Positions 1 to 64,000 of a stretch of 64,000 nt of DNA are shown one piece after another. The first letter of the stretch is position 1. Each line of letters begins with the position of its first letter. The DNA is from Longimicrobiales bacterium (GTDB lineage: Bacteria; Gemmatimonadota; Gemmatimonadetes; Longimicrobiales; Gaopeijiaceae). The notes below the pieces were generated by a model, which was not told where the DNA came from, made no database searches, and worked only from the letters and a program-made list of their open reading frames with translations. The stretch is from positions 3,264,001 to 3,328,000 of the forward strand of contig CBDFIQ010000002.1 of NCBI GenBank assembly GCA_965248195.1, given 5' to 3'. A program made the position numbers and the translations under genes.

Positions 1-1
1 G

Positions 2-349
2 GTGGTCGCACTCATTTCCGATCAGAACATGCGGAAACGTGGAGTTTTCGTCGATTTTTTCGGAAGGGCTGCAGCCACCGCGAAGGGTCCCGCCTTGTTC
101 GCCCTCCGCACCGGTGCCCCGGTCTTCTTGGGCGTCGCGGTCCGGAAGCAGGGTTACCCCTCCCGGTATCGTGTGATCATCGAACGCGTGCCAATCGGCG
201 GCGGGGCACCCGATGCGGACCCGATCCGCGATTTGACCCAGCGGCACGTCTCCAGACTCGAGGCCCACATCCGCGAAGTGCCGAGCCAGTACTTTTGGCA
301 ACATCGCCGGTGGAAGACGCGCCCGGAACCCTCCCTGGAACCACCCTGA
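2..349 (+). CDS. Lipid A biosynthesis lauroyl/myristoyl acyltransferase (LpxL/HtrB family), 5'-truncated by window edge
   Basis: DQ..GVFVDFFG..A.T..GPA and PSQYFWQHRRWK motifs typical of the family C-terminus. Confidence 0.85.
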   Translation: MVALISDQNMRKRGVFVDFFGRAAATAKGPALFALRTGAPVFLGVAVRKQGYPSRYRVIIERVPIGGGAPDADPIRDLTQRHVSRLEAHIREVPSQYFWQHRRWKTRPEPSLEPP

Positions 350-420
350 TTCGCGATCTGTATTAGATTTCCCGACTCTCCCGGAAATGGCCGGGTTTTT
401 CTTCCGGATGGCGTCAACCA

Positions 421-1173
421 TTGATCTACGTCTGCATTCCTGCCCACAACGAAGAGCGAACCATCGGGGTTCTTCTTTGGAAGATCAGGAAAGTGATGCT
501 CGAATTCGGGCGTGACTACGAGGTCCTGGTCCTCGATGATGCTTCCACCGACGGGACCTCCGACGCCCTGGGTCGGTACCGCCGTGTGCTTCCGCTATGC
601 GTCCTCAAGGAAGAGAGCCGAATGGGATACGCCGGCGCGGTTCAACGTTTGCTCCGGGAGGCGCTAAAGCGCACGAGCTACCCTAAGAGAGACGCCGCGG
701 TTTTGCTTCAAGCGGATTTCACGGAGAGCCCCGACTACATGGTTCCCTTGATCAAGGCAATGGAGGGTGGGGCCGACGTCGTGGCCGGTGTGGTCGATGT
801 GAACGGGCGTCCCGCGCCGCGCGCCGTCCGTGTGGCCAGGCGGATGGCGCCATGGGTCCTCGGAAGGGCCTTTGGCGGCGCTCCGGTTTCCGATCCGTTA
901 TCCGGATTTCGGGCGTACCGATTGATCGTGCTGAAGAAGGCGTTGGCGGAGTTCACGGGCCGACCGTTCTTGACGACCGATGGATGGGCGTCCAACGTAG
1001 AACTATTGGGTCTGGTTGCACCCCACGCGCGCCGGATCGTCGAGGCGCCCCTGACGCTGCGATACGATGTCGGGGGGCGCCCCTCCCGTCTGAGCGCGAT
1101 CCGAACCCTTCGGGGGCTCCTCCGTGTACGAAGGGAAAGATGGGAAGGGCCTGTAAGAGAAGGAAAACAGTAA
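421..1173 (+). CDS. Glycosyltransferase family 2
   Basis: IPAHNEE, VLDDASTDGT, QAD (DxD-like), DPLSGFRAY motifs. Confidence 0.85.
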   Translation: MIYVCIPAHNEERTIGVLLWKIRKVMLEFGRDYEVLVLDDASTDGTSDALGRYRRVLPLCVLKEESRMGYAGAVQRLLREALKRTSYPKRDAAVLLQADFTESPDYMVPLIKAMEGGADVVAGVVDVNGRPAPRAVRVARRMAPWVLGRAFGGAPVSDPLSGFRAYRLIVLKKALAEFTGRPFLTTDGWASNVELLGLVAPHARRIVEAPLTLRYDVGGRPSRLSAIRTLRGLLRVRRERWEGPVREGKQ

Positions 1174-2072
1174 TGCGACGGATACATGCGGCCACTCATG
1201 TGGCAATAATGCTGGGCCTCGTGACCCCCCAGGTGGGTGTCGCGCAGGCGCCCAGTGTGCCGTCCGCCGTACAGCTGGCCGACAACGATTTAGCGAGAAA
1301 CTCCGAGCCGAGCGACACCCCGGAGGCCCACCGCGCCGAGTCAGTCAGCCACGAGATCGATCCGTTCGCGGCGGTCGTTCCGTTCGGCCCTGGGGAGAGG
1401 CTCGAATACAAGGTCAAGCTCGGCATCTTCAATGCGGGCGAGGCACACATGGAAGTTGTGGGCATCGACTCGGTAAGGGGCGAGCCCGCCTACCACGTCG
1501 ACGTGGCCATGCGGGGGGCCACCCTGTTCGGAATTTTGAAGATGGACAGTCATTATGAGTCGTGGATCGACACGCAACTGATCATGAGTCGCCGGTATAT
1601 CTCGGACGTCAGCAATACCGGTCACAGCAGCTACCGCTCGTTCGAGTTTTATCCGGATGAGGGGTACTGGGACCAGACCGACGAGGGTGTGATCAGCGAG
1701 TTGGCCACGGCCCTTCCTTTGGACGACATCTCGTTTCTGTACTTCGTCCGGTCCATTCCGCTCGAGGTCGGACAGACTTACACGTATTCACGCTACTTCA
1801 AGAAGGACGGCAATCCCGTTGTCCTCGAGGTCGTGCGCCGGGACGTGCGGGAAGTGCCGGCCGGGACGTTCAACACGATCGTAGTGCGTCCGACCATCAA
1901 GACGAGCGGACTCTATGACGAGGGGGGGGACGCCGAGTTGCACTTCACCGATGACGAAAATCGGTACCTCGTGTACATGCGCATCGGTATGCCGGTCGTC
2001 GGGTCCATCACTCTGCACCTCGAGAATATCGTGCCGGGAACCCCTATTCACTCCGGGGCGGCTGCCTGGTAG
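1173..2072 (+). CDS. DUF3108-like exported protein
   Basis: ATG overlaps upstream TAA (TAATG); signal peptide; PFGPGERLEY and VPAGTF motifs. The tracked start at 852 is a likely over-extension. Confidence 0.7.
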   Translation: MRRIHAATHVAIMLGLVTPQVGVAQAPSVPSAVQLADNDLARNSEPSDTPEAHRAESVSHEIDPFAAVVPFGPGERLEYKVKLGIFNAGEAHMEVVGIDSVRGEPAYHVDVAMRGATLFGILKMDSHYESWIDTQLIMSRRYISDVSNTGHSSYRSFEFYPDEGYWDQTDEGVISELATALPLDDISFLYFVRSIPLEVGQTYTYSRYFKKDGNPVVLEVVRRDVREVPAGTFNTIVVRPTIKTSGLYDEGGDAELHFTDDENRYLVYMRIGMPVVGSITLHLENIVPGTPIHSGAAAW

Positions 2073-2108
2073 AACCGGGAGGGCTCTTCGCTCCCCGGTG
2101 GTGAGCAC

Positions 2109-2666
2109 GTGCGCCGGCGACTCGATCTGAGAAGACTTCGCCTGAGGGCTGTCTGGCTTCTCATCATTCCGTTTTACATCTATGCGTCCCCCACGACGAT
2201 TTTGATCTGGTCGGGTGCCGGCGTGAGCACTGCCGGCCTGGCACTCCGGGCTTGGGCGGCAGGTTCGATTCAAAAAGACCACGAATTGGCCACGACCGGA
2301 CCATATGCACACACGCGGAATCCGCTCTACCTGGGTAGCTTCATTCTCGGCGTTGGTGTGACGGTTGCGGGTGGGCAGTGGATGTTCGGTGTGGCTTTCC
2401 TGGCATTTTTCCTCGTGTTCTACCGGCCGGCGGTGCTTCGCGAGGCCGCTGAGTTGGAGGTGCGCTTCGGAGAGCGCTACCGAGTGTATGCAGCAAAGGT
2501 GCCCTCGGCGCTGCCACGGATCATCGCCTACCGCGGCGAGCGGACAGAATCGCCACCGGAAGGCTTTTCCCGAGCCCGCTATCTGCGGAACCGGGAATGG
2601 GAGGCGGCGCTCGGAGCGGCTGCGGCATTCGGCGTGCTGGCCTTGAAGCTGAAACTTTGGCCTTGA
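2109..2666 (+). CDS. Isoprenylcysteine carboxyl/phospholipid methyltransferase family membrane protein
   Basis: LATTGPYAHTRNPLYLG and E..L..RFGE.Y..Y...VP motifs. Confidence 0.85.
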   Translation: MRRRLDLRRLRLRAVWLLIIPFYIYASPTTILIWSGAGVSTAGLALRAWAAGSIQKDHELATTGPYAHTRNPLYLGSFILGVGVTVAGGQWMFGVAFLAFFLVFYRPAVLREAAELEVRFGERYRVYAAKVPSALPRIIAYRGERTESPPEGFSRARYLRNREWEAALGAAAAFGVLALKLKLWP

Positions 2667-2706
2667 AGCTGAGGCTCCGGCTCCGACGACGAAGCCGACG
2701 AGGGAA

Positions 2707-3162
2707 CTATCCGATCCCGACTTGGCGTTGCAGCCACCGTATGTAGCCCACGATCTCCAGGACCATCGCGTCTGTCACGTCGGGGAGGGGCGCCATGTCC
2801 CCGAATCGCCAGTGATGGGCCCGCACGCCGTTTCGTGCGGCGAGAATGAAGGCCGCATCCGCGTGGTGGTTCGGTTCATAGATGATGTGCACGAGGGGCG
2901 GACCCTGGGTGGTACCGTCACCGGCCGGTCCATGACAGACGCTGCAGTTCTGCTCGAACAGTGCCTTGCCCTGCGTCACTTCGGGTGGGGACGTCGCCGC
3001 GATTTCACGGAGTAAGACCTCGTCGGCTGGGGCGGGCACCGACTGCGGCTCGGGTTCCGACGTGCAGGCCGTGCCCGTGAGGGAGAAAAGGAGGGCCGCT
3101 CCAACGGTCCAGAACCCGGGTATTTTGTGGGTGGTCACGTTTGCTCCGCGTGATTGGGGCAT
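2707..3162 (-). CDS. Monoheme cytochrome c lipoprotein
   Basis: CSVCHG heme motif, distal Met (GDMAP), lipobox-like TAC. Confidence 0.85.
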   Translation of the reverse strand: MPQSRGANVTTHKIPGFWTVGAALLFSLTGTACTSEPEPQSVPAPADEVLLREIAATSPPEVTQGKALFEQNCSVCHGPAGDGTTQGPPLVHIIYEPNHHADAAFILAARNGVRAHHWRFGDMAPLPDVTDAMVLEIVGYIRWLQRQVGIG

Positions 3163-3197
3163 GGCGTTAGAAGGCTGCCTTCAACAGCCTTCTGGAG

Positions 3198-4244
3198 TCA
3201 CAGATAGCTACGGACGGCCAGGTCCACCTTCTCGAGGACCATTTCGACCGTGACTCGTTTCATGCCGTCTCTATGCTCGGTGGAAATCCGATATTCCTCG
3301 CCTGGAAACTCTGCATAACCGTCGACCCAGAGGTCGTAGTAACGGCGGTAGGGTCCCGTGCGTTTCGGATTCGTGTACCCGTAGATACCGACGACGGGCG
3401 TCTCGAGGGCCCTACTGATATGTAAAGGTCCAGTGTCGGGGCTTACAGTCAAGGCGCTGCCGTCGAGGAGATAGACGAGGCGGCGCAGATCGTCCCCGAG
3501 GGCGTCGACGGGATGGGCCTTCGTCAAGCTGAGAATCTCGTCCGCCATCTGGCGTTCGGGCTGGGAAGGTCCACCGACGAGAATGGGTTGGAGTCCATGC
3601 GTCGACTCGATCTCCTCAAGAACTCGTGCGTATCCCTCGGCCGTCCAGTTTTTCCTGGGGTTGGTGGTGCCCACCACGACACAACAGGCGGGTTTGTCAA
3701 ATTCGGAGAAGAACGATCCTTGGGCCTCACGTTCCTGGTCCGTGATGGGGATGCCCCACTCCACCGGCTCGGGATCGACGCCCAGGTGGTGCAGGAACTC
3801 GAAATACTGCTCCTGCACGTGTTGGGGAGAGTGGTGAGGAATACGCTCATTTGTGAAGAGCCAGTTGCCGTCGCGCGCGCGCGCATGGTCGAAGCCCAGC
3901 TTTCTTTTCGCCGGGAGCATACCCACGATGATACCGGCCTTGAGATAGACCTGGAGCGCCAGGGCGAGATCGAAGCGCTGCCCTCGTAGGTGGTGAGCGA
4001 CGTCGGCGAAGTTGATCCAGGATCGTAATCCCCGACACCTCCTCCCGTACTCGATCAACTCGTCAATGGCGGGGTGTCCCTCGACGAGCGACTTGGGAGT
4101 GCGTTGGATGATCCAGGAAATCCGAACGTCCGGCCAGGCGCGCTTCAGCGCGTTTGCCACCGGGAGCACGTGGACCGTGTCACCGATGGCGCTCAACATC
4201 ACGATGCACACGCTGCGGACGGGGCCGTTTTCCAAGGGCGTCAT
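3198..4244 (-). CDS. GT9 LPS heptosyltransferase family
   Basis: LSAIGD.VH and DTGPLH motifs; ATG overlaps the stop of the Kdo kinase gene (ATGA). Confidence 0.85.
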   Translation of the reverse strand: MTPLENGPVRSVCIVMLSAIGDTVHVLPVANALKRAWPDVRISWIIQRTPKSLVEGHPAIDELIEYGRRCRGLRSWINFADVAHHLRGQRFDLALALQVYLKAGIIVGMLPAKRKLGFDHARARDGNWLFTNERIPHHSPQHVQEQYFEFLHHLGVDPEPVEWGIPITDQEREAQGSFFSEFDKPACCVVVGTTNPRKNWTAEGYARVLEEIESTHGLQPILVGGPSQPERQMADEILSLTKAHPVDALGDDLRRLVYLLDGSALTVSPDTGPLHISRALETPVVGIYGYTNPKRTGPYRRYYDLWVDGYAEFPGEEYRISTEHRDGMKRVTVEMVLEKVDLAVRSYL

Positions 4245-5059
4245 AGTGCCTTCGCTTCGCCGAGCAAACACATTATCTCGTCGGTAGTCAGGTGCCCCTC
4301 TCCGTCATTCTGGGACCGCGGGCGCATGCGTTCGAGCTTTCGGATCGAACGGGCAAGCCGACGCCGAAGCCCTCCGGGATCGACGGGGCTGCCCCGTCCC
4401 GCCACCTTGCACCCGTCCAGGTCGAGCAGAATAGCATGGACCTGCTGCGCGTCTCGTGCAATAAGGACGTTCTCGGCGTTCAGGTCCCGGTGATGCACGC
4501 CCGCCTTCGACAAGCGCGTGATCAAGTTGGCGGTGCAGGCCAAGGCCTCTCGGCGGGCGTCTCCCGTGGTCCGTCCACCCGATGGGTCCTTCTTCCCGAA
4601 AAGCACATCAGCGAGGGTCCGCGCGTGAGGCACGAACTCGGTGACCAAGTCGGCCCGGTAAAGAAGGCCGCTGGGATATACCGCTGCAGCCACGATTCGG
4701 GGTGTGGAGAAGCCCAACTCCTCAATCCGGGTGCTGTTCTCCACCTCGACGAAGCTCCGAGGCCTCCCCCCCCGAAAGAGGCGATCGCCGAAGGCCCTCA
4801 TAAACCCACCGCGGAAGTACCGTCGAACTACCCATGGTGGCCCGACGCCTTCCGGATTCGTCAGGACCAGAACCGGCCCTCTCCCGTAGAGCGTCTGGTT
4901 GGCCGCGACGCGTGCGGCCGAGTAGAGGGACCCGTAATCCAAGACCGCCTGGCGACTCCAGCATAACGCTTCCGTCCGTGCGAGAATCTGGGCTTTCCTT
5001 ACCTTGATCCGCTCAAAGCCTCGAGGCGATGGTCGCTCCGCATTTGTGCCTCTCATCAT
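4241..5059 (-). CDS. kdkA: 3-deoxy-D-manno-octulosonic acid (Kdo) kinase family
   Basis: VRRYFRGG, YRADL, HRDLNAENVL, LDLD, RLARS motifs; LPS context. Confidence 0.75.
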   Translation of the reverse strand: MMRGTNAERPSPRGFERIKVRKAQILARTEALCWSRQAVLDYGSLYSAARVAANQTLYGRGPVLVLTNPEGVGPPWVVRRYFRGGFMRAFGDRLFRGGRPRSFVEVENSTRIEELGFSTPRIVAAAVYPSGLLYRADLVTEFVPHARTLADVLFGKKDPSGGRTTGDARREALACTANLITRLSKAGVHHRDLNAENVLIARDAQQVHAILLDLDGCKVAGRGSPVDPGGLRRRLARSIRKLERMRPRSQNDGEGHLTTDEIMCLLGEAKAL

Positions 5060-6114
5060 CGGTGCCCAACTCCGTATCGCTCGCGGGCCACGCGGACACG
5101 CTCCAACACGTCAGTCACCGCAATTTCAGGCATGCGTCCATGGCGGGGTGCATAGCGGGCCGGGCTGCCGGCCTCACCCCGATCCGTGTACCGATCCACG
5201 ATCAGGTCGTGGTACTTTTCGTAGGGCCCGACCCGCCATGGGTTGGTATGGCCGAAGAGACCGATCACGGGAGTGCCCATCGCGTGCGCGATATGGAGGG
5301 CTGCGGTGTCTGGGCTTATGACGAGATCACACCCGCGGATGCTCCAGATCAGTTGCCTAACGGAGCTGGACAAGGCCGACCTCGCGGCGACTCTCTCATC
5401 ATCCAGAACGGCCCGCTCGGTCATGCGCTCCGCCTCCCCCGGCCCGCCCAAAAGAACCACGGCGAATCCGAACTCGGCTTCCAGGGCGAATGTGAGCGAC
5501 ACGTACCGGTCTGTTGGCCAATCCTTTGCCGTGTGGGCCGTGCCCAACGCCAGCCCCACGATCGTCTCACCCTTCGAGGGCGAGAAAAAAATCTCGGCTG
5601 CCGACTCTTCCTCGTCCGAGAGGGTGATCTCCCACGCCAGCGGGTCCGGTCTGGCGACGCCCACGACATCCAGGAACTCCAAGAAAAGATCCTGCGTGTG
5701 CCGCCACTCCCCTCCCCGTGTGTACTCGGTGTTGACGAGCCAGACCCCGTCCCGTGTCCTTGAGGGCGCGAGGCCCACTCGCACCGGGGCACCGGAGAGG
5801 TATGCCGGGAAGATGCTCTTGGCGTACCGCTGCATGTTCAGTGTCAGATCGCAGGAGGGTCCGGTGCGAAAGGATCTCCAAAGATCGTATACCCCCCGGA
5901 GACCTTTCTCCGGCCGGAAGACGATGACCTCGTCCACCGCCGGGTGATGATTGAGGACCTGTGCGGGTACGGGCTGTGCCACCCAGACGATCTTCCGGGA
6001 GGGCCTGTCCCGCTTGAGCGCCACGGCGACCGGTAAGCCGTGCACCACGTCCCCGATGCCTGAAAGCAGGACGATGCATACGCGGTCGCCTCGGATGGTT
6101 TGGGCATGGATCAC
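5056..6114 (-). CDS. GT9 LPS heptosyltransferase family (paralog of 3198-4244)
   Basis: LSGIGDVVH, DTAALHIA, GHTNP.RVGPY motifs. Confidence 0.85.
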   Translation of the reverse strand: MIHAQTIRGDRVCIVLLSGIGDVVHGLPVAVALKRDRPSRKIVWVAQPVPAQVLNHHPAVDEVIVFRPEKGLRGVYDLWRSFRTGPSCDLTLNMQRYAKSIFPAYLSGAPVRVGLAPSRTRDGVWLVNTEYTRGGEWRHTQDLFLEFLDVVGVARPDPLAWEITLSDEEESAAEIFFSPSKGETIVGLALGTAHTAKDWPTDRYVSLTFALEAEFGFAVVLLGGPGEAERMTERAVLDDERVAARSALSSSVRQLIWSIRGCDLVISPDTAALHIAHAMGTPVIGLFGHTNPWRVGPYEKYHDLIVDRYTDRGEAGSPARYAPRHGRMPEIAVTDVLERVRVARERYGVGHR

Positions 6115-6524
6115 GTTTCGGAATTCCCAGGCGGCGCCAGCTCCATGAGGAAAAGGGACGGGCCTTCATAATCTCGGCCCTTTATCCGGATCCCAAAACG
6201 GTACACCCCGGGTTCGGGAAAAATGACCCCCCGAAGGGGCATGACGATCTGAGTTCGTGCGGGAGGGCGGTCCGGGTCACGCCGGTCCACGTCCGAGTGT
6301 CCCTGGATGGTCATGGTGGATTGGCCCGATGGCCCGGTCAGATCCACCTCGAAGTCGTAGTGGCCTACGTCGTCTCGGCTCCACTCCACGGCCATGACCA
6401 GCACCATGTCGTGCTGGGCTGGAAAAGCCGGGGCGGCGAGATCGTTGAAGACTCCTCGAATGTCGAGTTTACCGTCGCCGGTTTGCTCGGCGTGGTCACA
6501 GACGAGGGCCAGTTGCAGTTGCAT
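6111..6524 (-). CDS. DUF6941-like beta-sandwich hypothetical protein
   Basis: LVCD.A...DGKL.I.GVF and FPEPG.Y motifs; start taken at MQLQ. Confidence 0.6.
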   Translation of the reverse strand: MQLQLALVCDHAEQTGDGKLDIRGVFNDLAAPAFPAQHDMVLVMAVEWSRDDVGHYDFEVDLTGPSGQSTMTIQGHSDVDRRDPDRPPARTQIVMPLRGVIFPEPGVYRFGIRIKGRDYEGPSLFLMELAPPGNSET

Positions 6525-6556
6525 AGGCGCTAGAAGGCTGTTGAAAAATTTCTCGG

Positions 6557-8164
6557 TCAGAGGTCCTCGGCGGAGCCCCATCCTCCTCCGCCCGGCGAAC
6601 GAATGCTGATGACATCGCCGATCTGTGCGGAGAACGTAACCTTCGCCGGAAGCGGCTCTTCAAGACCGTCCCGGATGAGGACGTTTTGGCCGGGGCTCCC
6701 GTCATGCCCGCCGCGTCTACCCGGGGGCCGTCGGTTTCTGCGTTCGGAGAGCAGCGTTACGGTTCCCTCGCACAGTAGCTGCAAGTCTCTGCGGAGACCG
6801 TCTCCTCCCCGGTGAAATCCGGCACCCCCACTCTTGCGTCTCAACGAATACCGGGTGATCCGGAAGGGATAGGCGTGTTCGAGGGCCTCGATCGGCGTGT
6901 TCAGGGAGTTCGACATATGGGTGTGCACACCGGAAAGTCCATGCCCGGTCGGACCCGCACCCATCCCCCCCCCAACGGTTTCGTAGTAGGCAAAATTGGC
7001 TCCATTCCTGGGATCCACACCCCCAACGGTGGTGTTGTTCATCGTGCCCTGGGAGAGTGCCGGCATGAGGTCCGGAAGAGCGCTTGCGAACGCGCGGAAG
7101 AGGACGTCGGTGATCCGCTGGCTCGTCTCGACGTTTCCCGCTGCAACGCTCGCGGGGGGGCTGGCGTTCACGACCGAGTGTTCCGGAAGGATCAGCCGGA
7201 CCATCGACATGGAGCCGCCGCCCGCCGGGAGCGTCTCGCCTAGGAGCGCCTCCACGACGCAGCGCACGGTGTACCTCGCGGCGGAGTCGGTGATGGCGCT
7301 CACCGCGTTGATTCCTCCCTTCACTTGAGGGCCGCTCCCCGTGAAGTCGATGTCTAAACCGTCGTGGCGCCGGACGAGCCTCACGCGGATCGGGATGTCC
7401 ACGGTCCCGAATCCGTCGTCTTCCATGAAATCCTCGGCGTCATACTCACCGGGCTCGATGTGGGCCAGGCCCGCCGCCACGAGTCGGTCCGCGTATTCGA
7501 TCAGTGCGTCCATCGCCGCCTGGGTCGCCTGGGTGCCTCTGCGTTTGACGATCTCCAACAGCCGAGACGCGCCGGTGTGAAGAGCGGCCAGCTGGGCGTC
7601 GAGGTCACCGCTTCGTTCGATCGGGGTTCGGACGTTTGCCAATATGAGGCTCCACACGCCCTCCTGCCGCACCCCCTCCCTGTAGAGATAGATGGGCGGG
7701 ATACGGAGCCCCTCCTGATAGATCTCCTGGGCCAGCGGCATCGATCCCGGGCTCATACCCCCGACATCCGAGTGATGCGCCCTCGACGCCACATAACCAA
7801 GCGGTGTGCCGCGGTCCGGGTCGTGGACCGGGGAAATCAGGGTGATGTCAGGCAGATGGGTACCGCCCCGGAAGGGGTCGTTCAGGCAGACCACGTCCCC
7901 GGGGTCGAGCGGGCCGAGCTCCCCGAGGGCAGACTTCACGCTCCTCGGCATTGCCCCCAGGTGGACCGGCATGTGGTCCCCTAGCGCAATGGGCGCACCC
8001 CTCGCGGAAAAGAGCGCGCACGAGTAGTCTCGACGTTCCTTGATGTTGGGTGAAAAGGACGCTCGCCGGAGTGCGGCACCCATCTCTTCGGTTAGTGCCG
8101 TAAAGAGGTGGCGAAACACTTCGAGGACTATGGCGTCGGGCTCACGCTGTGGTTGGCCGACCAT
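6557..8164 (-). CDS. Hydantoinase B / 5-oxoprolinase subunit
   Basis: SPNIKERRDYSC, PVHLG, NDPF.GGTHLPD, HHSDVGG, GNVETSQR, PGGGGWG motifs. Confidence 0.92.
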   Translation of the reverse strand: MVGQPQREPDAIVLEVFRHLFTALTEEMGAALRRASFSPNIKERRDYSCALFSARGAPIALGDHMPVHLGAMPRSVKSALGELGPLDPGDVVCLNDPFRGGTHLPDITLISPVHDPDRGTPLGYVASRAHHSDVGGMSPGSMPLAQEIYQEGLRIPPIYLYREGVRQEGVWSLILANVRTPIERSGDLDAQLAALHTGASRLLEIVKRRGTQATQAAMDALIEYADRLVAAGLAHIEPGEYDAEDFMEDDGFGTVDIPIRVRLVRRHDGLDIDFTGSGPQVKGGINAVSAITDSAARYTVRCVVEALLGETLPAGGGSMSMVRLILPEHSVVNASPPASVAAGNVETSQRITDVLFRAFASALPDLMPALSQGTMNNTTVGGVDPRNGANFAYYETVGGGMGAGPTGHGLSGVHTHMSNSLNTPIEALEHAYPFRITRYSLRRKSGGAGFHRGGDGLRRDLQLLCEGTVTLLSERRNRRPPGRRGGHDGSPGQNVLIRDGLEEPLPAKVTFSAQIGDVISIRSPGGGGWGSAEDL

Positions 8165-8255
8165 CGAGCATGGGTTAGGTTGAATGGCTAGATTATCGTC
8201 GCATACATCTGAATCCGATATTCTATCCGTTCATGAGGAATTCAGGGAGGTGTCA

Positions 8256-8624
8256 GTGCCCCAAGAGAAGATTTTCGCGCAAGCTCGGGATGAGTTGTTC
8301 AGCCACATCAATCGATGTGGCGTCCTGAGCGCCACGGATGATGACCGCACAGCGTGGATGAACGAGACCATCGACTATATCCGTGAGCGTTATCCGGATC
8401 TGGTGGATCCCGACCTTCGTGAGCTCCATGCGGTCGGTATCAGGTTCTGTCAGCCGGCGATCAACAACGTACCGGCTGCGGTGGTGTCCGAACCGTCGGT
8501 CGAGGGGGTAGCGGTGGAGGTGCCCGGGGAGGCGGCCGGAGGACAGCCACTTTCTGCCTCGTCGGAGGTGGGTTCCGACTCCGAGGCTACGCAGGAGCAG
8601 GATGGAGGCGCCAACGCCGCCTGA
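8256..8624 (+). CDS. Hypothetical protein (helical N-domain, acidic low-complexity tail)
   Basis: GGGAGG RBS before GTG 8256; followed by a strong terminator. Confidence 0.65.
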   Translation: MPQEKIFAQARDELFSHINRCGVLSATDDDRTAWMNETIDYIRERYPDLVDPDLRELHAVGIRFCQPAINNVPAAVVSEPSVEGVAVEVPGEAAGGQPLSASSEVGSDSEATQEQDGGANAA

Positions 8625-8655
8625 CGTCCTACACAGGGGACTCTCATCCTCGATC

Positions 8656-8695
8656 AAACGGCGGGAAGCTGCGCTTTCCCGCCGTTTTTCTTTTT
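8656..8695 (+). terminator. Intrinsic terminator
   Basis: aaacggcgggaa / ttcccgccgttt stem followed by a T-rich tract. Confidence 0.85.
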
Positions 8696-8871
8696 AAAGA
8701 GCTGAGAATAGATAGTGGAGAAAGGGCGCTTTCAGCGCGCTCTGCTGGGGTGCTGGCGAACCCGCCGGACGCATAGTATGTTGCCGCCCCAGTTGGGCGG
8801 AACTGAAAAATAAGCGCCTCTCGGAGAGGTGACCCGGACGCCTTTATGAGGGACCCTCAAGAAACAGAAGC

Positions 8872-9273
8872 GTGGCGCCGGGCGCGTCGCGACGGTTCAT
8901 GACCAGCCCCCTCAACGACCGAGGTGTGACGGCGGAGAGTGAACGTCTCATCCTACCGGACGAGGATAGCCTGCTGCGCCTGTATTACGACGGAGGGCGC
9001 CTCCCCTCTCCGTCCGGCGGTTTCCTGATGGTTCTGGGGGTCCGGCCTGAGGATGAGGGGTCGGGATCGATCCTCCTGGAGTGCACGTCGTCGTCGCTTC
9101 GGTACCGGATGAGGGTGCCCAAGGCCACCCGCTCTGAAAGGAAAAAGGTGCGGGCCATGATCGATGACGGTAGTGATCCGAAATGCCCCCGGCATCAAGG
9201 CCAACTCTTGGTGCGAAAACGCAACGATCTCGCTTGCCCGAGCTGTGGGGTCCTGTATGCAAAGGCCAAGTAG
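8872..9273 (+). CDS. Hypothetical protein with C-terminal zinc ribbon
   Basis: CPRH...CPSCG; start uncertain (8899 also possible). Confidence 0.65.
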   Translation: MAPGASRRFMTSPLNDRGVTAESERLILPDEDSLLRLYYDGGRLPSPSGGFLMVLGVRPEDEGSGSILLECTSSSLRYRMRVPKATRSERKKVRAMIDDGSDPKCPRHQGQLLVRKRNDLACPSCGVLYAKAK

Positions 9274-9360
9274 CCGCCGGTGTGGGTGAGGGTGGTGATC
9301 CCCATCGGCCTCCATTACATTGCGGCCTAGAGCCATTCTAGCTTAAGGAGCTTTGTCGCG

Positions 9361-10458
9361 ATGGGAGAGGGATTCCTCAGCTCTGAGGAGTACGACGAAC
9401 AGGCTCACCAACTATACAACAGTGGCGATTACGAAGGGGCCCTCGAGATGCTCAAAGAGGGCCTCTCACTTTATCCCAATGCGGTTGAGCTCTGCGTGGG
9501 CATGGGCTACGCCCGCCTCGCGAGGGAGGAGTACGCATGGGCGCGCAAGGCGTTCGACCGTGCGCTCGTTCTCGACCAAGGGCATGAGGACGCCCTTGTC
9601 GGGCTGGGCGAGACTCTTCTCCGCTTCGGTGAGCGCGACGCCGCGCTAGCGCTGTTCGAGCGGGTCGCGGGGTTGGGGTTCGAGGATGACGTGGAATTGA
9701 TGCTCACCATGGGGCGGGCGCTCTATCGTGAAAGCCTCTACGCCGAAAGCCGGGATGTGTTCGCCAAGGCTTCCGCCGCCCGCCCGGAAAGTGCGGAGGT
9801 CGCGGCATCGCTCGGTTACGCACTACATCGGCTGGGCGATGAGGTAGGGGCCGGGCGTCAAATCCGGAGATCTCTCCGCCTCGATCCTGACCTCCATGAG
9901 GCCAGGATCTACCTCGGCCATCTCCTGTACGATCGGGGGGACTGGGAGGGGGCGCTGCGCGAGTTCGAGCGCGTGCCGCCACCCGATCACTGGGACGGAT
10001 TGGCGATTTGGCGTCTCGTGGAGCTCAAACGAGCGCTCTGGCATGTGGAAGACGGGGACGAGCGGGTGGTGCCCTGGCAAAAGCGCCTGGACGAACTCGA
10101 AGCGCTACATGATCCCATCGACCGCCTACTTGCCGAGGTCGAAGCAGAGGTCGACGGCAGTGAGCGATCACTGGTCGACCCGAGTCAGCTTGAACTCTTC
10201 GAGCGGGGTGAACGAAGGGGCGCGACGGAGTCGCACGAGGTCCGGTTGGGAAATGGACATCTGTTCCGCGGAACATGGTACGGTATCGTGCGCCAGATGC
10301 GAGATCAGGCTGGGTTCTCCCATGAAACTCTGTCCCAGTACATGAGACGGCTAGCTGAGCGTTGGCACGAACAGCTTGCCGTGGAGATTCCCTTTGCCGA
10401 TCCCGAGAGCTTTCTCGAGGCCGCCATCCGCGCCGGCGTCGTGTATCTCGAAGACTGA
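9361..10458 (+). CDS. TPR-repeat protein with unassigned C-terminal domain
   Basis: Multiple TPR-like helical repeats; AAGGAG RBS. Confidence 0.85.
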   Translation: MGEGFLSSEEYDEQAHQLYNSGDYEGALEMLKEGLSLYPNAVELCVGMGYARLAREEYAWARKAFDRALVLDQGHEDALVGLGETLLRFGERDAALALFERVAGLGFEDDVELMLTMGRALYRESLYAESRDVFAKASAARPESAEVAASLGYALHRLGDEVGAGRQIRRSLRLDPDLHEARIYLGHLLYDRGDWEGALREFERVPPPDHWDGLAIWRLVELKRALWHVEDGDERVVPWQKRLDELEALHDPIDRLLAEVEAEVDGSERSLVDPSQLELFERGERRGATESHEVRLGNGHLFRGTWYGIVRQMRDQAGFSHETLSQYMRRLAERWHEQLAVEIPFADPESFLEAAIRAGVVYLED

Positions 10459-10466
10459 GACGCACA

Positions 10467-11219
10467 ATGTCACAGTCTGGCGATGTTCTGGAGCGATTCG
10501 TCGAGGCACTCGTACAGCAGATCACCGCTACCCGTCCGGAGTACCTGACTGCTCCCTTTGCGGTTGCGGAAATCTATCAGGACCTCGTTCCGTATCGGTC
10601 CCACCGGAATGCGATCGGGGTCGAAATGAACGGGGATTACGAGGACGCCCTCCTGCGGATGCTCTCCGGCGAGGGCGACTACCTCGTGCTCGACTCCGAG
10701 GTGGCCCTGGGAGAGATGCAGGCGGAGCTCGCCAGGCCGAATCCCAACACGGCTCTGTTCCATGAGTTTGCGGCCGTGGACGTGCGTTTGCATCCCAGCC
10801 GGGTGCCCGTGGGCGCCGGCGACCGACCTAAAGTCCACGCCGAGGTGGAGGCCGATGGGCCGTCGGCCGAACCAGCAGCTTCGAACCCGAGCGAAGCCGA
10901 GCCAGCAAAGCCCTCGAGGCCTGAAGCCGGAGGGTCCGGCGAGGATGGCGTGGTGGGTCACATTGAGACGGCTTCTTCTCCACCTCTGGCGTCGGTAGAG
11001 GCGGCGGCACCCCACGGGCCCGATTCGGCGCATGCCGAATCCGGCGATGTAATGACCGTGTGTCACTGGTGCCGTGAGGATCTTCCGGTGCGAGACTCCA
11101 TTCATTTTTGTCCGTTCTGCGGCAGTGACCTCCGCCCATCCCCGTGTCGCGAGTGTGGCGAAGCGATGGAGGCTCGGTGGCAGTTCTGTGTTTCCTGTGG
11201 GACCGACGTACGTGGTTAG
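10467..11219 (+). CDS. Double zinc-ribbon domain protein
   Basis: CHWC, CPFCG, CRECG, CVSCG at the C-terminus; start taken at MSQS. Confidence 0.75.
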   Translation: MSQSGDVLERFVEALVQQITATRPEYLTAPFAVAEIYQDLVPYRSHRNAIGVEMNGDYEDALLRMLSGEGDYLVLDSEVALGEMQAELARPNPNTALFHEFAAVDVRLHPSRVPVGAGDRPKVHAEVEADGPSAEPAASNPSEAEPAKPSRPEAGGSGEDGVVGHIETASSPPLASVEAAAPHGPDSAHAESGDVMTVCHWCREDLPVRDSIHFCPFCGSDLRPSPCRECGEAMEARWQFCVSCGTDVRG

Positions 11220-11664
11220 ACAGATCGGAGCTCTCACCTGCCTGGTGGTCTTGGGGTGTGGGATCGAACCGAAGACGCCTCCCGAAGCGGTCGACGAGGC
11301 CAGCATGGATCCCCACGCGGCGATCGCCGCCAGTGCACAGGTCGTTCAGCTATCCGGAGGCCGAGACGTGGAGCATGTCGTCCCGCCCCACCTCGAGATC
11401 GAGAGGGGAGAATGGGTGCAATTCGTAACGCTCGACCGGCGTGTTCACACGGTGTCCTTCGTAGCTGACTCTCTTTCCACTGAGGCCTTCGAGTACCTGT
11501 CCGACACCGGGCAGCTCCAGGGCCCCCCGCTGCTCGCTCGCGGGAATCGATTCCTCGTCGATTTCCGGAACGCGCCCGCGGGTCGGTATGTTTTCTCGAG
11601 CGCCAGCCACGGAGACCCCGTCTTTGGCAGTGTAACCGTCCGGGAGCCTTCGGTGGAACGGTAG
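11212..11664 (+). CDS. Cupredoxin-fold lipoprotein (degenerate copper site)
   Basis: Lipobox VLGC; P.HLEI..GE.V.F, HTV.F, P.GRY.F...HG pattern. Confidence 0.55.
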   Translation: MVRQIGALTCLVVLGCGIEPKTPPEAVDEASMDPHAAIAASAQVVQLSGGRDVEHVVPPHLEIERGEWVQFVTLDRRVHTVSFVADSLSTEAFEYLSDTGQLQGPPLLARGNRFLVDFRNAPAGRYVFSSASHGDPVFGSVTVREPSVER

Positions 11665-11702
11665 CTTCGACTCGCCGCACACGAATCAGGGGAGGGGGTA
11701 AG

Positions 11703-12923
11703 GTGGGAACGCAAGGACACGCCAAGGACATCGTCGTTCTCTCGGGAAAGAGGACTCCGTTCGGAACCTTCGGTGGAAGCCTCAAGAGCTTCACGGCGAC
11801 AGATCTCGGGGTTTTCTCGAGTGTCGCCGCCATCGAGGCCGCTGGCGTGGCGCCGGACCAGATCGATCACACCTTCATCGGGAACGCTCTCCAAACCTCT
11901 TCGGACGCGATCTACCTCGCACGACACGTCGCACTACGGTCCGGCATTCCCCAGGAAAGTCCGGCGTTGACCATCAACAGGCTGTGCGGATCCGGGTTCG
12001 AAGCGATCGTACAAGGAGCCAAAGAAATTCTCCTTGGGGGGGCTCAGGTGACGCTGTGCGGTGGTACGGAGTCCATGAGCCAGGCCCCCCACGTCGTGCG
12101 CGGCGCGCGCTGGGGCCAGCTTCGCCTTGGACCAGCTGGGAACTCCTTCGAGGACCTCCTTTGGGAGTCCCTCAGTGACTCCAACTGCGATATGACGATG
12201 GCGCAGACTGCGGAGGAGCTGGCGGAGCGCTACGACGTGACCCGTGAGGAAGCCGATCAAGTGGCCGTCCGTAGCCAGCAGCGCGCCAAGGCGGCGTGGG
12301 ACAGTGGCCACTTTACGGCAGAGATCACTCCCGTCGTAATCAAGAGCCGAAAGGGCGAAAAGGAGTTCGCGCACGACGAGCACATGCGGCCCGACACGAC
12401 GCTTGAAGCGCTGAGTGGACTTCGCCCGTATTTCAAGGAGGATGGTCTAGTGACCGCCGGCAACGCCAGCGGGATCGGCGATGGAGCGGCGAGCGCTGTC
12501 GTGGTGGATGCGGATTGGGCCGATCAACACGGGATAGAGCCGCTCGGCCGCATCGTGTCCTGGGGATTCACCGGGGTCGAGCCGCGCGTCATGGGCATCG
12601 GTCCGGCGCCGGCCTCCCGTCTCGCTCTCGAAAAGGCGGGGTTGAGCTTGGACGATATGGACCTCGTGGAGGTGAACGAGGCGTTCGCGGGCCAATACAT
12701 GGCCGTCGAGAAGGAGCTCGGACTCGATCCGGTGATCACGAACGTGAACGGGGGAGCGATCGCGATCACTCATCCCCTCGCGGCGTCCGGGGCGCGAATC
12801 ACGATCCACCTTCTCCACGAGCTGAGGCGGAGGGGTGCGCGGTACGGCCTCGGGGCAGCCTGCATCGGTGGGGGGCAGGGGGGGGCGGTGGTCGTGGAGG
12901 CCCTTTCCAACGGGGACGGGTAG
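11703..12923 (+). CDS. Acetyl-CoA C-acyltransferase (thiolase)
   Basis: NRLCGSG, NEAFA, GGAIAITHPLAASGAR, ACIGGGQG motifs. Confidence 0.95.
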   Translation: MGTQGHAKDIVVLSGKRTPFGTFGGSLKSFTATDLGVFSSVAAIEAAGVAPDQIDHTFIGNALQTSSDAIYLARHVALRSGIPQESPALTINRLCGSGFEAIVQGAKEILLGGAQVTLCGGTESMSQAPHVVRGARWGQLRLGPAGNSFEDLLWESLSDSNCDMTMAQTAEELAERYDVTREEADQVAVRSQQRAKAAWDSGHFTAEITPVVIKSRKGEKEFAHDEHMRPDTTLEALSGLRPYFKEDGLVTAGNASGIGDGAASAVVVDADWADQHGIEPLGRIVSWGFTGVEPRVMGIGPAPASRLALEKAGLSLDDMDLVEVNEAFAGQYMAVEKELGLDPVITNVNGGAIAITHPLAASGARITIHLLHELRRRGARYGLGAACIGGGQGGAVVVEALSNGDG

Positions 12924-13801
12924 TGGACATCGAAAAGGTAGGCGTAGTCGGATGCGGGCTCATGGGCAGTGGGATCGCCGAAGTCGCGGCGAAGGCGAGC
13001 TTCGACGTCGTCGTGCGAGAGGTCAGTGATGACCTGATCGAGGCCGGCCGGGTGCGGATCCGGAAATCGCTCGACCGGGCAGTAGAGAGGGGGAAACTCA
13101 CGGTGGCCGACCGTGACGCGGCATGGAGTAGTCTCCGTTTTTCGACGGAGCTCTCGGCTTTGGCTGATCGCCATCTCGTGATCGAGGCAATCGTAGAGGA
13201 AGTCGCGGCGAAGAACGAGCTGTTTTCGGCTCTGGATGAACTTTGTGGGCCCGAGACGATTTTCGCTTCCAACACATCTTCTCTGACGATCACCGATATG
13301 GCGGCGGCGAGCGGACGGCCGGATCGTATGGTCGGCCTCCACTTCTTCAATCCGGTCCCCGTCATGGAGCTGGTGGAGGTCGTGCGCACCATCGCGACGA
13401 GCGACGAAGCGTTCAGCGCGGCGTATTCGTTTGCCGAGACGCTAGGCAAGAAGCCGATTACGGCGAAGGACAACTCTGGCTTCGTGGTGAACTTGCTCCT
13501 GGTGCCCTATATGCTCGACGCCATCCGACAGCTCGAGCGCGGCGTGGCCTCGATGGAGGATATCGATCGGGCGATGACGCTCGGACTGGGGCATCCCATG
13601 GGTCCGTTTACTCTTTGCGACTTCGTCGGGATCGATACGGTCTACCGTATCTCGGAGATCATGTTCGACGAGTATCGAGAGGGCCGATACGCGCCTCCTC
13701 CGCTTCTAAAGCGGATGGTCTCGATGGGGCGGTTCGGCCGGAAGAGGGGAAAAGGGTTCTACGATTGGTCCGGAGAAAAGCCGATTCCCCTGCCGCCCTG
13801 A
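12923..13801 (+). CDS. 3-hydroxybutyryl/3-hydroxyacyl-CoA dehydrogenase
   Basis: GCGLMGSGIA, SNTSSL, GLHFFNPVP, HPMGP; GTG overlaps the thiolase stop. Confidence 0.93.
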   Translation: MDIEKVGVVGCGLMGSGIAEVAAKASFDVVVREVSDDLIEAGRVRIRKSLDRAVERGKLTVADRDAAWSSLRFSTELSALADRHLVIEAIVEEVAAKNELFSALDELCGPETIFASNTSSLTITDMAAASGRPDRMVGLHFFNPVPVMELVEVVRTIATSDEAFSAAYSFAETLGKKPITAKDNSGFVVNLLLVPYMLDAIRQLERGVASMEDIDRAMTLGLGHPMGPFTLCDFVGIDTVYRISEIMFDEYREGRYAPPPLLKRMVSMGRFGRKRGKGFYDWSGEKPIPLPP

Positions 13802-13832
13802 GGGGGGATCATGAATGAAGCTCTTCGGTCCG

Positions 13833-14027
13833 CTAAACCTTGCCGCGGCGCTGGCGCCGCCGTTCGCGCCGAATGGCCGCCTCGCGCTTCCGCTTCCGCT
13901 GGGCGCTGGGCTTCTCGTAGAAGCGACGCTTCCGTAGTTCCGAGTAGAGACCCGACCGCTGCACCTTACGCTTGAAGCGGCGAAGCGCCCGCTCGAGGCT
14001 CTCGTTGTCTTGAATAGTTACTTCCAA
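13833..14027 (-). CDS. rpsU: 30S ribosomal protein S21
   Basis: [13 protein letters not shown]...RRFYEKPS. Confidence 0.97.
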
Positions 14028-14135
14028 AGGACGACAACTCCCTTACTGTGCGATCGAATACTGGTCGATTGAACCCGAATTGACCCGAAAATCCAACCTC
14101 CGACCAAGACTCCAAGGATAGTGGCTACGGCCGAA

Positions 14136-14930
14136 TCAGGGAAGCCTTCGTTCACGGTGGAGGGTGTGCGTGTAGATCACGTACTCCTCCCTGTTGGCGA
14201 GGAAGTCCTCGACCCACACCTCGAACGGTGGCATGGGAATTCGTGCCTCGATGTACTCGATGACGAGCATGCCCAGCTGTAAACGATCCTTGGCGCCGAA
14301 ATCCACTCGTTGGCCCTCCAGAATCGAGTCGACCGCCGCCCCGAAGCTCTCGGGGTCGACGAGGGTGATGAAGTGGCAGACCTGATCGAGCCGGTAGGAC
14401 TGATAGAGAGACCGTAGTTCTGCACTATCCGACTCCCCCTCGGCGTCATCCAGACGCTCCTCGCTGGACGCCGAGAGCTCCCTCGAATTTTCCAGTAGCA
14501 GCTTCTTGAACCACCGGCGGGTCTTGGGAGATTGACGGGCCTCGGCCCCTTGCAACGTGTGCAAGGAGGACGAGAGCAACGCCCTGAAGAGCGGCCGCCC
14601 CAGCCCGCGGGCCTTATGGTCAATCTCCGCCTCGGATGCCTCGATGAATATGTCGGCGGTGCGCACCTCGTCTGATTCCCCGTCGCTGTCCTGCGGGCGG
14701 AACGCGAGATGTCCGTGCCACTGGCCGTCCCGACCGACGAAGGTCACGAGAAAACAGGACCAGGTTTCCTGTTCCCAGTCCAGAAATCCGAGCGATCGCC
14801 TACGGCATCGGTCGATGAGAGCGTGTTCGGTCAAGTCGTCGATCGGGTAGAGGGTACGATACCGAAGTCGGTCTTCAAGACCCCGGGGGAAAATGCGGTC
14901 GTGCCGTGGCGCAGGCAAGCAAAGATCCAA
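14136..14930 (-). CDS. Hypothetical protein, two-domain B-A architecture (see findings)
   Basis: Shares motifs with 16091-16701 and 17392-17740; true start may be downstream (near 14834). Confidence 0.75.
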   Translation of the reverse strand: MDLCLPAPRHDRIFPRGLEDRLRYRTLYPIDDLTEHALIDRCRRRSLGFLDWEQETWSCFLVTFVGRDGQWHGHLAFRPQDSDGESDEVRTADIFIEASEAEIDHKARGLGRPLFRALLSSSLHTLQGAEARQSPKTRRWFKKLLLENSRELSASSEERLDDAEGESDSAELRSLYQSYRLDQVCHFITLVDPESFGAAVDSILEGQRVDFGAKDRLQLGMLVIEYIEARIPMPPFEVWVEDFLANREEYVIYTHTLHRERRLP

Positions 14931-14957
14931 CCCTGGTAGACGGATCCGTCGAGCTTC

Positions 14958-14987
14958 TTGCCAGAACCGTAAACATATTGTTATCGT
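14958..14987 (+). promoter_or_regulatory. Candidate sigma70 promoter
   Basis: TTGCCA-18 bp-TATCGT with extended -10 TG. Confidence 0.45.
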
Positions 14988-15063
14988 GGAGGAATCAGAG
15001 TCTAAGAATTGAGCATTCCCGCATTACAAAGCCTTTTATGGATGTTTGTGATGCAGGAGAGTC

Positions 15064-15086
15064 CCGGCAGGAATGCCGGTTTTTTT
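15064..15086 (+). terminator. Intrinsic terminator in the leader of 15146-16075
   Basis: ccggca-ggaa-tgccgg followed by T7. Confidence 0.6.
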
Positions 15087-15145
15087 GCCTCGATTCTCTC
15101 GGAGGGCCGCTTCAAGGGTCGGCCGATTGAGGCAGAGACCGCCCA

Positions 15146-16075
15146 TTGGAGATGAGGAGACAAATGGAGGGGACGGCTTTCTCGCTTCACTCTACGGCCC
15201 GGCCGGAGGCCATGGCTGACGTTCCCGGCGTCTGTGACCTTCCACTGACCAGGGCTGTGGTCCACTACCGCGATCTTCACGAGGTGGATCCGCCAGGCGG
15301 GCGCATCCAGGACATTGGACTCGCCCTCGTACTCGAGGGCCGTTTTGCTTCATCCGCCGAAGTCCTGGATCTGGGAAGCTCCACGGTGAAGATGTTGGAC
15401 TTGAGTTCGGAGCTGGTGGTTCTCGACTGGGTCTATGAGCCGACGCTGAAGCACGTCAATCGTTTGCTCATGGAGAGGGCCCGGGGAGGCGAGGAGGTGG
15501 ACGCGGCTGGGCGGCTGGGAACCTACTCGTTCCAGATGGCTCTGACCTTGCTTGGCCGCCTCGGATACGGGCCGCTCACGCGCCCCACGATTCTCAGGAT
15601 TGGATTCCGAGACATATGCCGGGACCTGGATTTTCACGAGGGGACCGCGGTCCGGATCGTCCTCGGTGAGCATCGGGTTGCACGCGCGCACCTCGACTAT
15701 GACGCGAACTCCTTGGTGTTCAGTACGCCTTCGCCGGAGCCGGATGCCATCCTCGAAGCCGGCGTGCTCGAAGCGTTCCCTCACAGCGACGTCATGCGTC
15801 TCAGTGAGGCCCACAACGGTGGGTCGGTGCAATACCAGGTCCGTCTTTCGTTCCCCGCGACGTTGGCCGAGGCGCGTGGGGAGCTGCGTTCGATCCGGCG
15901 AGGCCTCGGGGGACTGTTGGCCCGCTTCGAGCCAGAGCGCTTCAAGGGGATCGAGCAGCATCTCACCACCTTCGGATCGCGGGACACACTCTCCCAATTC
16001 CATGTCCGGGAGCGACGGAGGAAGGTCGAGGCGCTACGAACCCGTCATGGGGCCGGCGGCGGCACCGTCCACTAG
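15146..16075 (+). CDS. Hypothetical protein, no recognisable family
   Basis: 309-codon ORF with normal globular composition; start may be ATG 15164 (AGGAG RBS). Confidence 0.7.
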   Translation: MEMRRQMEGTAFSLHSTARPEAMADVPGVCDLPLTRAVVHYRDLHEVDPPGGRIQDIGLALVLEGRFASSAEVLDLGSSTVKMLDLSSELVVLDWVYEPTLKHVNRLLMERARGGEEVDAAGRLGTYSFQMALTLLGRLGYGPLTRPTILRIGFRDICRDLDFHEGTAVRIVLGEHRVARAHLDYDANSLVFSTPSPEPDAILEAGVLEAFPHSDVMRLSEAHNGGSVQYQVRLSFPATLAEARGELRSIRRGLGGLLARFEPERFKGIEQHLTTFGSRDTLSQFHVRERRRKVEALRTRHGAGGGTVH

Positions 16076-16090
16076 CCCCGTGGCTACGCC

Positions 16091-16701
16091 ATGATCGTCA
16101 CTCCTGAATTCGCCGGGCTCGACGGGCGAAAGGCGCCACCTGAGCCGGTGGACCGTACCGTTTCGCCGTCCGATCTGGGGGCGTTGAAGGGACACTACGA
16201 GGAGTATTGCCGGCAGCAGGTAACCCTTCTCCTGGAGATCATCCCGCTGGAGGCGGTGAGGCCGCTTTACCGTCGCACGAGGATTTGGGCGACAGAGCGG
16301 GGGCTTCACGACACCAAGGATCCCATGTCGACCCTACGCGTTTTTTGCCGTGAGGTGCTGCCCCTCCACCATTCGAAGTCTGGCTCTTGCATCATGCAAA
16401 CCATCGCGTGGCCCCTGCGGGTGAGGGGGTGGAATGGACGCCTCTAGCCGAGCCGATGGAGCTGGTCGCGGTCGATGTCAGGCGAATGGAGCATGAGTCG
16501 GAGCCGTGGCAGGGAACGCTCGAGGTGTACCGAGGCGGCGATGCGTGGCGGGGGCTCATTCGATTCCAGCGCGAGGGAGAGGAAGGCCACTTCCGCACCA
16601 GCGAAATTTTTTGTGAAGATGACCTCCAAGACCTTCGAAATCGTTTCAATTCGTTCACTGCGCCTACCATGAGCGCATTTCTGCGCTCGACCCTCCCGTA
16701 A
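16091..16701 (+). pseudogene. Hypothetical protein, A-B architecture, split by a 1-nt frameshift near 16366 (pseudogene or sequencing error)
   Basis: A -1 shift at ctc/cca restores LPLPPFEVW and joins ORFs 16091-16447 and 16387-16701. Confidence 0.75.
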
Positions 16702-16985
16702 ACCGAGTTTTTAGTAAAAAACGATCTCGGCAGGGAGTCAAGATTTTGCGGAATCAGTTCTCGTAAGTTCCCATCAGAGTTGAATTTCGCTCCTCCGAAC
16801 ACACGAACCCCGGGGTCCTTCGAGCGTCGAGGAACAGTTGATTTCGAGCCAAATATCGAATTCATAAGTAATTGCTGTGTAATGACTTACATAATTACGT
16901 TGGGTGCACGACATTTTTGATAACAGGCTTGCGCGCGTCGGAAATGACGTGTATGATGGCTTCGCCTCGACTCTGTTGCTTTTCC

Positions 16986-17016
16986 TTGACACTGTCGAAA
17001 TTCACGATGGTACAGT
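16986..17016 (+). promoter_or_regulatory. Candidate sigma70 promoter overlapped by an inverted repeat
   Basis: TTGACA-19 bp-TACAGT (TGn extended -10). Confidence 0.5.
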
Positions 17017-17076
17017 CGATTCTATCGGATCATTTCGTGAATTTTCGAACCATCAAAATCCGGGAGAATTGTGCCC

Positions 17077-17280
17077 ATGTGGGAGACGCGCTCTGTGGAG
17101 ATTACCGTCCGACTTCCCCATGATATTGCAGAGCAGGCCGAGGAGGTGCAGAAGGCGGATCCGGAATTTTTGAGCCGGGTCGTGCTCTACGGTCTCACTC
17201 GCCGATCTATCTATCAGCAGCTGCGCGAGCGCAGCCGGGACCAAGCTTCCCAGGATCTTCCCGCCCCGCGCGCGATGTAA
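17077..17280 (+). CDS. Small ribbon-helix-helix-like protein
   Basis: VEITVRLP beta-strand followed by two helices; GGGAG RBS. Confidence 0.6.
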   Translation: MWETRSVEITVRLPHDIAEQAEEVQKADPEFLSRVVLYGLTRRSIYQQLRERSRDQASQDLPAPRAM

Positions 17281-17391
17281 GGGGCTTGACTCTTCCGCCG
17301 CACCCCAATAATACCTAAGGGCAAGTAGGGCAGGCACTTGCACGTCGCGGGCCGGCGTGCGGGCACGCCTGTACAGTGCTGGGAGGGACGG

Positions 17392-17740
17392 CATGAGCGA
17401 CGCCCGGCCGGAAAAGCCCCAAAAGCTGAGCCCTGATTTGGCGGAACGCGTGCTCCGGGCAAAGTACTTGGACTACTGTTCCTCTCAAATCGCTGAGCAT
17501 CTGCTCCTGCTTTCGCCGGACGAGATCTACGTCCTTGCTCAGGAGGCGCTCCGTGCGGGCGGCCAGAAGAGCGAACCTTCCCACGAGCAGATGGTGCGAT
17601 TGGCCACCGAGGGTGTCGCTCGACGGCTCACGCTCCCTCCGTTCGAAACGTGGGCTGATGAATACGAACGGGACCCCGCCCGGTATGACGATCAGCTGAT
17701 GGGTCTTTGGAAAAGCGAGTTGGAGGACGTACCTGACTAG
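17392..17740 (+). CDS. Hypothetical protein, stand-alone domain A
   Basis: GGGAGG RBS; LRAKYLDYCSSQI...LPPFETW. Confidence 0.75.
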
Positions 17741-18168
17741 AACGGCAGATCGTCATCCGGTTCGGAGATCGGCGGGCCCGGTGACGGGCTGGGATCGCGC
17801 TGAGCGCCTTCGCCGCGGCCACCTCCACCTCCACCGGCGGTGGACCCGAGCATGACCATCTCTGTGACGATGACATCGGTCCAATACCTTTTCTGGCCGT
17901 CCCTTTCGGATTCGGAGTACTCGATACGCCCCTCGACGTAGAGCCGGTCACCCTTCTTTACCCATTGATCGACGATTTCGACGAGGCGACCGAAGAAAGT
18001 CAGACGGTGCCACTCGGTCTTCTCCCTCTGCTGCCCGGAGCCGTCGTTCCACTTGCGGTTGGTGGCCAGGGACACCTTCGCAACTTGGGTGCCCGAAGAG
18101 GTGGCTCGGACGTCAGGGTCGTTTCCCACGTTTCCGATGAGCATGACCTTGTTGAGGGACCGGCTCAT
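17737..18168 (-). CDS. ssb: Single-stranded DNA-binding protein
   Basis: SLNKVMLIGN, EKTEWHR, KG...YVEGR, C-terminal DDDLPF. Confidence 0.97.
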   Translation of the reverse strand: MSRSLNKVMLIGNVGNDPDVRATSSGTQVAKVSLATNRKWNDGSGQQREKTEWHRLTFFGRLVEIVDQWVKKGDRLYVEGRIEYSESERDGQKRYWTDVIVTEMVMLGSTAGGGGGGRGEGAQRDPSPSPGPPISEPDDDLPF

Positions 18169-18351
18169 TATCGTGCACTCCTTGGAGATCGACGCGGGCT
18201 CACGCGCCATTTGGGCCGTGCGGCGCCACAAGGTACCAAGGGCTCCGAGCGGGCGCTATGGGCGGGTGGCGCCCCCTGATCGGCCCTCCTAGCTTTTGCC
18301 TGATGGGCCCCACCCAGGTGCCCTCCTACGCCGGATCTCGCCGAGCCTGCC

Positions 18352-19137
18352 ATGAGTGATCTTCAGTACATTCGAGTGGAGTGGGAGGGGGAGCTGGCCA
18401 TTGTCGTGATCGACCGCGCCGATAAGCTCAACGCCCTGAATGCGGAGGTAGTTCAAGAGCTCGGGGACGTGTTCCGCGACCTCAAGGACGACGACGATGT
18501 CCTGGGAGTGATCCTGACGGGGGCGGGTGAGAAGGCCTTTGTCGCCGGAGCGGACATTGGCGAGCTCGCTCAGCTCACACCGCTCACCGGCGTGAAGGTC
18601 AGCCGGGAGGGGCAGAGGATCTTTGCCGAGATTGAGCGCTTTCCAAAGCCCGTGCTAGCTGCAGTTGGAGGGTACGCATTGGGTGGCGGATGCGAGCTCG
18701 CTCTCGCGTGCCACCTCCGGGTCGCCAGCGAAAATGCCCGCTTTGGGCTTCCCGAGGTGGGGCTCGGCACGATACCCGGCTACGGCGGAACGATGAGGCT
18801 CGCCAGGGTCGTCGGGTTCGGTCATGCCATAGAGATGGTCCTGACCGGCCGGATGGTCGACGCGGAGAGGGCCGAACGGATGGGCCTGGTGAGCGCCGTC
18901 TATCCCCAGGAGGCGCTCCTCGACCAGGCGAAGGTGTTCATTCGGGGAATTACGAAGAATGGCCCGGTCGCCGTTCGCATGGCATTGGAGTCCATTTATT
19001 TGGCCCAAAGCTCGGCACCGGCGGACGCCGCGAGCTTCGAATCCGCAATGTTCGGATTACTCGCTTCCACCACCGATATGAAGGAAGGAATGACGGCCTT
19101 TCTCGAGAAGCGAAAGGCTGCCTTCAAGGGCGAATAG
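18352..19137 (+). CDS. Enoyl-CoA hydratase/crotonase
   Basis: KAFVAGADI, GYALGGGCELAL, GLPEV.LG.IPGYGGT. Confidence 0.93.
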   Translation: MSDLQYIRVEWEGELAIVVIDRADKLNALNAEVVQELGDVFRDLKDDDDVLGVILTGAGEKAFVAGADIGELAQLTPLTGVKVSREGQRIFAEIERFPKPVLAAVGGYALGGGCELALACHLRVASENARFGLPEVGLGTIPGYGGTMRLARVVGFGHAIEMVLTGRMVDAERAERMGLVSAVYPQEALLDQAKVFIRGITKNGPVAVRMALESIYLAQSSAPADAASFESAMFGLLASTTDMKEGMTAFLEKRKAAFKGE

Positions 19138-19220
19138 CCTAGGGAACCGAAAGGTGGCTGTAGGGCCTTCGGACCGTTAAATTTCCCTATGCTTCCAAGG
19201 CTTTTCCTGGCATCCGTTCC

Positions 19221-20345
19221 TTGCACCTGAGTGTGCTGAAAACCCGGCTTTTTCGTAACCTCGGGGACCAGGAGCTTTCCTTCCCTCCGGAGGGCGTGGC
19301 GGTCATCGGAGGGAACGCCCAAGGGAAGTCGAACCTACTCGAGGCCATCTACTATCTGGAGACCTTCCGCTCCTTTCGGGGCGCCCGCATGGAGCACCTC
19401 ATAACATTCGGAGAAGATGTGTTCCGGGTGGCCGGTCAGATGGTCTCCGCGAACGGAAGTGAGGGCTCCCCGACCGAGGTCGCGGCGGCGTATGAAGCAT
19501 CCACTCGTCGCCGCAAGGTGACCATCGACGGTGCGGAGCCGAAGCGCATCGGGGATGCGATCGGGAAGCTGGGCGCCGTGATTTTCTCCCCGGCTGATGT
19601 CGGCATCGTGAACGGGGGACCGAGCCGCCGTCGCCGATTCATGGACGTAGCCCTTTCGCTGAGCGAGGAAGGATACTTGGCCGCCTTACAGGCGTTCCGG
19701 CACGCGCTGGCCCAGCGGAACGCGGCCCTCCGCTCCGGGCAGGTCGAGGCGGTGGTGAGGGCATGGGACGAGCCCCTCGCTCGGAGCGCCGCGACCGTGA
19801 TGGGGGCTCGTCATCTATGGATTTCCGAGTGGCGGGATGCGTTCCGCCGCTACTACGAAGAGGTGAGTGGAGGGGACTCGGCGACGATGACTTACGTGCC
19901 CAAGGTGGCCGTGGACGACTGGGATGAGGATGGAATTCATAAGACTTGCCGAGATGCCTTGGACAGCCGCTGGGCCGTCGATCTTCGACGGCAGAATACG
20001 AGTGCCGGGCCCCATCGGGACGAGCTCATGCTCACGCTCGTAGACGGGGAGAAAGAAGTAGAGATGACGGAATTCGGCTCAGGAGGGCAGCGCCGGACTG
20101 TGGCACTCGCGCTCCGGTTGGTCGAGGGAGATGCGATCCGCAGGGCGAGGGGTAGTGCTCCGGTTCTCCTGCTCGACGACGCGTTTGCCGAGTTGGACGA
20201 CGCTCGAAGAGAGAGGGCTTTCGAGCTGATGGGGCAAGACCGCTTCGGTCAGCTCATCATCACCGCGCCCAAAGAAAGCGACGTACCCGTCCAAGGAGAT
20301 GCGCTTCCCCGGTGGGGGATCCACGAAGGACGGATCTGCGCGTGA
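19221..20345 (+). CDS. recF: DNA replication/repair protein RecF
   Basis: FRN, GGNAQGKSNLLEAI, RRRFMD, GPHRDE, SGGQ, LLLDD. Confidence 0.95.
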   Translation: MHLSVLKTRLFRNLGDQELSFPPEGVAVIGGNAQGKSNLLEAIYYLETFRSFRGARMEHLITFGEDVFRVAGQMVSANGSEGSPTEVAAAYEASTRRRKVTIDGAEPKRIGDAIGKLGAVIFSPADVGIVNGGPSRRRRFMDVALSLSEEGYLAALQAFRHALAQRNAALRSGQVEAVVRAWDEPLARSAATVMGARHLWISEWRDAFRRYYEEVSGGDSATMTYVPKVAVDDWDEDGIHKTCRDALDSRWAVDLRRQNTSAGPHRDELMLTLVDGEKEVEMTEFGSGGQRRTVALALRLVEGDAIRRARGSAPVLLLDDAFAELDDARRERAFELMGQDRFGQLIITAPKESDVPVQGDALPRWGIHEGRICA

Positions 20346-20656
20346 ACGATGTTGGGCCGACGCGGGTGGGGGATCTCCTCGATAACCTTTTGGAGAAGCG
20401 CGGTCTCGGTACACAGATCCGGAGGATCGGTGCGCTCGACGCCTGGTCGAGCGCCGTCGGAGAAAGAATTTCCGAAGTAACGGACGCAAAAACGGTCGTA
20501 GCGTCGACGCTGTTCGTAGGAGTCCGGAGCAGTGCCTGGCTCATGGAATTGAGCCTCATGAAGAAGGCCCTGTTGGAGCGGGTCAATGTGGAGTTGGGAG
20601 GGGAGGGGACGATCGATCGGATTGTTCTGACGCTGATGGAGGGGGATGGATCGTAA
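20342..20656 (+). CDS. dciA: DUF721/DciA family protein
   Basis: W...VG..I...T...L.V.V.SSAWLMEL; canonical position between recF and gyrB. Confidence 0.8.
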   Translation: MNDVGPTRVGDLLDNLLEKRGLGTQIRRIGALDAWSSAVGERISEVTDAKTVVASTLFVGVRSSAWLMELSLMKKALLERVNVELGGEGTIDRIVLTLMEGDGS

Positions 20657-20709
20657 CGACCGTTCTAGGGGCGGTGTGGGGTCCAGACCCATAACGGAGT
20701 GAGCTCTAG

Positions 20710-22665
<1,956 letters not shown>

Positions 22666-22835
22666 GGGGTGTTTCCTACTTCTGGTTGCCCCCCCGGAGG
22701 ATTGGGGTCCCAGCGAGCGATGCGCCGGTTTGGGCACTGTTCGTGCGCTAGCTAGATAGAGAACGATCTGACCTGCAACCAATCTAGCTTACGTGGAGTC
22801 CAAGTAGACGAACCCAATTGAACGAGGGGACGTTG

Positions 22836-23153
22836 ATGGGCGGGATCCGCATGACGTACACGACGGCGATGGTGCTTCAGGCTTTGGACGTCGGGAATCG
22901 ATACGGCTTCGACATTGCCGAGGCGACAGGGCTCAGAGGTGGAACGGTGTATCCGATTCTCCGGCGCCTCGAGGATGCCGGAATGGCGGTCTCCCACTGG
23001 GAAAAAGTCCAGATCTCTCGAGATGAGGGCCGTCCGCCGAGGAAGTATTACAGCGTCACGCCGGCCGCTGCCGAGTTGCTCGCTACGGCACGTGGCCGGT
23101 TTCCACTCCGGCCAGACGTGCCGGCCGTTCGAGCCATGCCGAGAAGGGCCTGA
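22836..23153 (+). CDS. PadR family transcriptional regulator
   Basis: YGFDI...GTVYPILRRLE...PPRKYY. Confidence 0.9.
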   Translation: MGGIRMTYTTAMVLQALDVGNRYGFDIAEATGLRGGTVYPILRRLEDAGMAVSHWEKVQISRDEGRPPRKYYSVTPAAAELLATARGRFPLRPDVPAVRAMPRRA

Positions 23154-24371
23154 GGGGAGGGGACGATGAGTGGCGCCAGCGACAAGAGTCACATGATGCG
23201 TATCCTCGCCGGGCTCGTTCCGAGCTCGAAAAGAGAGGATTGGATCAGGGAGTGGGAGGCGGAGCTGAGTGCGCTCGGCACGGCGGGCGGAGCCACGCGA
23301 GGGGCTCGAGCGCGCAGCTTCCTGGCAGCAACCGAGGACGCGATGCGGCTCGGTTTGCGTCACACTCGGCCGGCGTCTTGGGCGCCGAACGTCCGCTTTG
23401 CTCTTCGGACCATGCGGACGAGGCCGGGATACTCCGGCTCGGCGATCCTCACCTTCGCGCTCGGGATCGGCGCGAACGTTGCCATCTTCACAGTGATCAA
23501 CGCCTACGTCCTCCGTCCCTTTCCGATCGAGGACCCGGACCGGGTCGTTTGGCTGAGCGACTTCAAGGAGGGACGTGCCGGCGTGGTATCCGCCCCCGAT
23601 TTCGTGGATTGGCGCGAGCAGAGCCGGTCCTTCGAGGACCTGGTGGCCTTGCAGCCTTTTCCGGTCACGCTGACCCAGCTGGCTCAGCCCCTGAGGGTGT
23701 CGCGGGCTCGGGTCACGCCCGGCTTCTTTGACTTGATCGGTGTGCAACCGATGATGGGCCGGTCGTTCATCGAGGAGGAGGGTCTGGAGGGGAACGACCG
23801 GGCGGCCATACTGAGCTACGACCTCTGGTCCGGTGCCTATGGTGCCGACCCGGGGGTGGTCGGGAAGAGCGTCGTCCTGGATGGCATACCGAGCACGGTC
23901 GTCGGTGTGCTGCCGGCCGGCTTCTTCATGCCGTCCTTCACGTCCCAGATCTGGGGGCCGCTCGCCTTCGACCAGGAGACGCTTGAGTACCGGGGCCGGC
24001 ATAACCTCAGAGTCTTCGGCCGTCTCGCGGACGGTGTGTCCTTGGACGCGGCGAGGGCGGAGATGGACGTCATTACCGAAGGGCTCGCACGGGCCTACCC
24101 GCAATCCAACGAGGGGTGGGGGATCCAGGTCCGGGAACTCCGGGGACAGGTCCTCAGTGGGAGTGCGGGAAGTCTTTGGATGCTTTTCGGGGGTGTAGGC
24201 CTCGTGCTGCTCATCGCCTGCGTGAACGTGGCGAGCCTGACGGTGGCCCGCGGGGCGGGCAGGAAACAAGAGCTTGCGGTACGGGTGGCGCTCGGCGCGT
24301 CCAGGGGCCAACTGCTGAGCCAACTGCTCACCGAGAATCTCTTACTCGCGCTCGTCGGTGGGGCGTTGGGG

Positions 24372-25747
24372 GGTCAAGTCCCGATTTGTGTGTAAAAGCG
24401 GAGGAAGCTCCTCGCCTTCGGCTAGGCTGCTTGGGCGACCTCCTGTTTCTGGAGGAGTGAGAGGTCGAGGTAACGCCGGTCGCCCCAGACGTGTGTGGTC
24501 CTGAGTGCGACGGCCGTGATGAGCCTGAGGGCGCTGGCCCGGTCCGGGAAGGCGCCGGCGGCCTTGATCCTGCGTTTGATCTCGCCGTGCAGCCGCTCGA
24601 GGCTGTTGGTGGTACGCAGCCGGGGCCAGTGCGCCTCGGGGAACGCGTAGAACTGCGTCGCTGCCCCGAAGCCCCGCTCCAGGACCTCCACGGCCTCGGG
24701 CAGCTCCTTCTTCCAGCGTGCGCCGAACTCGCCCAGGAGCTTCTTCGCCTCGGCGAGTCCGGATGTCTGGAAGATCACCGAGACCTCACGCGCCACGCGC
24801 TTGCGTAGGCGGTGGGGGACCCTCGCCCCCACATTACGCTGCAGATGGACCGTACACCTCTGACGGCGTGCCTCGGGCAGGAAGCGGCGGACCGCAGCTG
24901 CCAGGCCTGCGTGCTCATCGGCGATCACGAGCTCGACACCGCCGAGGCCGCGGTCCTGGAGTTGCTCGAGGAGCTCCGACCAGCTCTGCTGCGACTCCTC
25001 AGCGCCCAGCGTGACGGCCAGGAGCCGTCGGTGACCCTCAGGGCCCACTGCATACGCCACGAGCGCACTCACGTTCTCGACTTTGCGGGCCCAGCGGGCG
25101 TCCAAGAACGTGGCGTCCAGGTACAGATAGGGGTGAGGCCCCTCGATCGGCGCACGGCGCAGCCCTTCCACGGCCTCGTCGAGCCGTTTTGCCACACGAC
25201 TCACCGTCGAGCGCCCAACACGCTCGCCCATCAGCGCCTCGGTGACGTCGCCCATCTTGCGCTGTGACACGCCGCTCACATACGCCTCGACCATCATCTC
25301 GTCGAGCTCGGGGCTCCTGCGCTGGTAGCGGCCGATCACGTCGGCCGGCGAACCGTTGTCCCGGCTCCGGGGCATGGCGACCTCGATCTGCCCCAGGCTC
25401 GTCAGCAGCCGCCTCAGGTATGTGCCGTTCCTATGGTCCTTCCGGCTTCCCACCCGCTCGAAGCGGCGTGCACCTACCATGGCCTTCAGCTCCTCTTCCA
25501 GCACCATCTCGAGCGTCAGCCGGATCGCGCCTTGAAACAGCTCGCGCAAATCATCGCGTAGCTCGTCTTGCGTGGCCCGACCGATCTCCACAATCTCTTG
25601 CATCGGAAGCTCCTCTCCGGTTCCGAGCCTGCTCTGCAGACCCGGACTCCCGGGTTCATGTGACAGTGAACAACAACAGAGGAGCTTCCGTTTTTCTTTC
25701 CCTCCTGTCCAGCTTATCCGCTTTTACACAAATCTAGGGACACTACC
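24372..25747 (-). mobile_element. IS256-family element, copy 1 (1376 bp)
   Basis: Imperfect terminal IRs GGTCAAGTCCCGATTTGTGTGTAAAAGCGG / GGTAGTGTCCCTAGATTTGTGTAAAAGCGG; 8-bp TSD CGTTGGGG. Confidence 0.95.
24422..25603 (-). CDS. IS256 family (Mutator-like DDE) transposase
   Basis: RNG...R.L.T..G, YLYLDA, QRCTVH, RTTNSLER motifs. Confidence 0.95.
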   Translation of the reverse strand: MQEIVEIGRATQDELRDDLRELFQGAIRLTLEMVLEEELKAMVGARRFERVGSRKDHRNGTYLRRLLTSLGQIEVAMPRSRDNGSPADVIGRYQRRSPELDEMMVEAYVSGVSQRKMGDVTEALMGERVGRSTVSRVAKRLDEAVEGLRRAPIEGPHPYLYLDATFLDARWARKVENVSALVAYAVGPEGHRRLLAVTLGAEESQQSWSELLEQLQDRGLGGVELVIADEHAGLAAAVRRFLPEARRQRCTVHLQRNVGARVPHRLRKRVAREVSVIFQTSGLAEAKKLLGEFGARWKKELPEAVEVLERGFGAATQFYAFPEAHWPRLRTTNSLERLHGEIKRRIKAAGAFPDRASALRLITAVALRTTHVWGDRRYLDLSLLQKQEVAQAA

Positions 25748-27282
25748 CGTTGGGGCTGGGGGTGGCGTACCTCGGCCTGGAGCCCATGAAGGCTCTGGTC
25801 CCTTCTTCGCTCGCAGACGTTGGCGTGCTCTCGATCGACGGGCGGGTGCTGGCGTTTACCGCGCTCGCCTCTGCCGTGACGGGGTTGGTCTCGGGGGCCA
25901 TACCCGGACTTCGCCTCAGTGGGTCGGCCCTTTCAGGCGGCCGCATAGCCGGGGTGCTACGCACGCGGCCGGGGGGGTCCGGGGTGCAGACCGGACTCGT
26001 CGTCGCCGAGTTTGCGTTGGCGATGATCCTTCTCGTCGGAGCAGGCCTGTTCGTGCGAAGTCTGGCGAATCTCTATTCGGTCGATCTCGGCTTCGAGCCG
26101 AGCGGTACAACCACCTTCGGTCTCACGTTTCCCACGGAGGACTACCGTGAGCCGGCGGAGGTGGTCGCGGGGCTAGACGAGGTCCTCGCGCGGTTCGCGG
26201 CGGCGAACGGCGTCGAGGCGATCGCCGCGACTTCACATTTGCCACTGGCGGGGGGGCGCCTTTCATCCTCTCTCCGACTCGATGGCGACAAGGAGAAGAT
26301 GAGCACGAACTCGCCCTCAGCGGCGATCAAGGTCGTCTCCCCGGGCTACTTCGAATTGCTGGAAATTCCCTTGGTCGAAGGGCGATTCCTGAGTGACGAT
26401 GACGATTCCAGCTCCGAGCTAGCGGTCATGATCAACGAGTCGGCGGCCAGACGTCTTTGGCCGGGGGAAAGCGCGGTGGGCAGGTTGTTGTCCTACGCTG
26501 AGGACGCAGCCGGTGCGCCCATCGAACGCCACGTCGTTGGAGTCGTCGGGGACATTCTCTGGGCCGGCCCGCGAGGTGAAGCTATGGAGGAAGTGTACCA
26601 GAGCCACCTTCAGACGACGGAGGTATGGCGATGGTTTGGACGGGCCATGTCCTTCGTGGCGCGTGCGGGCGGAGGGGAGGCCCTGACCTTGTCTCGCGCT
26701 CAGGGCATGGTATCCGAGATCGATCCCAACATGCCCATCGTCGCCTTCCGTCCCTTCGACGAGGTCGTGGACGGAAACGTGGCGGCCCCGCGCTTCCAAG
26801 GCGCGCTGCTCGGCCTATTTGCAGCGCTGGCTCTGATTCTGGCCGCGGTCGGCACCTACAGTGTGATGGCGTTCTCGGTCCGGCAGCGGACGCGCGAGAT
26901 CGGGGTGCGCTTGGCGGTCGGGGCGGACCGCGCCGACGTCATGGCGTCGGTCCTCCTGGATGGAGCCAAGCTCGCTTTGGTCGGCGTGGCGGTGGGTGCC
27001 CTGGGAGCGCTCCTCCTCAGCCGCCTCATCTCGTCTCTGTTATGGGGCGTCGGCGGGAGCGACCCGCTCACGTACGTGGTGGTGGCGGCTGTGTTGAGTG
27101 GTGTGACATTGCTCGCGTCTTACGTACCGGCCCGCCAGGCCTCCTGCGTGGATCCGATGGTCGCGCTGAGAGACGATTGACGGCGAGCCCGCTTGAGCCG
27201 GGCGCCGGGAAGGCGGTATCTTTGAGGCGCAAAGAAGTTCTCGTGGCTCGAACTTCATGCCACGTATACCAGGAAAATCCCG

Positions 27283-27864
27283 GTGACGGACCCCAAGCGC
27301 CTCAACATGCAGCAGCTGGTCTCGTACTTGGCGGAGAACGCCGGGCACTGGATCGAGAGTCAGCGTGCCCAGCACCGGGTGCACGCGAACCCCCTGCCCG
27401 ATACTACCGTGGCCGCCCTCAGTGGGTTTTTCGAGCCGGAGACGCTGGATCGGACCAGAATCAGGCACGTCACGAGCCTCGACAATCCTCCTTTCTACAG
27501 GGAGTTCGAAGAGGCTGGAGAATCGTTTCCCCTCGACTTCACCGTCTGGGCGGCGATCACGTTCGGGGACGTCATCCTCGTGAACGGGGAGCAGGTGCCA
27601 GGGCCGCCGTCCCATTCGGTCGTCTTCCACGAAATGGTCCATGTGGTGCAGTATGACGTGCTCGGGATCCACGAGTTCGCCCGCAGGTACGTGGAGCCCT
27701 TCATACAGAACCGCTTCAACTACATGTCGATCCCCCTCGAGACTGTCGCCTTCGACCTCCAGGGACGATTCGAGGAGTCGAGCGGAGACCCGTTTTCTGC
27801 GGAGGCGGAGGTTCGTTCGATAATCGGTGCGCCGGGGCTTCCCTACGCGGGGAGTGGAAGGTAG
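27283..27864 (+). CDS. HExxH protein, DUF4157-like
   Basis: AITFGDVI...FHEMVHVVQY...IPLE..AF. Confidence 0.6.
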   Translation: MTDPKRLNMQQLVSYLAENAGHWIESQRAQHRVHANPLPDTTVAALSGFFEPETLDRTRIRHVTSLDNPPFYREFEEAGESFPLDFTVWAAITFGDVILVNGEQVPGPPSHSVVFHEMVHVVQYDVLGIHEFARRYVEPFIQNRFNYMSIPLETVAFDLQGRFEESSGDPFSAEAEVRSIIGAPGLPYAGSGR

Positions 27865-27880
27865 AGCCGGTGTCAGCCTC

Positions 27881-29578
27881 CTAGCCCGCCCAGAGTGGTC
27901 CGGAGATCCGCAACACGTAGACGGCTATGAGCCCCAACGTGCCGATTCCGGTCAGATAGTAGATCGTCGGTAGGATCGTCTTCCGCAGCGTGGCTCCTTC
28001 CCGTCCCAGCAGCCCAACCGTTGCCGAAGCGGCGACCACGTTGTGGATCGCGATCATGTTGCCTGCCGCTGCTCCCACGGCCTGGAGAGCCACGACCATC
28101 GAGCTGGAGATGGCCAGCCGCGCCGCCACCCCGTGCTGGAACGCCGCGAACATGAGGTTGCTCACCGTGTTCGAACCGGCAATGAAGGCGCCCAAGGCTC
28201 CCGTCACACCCGCGAAGAGCGGCCAAACGCCCCCTACAGTGTCGGCGACCCAACCTGCCATCTCGAGCGGCATTGATTCGAGGCCTGAGGCGTTCACGCC
28301 CGAATTGATGTAGACACGAACCATGGGCACCGTGAAGACCAGCACGAAGCCGGCCCCCAAAAGGACCCGGCTGGAGTCGACGAACGCGTGTTTTAGGGCT
28401 GCGCCGCTCATGCGGTGCAGGAGGGCCGTTATCCCCACGACGGCGATCAGAATCGTCCCGGGCAGGTAGAGCGGCGCGGTCACCGCGCTCACCGAGGTTC
28501 CGAAGATCTCTGGCCACTCGATGGTGAAGCTTCTGAGTAAACTTCCGAAGGGAAGCGAAGGAAGGCGGCTCAGGACCAGGAGCACCGCCAACAAGAGGTA
28601 AGGCACCCAGGCCTTTCCGGCCGACATCTCCGGGTGCTCTCCTTCGTCGTCGGAGCCGACCTCAAGTGTGCTCACCCACTCCGAGGGCCACTGGTCCGAA
28701 GGGGCAAAGTCCCACGTGTCCTTCGGGAGGAGGAAGCCCGTTCGCGCCGCGGAGGACACGATCGCTAGACCCACCAGGCCCCCCAAGAGCGACGGGAATT
28801 CCGGTCCCAGGAGCCACGCCGTCAGGAAGTACGGAACCGTGAAAGCGATACCGCCGAACAGCGCAAACGGCACCACCGACAGCCCTTCGGTCCAGGACTT
28901 CCGAGCACCGAAGAATCGGGTCATCATGACGACCATCAGAATGGGCATGATCGTTCCGGTGATGGCATGGAGGCCGGCCGCGCGTACGGCCACGGATCTG
29001 ACGTACTCCGGTAGGGTCGCACCGGAAGCGGCGAGCGCCGCCGTAAACTCGGGGCTCACCACGCCCCCCTGGACACCCACAAGAATCGGAGTCCCTACCG
29101 CACCGAACGTCACCGCGGTGCTCTGGATCATCATGCCCAACATCACGGCACCCGCCGCAGGGAAGCCCATGGCGACCATGAGAGGGGCGGCCACAGCGGC
29201 CGGAGTTCCGAATCCGGCGGCACCCTCGATGAAGGATCCGAAAAGCCAGGCGATGATGACGACCTGCACCCGGCGGTCGTCGCTGATGTCGTGGAAGCTC
29301 CTCCGAATGGCGGCTACGCCCCCCGACCGCTCGAGGGTGTTGAGGAGCAGGATGGCTCCAAAGATGATCAGCAAGAGGTCGAACGTGAGAAACAAGCCCT
29401 GGACGGTGGAGGCGGCGACGTCCCCGAACGGCATCCCCCAGACGTTGAGCGCGATGACGACGGCTGTCACGTATACCACCGGCATGGCCCACTTGGCTGG
29501 AATACGGAAGCCTACCAGGAGGACACCACCTAGAAGGATGGGTAGCGCGGCTAGGGCGGCCAGGATTGCAGGGCTCAC
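27881..29578 (-). CDS. lctP: L-lactate permease
   Basis: [39 protein letters not shown] before GTG 29578. Confidence 0.9.
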
Positions 29579-29787
29579 GGGTGCTCCTTTGGGCTCGAGG
29601 GATCGGCCCACCGCTTCGGACCGACCGGACAACATGAGGCGGTGATAGGGTTGGGAAAAGACCAGCACCCGGAAGCAGGAGGAGGCGATTAGCGGTCCGT
29701 TCGCTTGGCGAATGTCGTGGCGACCGTCTATCTTCGGCGCGCCGACGTCAACCCGTGAGCGCTTTCCTCGCCTTGGATAGGAATCGC

Positions 29788-31044
29788 ATGGAGCACAATC
29801 CGGACGCACCCTGGTACCGCCGGTTGCACTGGCAGGTGTTGATCGCCATGGTCCTCGGCGCCCTGGTCGGAGCTCAGTTCGGTGAGCCGATGGCGGATCG
29901 GGTCGGATGGATCGGCGACCTGTTCATGAAGCTGCTCCGTATGATCATCGTGCCGCTGGTGCTGACGTCGATCATTTCGGGCGTGGCGTCGGTGGGCGGG
30001 GGCCGTGCCCTCGGGCGCCTGTTCAGCAAGACGCTGGGCTACTACCTGCTCTCGAGCTTCCTTGCGGCCTTCGTCGGACTGTTGATGGTCAACCTCATCC
30101 GTCCGGGGGTGGGGGCCAACCTGACGGGCACGGATCAAGAAGCGCTCCCTGAGCTGTCCACGCCGGATTCGCCGATCCAACTCCTTTTGGACATCGTCCC
30201 GCAAAACGTCATTCAGGCCGCGGCCACGGCCGACATGCTGGCGCTGATCTTTTTCTGTATCGTCTTCGGCGCCGCGCTCACCACGCTACCGGACAAGACC
30301 CGGGAGCCACTGGTCCAGTTCTTCGAGGCGCTCTTCCATGTGATGATGAACCTCACGTCGGGTATCATCAGATTCTTGCCGATCGGGGTGTTCGCGCTGA
30401 TCACGCGGATGGTCGGAACGACCGGATTCGACGCCTTCCGACCGCTCGCGATGTATGCGCTCACGATTTTTTCCGGCGTGACGATCCACTTCTTCGTGAG
30501 CTTGCCGATCCTGTTGATCCTTGTCGGCCGGATCTCTCCGCGCATCCACTTCGCCAACATGCGTGAGCCGCTGCTGATTGCATTCTCGACCAGCTCCTCC
30601 GGGGCGACGCTGCCCGTGACGATGAAAGTGGTCGAGGAAAAGGTGGGCGTATCGAACAAGATCGCGTCCTTCGTTCTGCCGATGGGGGCGACGGTCAACA
30701 TGGACGGCACGGCGGTCTTCGAGTGTGCGGGTGCCCTCTTCATTGCGCAGGCGCTGGGATTCGATCTGACGATAATGCAGCAGGGGATCGTCGTGCTGAC
30801 GGCCCTCCTGGCGTCGATCGGAGCGGCGGCCGTGCCCTCGGCGGGGCTCGTGGTGATCTTCATCGTGCTCGAGGCAATTGGCCTCAGTGGCCCGAATGTG
30901 AATGTGATCGTAGGCTCGATGCTCGCCATCGACCGGCCGCTCGATATGTACCGCACGGCCGTGAACATCTTCAGCGACTCCTGCGGTGCCGCGATCATCG
31001 CGCGCTCGGAGGGCGAGACCGGGGTCGATACCGAGGTGCGGTAG
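29788..31044 (+). CDS. Dicarboxylate/amino acid:cation symporter (DAACS)
   Basis: [30 protein letters not shown]. Confidence 0.93.
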
Positions 31045-31134
31045 GCCGGCTGGGTTGGCTAGGGGATCGGCCTATTGTCATCGGCGACCTGGCGAGGAGG
31101 TAACGCGGTGGAGTTCAGGGGTCCTGCTAGAGGG

Positions 31135-33276
31135 ATGTTGCTGATCGTGGCGGCGTTCTTGGGGACTGTGTCTTGCTCTCGCGATGCCGAGCTGTCCATG
31201 GAAGTGGACATGGATCCTGTGCCCGTCGTCTCGAGCCCGGTGTTGCGGGCTGCCATGCTCGAAGAGGAGGACGCGCGGGGCACGGGAGTGTCGGGGATCG
31301 AGTCCCTGCGCGAGGGCCTCATCGCACCGGACGCCGAGGTCCAGCGGCTGGCGGTGCGCGGCATCGGGCGCCTCGAGGATCCCCAGTTCATCCCACTGAC
31401 CTTTCCGCTCCTCTTCTCCAGTGACGAGACGGTCCGAGCCGAGGCCGTCAACGCGCTGGGACAGGCGGCGTTCGGCTCGCTTGGTGACGAGGTCGCGGAT
31501 GTGCTCTTCGAGTACCTCGTTCGGGAGAGTCAAGAGGGTCCGGCCGTACGCGGGGTGATCGGTCGTACCCTGGGACGCCTCCGGTACGCGGACGCGGGCC
31601 GTTTTCGGCGCGCCGAAGAGACGCTGCTCGATTTAACGCACGACGGGGCTGGGGACGCGCCGCTCGTGACGCTCGTGGGTGCCGTGATGGGCTTGGAGTC
31701 GATGGCTCGTCGCACCGGACGGGGCAGGATGTCGGAGGCGTCTGTCGAGAGGCTGAGCGAGTTGGCTGCCCTCGGGCGTGCGGCAGACCCCGCGGGGTCC
31801 GAGGACGGGAGCGTTGCGGATCCCCTGCGACTCGGCGATGCGGTGCGGGTCCGCCGTGTAGCCATGATGGCCCTGTTCACGATCGGTGAGGTGGGGTCGA
31901 ACGTCCTCGAGGGCGCCATGCACGACCCGGATCCCGACGTACGGCGTCTGGCCGTGATGGTCATCGGGCGGGGTCCCTCTGCTGAGGGCGCCTCGGAGCT
32001 CTTGATCGATGCGCTCACCGATCCGTCACCGCGGGTCCGCGTGGAAGCCCTGAGTGCCTACGCCGCGCGGGCTCCGGAGGCCCAAGAGTGCCCGCACCTG
32101 TTCAGCTCTGCCCGGGACGACGACTTGCGGGTCGCGCTCGCAGCCCTCGATCTCCTCCAACAGGCGTGTGAGGACCGGGTGGTGCAGGACGAGATCCTCA
32201 GCGGCTTCGCCGCCGGTCTGGAGAACAGCGGCGCGCTGGGTTGGCACCGGGGCGCGCACGCACTCGTGTCCCTGGCCACGGTATCTCCCGATGTCGCGGC
32301 GGCGTCGGTGGGCGGTGCGGTCCGGAGCGCCATTCCGTTCGTGCGAATGTACGCCGCGCAGGCAGCGGCCAGGATCGGAAGCACCGCCGTGCTCGATGCC
32401 CTCGCGGCGGATCCGTCACCCAACGTCCGTACGGTGGCTGTGCAGAGCCTCTTCGGTCTGATTGGCCACGGCGCCGACAGCGTGCTCCTCGTGCAGCTCG
32501 ACCAGGACGACCCCCAACTCCTCCTGACCGTGGCGGAGCTTCTGGAGGGAACGCCGAATGCGGCTGAGGCCGTGGAACCGCTCATCGCTGCGCTCGCGCG
32601 GGTGTCGCAGACACAGCGAGAGACGGCCCGAGACCCCCGCATGGCGCTCCTCGAACGTATCGCTGAGGTGGGGAATGCTGAACAGGCCGCCGAGTTGGAG
32701 CCGTACCTGAAAGACTACGATCCTGTCGTGGCAGCCCGCGCCGCCGGAGTTCTGACCGATTGGACCGGTGTGGCACCGGTGGCTCAACCCGCTCCTCTGC
32801 AAAGACGGGGCCTTCCGTCGGCTGAGGAAATCCAGCGATTGAACGGTACACGCGTCGTTCTGGAGATGGCGCACGGGGGAGAGATCGAGATTCGACTCCT
32901 GGCCCAGTTAGCCCCGACGCACGCCGCTCGCTTCGCGCGGCTTGCGTCGTCCGGGTACTTCGATGGTCTCACGTTTCACCGGGTCGTCACCAACTTCGTT
33001 CTTCAGGGCGGCAGTCCGGGTGCCAACGAGTACACGGGGGACGCGGTGTACACGAGGGACGAGCTCGGCTTGGTCTCGCACTGGCGGGGGACCGTCGCGA
33101 CGTCCACGCGCGGTCGCGACACCGGAGACGGCCAGATTTTTATTAATCTGGTAGACAACCTCCGCCTCGATCACGATTACACGGTCTTCGCGGAGATCGT
33201 GGGGGGGATGGAGGTTGCCGACGCCGTCGCCGAGGGCGACGTGATCACGCGGGCCACGGTCATCCCACCAATATAA
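31135..33276 (+). CDS. HEAT-repeat lipoprotein with C-terminal cyclophilin-type PPIase
   Basis: Lipobox TVSC; D.D..VR HEAT repeats; FHRVV.NFV.QGG, DTGDGQIF; start uncertain (31075-31135). Confidence 0.85.
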   Translation: MLLIVAAFLGTVSCSRDAELSMEVDMDPVPVVSSPVLRAAMLEEEDARGTGVSGIESLREGLIAPDAEVQRLAVRGIGRLEDPQFIPLTFPLLFSSDETVRAEAVNALGQAAFGSLGDEVADVLFEYLVRESQEGPAVRGVIGRTLGRLRYADAGRFRRAEETLLDLTHDGAGDAPLVTLVGAVMGLESMARRTGRGRMSEASVERLSELAALGRAADPAGSEDGSVADPLRLGDAVRVRRVAMMALFTIGEVGSNVLEGAMHDPDPDVRRLAVMVIGRGPSAEGASELLIDALTDPSPRVRVEALSAYAARAPEAQECPHLFSSARDDDLRVALAALDLLQQACEDRVVQDEILSGFAAGLENSGALGWHRGAHALVSLATVSPDVAAASVGGAVRSAIPFVRMYAAQAAARIGSTAVLDALAADPSPNVRTVAVQSLFGLIGHGADSVLLVQLDQDDPQLLLTVAELLEGTPNAAEAVEPLIAALARVSQTQRETARDPRMALLERIAEVGNAEQAAELEPYLKDYDPVVAARAAGVLTDWTGVAPVAQPAPLQRRGLPSAEEIQRLNGTRVVLEMAHGGEIEIRLLAQLAPTHAARFARLASSGYFDGLTFHRVVTNFVLQGGSPGANEYTGDAVYTRDELGLVSHWRGTVATSTRGRDTGDGQIFINLVDNLRLDHDYTVFAEIVGGMEVADAVAEGDVITRATVIPPI

Positions 33277-33327
33277 GGCCGTTGAAGAAGTACAGCGGGT
33301 CAAACGGCCTCCTAGGCCCCTAGAGCC

Positions 33328-34008
33328 TCAGAAGGGCACCCCTACTGCGCCACAGAGGAATTCCATGAGTGGCTTACTGGTCCGAAAGAGCTTCGCGAGC
33401 TCCTGGGGAAGCCTCGGGTCGGTGATCATCTTTTGTGGAACCTTGGCGACACCGATGAAGTCCTTCCGCTTGAGATCCTCGACGAGGGGATGGTCGGGGT
33501 CGAATCCCTTGGGTGGCCGCTTCAGCCGGTCACCCTCCAACACGTAGGCGTCACGAAAGCGCTTGGCGCCCACCGTGCGTTTCCAGGCTTGTGGATCCTC
33601 GACGATCGCCTCCCGGATCTTCTTGAGGCTCGGCGAGTCGGGATGCCACATGCCGGCGCCGGCGAAACATTCGCCGCGATCAATGTGGAGGTAATACCCG
33701 GGTGCGTGGGCGTCTTTGCCGAGCTCGTGCCGAAACTGGATACCGATGAAGGTCTTGTACGGGGTCTTATCCTTCGAGAACCGCGTGTCTCGGTGGATTC
33801 TGAACATCGAACCGCCGACCGTCCGCGGATCCGATCGGAAGTGTTCGCTCAACGTCTTCAGGTGGGCTCCGAAGTCGGTGATGAACCTGATGGCGGGATC
33901 CCTCACGTTATCCTCGTAGCGGTGCTTATTCTCGTGGAACCACTCCCGTGTGTTGTTTTTCGTGAGGTCCTTCAGGAAAGTGAACGTCGTCTGCGTGAAG
34001 TAGGACAT
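33328..34008 (-). CDS. DUF2461 (TIGR02453) family protein
   Basis: NNTREWF, FRIHRDTRFSKDKTPYK, LKR.PKGF. Confidence 0.9.
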   Translation of the reverse strand: MSYFTQTTFTFLKDLTKNNTREWFHENKHRYEDNVRDPAIRFITDFGAHLKTLSEHFRSDPRTVGGSMFRIHRDTRFSKDKTPYKTFIGIQFRHELGKDAHAPGYYLHIDRGECFAGAGMWHPDSPSLKKIREAIVEDPQAWKRTVGAKRFRDAYVLEGDRLKRPPKGFDPDHPLVEDLKRKDFIGVAKVPQKMITDPRLPQELAKLFRTSKPLMEFLCGAVGVPF

Positions 34009-34014
34009 GGCCTC

Positions 34015-34527
34015 TCAGGCGTCGAGGGGTTCCGCGCCCCACGACTCTCTCACATCATCGATGACTTCTTCGAACGCGAGCGCGGACATCGCGTCGAGGT
34101 GTTGGCCGATGGTGTCCCCGAGAAGACTACGTATCAGGGATATCGGGTGGTCCAGATCCCAATCCACCAGGGGTTTGGGGCCCTCCTCGAGCACCTGGAG
34201 GATTCGGAGGACTAGATAGGTATCATCGAGTAACCCAGGCAACCCCAGGGTCATCTCCGGCATGAGATCCACCGGATGCAGAAAGTAACGGACTGCCCGA
34301 TCGAGAACCGGTTGGACGACGTGCGTCAAATGCCGCTCCTCGGCTCCTTTGGCGGCGGCCGCCAGAATTAGCGGGACGCTCTCGATGATCTCGAGTAAGA
34401 CCGCCGCCGCATCACGAACATCTGTGTCGGACGTATCCGGTAGGCGCCCTCGGACGTAAGTCGCTAACTGGTCGGTACCCCGAGCCTTGGCGCTGTCGAT
34501 GACGGCTTGAACCTCTTCTAAATTCAC
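34015..34527 (-). CDS. YkvA/DUF1232-like protein
   Basis: YFLHPVDLMPE..LGL.GLLDD; GGGGAG RBS before GTG 34527. Confidence 0.6.
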   Translation of the reverse strand: MNLEEVQAVIDSAKARGTDQLATYVRGRLPDTSDTDVRDAAAVLLEIIESVPLILAAAAKGAEERHLTHVVQPVLDRAVRYFLHPVDLMPEMTLGLPGLLDDTYLVLRILQVLEEGPKPLVDWDLDHPISLIRSLLGDTIGQHLDAMSALAFEEVIDDVRESWGAEPLDA

Positions 34528-34540
34528 GAGCTCCCCAACG

Positions 34541-37500
34541 TCATCGTCCCCGCCGCCTCGGGACCTCCAAGTGCTCCCCCGGGTCGGCCCGGATCCTCTC
34601 ATCGTTCAGCCTTCGGTAAAGCGTTGGAACTCGGACCAGGATCAGGGCGTTGAGTCGCCCGATAAGCTCGGGAGCGTCTCGCCATGCCCGTTCGACGTCT
34701 TGGAGCTGATCCTCGGTGGGGCGTGTGCTCGAGGTCTCGATCTGTCGGCCCGTACCCGTAGGGTTCGCCCTACCTTCTTCACCGGTCCGGATGAGCAGGC
34801 GACGTAACTCCCGGTGCACGTCGTCGAGCTCTTGCTGGATCCCCTCTAGGTCCTCGCCGAACGATTCGGTGGTGGCGGTCTCCCGCAGGAACCGCTCGAC
34901 GTCGGAGAGCTGGAGATTGAGCCTTTGGACTGCCCGGCGGGCGTGGTACACGGGGGCCTGTAACTGGTACATGGACATCATGGCAGCCTGGCGGGCGGCC
35001 AGGTCCGCTCGCGATACGTCGATGCGGGGGTCCTGCCGGACTGCGAGGTCGCCGAACATCGTAGTCTGGCCCACCTCCATCTGGATCTGATAAACGTTCG
35101 GGAGCACGGGCGGCCCTCGGGCCGAGAGTCCTCCTCCTTCTGGTCCGTCCTCCTGCGGTTCGTAGGCGGGATCGATCCGGAAGTCCCAAAACACCTCATG
35201 TGCTCCGGGCGTCGCGGGCCCCTCGACCGTTCGTACCTCCTGCCCCGTGGCGGTGAGGATTTTGATCTCGAGCTGCGGATCCTCATCCGAGGCCTCGTCT
35301 CCATCCTGGATGTCGTGCTCCTCCCCCGGTTCTCCGCCGCCCACGTCGAGCCCTTCCGGAATCCAGTAGCGGAGACGGGCGCCGACGGGCGGATTGGGAA
35401 GTCTGAACTCGCCGGAGGCGGTCCAATCCTGAATGTTGCGTCTCCTCCACTGGATGGCCCGCCCGCCCCGGAAAAGATACGGCGTGCCGGCCGTGACCGA
35501 TCCGCTCACCACCTCTTCCAGCGCCCCGATGTCGTCGAGCACCCATATTCCGCGGCCGTGGGTTCCGATCAGGAGGTCGTCAACTGCGGAATTAACGCGG
35601 ATGTCGTCGACGGGGACGGTCGGGAGGCCGTTCATTAGCGGGTCCCATCGATCTCCGCCGTCCAACGACACGAACACTCCGACCTCGTTGCCGAGGAAGA
35701 GGAGGTCGCCTTCGTCCGGATGTTCGGTCAGGACATTGACCGAAGTTTGGGGCAGTCCGTCGGTGATCGATCGCCAGCGCTCCCCGTAGTCGTCGCTCAC
35801 GTAGGCGTACGGGGTGAAGTCCCCCGAGTAGTGTGCATCGAAGGTGGCGTAGACCCTGCCCGCTTCGGCGTTGGACGCGACGATACGACTCACATAAGTG
35901 TTGTCCGGCAAGTCCCGGACGTCCTCCGTCAGGTCGACCCAAGTGGCGCCGCCGTCCTGCGTCCCCATGACCCGTCCGTCGTCGCTACCCGTGTACAACA
36001 CGTTCGGATTCAGAGGAGATTCGGCTATCACCGTCACCGTGCCGTAGAAGGACACGCCGTCGTGCCTCGAGAGCATCGAGTCGGAGGGGAGCACATCCAT
36101 GATGGGCAGTTGCGAGCGGTCGATGTCGAACGTCAGGTCGGGGCTGATCTGAGTCCAGTTGACGCCTCGGTCGGTACTACGCAGGAGCATCTGACTACCC
36201 AAATAAATGGTGCTCGGATCGTGCACCGAAACCACCATTGGGGTATTCCAGTTAAATCTGTATTGGCGCGCCTCCTCGTCGGGATCGTCATCCGAGGCGT
36301 ATTCCTTCTTGGGAATCGTGCCCTCGTTCAGCTCGAATCGGGGAGTAGGCCGAATAGACGCCCGCTCACCCGTGTCGGTGTCGAGCCGCCTGATGGATCC
36401 ATTCTGGGACTCGACGTAGACGATGGTTGGATCGGTTGGGTCGATCTGAACGTAGAATCCGTCTCCGCCTCCGACGTTCTGCCAGTCGGCGTTTCGTATG
36501 CCCTGGTTATCGAGCGTATCCGTGGGCCCGCACCAGGTCCCGTTGTCTTGGAGACCACCACAGACCCAGTACGGACGCCTGTTGTCGAAGCCGATCTCGT
36601 AAAACTGAGCGATCGGGAGGTTGTCATAGAACCGCCAGGTCTCGGAGCGGTCGAATGAAGTGGCAACACCACCATCGCTACCGAGAAGCAAGTGGTTGGA
36701 GTCGCTCGGATCGATCCAGAGCGCGTGGTGATCGAGATGGACGTTCCGCGCTCCCTCGTCGGTGAAGGTTTTCCCCCCGTCGTCGGACCGCATGAGATTC
36801 TGGCCACCGATGTAGACCCGGTCGGGGTCGTTCGGGTCGACCCGAATCTGGCTGAAGTACATCGGCCGCGGATTCGTGTCGGACAGCTTTTCCCAGGTGT
36901 CGCCCCGGTCGGTGGAGCTGTAGAGGCCCGTCTGGCCATGGCGGGCTTCGACGGTGGCGAAAACCAGGTTACCGTCTCGCCGGTAGATGTCGAGTCCGAT
37001 GCGCCCCAGCTCTCCCTCCGGAAGTCCTTCTTGGAGGCGTGTCCAGCTCGCTCCGCTGTCCACCGTACGGTAGATACCGCTTCCCGGGCCACTGCCGTTG
37101 AAGCCCCACGCCGTGCGCCGGCGCGAATACATCGCTGCGAAGAGCGTATTCGGATCCGACGGGTCCATGGCCAGGTCGATGGCTCCGGTATGGGTGTCCA
37201 AGTACAGGACCAACTCCCAGGTGTCACCGCCGTCGATCGTCTTGTAGACGCCGCGCTCCGGGCTCTCCTTCCAGAGGTTGCCGACGGCGGCGACGTACGC
37301 GACGTCGGAGTCCCGTGGGTGGACTTGGATTCGCGAGATGTGGCGTGTCTCCTGCAGACCCTTGTGGACCCACGTACGCCCCCCGTCCATCGACTTGAAC
37401 ACTCCGTCCCCCCACGGTGAACTTTGTCGGTTCTGGGGCTCCCCAGTTCCGACCCAAACCACGTTGGGATTCGAGGGGGCCAGCGTCACATCGCCGATCG

Positions 37501-37789
37501 ACGCGGTGGACTCATCCGTGAAGATGGGCTCCCAGGTGGTGCCGTGGTTGGTGCTCTTCCAGATGCCCGAGGTTGCGGTGCCCACGTAGATGATGCGTGT
37601 GTCGGACTCGTCGACGGCAATGTCGCTCACGCGCCCTCCGACGACGGCCGGTCCGACCTCGCGCCATTCGAGGAAGGCGACCGGGGCGAGACCTTGCGGC
37701 ATCCCGTCGTCTTGAGCGTGTGCCGGTGACCCCAAGGGAAGCAAGAGGGCCGTAGCGCCGACGCACAGTGAAGCACACGCTATTCTCAT
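34541..37789 (-). CDS. Secreted VPS10/sortilin-like (BNR/Asp-box) beta-propeller, glycosyl-hydrolase-like
   Basis: Signal peptide; many S.D.G.TW Asp-boxes; GGLQDNG, GGDG. Confidence 0.85.
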   Translation of the reverse strand: MRIACASLCVGATALLLPLGSPAHAQDDGMPQGLAPVAFLEWREVGPAVVGGRVSDIAVDESDTRIIYVGTATSGIWKSTNHGTTWEPIFTDESTASIGDVTLAPSNPNVVWVGTGEPQNRQSSPWGDGVFKSMDGGRTWVHKGLQETRHISRIQVHPRDSDVAYVAAVGNLWKESPERGVYKTIDGGDTWELVLYLDTHTGAIDLAMDPSDPNTLFAAMYSRRRTAWGFNGSGPGSGIYRTVDSGASWTRLQEGLPEGELGRIGLDIYRRDGNLVFATVEARHGQTGLYSSTDRGDTWEKLSDTNPRPMYFSQIRVDPNDPDRVYIGGQNLMRSDDGGKTFTDEGARNVHLDHHALWIDPSDSNHLLLGSDGGVATSFDRSETWRFYDNLPIAQFYEIGFDNRRPYWVCGGLQDNGTWCGPTDTLDNQGIRNADWQNVGGGDGFYVQIDPTDPTIVYVESQNGSIRRLDTDTGERASIRPTPRFELNEGTIPKKEYASDDDPDEEARQYRFNWNTPMVVSVHDPSTIYLGSQMLLRSTDRGVNWTQISPDLTFDIDRSQLPIMDVLPSDSMLSRHDGVSFYGTVTVIAESPLNPNVLYTGSDDGRVMGTQDGGATWVDLTEDVRDLPDNTYVSRIVASNAEAGRVYATFDAHYSGDFTPYAYVSDDYGERWRSITDGLPQTSVNVLTEHPDEGDLLFLGNEVGVFVSLDGGDRWDPLMNGLPTVPVDDIRVNSAVDDLLIGTHGRGIWVLDDIGALEEVVSGSVTAGTPYLFRGGRAIQWRRRNIQDWTASGEFRLPNPPVGARLRYWIPEGLDVGGGEPGEEHDIQDGDEASDEDPQLEIKILTATGQEVRTVEGPATPGAHEVFWDFRIDPAYEPQEDGPEGGGLSARGPPVLPNVYQIQMEVGQTTMFGDLAVRQDPRIDVSRADLAARQAAMMSMYQLQAPVYHARRAVQRLNLQLSDVERFLRETATTESFGEDLEGIQQELDDVHRELRRLLIRTGEEGRANPTGTGRQIETSSTRPTEDQLQDVERAWRDAPELIGRLNALILVRVPTLYRRLNDERIRADPGEHLEVPRRRGR

Positions 37790-38021
37790 GGTCGATCCTT
37801 CTAGATGAACGCAGGGCCTATTTAGATGCCAGCCACTGGGCCACAGGCGGCGGGGCCACCAATCCTAGGGCCGATCTTTAAAGATGGACGAAGCCAACGC
37901 GCCGGGCAAAGGGGCTCCGGTGCCTCGCTCCCCGCGCGCACCCTGTTGAGCCTCAGTTTGGGTGGCGTCGGCACTCGCCTACAGCGTTGGGGCGTATGTG
38001 GCGGGGCTGACTTGAAGACGA

Positions 38022-38054
38022 ACGGCTCCCCAGCCCTGAGGGCCGGGGAGCCGT
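38022..38054. terminator. GC-rich hairpin, probable terminator of the interrupted outer-membrane protein gene
   Basis: acggctcccc...ggggagccgt 10-bp outer stem. Confidence 0.5.
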
Positions 38055-38207
38055 GTCTAAGGGATGAGCGTTGTTCTGACGGTGTGTTAGGGCTGATCAG
38101 CCGGCCCGCCCGAACAAAACGCCTCCAGTGCTACGGTCAGCTGCCCACCATGTAGTGCACGCCGATGGCGAACCCGAAGGGCGACCCACCCTCAACGTTC
38201 ACCCAAG

Positions 38208-39583
38208 GGTCAAGTCCCGATTTGTGTGTAAAAGCGGAGGAAGCTCCTCGCCTTCGGCTAGGCTGCTTGGGCGACCTCCTGTTTCTGGAGGAGTGAGAGG
38301 TCGAGGTAACGCCGGTCGCCCCAGACGTGTGTGGTCCTGAGTGCGACGGCCGTGATGAGCCTGAGGGCGCTGGCCCGGTCCGGGAAGGCGCCGGCGGCCT
38401 TGATCCTGCGTTTGATCTCGCCGTGCAGCCGCTCGAGGCTGTTGGTGGTACGCAGCCGGGGCCAGTGCGCCTCGGGGAACGCGTAGAACTGCGTCGCTGC
38501 CCCGAAGCCCCGCTCCAGGACCTCCACGGCCTCGGGCAGCTCCTTCTTCCAGCGTGCGCCGAACTCGCCCAGGAGCTTCTTCGCCTCGGCGAGTCCGGAT
38601 GTCTGGAAGATCACCGAGACCTCACGCGCCACGCGCTTGCGTAGGCGGTGGGGGACCCTCGCCCCCACATTACGCTGCAGATGGACCGTACACCTCTGAC
38701 GGCGTGCCTCGGGCAGGAAGCGGCGGACCGCAGCTGCCAGGCCTGCGTGCTCATCGGCGATCACGAGCTCGACACCGCCGAGGCCGCGGTCCTGGAGTTG
38801 CTCGAGGAGCTCCGACCAGCTCTGCTGCGACTCCTCAGCGCCCAGCGTGACGGCCAGGAGCCGTCGGTGACCCTCAGGGCCCACTGCATACGCCACGAGC
38901 GCACTCACGTTCTCGACTTTGCGGGCCCAGCGGGCGTCCAAGAACGTGGCGTCCAGGTACAGATAGGGGTGAGGCCCCTCGATCGGCGCACGGCGCAGCC
39001 CTTCCACGGCCTCGTCGAGCCGTTTTGCCACACGACTCACCGTCGAGCGCCCAACACGCTCGCCCATCAGCGCCTCGGTGACGTCGCCCATCTTGCGCTG
39101 TGACACGCCGCTCACATACGCCTCGACCATCATCTCGTCGAGCTCGGGGCTCCTGCGCTGGTAGCGGCCGATCACGTCGGCCGGCGAACCGTTGTCCCGG
39201 CTCCGGGGCATGGCGACCTCGATCTGCCCCAGGCTCGTCAGCAGCCGCCTCAGGTATGTGCCGTTCCTATGGTCCTTCCGGCTTCCCACCCGCTCGAAGC
39301 GGCGTGCACCTACCATGGCCTTCAGCTCCTCTTCCAGCACCATCTCGAGCGTCAGCCGGATCGCGCCTTGAAACAGCTCGCGCAAATCATCGCGTAGCTC
39401 GTCTTGCGTGGCCCGACCGATCTCCACAATCTCTTGCATCGGAAGCTCCTCTCCGGTTCCGAGCCTGCTCTGCAGACCCGGACTCCCGGGTTCATGTGAC
39501 AGTGAACAACAACAGAGGAGCTTCCGTTTTTCTTTCCCTCCTGTCCAGCTTATCCGCTTTTACACAAATCTAGGGACACTACC
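38208..39583 (-). mobile_element. IS256-family element, copy 2
   Basis: Same IRs and length as copy 1; flanks CACCCAAG / CACCCAAT. Confidence 0.95.
38258..39439 (-). CDS. IS256 family transposase
   Basis: Translation identical to copy 1. Confidence 0.95.
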   Translation of the reverse strand: MQEIVEIGRATQDELRDDLRELFQGAIRLTLEMVLEEELKAMVGARRFERVGSRKDHRNGTYLRRLLTSLGQIEVAMPRSRDNGSPADVIGRYQRRSPELDEMMVEAYVSGVSQRKMGDVTEALMGERVGRSTVSRVAKRLDEAVEGLRRAPIEGPHPYLYLDATFLDARWARKVENVSALVAYAVGPEGHRRLLAVTLGAEESQQSWSELLEQLQDRGLGGVELVIADEHAGLAAAVRRFLPEARRQRCTVHLQRNVGARVPHRLRKRVAREVSVIFQTSGLAEAKKLLGEFGARWKKELPEAVEVLERGFGAATQFYAFPEAHWPRLRTTNSLERLHGEIKRRIKAAGAFPDRASALRLITAVALRTTHVWGDRRYLDLSLLQKQEVAQAA

Positions 39584-40341
39584 CACCCAATCGATCGCTA
39601 GGTGAGCGCCGGCCCCGCTCTCGCTCGTGACCGAAAGACCAGCCGCCGCACCCAAGTTCGAGCTGGTGGTGCTGACGCCGCCAATAGAGGCTCTGGATAT
39701 GTCGAGACGGGGCATCAGCCAGGGCGTTACCGTAGTGGCGTTGCCACTGGGGCGGCCCTGTATCGCTAGGCCGATCGGGAAGTTCATGATCGATAGGGAC
39801 TCGGTCAGGACATCCAAAGACGCCCACCCGAAGCCACCCTGAAGGCTCACCTGAACGGGCGTACTGTCGTCACTGAGCAGATGAACGGCCATGTTGGCAC
39901 CGAGCGTCAACTGATCAGTGTCGCTCGCCACGTAGCCGGCCATACCCATGAAGGAAACCTTCTCCATGGCTCTTCCGACTCCGGCTGCGAAAGAGTTTTG
40001 TTTTCCGGAGTTGTCATTGAGTCCGCGGGCGGACTGTGCCGCAACGAAGGTTGTTCCCGCGGCATCGCCCGCCGGCAACGCCTGGACGGGGTGGTTGAGC
40101 AGCTGCCCCATAGCCGGCGTCGCGACCAAGAGCGCCGCGATCCATGCGAACGAAAAAACAAATTTGTGTTGATTCATCTCGAATCCTTTTGTTAACGGAG
40201 GTGGAAGATCGGCTCAGCCGTACCGGGAGGCATCCGTACGATGTGCCTGGCGCGGAGGTGTTCTTCGGCCCTCTCTGCCAACGTACGTGAGACACGGAGC
40301 ACGCAAAGAATTAGAGTAGGGCGAAGGCAGAGAAAACGAAC

Positions 40342-40791
40342 ATGTTGGGACTGCGAGAGAGAATGGAAGAGAATGGTAGTGCCCCTGGAATCGGGGAGGC
40401 CAAGCGAAGCGCGGCAGCTCCTGCGGACCCGGAGGTAGTAGATAGGCCGCTACGCCGGCGGTTCAGTCCATCGTACAAGCTGCGGATCGTCGAAGAAGCG
40501 GACCGGTGCACCGAGCCCGGCGAGGTGGGTCAGCTCCTGCGGCGCGAGGGCCTGTACTCGTCGCACCTGACGACGTGGCGCAAGGCGGCGCATAGCGGGT
40601 CGCTGAAGGCCCTGTCGAAGAAACGCGGCCGCAAGCCGGAGCGGAATCCGCTGGATGAGAAGGTACGCAAGCTGGAGCGGCAAAACGCACGGCTCGAGAA
40701 TGAGCTCAGGAAGGCACACCTGATCATCGACGTGCAGGGAAAAGTTGCGGGGCTGCTGGGGATAAGCCTCGACGACGGGACGAACTCTTGA
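40342..40791 (+). CDS. IS3-family OrfA (HTH)
   Basis: RRRFS..YKLRI, LLRREGLYSSHL..WR, leucine zipper. Confidence 0.88.
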   Translation: MLGLRERMEENGSAPGIGEAKRSAAAPADPEVVDRPLRRRFSPSYKLRIVEEADRCTEPGEVGQLLRREGLYSSHLTTWRKAAHSGSLKALSKKRGRKPERNPLDEKVRKLERQNARLENELRKAHLIIDVQGKVAGLLGISLDDGTNS

Positions 40792-41795
40792 AGGCGGCCG
40801 ATGAGCTGGCTAAGCACGTCGGTGTAAAACCGGCGTGCGCGGCTCTCGAGGTCTCCCGATCGACGTTCTACCGTCGTCGAGGCCCATCGACCGGGCAACG
40901 GCAGCCCCGCCCGACGCCCGCCCGGGCATTGAGCGAGACGGAACGAGGCGAGGTCTTCGACACGCTGTGTTCGGAGCGGTTCGTGGACCGCTCACCCGCC
41001 GAGGTGGTGGCCACGCTGCTCGACGAAGAGGTCTACCTGTGCAGCGAACGCACGATGTATCGTGTTCTGGCCTCCGAGGTGCCGGTTCAGGAACGCCGGG
41101 CGCAGCGCACCCATCCCGAGTACAAGAAGCCCGAGTTGATGGCCACGGCGCCGAACCAGGTGTGGTCCTGGGATATCACGCGGCTACTCGGGCCGAAGAA
41201 GTGGAGCTATTACTACCTCTACGTCATCATGGACATCTACAGCCGCTACGTCGTGGGCTGGATGGTGGCGGACCGGGAGAACTCGGCCCTGGCCGGCCGG
41301 TTGATCCAGCAGAGCTGCCTGAAGCATGGCGTCCAGCCCCGGGTCCTGACCCTGCACTCGGATCGGGGAGCTCCAATGACGAGCCAATGCACCGCTCAAC
41401 TTCTCGCTGACCTCGGCGTGACTCGCTCGTTGAGCCGGCCTCAGGTGTCGGATGACAACCCGTTTTCCGAGGCTCAGTTCAAAACCTTGAAGTACCATCC
41501 CTCGTTTCCCGGGCGGTTCGGGGATCAGGGCCAGGCCAAGACGTTGTGTCGATCGTTCTTCCGCTGGTACAATGCCGAGCACCGCCATGGCGGTATCTCG
41601 ATGCTAACCCCCGAGCAGGTCCACTTCGGGAACGCCGATCAGGTCATTGCCGGCAGGAAATCCGTGCTCCGCGAAGCATGGGCCGCTCATCCCGAACGCT
41701 TCGTCACAGGTGTGCCGAAGCCCAAACCGCTCCCGGAGGCCGTCTACATCAATCCTCCCATCCCTTCCCTCACCACACAGGATATTGCTCTCTAA
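40788..41795 (+). CDS. IS3-family OrfB (rve DDE)
   Basis: PNQVWSWDIT, DIYSRYVVGW, HSDRG, DNPFSEAQFKTLKY. Confidence 0.92.
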   Translation: MKAADELAKHVGVKPACAALEVSRSTFYRRRGPSTGQRQPRPTPARALSETERGEVFDTLCSERFVDRSPAEVVATLLDEEVYLCSERTMYRVLASEVPVQERRAQRTHPEYKKPELMATAPNQVWSWDITRLLGPKKWSYYYLYVIMDIYSRYVVGWMVADRENSALAGRLIQQSCLKHGVQPRVLTLHSDRGAPMTSQCTAQLLADLGVTRSLSRPQVSDDNPFSEAQFKTLKYHPSFPGRFGDQGQAKTLCRSFFRWYNAEHRHGGISMLTPEQVHFGNADQVIAGRKSVLREAWAAHPERFVTGVPKPKPLPEAVYINPPIPSLTTQDIAL

Positions 41796-42018
41796 TTAAT
41801 CCCGTAGAGTGTCCCATTGTCGTTGACAGGTTCCGCGGCGCCTGTACTAAATCCCTTACGGCTAGTGGTTGGAGTCAAGCCTTTTTTCTCGTGCGTTTCT
41901 CTCTCTGATGGACTTCCACTGGGCCATGAGGCGAGAAACACCGCGTCAATGCTCGGCTTCCGCCACCTCACGGTTCATCGTGACCACCGTTCCGAAGACG
42001 CGCCTCGGAAGTAGCCGG

Positions 42019-43394
42019 GGTAGTGTCCCTAGATTTGTGTAAAAGCGGATAAGCTGGACAGGAGGGAAAGAAAAACGGAAGCTCCTCTGTTGTTGTTCAC
42101 TGTCACATGAACCCGGGAGTCCGGGTCTGCAGAGCAGGCTCGGAACCGGAGAGGAGCTTCCGATGCAAGAGATTGTGGAGATCGGTCGGGCCACGCAAGA
42201 CGAGCTACGCGATGATTTGCGCGAGCTGTTTCAAGGCGCGATCCGGCTGACGCTCGAGATGGTGCTGGAAGAGGAGCTGAAGGCCATGGTAGGTGCACGC
42301 CGCTTCGAGCGGGTGGGAAGCCGGAAGGACCATAGGAACGGCACATACCTGAGGCGGCTGCTGACGAGCCTGGGGCAGATCGAGGTCGCCATGCCCCGGA
42401 GCCGGGACAACGGTTCGCCGGCCGACGTGATCGGCCGCTACCAGCGCAGGAGCCCCGAGCTCGACGAGATGATGGTCGAGGCGTATGTGAGCGGCGTGTC
42501 ACAGCGCAAGATGGGCGACGTCACCGAGGCGCTGATGGGCGAGCGTGTTGGGCGCTCGACGGTGAGTCGTGTGGCAAAACGGCTCGACGAGGCCGTGGAA
42601 GGGCTGCGCCGTGCGCCGATCGAGGGGCCTCACCCCTATCTGTACCTGGACGCCACGTTCTTGGACGCCCGCTGGGCCCGCAAAGTCGAGAACGTGAGTG
42701 CGCTCGTGGCGTATGCAGTGGGCCCTGAGGGTCACCGACGGCTCCTGGCCGTCACGCTGGGCGCTGAGGAGTCGCAGCAGAGCTGGTCGGAGCTCCTCGA
42801 GCAACTCCAGGACCGCGGCCTCGGCGGTGTCGAGCTCGTGATCGCCGATGAGCACGCAGGCCTGGCAGCTGCGGTCCGCCGCTTCCTGCCCGAGGCACGC
42901 CGTCAGAGGTGTACGGTCCATCTGCAGCGTAATGTGGGGGCGAGGGTCCCCCACCGCCTACGCAAGCGCGTGGCGCGTGAGGTCTCGGTGATCTTCCAGA
43001 CATCCGGACTCGCCGAGGCGAAGAAGCTCCTGGGCGAGTTCGGCGCACGCTGGAAGAAGGAGCTGCCCGAGGCCGTGGAGGTCCTGGAGCGGGGCTTCGG
43101 GGCAGCGACGCAGTTCTACGCGTTCCCCGAGGCGCACTGGCCCCGGCTGCGTACCACCAACAGCCTCGAGCGGCTGCACGGCGAGATCAAACGCAGGATC
43201 AAGGCCGCCGGCGCCTTCCCGGACCGGGCCAGCGCCCTCAGGCTCATCACGGCCGTCGCACTCAGGACCACACACGTCTGGGGCGACCGGCGTTACCTCG
43301 ACCTCTCACTCCTCCAGAAACAGGAGGTCGCCCAAGCAGCCTAGCCGAAGGCGAGGAGCTTCCTCCGCTTTTACACACAAATCGGGACTTGACC
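42019..43394 (+). mobile_element. IS256-family element, copy 3 (no TSD)
   Basis: Same IRs and length; flanks GTAGCCGG / GGTGTGCA do not match. Confidence 0.95.
42163..43344 (+). CDS. IS256 family transposase
   Basis: Translation identical to copies 1 and 2. Confidence 0.95.
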   Translation: MQEIVEIGRATQDELRDDLRELFQGAIRLTLEMVLEEELKAMVGARRFERVGSRKDHRNGTYLRRLLTSLGQIEVAMPRSRDNGSPADVIGRYQRRSPELDEMMVEAYVSGVSQRKMGDVTEALMGERVGRSTVSRVAKRLDEAVEGLRRAPIEGPHPYLYLDATFLDARWARKVENVSALVAYAVGPEGHRRLLAVTLGAEESQQSWSELLEQLQDRGLGGVELVIADEHAGLAAAVRRFLPEARRQRCTVHLQRNVGARVPHRLRKRVAREVSVIFQTSGLAEAKKLLGEFGARWKKELPEAVEVLERGFGAATQFYAFPEAHWPRLRTTNSLERLHGEIKRRIKAAGAFPDRASALRLITAVALRTTHVWGDRRYLDLSLLQKQEVAQAA

Positions 43395-43742
43395 GGTGTG
43401 CATCGATTGGTTCTCGGATCGACGGGGCATGACGGACGCCGAGCGGCAGACGAGATCGTGACCTACCTCAAGAAAGGGTACTCGACGGTCATCGCTCCGG
43501 ACGGACCGAGTGGGCCCGCACGAAAACTGTGGAAGGGCGTTCTTCACATGGCCCTTCAGAGCGGCGTGCCGATCATACCTCTGCACATTTCAGCGACGAG
43601 ATGCCTACGGTCCAGGTCCTGGGATCGGAAGATGCAGCCCTTGCCCTTTTCGACGATAAACGTGGTGGTCGGATCCCCAATCGTCGTGACAGCGAGCACT
43701 TTCGATGAGAGCTTTGAAGTACTTACCCACGCATTGGGGTAG
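43395..43742 (+). pseudogene. 5'-truncated DUF374/lysophospholipid acyltransferase-like gene
   Basis: IAPDGPSGP..KG.L.MA..SGVPIIP, SWDR...PLPFS; begins exactly at the IS end. Confidence 0.75.
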
Positions 43743-43787
43743 ACGTAGAATCGCGCAGCTGGTTCAAAAACTCATCAGGTCGCACCG

Positions 43788-44546
43788 ATGGTGAACAAAA
43801 TTCTTCTCGTACCGATGACCTGCGCGCTTTTATGGGTCTTGTCCGGTTGTTTGTCTCCACCCCCAGATGGGGCGGAATCTGTCATCGTCGTGCACGGCCT
43901 AGGCCGTACCCCCGCATCGATGACGATTCTTGTATCGCGCCTCAAAAACGCCGGTTTTCGAGTAGTCAGTTTTGGATATCCTTCGACATCGGAGCCCATG
44001 GAGGCCCTCGTCGATCGGCTCCAAGCCGAAGTAGGGCGGTGCTGTGGGAACGAGACAGAGGCCGTGCATTTCGTCACCCACTCGATGGGGGGAGTGTTGG
44101 TCCGGAGCTATCTCAGCCAGCAGCCCGAGGCGCATCAGGGGCGTGTTGTGATGTTGAGTCCCCCGAGCCAGGGGAGCGAGCTCGTGGACGCCTTCGCCGA
44201 CTCTCCACTCCGTCGACTGTTTTTCGGTCCCGCCGGCGCGCAACTCGGGACCGACTCCGCGGGCATCACGAGTCGGCTGGGCCCGGTACGATTCGGCCTG
44301 GGTATCGTCACCGGCGATCGGAGCATAAACCCGCTGGGTTCGTGGCTCATTCCAGGGCCAGATGATGGCAAGGTCGGCGTTGACCGGGCCATGGTCGATG
44401 GGGCGACGGACTTCATGGTGGTCTCCGCAACCCACACCTTCATCATGAACCGCAAGGATGTGGCTGAAGAGGTCGTACACTTTCTCCGGAACGGTGAGTT
44501 CCGCTCGGAGCCGAAGGGCGAGTTCCGCTCGGAGCCTGAGCTCTAG
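43788..44546 (+). CDS. Alpha/beta hydrolase (lipase-like) lipoprotein
   Basis: VHGLGR, THSMGG, DDGKV, HTFIM; lipobox LSGC. Confidence 0.88.
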   Translation: MVNKILLVPMTCALLWVLSGCLSPPPDGAESVIVVHGLGRTPASMTILVSRLKNAGFRVVSFGYPSTSEPMEALVDRLQAEVGRCCGNETEAVHFVTHSMGGVLVRSYLSQQPEAHQGRVVMLSPPSQGSELVDAFADSPLRRLFFGPAGAQLGTDSAGITSRLGPVRFGLGIVTGDRSINPLGSWLIPGPDDGKVGVDRAMVDGATDFMVVSATHTFIMNRKDVAEEVVHFLRNGEFRSEPKGEFRSEPEL

Positions 44547-44590
44547 TTACCCGACGCGTTCCCGCGGGAACGTTTTCTGGAGGATCCCCG

Positions 44591-45091
44591 TCAGGCCGGT
44601 GGAACGCCTTCCGGCTCCGGCATGGCCGCCAGGCGAAGGTATGCGACCAGGAGGACCGCGGCGAAGAGGTTCACCCCCGCCACCGTAACCGGTCCCAGGG
44701 ACTCCAGGGCCACGACCGAGCCCGAGCCGGCAACGGTCGCGGAGAACGCGGCGGTGCAGAGGACCGCCACGGCGAGGAGTGCCTTGAGGCCGGCGCCGTG
44801 CTTCCAGTCGAAGAGAAAGGACGCCAAGACACCAACCAGGGCGAAGGTCAGGAAGTGCAGCAGGGTGAAGGTCGCGATCCGGAAGGCCGTCGATAAGCCG
44901 GCGACGAGACCCGAGAAGCTGGTGAGATTCCACTCCAGGCCGGCGGGGCCGAAGACGGCTCCCGACAGGGCGCCCGGCGTGGCAAAGGGCTGAAGCCGCA
45001 TCAGATCGAGAACGAAGAAGGAGAGAGCTACCCCGACGGCGGCGACGGCTCCAGCCTGCGCTCCCCTGACTGCGCGACCGAATTTGTCCAT
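44591..45091 (-). CDS. Hypothetical membrane protein
   Basis: About four hydrophobic segments; TP..L, HFL.F. Confidence 0.65.
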   Translation of the reverse strand: MDKFGRAVRGAQAGAVAAVGVALSFFVLDLMRLQPFATPGALSGAVFGPAGLEWNLTSFSGLVAGLSTAFRIATFTLLHFLTFALVGVLASFLFDWKHGAGLKALLAVAVLCTAAFSATVAGSGSVVALESLGPVTVAGVNLFAAVLLVAYLRLAAMPEPEGVPPA

Positions 45092-45233
45092 GGCTCGGCT
45101 CCCTGAAGCGTCGATTCCCCCTCCCCACCGACCCGTTACTCAACCTGGGCCTAGCCGCGCTCCCTCGCAAGCAGGCGGGCCTGCACCCTGCGCTTCTTGC
45201 AGCTTCGCCCCGGTCGGAGGCATCTTGTCCGGC

Positions 45234-46529
45234 ATGTTCGAATCCATCACGCGGCTGAGGGCAGCCTTCATCATCGTGTCTATGACGGTGGCGGCGGCGG
45301 TGGCGGCCTGCACTGCCGACCCGTCCGCGGATCCCGGGACCGTGGCTAGCCCTGCCTCGGCGGAAGGGCAGCCGCACGCCGAGGCCATTCGACCGTTCAC
45401 GATCGAGATTGCCGATGAGGTGCTGACAGACCTCGACACCCGTCTGGCGCGCACCCGTCTCCCCGATCAGATCCCCGGCACGAGCTGGGACTACGGGATG
45501 AATCGGGCCTATCTGGAAGAACTCCTGGCCTACTGGCAGGACGGGTTCGACTGGCGTGCCCAGGAGCGGAGGCTCAACGAGTTCGACCACTTCAAAACCG
45601 TCATTGATGAGGTGGACATGCACTTCATCCACCAGCGGTCCGCCGAGGAGGGGGCGCTTCCGCTACTCCTCACGCATGGATGGCCGGGCTCGTTTGTCGA
45701 GTTCGTCGACCTCATCGGTCCCTTGACCGACCCCGCGGCCCACGGCGGTGATCCGGCGGATGCGTTCCATGTGGTCATTCCATCGCTGCCCGGGTACGGC
45801 TTTTCGGGTAAGCCGGCGGAAACGGGCTACAACCCCGAGCGGATGGCGGACGTCTTGGCCGGGTTGATGGAGCGGCTGGGGTACGACCGGTACGGCGCGC
45901 AGGGCGGTGATTGGGGGGCCATCATCAGTCGGAATCTAGCGGGCAATTATGGTGACCGCCTTATCGGGCTCCACTCCAACTTCATGACTGGGGGGCCACC
46001 GCCGGGTAGCGCCGACCCTAACGAGGGGGTCTCTGCCGAGGAGTCGGAGCGAAGACTTGAGCGCGCGCAGTCTTTCTCAGACGGTCGTGGCTACTCCGCC
46101 ATTCAAGGCACCAAGCCCCAGACGCTCGGCTACGGTCTCAACGATTCGCCGGCCGGGCTCGCCGCCTGGATCGTCGAGAAATTCCATGGCTGGAGCGACA
46201 ACGACGGTAACATCGAGAGCGCGTTCACCAAGGACGAGATGCTGACCAACGTCATGATTTATTGGGTGACGCAGACGATCACGTCTTCGAGCCGTCTCTA
46301 CTACGAGTCGGGGAACACACCGCCGACTCGTAGCGTGGGCTACATCGACGTGCCGACAGGCGTGGCGGTTTTCCCGAAGGAGATTCTTTTTACCCCGCGA
46401 AGGTGGGCCGAAGCCCGTTACAACATCGTTCATTGGACCCTCATGCCGTGCGGGGGGCACTTCGCTGCGCTGGAGGAGCCCGAGCTGCTGGTGGACGACG
46501 TCCGTGCGTTCTTCAGAGAGCTGAGGTAG
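45234..46529 (+). CDS. Microsomal-type epoxide hydrolase, probably exported
   Basis: HGWPGS, QGGDWG, DSPAGL..W..EKF, GGHFAALE. Confidence 0.92.
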   Translation: MFESITRLRAAFIIVSMTVAAAVAACTADPSADPGTVASPASAEGQPHAEAIRPFTIEIADEVLTDLDTRLARTRLPDQIPGTSWDYGMNRAYLEELLAYWQDGFDWRAQERRLNEFDHFKTVIDEVDMHFIHQRSAEEGALPLLLTHGWPGSFVEFVDLIGPLTDPAAHGGDPADAFHVVIPSLPGYGFSGKPAETGYNPERMADVLAGLMERLGYDRYGAQGGDWGAIISRNLAGNYGDRLIGLHSNFMTGGPPPGSADPNEGVSAEESERRLERAQSFSDGRGYSAIQGTKPQTLGYGLNDSPAGLAAWIVEKFHGWSDNDGNIESAFTKDEMLTNVMIYWVTQTITSSSRLYYESGNTPPTRSVGYIDVPTGVAVFPKEILFTPRRWAEARYNIVHWTLMPCGGHFAALEEPELLVDDVRAFFRELR

Positions 46530-46584
46530 AGGGGCTCCGCGTGGCGCGTAACAACCGGCTCGGCACGACGGACGCGGTCCCCAT

Positions 46585-47295
46585 ATGACGAAGGCCATGT
46601 GGCGGTGGAGCACATCGCTGGGTGTGGCGTGCGCCCTCCTTCTGTTGTGGTCCGTGGACGTAGCTGCCGCCCACGGTGTGGCGCAGGACGACGCGTCGTT
46701 CTTCCTCACGAACGTGGGCGCGGCCATCGGGCCGTTCATGTATCTCGGGGCGAAGCACATGTTCACCGGATACGACCATCTTCTCTTCCTCGTGGGCGTG
46801 ATTTTTTTCCTGTATCGCCTGCCCGACGTGGTCCTCTACGTGAGTCTCTTCACGCTGGGACACAGCATCACTCTGCTGGTAGGTGTTCTCGGGGGGATTC
46901 AGGCGAACCCATTCATCGTCGACGCCATCATCGGCCTCTCCGTGGTATACAAGGCGTTCGACAACATGGACGGCTTTCGCCGTTTCCTCGGCGTTCAACC
47001 GAACACCAAGATCGCGGTTCTCGTGTTCGGCCTCTTCCACGGGTTCGGTCTGGCGACGACGATTCAGGAGTACTCGCTCTCGCAAGAGGGTCTCGTCACG
47101 AACATGCTCAGCTTCAATGTCGGGATCGAGATCGGGCAGATCCTGGCGCTGATGGGCGTTCTCATCGCGTTGAGCTTCTGGCGTGCGCACGACGGATTCA
47201 TGAAACATGCTTTCGTGACGAACGCCCTGCTGATGGCCGGCGGCTTCACCCTCATGGGGTATCAGATCGTCGGATATTTCGTGAACGTGTCATGA
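46585..47295 (+). CDS. HupE/UreJ family metal transporter
   Basis: GAKHM.TGYDHLLF, FTLGHS.TL, FGLFHGFG, FNVG.E.GQ. Confidence 0.88.
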   Translation: MTKAMWRWSTSLGVACALLLLWSVDVAAAHGVAQDDASFFLTNVGAAIGPFMYLGAKHMFTGYDHLLFLVGVIFFLYRLPDVVLYVSLFTLGHSITLLVGVLGGIQANPFIVDAIIGLSVVYKAFDNMDGFRRFLGVQPNTKIAVLVFGLFHGFGLATTIQEYSLSQEGLVTNMLSFNVGIEIGQILALMGVLIALSFWRAHDGFMKHAFVTNALLMAGGFTLMGYQIVGYFVNVS

Positions 47296-47302
47296 GGCTG
47301 CA

Positions 47303-48028
47303 GTGACGGATTCGACCCTGTCCGAACCGGGCGATCCCGAATCCCGCGTGCCCGGGTCCCAGGTACCGGAATCCCTCGCGCCTGAGTCCCCAGTACCCGC
47401 ATCTCCTGGACCCGAATTTCCGCTTCCCGATCCCCCCTCGAAGGCCAAACTGGCTTGGGCGAGCCTGGCCGCGCTTCTCGTGGCCGGAGTCGTGCTCGTC
47501 GCCACCGTTCTGCCGGCCGAGTACGACATCGATCCTCTGGGAATCGGTGAGGCTCTAGGGCTGCGCGTCCTTTCGGTACCCGGGAGCGGTCCGATTCCCG
47601 TACGTTCGGATGGCCTCAGCGCCTACCGTAGCAGCTTTCGCACGGATCTGAGGACGTTCGAGCTCGAGCCCGGGGGCTTCGTCGAATACAAATATCGGCT
47701 CGAGGCGGGCCGAACCATGGTGTATTCCTGGACCGCCACCTCCTGGGTTCGCTCCGAGATGCACAGCGAGGCCGACACTTCACCGGTGGGTACGGCCGAG
47801 TTCTTCGAGGTCGCGGAGCAGACGCTCCACAGGCACGGAAGCTACATCGCGCCATTTCCCGGCATCCACGGCTGGTACTGGCTCAACGAAACCGACCGCG
47901 CGGTCACGGTGACCCTGCACGCTGCCGGCTTCTTCAGCACGTCTACCGAGTTCCTGGAAGGCGAGGCCCCCATCGTGCGGGAGATCACCGAGACGCCGGA
48001 CTCCGCAGCTTTTCGGCCCTATTTTTAG
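47303..48028 (+). CDS. Transmembrane-anchor partner of HupE/UreJ
   Basis: VLPAEY.IDP.G.G..LGL, EYK, G.HGWYW.N; Pro-rich N-terminus. Confidence 0.7.
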   Translation: MTDSTLSEPGDPESRVPGSQVPESLAPESPVPASPGPEFPLPDPPSKAKLAWASLAALLVAGVVLVATVLPAEYDIDPLGIGEALGLRVLSVPGSGPIPVRSDGLSAYRSSFRTDLRTFELEPGGFVEYKYRLEAGRTMVYSWTATSWVRSEMHSEADTSPVGTAEFFEVAEQTLHRHGSYIAPFPGIHGWYWLNETDRAVTVTLHAAGFFSTSTEFLEGEAPIVREITETPDSAAFRPYF

Positions 48029-48077
48029 GCCGGATCAGCGTCAGTTCGGAACGGGTAGGTGAGGCCGCTGATCTCGG

Positions 48078-48734
48078 CTACACGTGCCGCGGGAGCGCGT
48101 ACTTGCGGTTCTCGACCACAGGCTCATGGTAGGCCCCGCCGATCCTCGCAAGCCGGTCCAACGTGACCGCAACGAGACGAACGTAGTTGGCCAGCCGGTC
48201 CGGCTCCTTGATCACACCCGTGGTTTGGACCGTCACCGCCCGGACGCCATCTCCCATCTTCCTGTGCTCTGCCCACGAGCGCCGCCGGATGTCCAGCCCG
48301 AGCGACGGTTGGACCAGGATCAACTCTCGGAGCCGCCGGTCCGTCATGAGGGATCGCCCCCGGGGCTCGTTTGAGCTCTTGATCTTGTACTTGCGCTCGA
48401 GCTCCTCATCGCCGACCAGGAGCCCGTAGAAGCCGAAGAGCTCCGCGATCCGTGTGAAGATGTTCCTCCGGGAGATGCGGAGCGTGAAGTCGTTCTTCGC
48501 TACGTACAGGGCCCGCGCCCGTGTATACGTGACGGTCGTCTGGCCGGTGCTCATGACGTAGGTGTCGAGGATCACCGTCCACGGACCATGCTCGAGGTGG
48601 ACCTGGTCGCCGGAGCTCCAGTTGCCCGCCACGAACGTGGCGTCGAGTTCGGACGCGGCTGCCTGGAAGGCTTCGCGCCTTTTTAGCTTAGGGCTGCTTA
48701 GCTTAGGGCTGCGTCTCGCGTGGGGTTTCGACAT
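48078..48734 (-). CDS. Hypothetical protein
   Basis: Long ORF following the response regulator; no family recognised. Confidence 0.6.
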   Translation of the reverse strand: MSKPHARRSPKLSSPKLKRREAFQAAASELDATFVAGNWSSGDQVHLEHGPWTVILDTYVMSTGQTTVTYTRARALYVAKNDFTLRISRRNIFTRIAELFGFYGLLVGDEELERKYKIKSSNEPRGRSLMTDRRLRELILVQPSLGLDIRRRSWAEHRKMGDGVRAVTVQTTGVIKEPDRLANYVRLVAVTLDRLARIGGAYHEPVVENRKYALPRHV

Positions 48735-48783
48735 TGGCCAGTTCCCCAGCTCCACCAGAAAGAGGAGGTCGGGGCGAGGAGAG

Positions 48784-50130
48784 CTAGTCGGTGTTCACCG
48801 AGTCCCCACCTTTCAACCCGTACTGTTTCATCTTCCGCCAGAGCGTCGTACGGCTCATCCCGAGCCGCTCGGCCGCGGTGTTACGGGCTCCACCGGTCTC
48901 GGCGAGCGCCCTAGTGATCGCAGTCCGCTCGTGCTCGGTCGCGCTGTTCTGGCGATAACGCTCAGCCGGCCCATCTTCGCGATCGGCCAGCCCACGTACA
49001 TCAGCGGGAAGGTGCTGTGCCTCGATCCGGCGCCCGCCAGACTGGATCCGGGCGCTCTCCAGGGCCGCCAGAAGCTCCCGCACATTGCCAGGCCATCGAT
49101 GCGCCTGTAGATGCCGCATGGCGAGTGGCGAGCACGCCGCATGCGGTGGAAGGTCGACACGGCGGAAGAACGACTCCGCGATGAGTGGGATGTCCTCGCG
49201 GCGCTCCCTCAGCGGTGGCACTTCGATACGCACGACGTTCAGCCGGTAGTAGAGGTCGTCGCGGAAGCGGCCGGCTTCCATCTCCGCCCGGAGATCGCGG
49301 TTGGTGGCAGCAATGACCCGCACGTCCACCGACACGGGCTTCACTGCGCCCACGAGCGTGAGCTCCTTTTCCTGCAGGACCCGTAGCAGGCGGTGTTGCA
49401 TCCCTAGTGATACGTCACCGATCTCATCGAGCAGCAGCGTCCCGCCGTCCGCTGCGGCGAAGAGCCCCTTTCGGTCACGCACGGCACCGGTGAAAGCCCC
49501 GCGAACGTGCCCGAAGAGCTCGGACTCGAGCACACCCTCGGCGAGGGCGGCGCAGTTCACCGCCACGAACGGTCCATCGGCTCGGTCCGACAGCTGGTGA
49601 ATCGCTCGGGCCACGAGCTCCTTGCCCGTGCCGGTCTCGCCGGTCATCAGCACCGTGGCGTCGGTCGGCGCGACGCACGCGATGATCTCGAAGACCGCCC
49701 GCATCGACGGCGAGCGGCCCAACAGCCCGCCGGGAGGCTCTGCCCCATCTGACGGGACCGAAGGTCGCCGCTCCAGCAGCGCCTCTACCCTGGCGCTCAG
49801 GACGTCGGGCTCGACGGGTTTCATGAGAAAATCGTCCGCCCCGGTATGGAGGGCCGTCACCGCGGCATCGACGGTTCCAAAACCGCTGATCATGAGGATC
49901 GGTGTGTCCTCGCCCCACGTGCGAAGTACCTCGACGATCCCGATCCCGTCCAGCCCTGGCATGCGCAGGTCGAGGAGAATCAGGTCGTAGCCGGACTCCT
50001 TGAGCCGCTCGATCGCCGCCTGCCCATGGGCCGCCTCGTCGACCTCGTGTCCGTCCTCCCGCATGAGAGCGGCGGTCGACATACGAAACGTCGGGTCGTC
50101 GTCGACGATGAGGAGGCGGGGCGCGGTCAC
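48784..50130 (-). CDS. Sigma-54-dependent (NtrC-type) response regulator
   Basis: Receiver domain, GETGTGKE, ESELFGHVRGAFTGA, Fis-type HTH. Confidence 0.95.
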   Translation of the reverse strand: MTAPRLLIVDDDPTFRMSTAALMREDGHEVDEAAHGQAAIERLKESGYDLILLDLRMPGLDGIGIVEVLRTWGEDTPILMISGFGTVDAAVTALHTGADDFLMKPVEPDVLSARVEALLERRPSVPSDGAEPPGGLLGRSPSMRAVFEIIACVAPTDATVLMTGETGTGKELVARAIHQLSDRADGPFVAVNCAALAEGVLESELFGHVRGAFTGAVRDRKGLFAAADGGTLLLDEIGDVSLGMQHRLLRVLQEKELTLVGAVKPVSVDVRVIAATNRDLRAEMEAGRFRDDLYYRLNVVRIEVPPLRERREDIPLIAESFFRRVDLPPHAACSPLAMRHLQAHRWPGNVRELLAALESARIQSGGRRIEAQHLPADVRGLADREDGPAERYRQNSATEHERTAITRALAETGGARNTAAERLGMSRTTLWRKMKQYGLKGGDSVNTD

Positions 50131-51917
50131 GGTGTCGTCTCGGCTGGCAGAACGGCGGTTTGACCAGCCGCCTGCCCGGGCCCGGGCGTCCGTGGCATCT
50201 CGACCGTGAGCTCCGCGCCGGTGCCTTCCGACCGATTCCGGGCGATGATCCTCCCGCCGTGCGTCCGGGCGAGCCCGTCGGCGGTGAAGAGGCCCAGGCC
50301 CACGCCGCGCACGTCCGCCTTGGTGGTGAAGAACGGGTCGAACACGTGAGGAAGCACCGAGTCTTCGATCCCGGGGCCGTCGTCGGTGACTACCAGCGTC
50401 GCGCGCTCACCGTCTGACTCTACCCGGATGTCGATGTTGCCCGCGGCGCCTAATGCGTCCTGCGCGTTCTGCACCAGGTTCAGCAGCACCTGCTTGAGCC
50501 CGTCGGTCGGGATCGGCACCTGCACAGGTCCGTCGGACTCGACCGTCACCGTCACGCCCCGGTCGCCGAGGCCGATGCGGACCAGGTGGGCGACCTCTTC
50601 CGCGACCGCAACGGCGTCGCAGTCCCCCTCCTGGTCCCTCGGCCGATGTAGGTCGAGCATGTGCTCAGCGAGCTCGTGCATTCTGAGAAGCTCGTCGATG
50701 GCACGGTCGGCGAAGTCGCGGGCCTCCGGATCGTCGGCGACTCGGCGGCGGAGGATCTCGAGGCAGTTTCGAACGCTCGCGACCGGATTACGGACCTCGT
50801 GAGCGAGCTGCGCGAGTAGGCGCGCCGCCGCCGAGAGTCGGTCTCTTTGGACGAGCTCAGCCTGGAGCATTCCCAGCCGCGCCTGCCTGTCCTCGAGCGC
50901 CTCGTTGGCCTCGCTGAGCTCGGCAATGCGGGCCGCGAGCGCATCGCGCATCACCTCGAAGGCCGAGGCGACCTGATCCACCTCCGAGACGGCCGAATGT
51001 TTTACCGGAGCTTCAAAGTTGCCCTCGGTGATCTGCTGGGCGGCCTCGGCCAACGCACGTACCGGACGTGCGAGGCGAGTGGCGAGCCAGCCGCCCACGA
51101 CGAGCGCGAGCAGCGCCGAAAAGGCCAATACCAGGAGCCCGACAGAGCGTAGCGCCGGAACGATGGCGAACTCCTCCGAGAGCGCGCGTACGAACGTCAC
51201 CCGCGCGCCGCCTGGCACACCGGCCGTCACGACGAGGTACCGCTCGCCCTCCAAGGTCAGCTGTTCGATCGTCTCGGAGTCTGGTAGTGCGGAAAGAAGA
51301 TTGAAAAGGCCCATCGCCGGCTCGGCTCGGCCGGTGTACGCGCCCAGCGCTCCATCGGGGGCGGTGATGAGCACGTCGGAGCGAGTCAGCGCCGAGAGCT
51401 GTATCGCCTCTTCCGCCGCCATCGGAACCCACACGCCTGCCGCGCCCGCCCACTCTTCGGGCATCCCGACGGGAGCCAGCGCGACCGTGCCGAGCTCGTC
51501 CAGCGCCTTCACGACGAGCACCGGCATCGCTCCGGCCTTGGTCGCGTCGACGACCTCCGCCGGCATCATCGGCCCGGCCCAGCTGGCTCCGTCGGGTCCG
51601 ATCACGACGGGCAGCTCGCCCGGAAAGGCGTCGGAGATGAGCGCGGCTTCCTCGACCGCACCCGTAGTATCGGCCTCCCGGATCGCGGTGGTGAGTATCT
51701 CGCTCGCTGAGATCTCACGTGCGTGCATCATGCGCATCCCGGCTTGGTTCTGGAACCGGTCTTCGAGCACGAGTGGGGCGGCGAGCAGCTCGGAGCGCAC
51801 CTCGTCCTCGAGCGACGCGAGCAAGCGGCGGTCAAGGAGGACACCGGCCGGGACCAGCCCTACCAGGAGGACTAGAAGAACGAGGCCCAGAAGCGTGCGC
51901 TGTAGCGAAACCGTCAT
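50127..51917 (-). CDS. HAMP sensor histidine kinase
   Basis: Two TM segments, HAMP, AHEVRNP, NL..NA, DDGPG, FFTTK, G.GLGL; start taken at MTVS. Confidence 0.9.
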   Translation of the reverse strand: MTVSLQRTLLGLVLLVLLVGLVPAGVLLDRRLLASLEDEVRSELLAAPLVLEDRFQNQAGMRMMHAREISASEILTTAIREADTTGAVEEAALISDAFPGELPVVIGPDGASWAGPMMPAEVVDATKAGAMPVLVVKALDELGTVALAPVGMPEEWAGAAGVWVPMAAEEAIQLSALTRSDVLITAPDGALGAYTGRAEPAMGLFNLLSALPDSETIEQLTLEGERYLVVTAGVPGGARVTFVRALSEEFAIVPALRSVGLLVLAFSALLALVVGGWLATRLARPVRALAEAAQQITEGNFEAPVKHSAVSEVDQVASAFEVMRDALAARIAELSEANEALEDRQARLGMLQAELVQRDRLSAAARLLAQLAHEVRNPVASVRNCLEILRRRVADDPEARDFADRAIDELLRMHELAEHMLDLHRPRDQEGDCDAVAVAEEVAHLVRIGLGDRGVTVTVESDGPVQVPIPTDGLKQVLLNLVQNAQDALGAAGNIDIRVESDGERATLVVTDDGPGIEDSVLPHVFDPFFTTKADVRGVGLGLFTADGLARTHGGRIIARNRSEGTGAELTVEMPRTPGPGQAAGQTAVLPAETTP

Positions 51918-52379
51918 CGGATGTTCCCGGGGGCGTCGTGCCCCGTCATCACCTGTGTCGTATCTACCGTGACCCGCCGCAGGCCTCACCGAACATACCG
52001 GAGCCTGCCGTCGACGGGCAACGCGTTCTGCCGGCAACGGGTCATCTTGTGCACGAACCGTTCCGTTGCGCCGAAACCGGTCCTGGCCCGGAAGGGGCGT
52101 GGATCTAGGCCAACGAACGTCGCTTGGGCGCCACATTCGCGCTCTGGACCCTACCGCGTCCTTGTTTCGTCGAGCACCATTGGCGTTTCGTCGATGTTGC
52201 ATGAAACGTTGCTTCGCCCGCGCCCCCGCGGTGCGCGAGCACGCTGAAATCGCATCCCTATGCGCCTCTCGGCGATGATCTACCTCCCTGGCAAGTCGTG
52301 CACGGCTCCTGCTCTTGGTTGGGGCGGTCACGCGCCGAGACGCGGCGTGCTGACCCGACTCAGTTCCAGGAGGAATTCG

Positions 52380-53282
52380 ATGCGTAAATCGACTACAGCC
52401 CTGATGGTGCTCGCCGTGATCGCGTTCGCGGCCTGCGGTGACGATCCGGCGGATGCGGAGCCAGGAACGCTGGCGCTGTCGTTCACCGGACTCGAACCCC
52501 TGACGAACGGGTTCCACTACGAGGGGTGGGCGATTATCGGCGGGGCGCCGCTCACGACCGGAAAGTTCAACGTTGACAGTGGCGGGGGGTTGGTGGACAC
52601 GAATGGAGCAGCGATCGTCGGCGGGGCCTTCGATACGGGGCTCGACCTCTCGGGCGCCACTGCGATCGTGATCACGATCGAACCGAACGGTGACGTCGAT
52701 GCTGTCCCGGCCAGCACGCACATCGTTTCGGGTGCCGTCGCCGGTGGCTCGGCCAATCTCTTGGTGGGCCACGCATCGGCACTGGGCGACGACTTTACGG
52801 GCGCTTCGGGGTCGTTCATCCTCGCCACACCGACGAACGGCAATGACACCAACGAGAACAGCGGCATCTGGTTCCTGTCCCTTGCGTCGGGCAGCCCAGC
52901 CGTAGGGCTCGAGCTGCCGATGCTTCCAGCGGGGTGGGCGTACGAGGGTTGGGCCGTGATCGCGGGGACGCCGGTCACGACCGGGCGCTTCACCGCGACG
53001 GACGCGGTGGACTTGAGTGACCCCTTCAGCGGCACCGAGCCGGGACCTCCGTTCCCCGGGGAGGACTTTCTCGTAAACGCCCCGACGGGTCTGACCTTCC
53101 CGACCGACCTCGCCGGGGCCACCGCGGTGATCTCGATCGAGCCTGAGCCGGACGACTCGCCGGCGCCGTTCACGCTCAAACCGCTGGTCGGCCTGATCGT
53201 AGCCGACGCGACCGACCACGTCACGTATTCGATCCCCAGCAACTTGGGGAGCTTCCCCACGGGGAATGCAACGATTCAGTAG
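52380..53282 (+). CDS. Lipoprotein with two RskA-C-terminal-like (YEGW..TTG.F..I.IEP) repeats
   Basis: AGGAGG RBS, lipobox AACG, internal duplication. Confidence 0.7.
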   Translation: MRKSTTALMVLAVIAFAACGDDPADAEPGTLALSFTGLEPLTNGFHYEGWAIIGGAPLTTGKFNVDSGGGLVDTNGAAIVGGAFDTGLDLSGATAIVITIEPNGDVDAVPASTHIVSGAVAGGSANLLVGHASALGDDFTGASGSFILATPTNGNDTNENSGIWFLSLASGSPAVGLELPMLPAGWAYEGWAVIAGTPVTTGRFTATDAVDLSDPFSGTEPGPPFPGEDFLVNAPTGLTFPTDLAGATAVISIEPEPDDSPAPFTLKPLVGLIVADATDHVTYSIPSNLGSFPTGNATIQ

Positions 53283-53322
53283 CTTGGCGTCAGCAGCTTG
53301 GCGTCAGGAGCTTGGCGTCAGC
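53281..53322. repeat. 3 x 14-bp tandem repeat AGCTTGGCGTCAG[C/G]
   Basis: Directly visible; followed by a GC hairpin at about 53325-53361. Confidence 0.9.
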
Positions 53323-53430
53323 AGGGCAGGGGTCGGACCCTCGGGTCCGGCCCGTTTGCCTGTTGGATCGTACGCGGCTCGCGCCCACGCGGGCCTGTGA
53401 CCGAGTAGTCGACGTCAGAACGGAGTCTTC

Positions 53431-56179
53431 TCACTCCCTGCGTAGTGCGTGCATCGGGTCCGTCCGAGAGGCCCGCCGAGCCGGAAGCCATGCGGCTGCG
53501 ACCGCTGCCATGACCACCAGGGCGACGATCTGGGCGAAGGTTGCCACATCAGTAGCACGGACATCGTACAGCATCGATCGCATGAAGCGCGTGAGGTAGA
53601 GGGCGCCGACGATGCCCAGCGCGACGCCGATCACCGCCAGGCGCAGGGCTTGGCCTACGATCATGCCCATGACATCACCTCTCTTCGCGCCGAGCGCGAG
53701 CCGGACCGCGATCTCGCCGCGGCGCTGACTCGTTGCGAACGCGATCAAACCGTAGACGCCAACCGTCGCCAGTAGAAACCCCATGAGCGAGAGCCCACCG
53801 AGCAGGACGAGGTTGAATCGCCGCTCGACGAGCGTATCACGGATCAGGCTCTCCACGGTGGCGGCGTGGTACACGCTTTGACGCGGATCGACCGACCAGA
53901 TCTGCTCGCGAAGCGCGGGGATCAGGGCGGCCGCGTCACTCAAAGCTTTGACCACGAACGTGAGGCCTCCTGTTGCATTTTGAGCGAACGGGACGAAGAG
54001 CTCCGGTCGAGGCTCGCTGTCGAAGCTCGTGGGCCGCACGTCCGCGACGACTCCCACGATCTCGCGACTGGCGGGCGCCGCCATGACGCCGACGGTGATT
54101 CGCTGGCCGACGGGGTCTTCTCCCGCGAAGTACCGGTCCGCCATCGTTTGGTTGATGATCGCCACCAACGGTGCGTCCTCGCGGTCGGCTGCCGTGAAGC
54201 CTCGGCCCTGTCGCAGGGGAATTCCCATCACCTGGACGTAGTCCGGTGACGCTACGGTGGCATACGTGCGGGGCAACGGCTCAGTCGGGTCCCGCGGCCG
54301 CAAGTCGATCGAGAATCCCGATTCGGCATCGATCTGGGAGGGATGGAACGGCAGGGCCGACACGATCCCAACGGCTTCTACGCCAGGGACGGCTTCGAGC
54401 GCCTGCTCGATTTCCTCCGCTCGTTGGATGCGCTGGGCCTCGAGTGGGTTTAGGTCCCAGAGGAAGAGTTGGATAGCCGTGCGGTTCTCTACCTCGAAAC
54501 CGAGATCGTTGTCCCGCAGTGCGAGAAAACTCCGGCCAAGCAAGCCTGCGCCGATGAGGAGGATCAGGGCCATCCCGATTTGCCCGACCACCAGGGCGGC
54601 TCCGACGCCTCGACCCCCCCCGACTTACGCGTGACCCGCTGGACGCCGACACCAGCGCCCGCCGAATGTCGGGCCGTGTCGCGTATACCAACGGCGCGAG
54701 TCCGCAGAGAATAGCGGTGAGTAGCGTAATGAGACCCGTGACCAGGACGATCCGGGGCTCGACGCCGATCGTGTTCAAGCGTGGTAGATCCGCCGGGCTC
54801 AACGCCGCAAGCGCGGTGATGCCGCCCCAGGCGACCGCGAGGCCGCCGATCCCCCCCAAGACGGCCAGGACCCCTGCCTCCGTGCCCAGCTGCCGGATCA
54901 ACCGGAGTTGCCCTGCGCCCAGAGCGACGCGCACCCCCAACTCTCCCTCTCGCTCCATGGCCCGTACCAGCATGAGACTCGCCACGTTGGCGCAGGCCAC
55001 CAGGAGCAGGAGCCCGACTGCGCCCATGAGGACGAGCAACGCCGGTCGGACGTTGCCGAGGACATGCTCTTCGAGGGGCCGTACGAGCACACCGGCAGCT
55101 CCGTTCGTCTCCGGAAAGTCCCCTGCCATCTCCCGTGCAACACGATCCATGTCTTGCTGGGCATCACTCAGGCTAGCACCCGGCCCGAGCCGGGCGACCG
55201 CCTGCATGTAGCCGCCCGTGCGGTCTTGATCCTCGCGCGGGCGAAAGGTCTTCGGAGCCCAAAAATCTGCGTACTCCGGATAGTCGAGGCCCTGGGGGAG
55301 GACGCCAACCACCAGCCAGGCGACATTGTCCAGCTCGACTGTCCCACCGATGAGGTCGGGATCTCCACCGAAGCGGCTCTGCCATAGGCGATGGGAAATG
55401 AGCACCGTGCGCGATCCCGCGTAGTACTCATCGTTCAGAAATGCTCGACCGGGCTGGGGCTGGATTCCCGCCGCTTCGAAGAAACCATCCGTCACGAGCC
55501 AGACGGACACAGACTGCGGCGGCCCGTCGCTTCCCGTCAGATCGTAGCCGAAGGGCTCGGCCAGACCCATCGCCGAGAAGCGCGTGGCTCGCCGCTGCCA
55601 TTCCGCGAAGTTGCCCGGAGCCACCTCGAGCGCCTCGTTCCCGGTGGGCGCCTGGACCTCCCACAGGGTCACGATGCGGTCCGCATCCACATTCTCGAGC
55701 GGCCGAAACAGGACGTGATCGGCCGCGCTGAATATCGCCGTGTTCGCCCCGATCCCGACCGCGAGCGTTACGATGGCGACGATCGCGAATCCCGGACGCC
55801 TCCGCAGTTGCCTCCACGCCACCCGCACGTCCTGCCACGTATCACGCATCACTTCCCTCCGGCGCCCTCTACGTCGAATCCGAAAGTCGGTCGCGACACA
55901 GTCCGCTCGTGCGCGATCCATGTCGCCGAACCGGTGCCGTGCCTCGGCCTCCGCCTCCGCGGGTGAATACCCTTTCGTCACGAGTTCGCGCACCCGCATG
56001 TCGAGGTGAAACTCGATCTCTTCATCCACACCCCTTCGGACACTCCCCAGATGGCGAAAGGCATGCTGCAGGACGCGCCGTCGAGGTCGAGGCTCACCGT
56101 CTCCTCGGAGCCGAGGCTCACCCTCTCCTCGGGGCCGAGGCTCACCTTCTCCTCGCGGCCGGCGCTCGTCCGTACTCAC
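53431..56179 (-). pseudogene. ADOP/MacB-type ABC permease frameshifted at a G8 tract (54614-54621)
   Basis: Two overlapping ORFs; G7 restores [15 protein letters not shown]. Confidence 0.85.
56090..56161 (-). repeat. 3 x 24-bp coding tandem repeat (R[PL]RG[ED]GEP)
   Basis: aggctcaccNtctcctcgNNgccg x3. Confidence 0.9.
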
Positions 56180-56517
56180 GATGACTGGGCAGGCAAGAGG
56201 ACTTGCTGAACGGCTTCTACGTACTTCGACCAGCTGGCGGTCTCCACGTCGAGCCGCTGAAGCCCGTCAGCCGTGAGCCGATAGAACCGTGCGCGCTTTC
56301 CGGTTTCCGCGTGGCCCCATTTCGACTCGACCCACCCCCGCTCCTCCATGCGGTGGAGCGCTTGGTAGAGAGTCCCGTCTTCCAGCTCGATAACACCTTC
56401 GGTCGCTCGTTCGAGCTCTGACGCGATACCGTAGCCGTGCCGCTCACGACCGTGGAGCGTGGTGAGGATCAGCACGTGAAGCGTTCCGCGGATGAGCTGG
56501 CGGGTTGGATCGACCAT
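56176..56517 (-). CDS. PadR family regulator
   Basis: [30 protein letters not shown]. Confidence 0.92.
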
Positions 56518-56710
56518 GGTGTGCAATCCGGTTGATGGGCTCTCAACAGAGTTTTCGATGGGCTCACATGTGACATAAGGTTCTTATGTAAACCCGAAGG
56601 AGTCAACACCGGGGGTGAGTTGCAGGCCTGCCGCCGCGCGGACTCCCCCCCTTAATCGAGGATCCCCCCGCACTTATACTAAACCGATAAGTTTAATATC
56701 GGAGCCGCAC

Positions 56711-57091
56711 GTGGTGGCATTCTCAGACGAAAAGCTCGACCTGACGTTCGCTGCACTGGCACACCCCACACGGCGGGCGATTCTGACCCGGCTTGCCACC
56801 GAGGGGAGCGCATCGGTCAGCGATCTGGCAGAGCCATTCGACGTTTCTCTCATGGCCATCTCGAAACATCTGAAGGTCATGGGGAAGGCAGGCCTCATTC
56901 GGCGTGAGAAGGATGGTCGCGTGCGCCGATGCACCTTCGATCCCGGTTCCATCGAGATCGCGAGTGATTGGATCGAAGCACATCGCAAATACTGGACACA
57001 GCAGCTGGACTCGCTAGCAGCCTTTCTGGAAGGGCCGAGGACGGGCGGGGGAGGCGAGCGGTTGCCCCACGAGGGAGGAGAACCCCAATGA
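56711..57091 (+). CDS. ArsR/SmtB family regulator
   Basis: FAALAHPTRRAIL, AISKHLKV...AGLI. Confidence 0.9.
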   Translation: MVAFSDEKLDLTFAALAHPTRRAILTRLATEGSASVSDLAEPFDVSLMAISKHLKVMGKAGLIRREKDGRVRRCTFDPGSIEIASDWIEAHRKYWTQQLDSLAAFLEGPRTGGGGERLPHEGGEPQ

Positions 57092-57525
57092 GCGTCGATA
57101 CCATGAATTCCCTAAGGATCACCCTTCTGATTCAGGCGAACCAACAGACGGTCTGGGACGCCTGGACCCAGCCGGACCAGATGAGGCAGTGGTCGTGCCC
57201 CGAACCGGGTGGGGTCCAGGACATCGCCAGCGACTTCCGGATTGGCGGCTCCTACACGATCGCGATGCGGGTCGACGGCAACGACCACACGGCGATCGGC
57301 ACGTACAAGGAGATCGACGCGCCGAACCGCCTGGTTTACACGTGGGACTGGAAGGAGGAGGACAACCGCATGGGTGAGACGCTCGTTACGGTGGAGTTCG
57401 AGGCTCGCGGTGATGCGACGGAGGTCGTCCTCCTCCACACGGGCTTCCCGGCGGTCGAGGCGAAGGACGCGCATGAGCAGGGCTGGGGCGCGTGCATCGC
57501 GCACTTCGAGGCGCTCTTCTCCTAA
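57088..57525 (+). CDS. SRPBCC/AHA1 domain protein
   Basis: VWDAWT.P..M.QW, DFRIGG.Y, H.QGW; ATGA overlap. Confidence 0.9.
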   Translation: MSVDTMNSLRITLLIQANQQTVWDAWTQPDQMRQWSCPEPGGVQDIASDFRIGGSYTIAMRVDGNDHTAIGTYKEIDAPNRLVYTWDWKEEDNRMGETLVTVEFEARGDATEVVLLHTGFPAVEAKDAHEQGWGACIAHFEALFS

Positions 57526-57627
57526 CGGGTACCTACGCTTGCGCGGCCTCCTGCGCGAAGTCACTTTGCCCAGGTCGACTCAGCACGCAAAAAGTGTGTC
57601 GCAGTCCTATCTCCAAGTGAGGCCGTC

Positions 57628-58848
57628 ATGTCACTTTCCGAGCGCTCGAAACGTGTAATTCCCTTCGTTATCGCCCTGACACTATTCGTGGGATGTGCCG
57701 GGCCAGCCGAAGAAGAACTGGTCGTCACTAGTGAAATGACCGCCATGGCATCGGCAGGCACGATATCATCGACCACCATTTCCTCGGGCTTGGTGCTCCC
57801 GCCGAGCGGCATCAGCGGCACGCCGGCGGATAACATAACCGACCCGGCACTGCGAATGCTGCCGAACCCCAATCCGACCGTGATCACCCATTGGGGAAAG
57901 CTGCCTGATGGCCGCGAGTGGGGGTCGACGGCGGGCGCCGATATCGGACCCGACGGGCACGTGTGGGCCTACGACCGGTGCGGATCGGGCTCGGCGGGTG
58001 GACCCGGGATCAGCTGCGACAACAACCCCGTGGACCCGATCGTCAAGTACGACCGTAACACGGGAGAGTTGCTGGCCGCGTTTGGGGCCGGCCTGTTCGT
58101 TACGCCCCACGGAATCCATGTGGACGACGACGGCAACGTCTGGGTGACGGACTTTGCCGGGAACGAGGCCGGCACCAAGGGACACCAGGTGATCAAGTTC
58201 AGCCCCGATGGCGAGGTCCTGATGCGACTCGGCCAGGCGGGCGTACCGGGAAGTGGTCCCGGCCAACTCAACCAGCCAAACGATGTGATCACAGCGCCGA
58301 ACGGGGACATCTTCGTCGCGGACGGGCACAGCGGGCAGGGTCAGAACCCCGCTCCCGGCTCCACCGGACGGATCTTGAAGTACACGGCCGACGGCGAGTT
58401 CATCAAAGAGTGGGGAGAGATCGGGATCGGTCCTGGCGAATTCCGGACGCCTCATGCCTTGGAGATGGACTCGCGGGGCCGCCTATTCGTGGCCGACCGG
58501 GGCAACCACCGAATCCAGATTTTCGACCAGGACGGCAACTATCTGGACTCGTACTACCAGTTCAGTCGGATCAGCGGCCTGTTCATCACCGCTGATGACA
58601 TGCTGTACGCGATCGACTCCGAAACCAACGAGAACAACCACCCTGGCTGGAGTACCGGCATCCGGATCGGGCGCGCCCACGCCGACGTGGTCACCGCGTT
58701 CATCCCGGGGCACGCCTATCAGGACCGGCCCTGGAACACGGCCGGGGAAGGTGTCGCGGTTGACGCCGACGGAAACGTGTACGGGGCGGAGGGACCCGGG
58801 TCCCGGCCGGCCGTCGACGGAGGACTGACGAAATACGTAATACAATAG
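57628..58848 (+). CDS. NHL-repeat lipoprotein, peptidyl-alpha-hydroxyglycine alpha-amidating lyase-like
   Basis: PHGIHVD.DGNVWVTD, FVADG, F.TPH, VADRGNHRIQIFD. Confidence 0.85.
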   Translation: MSLSERSKRVIPFVIALTLFVGCAGPAEEELVVTSEMTAMASAGTISSTTISSGLVLPPSGISGTPADNITDPALRMLPNPNPTVITHWGKLPDGREWGSTAGADIGPDGHVWAYDRCGSGSAGGPGISCDNNPVDPIVKYDRNTGELLAAFGAGLFVTPHGIHVDDDGNVWVTDFAGNEAGTKGHQVIKFSPDGEVLMRLGQAGVPGSGPGQLNQPNDVITAPNGDIFVADGHSGQGQNPAPGSTGRILKYTADGEFIKEWGEIGIGPGEFRTPHALEMDSRGRLFVADRGNHRIQIFDQDGNYLDSYYQFSRISGLFITADDMLYAIDSETNENNHPGWSTGIRIGRAHADVVTAFIPGHAYQDRPWNTAGEGVAVDADGNVYGAEGPGSRPAVDGGLTKYVIQ

Positions 58849-59047
58849 CCTTAGGAGTAGCCTTTGGCGTCCACGCTGGCGGCAGAGCTCGGCGCGGCTA
58901 GAGTGCACATCGTCTTGGTTTTGCGTCGAGGCACCGGAGATCTTCAACCGGGAGCTGATCCGGTTTTTGGGGGCGGAGCGGGAGGTCGTGGCGACGGAGC
59001 GGTGATAGCGGGCGAACTGGGAGTCCTCGCGACGTCACCTTTCTAGG

Positions 59048-59983
59048 ATGAACCGTGACATGCGGCTCCTCATCATGACGGTCGCCGCCGGGTGGGCCTG
59101 TCTCGGTTTCGGCGCGTGCTCCTTCTCCGCGCCCGACCACGAGGACGGCCTGATCCCAGTCAACGGCACCCGGCTCTTCGTGCACCGCGAAGGAGCCGGC
59201 GAGCCGGCGATCGTGATCCACGGCGGCCCGGTACTCGACCATAGCTACCTACAGCCGTATCTCGCGCCGCTCGGCGACGAACTCGAGTTCGTCTTCTACG
59301 ATCAGCGTCTGAGCGGCCGCTCAGACGGGGTGGTCGATAGCACCTCGGTGCGGCTGGGCACGTTCGTGGACGACATCGAGGCGCTGCGCGAGGCGCTGGG
59401 GTTGGGGCGCGTACACTTGATCGCCCACTCGTGGGGTGGGCTGCTCGCCATGAAGTATGCCGCGGCCCACTCCGGCCAGCTGCGCTCGCTCGTGCTTCTC
59501 GACCCCATGGCGCCCACGGTGGCCCTCTGGCGGGAAGAAGAGCAGGAGTTGGGAGCATCCCTCGTGCCCCAGGACACGGCGGGCGCCGGAGCGCTCCGCG
59601 CCACCGAGGCCTTCGCCGCCCGGGAGCCCGCCGCGCTGGAAGCCTTACTTCGGCACTCGTTCCGGAGCCAGTTCCGTGATCGGTCCCTGGCCGAGGACCT
59701 CACCTTCCACATCGGGGAGGATTACCTGGAGCGCAGCCGGCAGTTCGGATTCATAATCGGCGACCTCACCACCTTCGATCTGACGGAGGCTCTGCGCGAC
59801 GTCGAGGTGCCGACGCTGATCCTTTACGGGGAGGACGAGCCCGGCGCGAGCATCGGCGGCGACGCCATCGCCGAGGCCATACCCAGCGCCCAGCGCGTAA
59901 CCATTCCAGCTTCAGGGCACTTTCCATTCATGGAGCAGCCCGAGGCCTTCCTGGACGCGGTGCGGGCGTTCCTCGCCCGTTAG
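59048..59983 (+). CDS. Alpha/beta hydrolase, proline iminopeptidase-like lipoprotein
   Basis: HGGP, YDQR..GRS, HSWGG, GHFPFMEQP. Confidence 0.88.
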   Translation: MNRDMRLLIMTVAAGWACLGFGACSFSAPDHEDGLIPVNGTRLFVHREGAGEPAIVIHGGPVLDHSYLQPYLAPLGDELEFVFYDQRLSGRSDGVVDSTSVRLGTFVDDIEALREALGLGRVHLIAHSWGGLLAMKYAAAHSGQLRSLVLLDPMAPTVALWREEEQELGASLVPQDTAGAGALRATEAFAAREPAALEALLRHSFRSQFRDRSLAEDLTFHIGEDYLERSRQFGFIIGDLTTFDLTEALRDVEVPTLILYGEDEPGASIGGDAIAEAIPSAQRVTIPASGHFPFMEQPEAFLDAVRAFLAR

Positions 59984-60059
59984 GAGCCGCCTCACGTGCC
60001 TATTTGGATTCTAGTACTCGTCGTTACGATGACCTGGTACATCAACTGAGCTTCATGCA

Positions 60060-60479
60060 ATGAGCAGACCACCTCTGCAAGGGATGTTGGAGTTCGGTCT
60101 GTACGTGAAGGACGTTACGCGAGCGGCCGATTTCTACCACCTCCTCTTTGGTTTTCCAGTGCTGATCTCGAAAGAGCGGATGGCGGCGCTCGACGTGGAG
60201 GGGAAGCAGATACTGCTACTGTTCAAGCACGGGGCGTCGAGCGAGCCCATGAACATGCCTGGGGGTGTGCTACCACCGCACGATGGTGAAGGAACATCTC
60301 ATGTCGCCTTCGCCATCCAGGGGAGTGACTTGGAGCCCTGGGAGCATTGGCTTCGAGAGCAAGGCGTCGAAGTAGAGAGCAAGGTCGAGTGGGAGGAGGG
60401 AGGCCGGAGCCTTTACTTCCGAGACCTGGACGGCCATCTGCTCGAGCTCGTGACGCCGGGTGTGTGGGAAACCTATTGA
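60060..60479 (+). CDS. VOC/glyoxalase family protein
   Basis: LE..LYV.D, HVAF, SLYFRD.DGHLLEL.TPG.W. Confidence 0.9.
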   Translation: MSRPPLQGMLEFGLYVKDVTRAADFYHLLFGFPVLISKERMAALDVEGKQILLLFKHGASSEPMNMPGGVLPPHDGEGTSHVAFAIQGSDLEPWEHWLREQGVEVESKVEWEEGGRSLYFRDLDGHLLELVTPGVWETY

Positions 60480-60508
60480 TCCGAGTGCGTTTGTCGGATC
60501 GAGGCCGC

Positions 60509-60670
60509 TCAAGGAATTGCCAGCACCCCGTGATAGCGGTGACGGTGGATGCGGGGCGGGTGAATGAGTAGGGCGAGTCGCTCGAGGAACTCGAGGGGGG
60601 TGAGCGAGAGCGCGGTGGCGCCGTCCGGTGCGGGACGGGGAAGACGATAGACGATGCGCTCGCCTCCAGG
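60509..60670 (-). pseudogene. IS91-family (Y2) transposase fragment
   Basis: YRLPRPAPDG.T.L.LTPLEFLERLA.LI.PPR.HRHRYHGVLA. Confidence 0.8.
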
Positions 60671-60693
60671 CGCACCGTCCCCGGTAGCCTCGC

Positions 60694-60921
60694 GTGCCCG
60701 AGGAGCTGTCCGCCCAGGAAGCCTTGTTCCCGAGTGCAGCGGCGGTGCACTTCGGCCCGGAAGAGGCCTCCTTGGCAGCAAAGTTGTACGGCTCGGTGCC
60801 GCGTCCGCGAGGCCGGGAGATCGATCTCACCATCGCCTCGTGTGCCGTTACATGGGACGCCGTTCTCTGGACGCTCAACGTGGATGATTTCACCGATGTC
60901 CCGGGGCTACGGATGAGCCGA
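60694..60921 (+). pseudogene. 3' half of a PIN-domain (VapC-like) toxin gene
   Basis: REIDLTIA.CA....A.LWTLN.DDF.DVPGL; N-terminal PIN strand absent. Confidence 0.7.
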
Positions 60922-61027
60922 CCTGATGGATCTGGCCCTCTCGCTCGGCTCTTGCGGCGAGCGAGGTACCGCGGTCGAAGTCGAGACCCCAGATGGCCGC
61001 CCACTGCTCCCGAACTGACACAGGAAA

Positions 61028-61055
61028 GCCCCGGGATCCTTTCGGATCCCGGGGC
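61028..61055 (-). terminator. 12-bp perfect hairpin, terminator of 61124-62533
   Basis: gccccgggatcc-tttc-ggatcccggggc, followed by TTTCC on the minus strand. Confidence 0.65.
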
Positions 61056-61123
61056 CTGTCTCCACACACTCGGCGGCGTTTGGTCAACCGTCAAACGCAA
61101 ACATCGCCGTCGTGTATAGCCTC

Positions 61124-62533
61124 CTAGCCGTTTTCATCGTCGTCATCATCGTCGTCATCGGTGAGCTCCACTGTGACCGTGGTCGTGTTCCCCGAGGCGT
61201 CAGTGCACGTGACCGTGAGCGTGATCGAGGGGGCCTCGATCTTGAGGATCCCGTCGTCCCACTCTACCTCGTCGTCGTCGAGCTCCAGCTCTACGATCTG
61301 GCCGTTCGCCACGGCGATGCCGTTGATGTCCGCGCTGCTCACAGGGCTGGCGTCGACGGCGTCGGTGCAGGTGAACACCACTCGGAACTCGTCGTCGTCA
61401 TCACCCACCGGCACCAGGGCGGCGGTCACGTCGGGCGGTGTGGCGTCCTCGAGCAGCGTCAAGCTGCTCGGCCCGGACAGGCCGGTGACGATGTCCATCA
61501 CGCCAGTCCCGTCTAGGTTGGCGCTTTGGATCTTAAGCGTCAACTCGTCGACCCAGAGGATCTTGCCTGCGTGTAGATCGAGAACCAGGTCGCGAGGCCT
61601 CGACAGGCCGGTCACGATCGTCGTCAAGCCACCTGAACCGTCGGCGTTCGCCCGCCAGATCGTTCCGCTCCCGCTACCCGCGGGGACATGCTGACCGAAG
61701 TACACGTGGTTGTTGGCTGCGTCCACCGCGACTCCGCGGCCCCGGCCGTCCAGGTGGGGAGCGACGGACGTGATAAAGTTCCCGGCCAGGTCGGTCTTCA
61801 CGATCCCCGAGGGCCCAGGGGGGGTCAAGACACCGATGTCGCCGTAGTAGAGGTGTCCGTTGGCCGGATCGACGGTGAGCCCGTCGATGAACCAGCCGGC
61901 GAGCGTGCCGGCAGGTGACACAGAACCGGAGGGCCACGTCTTGATGAGGTCGATCAGACCCGTGCCGTCGGTGTTGACCCTCCGGACCCCGTGGAACGGG
62001 CTAAAACTCACGGAGAGTGCCATGTAGACATGGCCTGCGGCGACGTCCACATCGATGTCGTTGACACCGCCCTGCCCGTGATCGACGAGGGTCGTGACGC
62101 CGGACCCGTCCAGGGCAGAACGCATGGTCTTGCCGGTGGTGTTGAAGTTGCCGAAATCGTTCCAGTAGATGTGGCCGTTGACGTGGTCCAGGGCGATCCC
62201 CCTGGGACGGACACCTGCGGCCGCAACCAGGGTCGTCAGGCCTGTCCCGTCCGGGTTGACGGACCGGATCGTTCCCGCGCCACCACCGGCTCTATCGGCT
62301 CCGCCGTCCGTGAAAAAGATCTTCACGACGGGACTCGTCGCAACGGTCGCGAATGAGGGGCCGCCCTCGAAGGCCACGGCCGTCGGTGATGACACTTCGT
62401 CGCTACAGGAGGCGACCGCCAGCAGGAGCAGGAGGCTGGAGATCGGCCAGAGCGATAACCTCCCGCTCCGGGCTCCTGATGAGGAATCTCGACGGGTCGG
62501 TCCCGCAAGCGGTAACCTTGTAGGGCGCTTCAT
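61124..62533 (-). CDS. Lipoprotein with YWTD/LDLR-class-B-like beta-propeller, Ig-like C-domain and poly-Asp tail
   Basis: PRGIALD...GHIYWND, RSALDGS, ILWVD...IQSANLDG; AGGAGG RBS; lipobox VASC. Confidence 0.75.
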   Translation of the reverse strand: MKRPTRLPLAGPTRRDSSSGARSGRLSLWPISSLLLLLAVASCSDEVSSPTAVAFEGGPSFATVATSPVVKIFFTDGGADRAGGGAGTIRSVNPDGTGLTTLVAAAGVRPRGIALDHVNGHIYWNDFGNFNTTGKTMRSALDGSGVTTLVDHGQGGVNDIDVDVAAGHVYMALSVSFSPFHGVRRVNTDGTGLIDLIKTWPSGSVSPAGTLAGWFIDGLTVDPANGHLYYGDIGVLTPPGPSGIVKTDLAGNFITSVAPHLDGRGRGVAVDAANNHVYFGQHVPAGSGSGTIWRANADGSGGLTTIVTGLSRPRDLVLDLHAGKILWVDELTLKIQSANLDGTGVMDIVTGLSGPSSLTLLEDATPPDVTAALVPVGDDDDEFRVVFTCTDAVDASPVSSADINGIAVANGQIVELELDDDEVEWDDGILKIEAPSITLTVTCTDASGNTTTVTVELTDDDDDDDDENG

Positions 62534-62820
62534 GAGTACCTCCTGGTATGGGTCCACCCGGCACAGCCGATGTCATGTTACGGAGAGGTTCGGCACAACT
62601 GACCCCGCGGCTTACTCAGCCACCTCGAAACCACTTTCGTACCGATACACATCCGAGCCCCATCCCATCACCAGGGCAAAAGCGCGCTACGGGGGGATGT
62701 CGGCAGTGCCCTCAAATCGCGAATGTCTTGAATCTAGGCGCCGACCACCGCCCACACCCGCAGTATGTTGCGCAATATGCGCGAGATGTTGCTCTTTTTG
62801 CGAAGGATCTTGCGCTTTGG

Positions 62821-63219
62821 TCAAGCGTGCGGTAGTTGCGCCAGCTGGCGGTATTCGGATGGGGACTGGCCGGTGACTTTCTTAAACCGGCCTTCGAAGT
62901 TCCGTAGGCTCCCGAATCCGACCCTGATGGCGATCCTCGTAAGTGTCAGATGAGGAGTTTGCGTCAGGAGCTGCTTCGCGTCTTCAATTCGGATTTGGGT
63001 GAGGTAATCCTGATACGATATGCCAACGATTCGATGGAACAGCCGGCTGAAGTGATACTTGCTCAAGCAGGCCTCGGCTGCGGCTTGCTCGAGGTTCAAC
63101 GTCGCGGGGTGATGTTGCACCTGGATGAATTGGACGGCTCGCTTGATACCAACATGGGACAGCGAGGCCTCGTCGACGGGAAAGGAGCGGCGCGCCTTTC
63201 CGCGAGTTCTTTGGGTCAT
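62821..63219 (-). CDS. Stand-alone AraC-type HTH protein
   Basis: LS.YHFSRLF, RIEDAK.LL, IA.RVGF.S...F...FKK.TG.SP.EYR; start uncertain. Confidence 0.85.
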   Translation of the reverse strand: MTQRTRGKARRSFPVDEASLSHVGIKRAVQFIQVQHHPATLNLEQAAAEACLSKYHFSRLFHRIVGISYQDYLTQIRIEDAKQLLTQTPHLTLTRIAIRVGFGSLRNFEGRFKKVTGQSPSEYRQLAQLPHA

Positions 63220-63373
63220 GGCCGTGCGCTCCCCCGCGGCCCCGAACCCTCGGTGCCGTTTGGGTAGGGAACTGTGGGCAGAAGAGCTGGGACACACCGC
63301 AGGCTCAGCGGACCGGAGCCGTCAACTCGTAACGAAGCGTCGTTGGATGTAGCGGGCAGTGCCATAAGTAACT

Positions 63374-64000
63374 GGTAGTGTCCCTAGATTTGTGTAAAAG
63401 CGGATAAGCTGGACAGGAGGGAAAGAAAAACGGAAGCTCCTCTGTTGTTGTTCACTGTCACATGAACCCGGGAGTCCGGGTCTGCAGAGCAGGCTCGGAA
63501 CCGGAGAGGAGCTTCCGATGCAAGAGATTGTGGAGATCGGTCGGGCCACGCAAGACGAGCTACGCGATGATTTGCGCGAGCTGTTTCAAGGCGCGATCCG
63601 GCTGACGCTCGAGATGGTGCTGGAAGAGGAGCTGAAGGCCATGGTAGGTGCACGCCGCTTCGAGCGGGTGGGAAGCCGGAAGGACCATAGGAACGGCACA
63701 TACCTGAGGCGGCTGCTGACGAGCCTGGGGCAGATCGAGGTCGCCATGCCCCGGAGCCGGGACAACGGTTCGCCGGCCGACGTGATCGGCCGCTACCAGC
63801 GCAGGAGCCCCGAGCTCGACGAGATGATGGTCGAGGCGTATGTGAGCGGCGTGTCACAGCGCAAGATGGGCGACGTCACCGAGGCGCTGATGGGCGAGCG
63901 TGTTGGGCGCTCGACGGTGAGTCGTGTGGCAAAACGGCTCGACGAGGCCGTGGAAGGGCTGCGCCGTGCGCCGATCGAGGGGCCTCACCCCTATCTGTAC
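63374..64000 (+). mobile_element. IS256-family element, copy 4 (runs off window; transposase from 63518)
   Basis: Same left IR and 5' sequence as copy 3. Confidence 0.95.

Follow-up and report, generated by a model that had tools for sequence, protein, structure and literature searches.

Why should two protein domains, here called A and B, be fused in opposite orders in divergently transcribed genes of one locus, beside a gene that encodes A alone, and what might the products do? The locus lies in the window, a stretch of 64,000 nucleotides from a marine Gemmatimonadota bacterium with a genome of 4.86 Mb in two contigs; DNA near-identical to the window was present in sequencing runs, including sediment metagenomes. 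The features of the cassette are listed in Table 1. It is flanked by rpsU and ssb, the latter on the minus strand and facing the cassette, and it lies upstream of the genes for enoyl-CoA hydratase, recF, dciA, and gyrB (rpsU, ssb, and dciA were named by Pfam; enoyl-CoA hydratase, recF, and gyrB were recognised from sequence). No Rfam family was found within positions 13500-18500. The initial annotation placed the start of the B-A gene at 14930, which was replaced by the most likely TTG start giving a length found in many homologues, and that of the lone A gene at 17392, one base ahead of its ATG. The conserved gene C and the ribbon-helix-helix (RHH)-like gene were missing from it.

Table 1. 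Coordinates of the cassette features in the window
Feature	Position	Strand	Remarks
B-A gene	14136-14834	minus	232 aa from TTG 14834; B at about 14553-14810, A at about 14148-14426
Putative sigma-70-type promoter of C, conserved	14958-14987	plus	TTGCCA-18-TATCGT
AACA-nn-TGRTT-type motif	14969-14985		In the spacer of the C promoter
Gene C	15164-16075	plus	303 aa, orphan family; directly upstream of A-B in the intact loci examined
A-B gene	16091-16701	plus	About 200 aa in relatives, split here; A at about 16160-16440, B at 16462-16698
Control region of the RHH-like gene, conserved	16708-16957	plus	Four candidate elements
T5/A5 element	16708-16720		Upstream of the RHH-like gene
GGAACAnnTGRTT motif	16831-16843		Upstream of the RHH-like gene
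25-bp palindrome	16865-16889		Upstream of the RHH-like gene
Sigma-70-type promoter	16929-16957		TTGCGC-17-TATGAT; upstream of the RHH-like gene
RHH-like gene	17077-17280	plus	67 aa; predicted transcription regulator; second copy in the bacterium's own prophage
Lone A gene	17393-17740	plus	115 aa; acidic helical domain; downstream partner of the RHH-like gene

The sharing of domains was confirmed by several comparisons. The segments originally quoted for the match between the N-terminal half of the B-A protein and the C-terminal half of the A-B gene are present, and BLASTP aligned B of the B-A protein with the frame at 16387-16698 (21 of 74 residues identical, 28%; E 2e-6), a score reached by none of 2000 shuffles. 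When B and lone A were each compared with the 3227 called proteins shorter than 400 aa in the whole genome, the B-A protein ranked first apart from self-matches. Comparison of the family alignments (53 B-A, 45 A-B, and 16 lone A sequences) using hhalign connected the two B profiles with a probability of 97.9 (E 3.9e-13) and the three A-A pairs with probabilities of 97.3-98.7; for all six unlike-domain pairs, the probability was below 2. Domain A is common to all three genes, and the B-A, A-B, and A-alone architectures occur at one locus as first described.

The structures of an intact A-B orthologue (L001; pLDDT 87, pTM 0.67) and of the B-A protein (pLDDT 64, pTM 0.42) were predicted using AlphaFold2. 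In the A-B model, A consists of five helices, and B of three long strands, two short strands, and two helices; the B-A model contains the same elements with the domain order reversed and a low-confidence linker. The order of elements in B is the same in both models, so the objection that the two B segments might differ in fold does not hold. Complex prediction for the lone A and lone B of family f7 gave a score of 0.01 (mark 0.32), which counts neither for nor against their binding. No family was found for A, B, or C in Pfam, NCBIfam, PHROGs, or PDB sequences, and no match for lone A or C in the ESM Atlas. Fold searches of both models (PDB Foldseek, VIA-align wide with best Z values of 5.7 and 5.5, and a viral library) returned no significant match; as the models were of the fusions and B dominated the rows, these searches say little about A.

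The A-B protein has a layout similar to that of prokaryotic COMMD-like proteins, with a helical N-terminal domain and a sheet-and-helix C-terminal domain in about 200 aa. According to the relevant passages of PMC13392464, COMMD-like proteins comprise a six-helix HN domain followed by three strands and one extended helix. COMMD chains were the top Foldseek rows for the A-B model (E 0.09-0.4, TM 0.13-0.16) and were absent from the 50 VIA-align rows listed; the Foldseek scores are not significant. The A-B model, with five helices in A and five strands and two short helices in B, departs from the six-helix HN/COMM plan, A-B has no Pfam match, and B is also found N-terminally and alone, so the COMMD resemblance was left unassigned. 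COMMD-like proteins are described as forming an obligate dimer and an 8-10-mer ring. Resemblances to PC4/Pur, SAS-6, and DnaA domain I were weighed too, and none led to an assignment.

Within the middle gene of the window, A and B fall in different reading frames, since the relatives carry one base more after 16365. The reading of 16091-16701 as one gene holds for the orthologues, which are normally fused as A-B rather than consistently separate, but this stretch is not one open frame here. The relatives L001 and L002 have a single open A-B frame of about 200 aa, and 107 of the 120 homologues among the matches listed are 180-212 aa long. Eight of the 11 same-genus genomes matched A-B, including six intact and two frameshifted genes. 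Of the 80 metagenomic loci recovered via the 67-aa gene, several of which nearly duplicate one another, 54 cover the upstream region and comprise 39 fused, six broken, and eight without A-B, as well as one phage locus. Thus, 14 of the 53 metagenomic host loci had a broken A-B or none, and B-A was intact in 26 of the 27 host loci where it was present. In four sequencing runs, the depth supporting the extra base after 16365 was 22.8/22.8 in X7, 10.4/23.5 in X6, 4.3/19.8 in X1, the run with the best representation of this DNA, and 0/5 in X5; these figures assume that the other contigs bridge the site. A frame check of 254 orthologous genes flagged six cases (two in this gene, one due to a wrongly called start, and three in other genes), and the assembly is not error-rich. 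The few frame errors genome-wide and the highest dN/dS values of the cassette in A-B suggest that a real strain-level loss is somewhat likelier than an assembly error. A-B is the most dispensable gene of the cassette.

To describe the spread of the domains, 301 genomes sampled across Gemmatimonadota were compared. The A profile matched 271 of them (a tally including the unpublished genome G193, which underlies nothing else here) and the B profile 203, and neither matched in the 19 genomes of f10-f12 or the three genomes of f9. Outside the phylum, A and B were sought by word-based searches, and the few taxon-named matches were all from Gemmatimonadota. The forms seen were A, B, A-B, B-A, adjacent A and B genes, and A with a methyltransferase-like domain. 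In the fetched loci, lone A follows the 67-aa gene in f1, f2, f3, f6, and f7, the B-A fusion was found in f1 and f3, and the A-B fusion was found in f1 only, behind C in intact loci. Lone A is followed by a separate lone B in 20 of 23 f7 loci, which fits a functional link between A and B. In f5, A was found in 67 of 69 genomes and B in seven, so A and B are not obligate partners. A fusion of A to a TehB-like methyltransferase-type domain was detected in eight f4/f5 genomes (NCBIfam E 8e-6, below the cut-off), and all eight A copies examined in f4/f5/f8 were fused to a methyltransferase-like domain; L108 contains a stand-alone A of the same clade. Further lone B genes are located elsewhere, one of them in the source genome at C1:676836. 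They were found directly before genes of tiny regulators, either AbrB/MazE-like (four of nine loci) or stand-alone HisKA (five loci), and near glutamine synthetase (four loci). In L062 and L064, the B profile gave no match to small neighbouring genes that look like B. Gene C matched in 32 of the 121 genomes of the order. Among the 32 fusion-bearing genomes (omitting the rearranged G290), 11 have both fusions, 14 only A-B, and seven only B-A, and B-A, A-B, and lone A coexist in 10 surveyed genomes. Contiguous loci, for example, L034, L099, L104, L038, and L098, show true absence at the site.

In the domain trees, built from 77 B and 98 A sequences leaving out near-duplicate and broken loci, each architecture formed its own group. 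The A-B group was starred in both trees, the B-A group was starred in the B tree and had 70/88 in the A tree, and the deep forks were unresolved in both. The clades are long-branched, with approximately 20-30% identity between them. The permutation of domain order within one locus is genuine and ancient, every architecture being a clade of its own in both trees. A single origin of both fused B domains was neither shown nor rejected (AU p 0.274), and the trees cannot separate a single permutation from two independent fusions. The dN/dS values calculated for 10 loci were 0.043 for the RHH-like gene, 0.097 for ssb, 0.08-0.12 for B-A, C, and lone A, and 0.21 and 0.17 for A-B, the highest of the cassette. 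The A and B domains, at 0.08-0.21, are genuine and conserved, and purifying selection acts on both. Domain-order permutation by independent fusion or circular permutation is a general phenomenon, and this locus likewise has two domains in both orders; it differs in that both orders and a single-domain paralogue are kept together and both domains are orphan. The event is of a known kind, domain shuffling around a small regulator, and represents a real feature made of orphan families. A literature search on domain-order reversal found nothing relevant.

The 67-aa protein has an N-terminal strand with alternating residues and two following helices (32-row alignment), a strand-helix-helix pattern like that of the RHH regulators Arc, MetJ, CopG, and AmrZ, and UniRef has automatically given one orthologue the name RHH CopG-domain protein. 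However, it does not reach the cut-off of any RHH family. Eight of the 32 members matched YlcI/YnfO below the cut-off (E 0.0023-0.0056, with the best of 0.0023), and a PDB profile search found no RHH. The turn of the protein, DPE(F/Y)L, is unlike the usual RHH turn, which contains Gly. From these sequence features, the gene is predicted to encode an RHH-like, DNA-binding regulator.

A strong match to the RHH-like protein was found in 75 of the 301 genomes, including 45 of 47 in f1, five of six in f3, one of four in f2, one of one in f6, 22 of 23 in f7, and the source genome. None of the 197 f4/f5/f8 genomes had a strong match, and three had weak ones (E 0.005-0.008). The RHH-like gene and lone A are less than 1 kb apart in 70 of the 75 genomes carrying the former, and the gap between them in the window is 112 bp. 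In the remaining five, the gene is at a contig edge (G297) or the two genes are separated by rearrangement (G125, G169, G224, and G277). Both genes were not found in G016, G197, and G287, which are single contigs with a completeness of 93-100%, or in G030. They remain neighbours in five families, including f2, f6, and f7, whose flanking genes differ. The RHH-like gene and lone A thus form a fixed core, to which B-A, C, and A-B may or may not be added. Lone A had been regarded as an accessory cap; instead, no member is kept more widely, and it is tied to the RHH-like gene and retained in many genomes without either fusion. In most genomes of the class (f4, f5, and f8), A and frequently B are present and the RHH-like gene is absent, which indicates that A has a role not needing this gene. 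The mean net charge of lone A and of A in B-A is about -7, a value more in keeping with binding to a protein than to DNA. In contrast to known RHH systems, the constant partner here, A, comes from no known family.

The region upstream of the RHH-like gene contains four elements at fixed distances, as estimated from 129 loci. These are a T5/A5 run (74 loci, mostly near -369), the motif GGAACAnnTGRTT (89 loci, near -245), the palindrome TAAGTnnTTG-n5-CAAnGACTTA (59 loci, near -212), and a sigma-70-type promoter (118 loci by a loose pattern, near -149). A similar AACA-type motif was found upstream of C in 46 of 72 loci, within the promoter spacer where aligned, which links the add-on genes to the core by regulation. 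The palindrome, which resembles two inverted IHF-type sites, occurs at about a dozen intergenic sites in the source genome (21 of 22 strand matches are intergenic). It was also present in five of five f4/f5 genomes that lack the RHH-like gene and so is probably bound by a general factor. No operator could be assigned to the RHH-like protein among the candidate upstream motifs (the palindrome and the short motif), and the genome-wide counts of RAACANNTGRTT showed no contrast. The reading of GGAACA as an SOS box of a LexA regulon was rejected, the motif being present in four of 30 upstream regions of the LexA-like gene and at unrelated positions, as was the reading of the region as oriC, dnaA being located on the other contig.

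Phages carry the RHH-like gene without A or B; these are the bacterium's own prophage and at least three other phages. The second copy in the source genome (C2:536794-537087, 86% nucleotide identity over 130 bp) lies in a prophage with integrase, RecE/RecT, CI-like repressor, terminase, portal, and capsid genes and is without the host promoter. In IMG/VR, four loci from three distinct phages contained the gene (L113, L114/L115, and L116), their copies being about 66-87% identical to the source host protein; L116 has the second-helix part only, fused to another protein. L158 repeats L113, and L145 looks phage-like by its small genes. No A or B was found near the phage copies, and a search of INPHARED for the RHH-like protein gave no match. 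Among viral contigs, the profile did not bear out a single weak candidate for A (L112), and no B-A was found. Phages reportedly encode sigma factors as well. A phage copy of a host regulator is also exemplified by Pseudomonas phage Gp53; according to PMC13650114, this relative of AmrZ has the RHH fold, represses genes of the host, and shares targets with AmrZ.

Taken together, the locus may be a Gemmatimonadetes-specific cassette of orphan domains shuffled around a predicted RHH regulator, whose activity the A-proteins would tune. This reading of the sequences is tentative, and its chance of being correct is close to even. The case for physical contact among the cassette proteins rests on gene linkage. 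The RHH-like protein would bind DNA as a dimer and may be a regulator of wide reach, and the acidic lone A could bind it, or its complex with DNA, as a co- or anti-regulator. The B-A and A-B fusions would carry the A surface together with B as a small beta-meander adaptor and might link additional inputs to the regulator or act in competition with lone A. On this reading, the order of the domains would be of little consequence, which would explain why both orders survive and why either can be lost. The phage copy, made without A and the host promoter, might out-titrate this control. It is credible, though doubtful, that the RHH-like protein is an undescribed master regulator of Longimicrobiales and of the two related families f6 and f7, controlled by acidic A-domain partners that have become coupled to varied inputs (B in either order or a methyltransferase-like domain), that temperate and other phages repeatedly took up its gene without the partner so as to reprogramme the host, and that A and B are new interaction folds characteristic of the class Gemmatimonadetes.

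Other explanations have to be weighed against a cassette tuned by A-proteins. An A-B gene pair could have been duplicated and fused twice beside rpsU-ssb, leaving relics whose products work alone and have no joint function with the RHH-like gene. The long branches and low identity of the separate clades are in agreement with this scenario, as are the independent losses of the genes and the separation of the RHH-like gene from A in four genomes. It is nevertheless unlikely, given that the RHH-like gene and lone A are jointly absent from three single-contig genomes and stay adjacent in five families despite changed flanks, and that C and the RHH-like gene have an upstream motif in common.

The initial annotation proposed that A binds B, with A-B and B-A assembling into heterodimers or head-to-tail chains and lone A serving as a cap or antagonist. 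The existence of two fusions in opposite orders, the adjacent separate genes of f7, and the co-occurrence of all three genes in 10 genomes are compatible with it, and the pTM of the A-B model may mean a defined arrangement of A relative to B. However, 21 of the 32 fusion-bearing genomes have only one form, which makes an obligate A-B/B-A heterodimer unlikely. Moreover, A-B is broken or absent in about a quarter of the metagenomic host loci, while B-A is nearly always intact when present, f5 mostly lacks B yet keeps A, and the B-A model combines a low pTM with a low-confidence linker. The description of A and B as interaction modules is retained in the sense of a functional link, not as an obligate partnership, and the chain model is decidedly unlikely.

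It was also considered that B is a nucleic-acid-binding beta-meander and that the cassette acts in replication or repair beside ssb, recF, dciA, and gyrB. Like the PC4, Pur-alpha, and WGR domains, B is predicted to be an antiparallel meander followed by a helix, and it has conserved aromatic residues; weak Foldseek rows included Borrelia Pur-alpha and PC4 homologues (E 0.4-0.9), WGR domains reached a Z of 4.2, and the A profile weakly matched DnaA domain I (E 0.07). These matches are not significant, the best Z to any chain being 5.7, and the B profile has no PDB sequence match. B lacks a basic surface by net charge, being neutral to acidic (mean of -0.4 to -4.2), and the A profile does not match the DnaA of the genome itself. 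In addition, ssb faces the cassette, its link to the cassette is absent in the f2, f6, and f7 loci examined, and the region is not oriC, which makes a role in replication or repair markedly improbable. Finally, although a small RHH gene upstream of a partner of about 110 aa, the loss of both together, and the presence of just the RHH gene in phages could recall a type II toxin-antitoxin or defence pair with a phage antitoxin as counter-defence, this is very improbable, since such systems are patchy, mobile, and often multi-copy, whereas the present genes are single-copy, syntenic, and near-universal in f1, f3, f6, and f7, lone A matches no toxin family in Pfam, NCBIfam, or PHROGs, A exists without the RHH-like gene in most of the class, and the two genes are separated by a 112-bp gap.

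Literature searches on Gemmatimonadota signature proteins, Longimicrobiales RHH proteins, and Gemmatimonad LexA boxes yielded no description of these genes. In a work on Longimicrobiales (PMC11596202), RHH appears only in a reference title, and the Gaopeijia description (PMC11651109) reports division by binary fission and does not use the terms ribbon-helix or prophage. The RHH-like protein of one full-cassette locus has an identical counterpart in a marine species available in culture, Gaopeijia maritima, which makes the proposed cassette model bench-testable. Gemmatimonadota are widespread and barely cultured, and the locus yields two orphan domains spread across the class, for one of which the predicted model is confident and no structure clearly matches it. 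It provides a natural experiment in domain order, and its repeated capture by phages singles out the RHH-like protein as a candidate global regulator.

The predicted regulator gene of the core module, encoding a 67-aa RHH-like protein, has a copy in the early leftward operon of a prophage on contig C2 of G000, the genome that contains the window; this prophage is broken up by IS elements. A second LexA-like protein, divergent in sequence, is widely kept in the order (Table). Among the 61 genomes of the order, it was not found in G016 and G197, which have neither lone A nor the RHH-like gene, in two genomes with a diverged or split form of this module (G153 and G169), or in three genomes of families f2 and f3.

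Table. Location of the additional features in the window and on contigs C1 and C2 of G000.
Feature	Location	Locus	Remarks
Additional lone B, then conserved 63-aa AbrB/MazE-like gene	C1:676776-677355	L054:4277-4856	
Prophage	C2, about 530800-571000	L197-L199	Integrase, RecE/RecT, topoisomerase-family, CI-like repressor, terminase, portal, and capsid genes
Divergent second LexA-like protein	C2:1324487-1325137	L221	Kept in 54/61 genomes of the order
682-aa frame	C2:1101121-1102662		Two DnaA-type AAA matches; additional to true dnaA (C1:800644)
Uncharacterised TPR protein	window 9361-10458		5' of thiolase gene
Uncharacterised double-zinc-ribbon protein	window 10362-11219		5' of thiolase gene
Gene C	window 15164-16075		
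25-bp palindrome	window 16865-16889		

The pair formed by lone B and the AbrB/MazE-like gene adjoins luxC/luxE-like genes and was found again in families f1 and f3. In f4 and f8, stand-alone HisKA (DHp) proteins of 61-69 aa are encoded near rho (L055, L056, L057, L060, L067, and L071), mostly immediately 3' of a lone B. Families f4 and f5 have a conserved 55-aa gene (EPIGIIL...WAYxW type) 3' of the A-methyltransferase-like gene (L053, L055, L056, L057, and L049). The product of gene C, an orphan family directly upstream of the A-B gene, frequently ends in -VH or -IH, and the helix/strand pattern of its C-terminal half may resemble YbjN or type III chaperone folds.

The 9-mer TTTTACACA made up the majority of the first 40 listed of the 287 DnaA-box-like matches detected genome-wide in G000. 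The palindrome TAAGTnnTTG-n5-CAAnGACTTA was present in the window and at about a dozen further intergenic sites, some of them followed by genes that we take to be mraZ-, pilin-, and Hsp20-like, and it occurs throughout the class.
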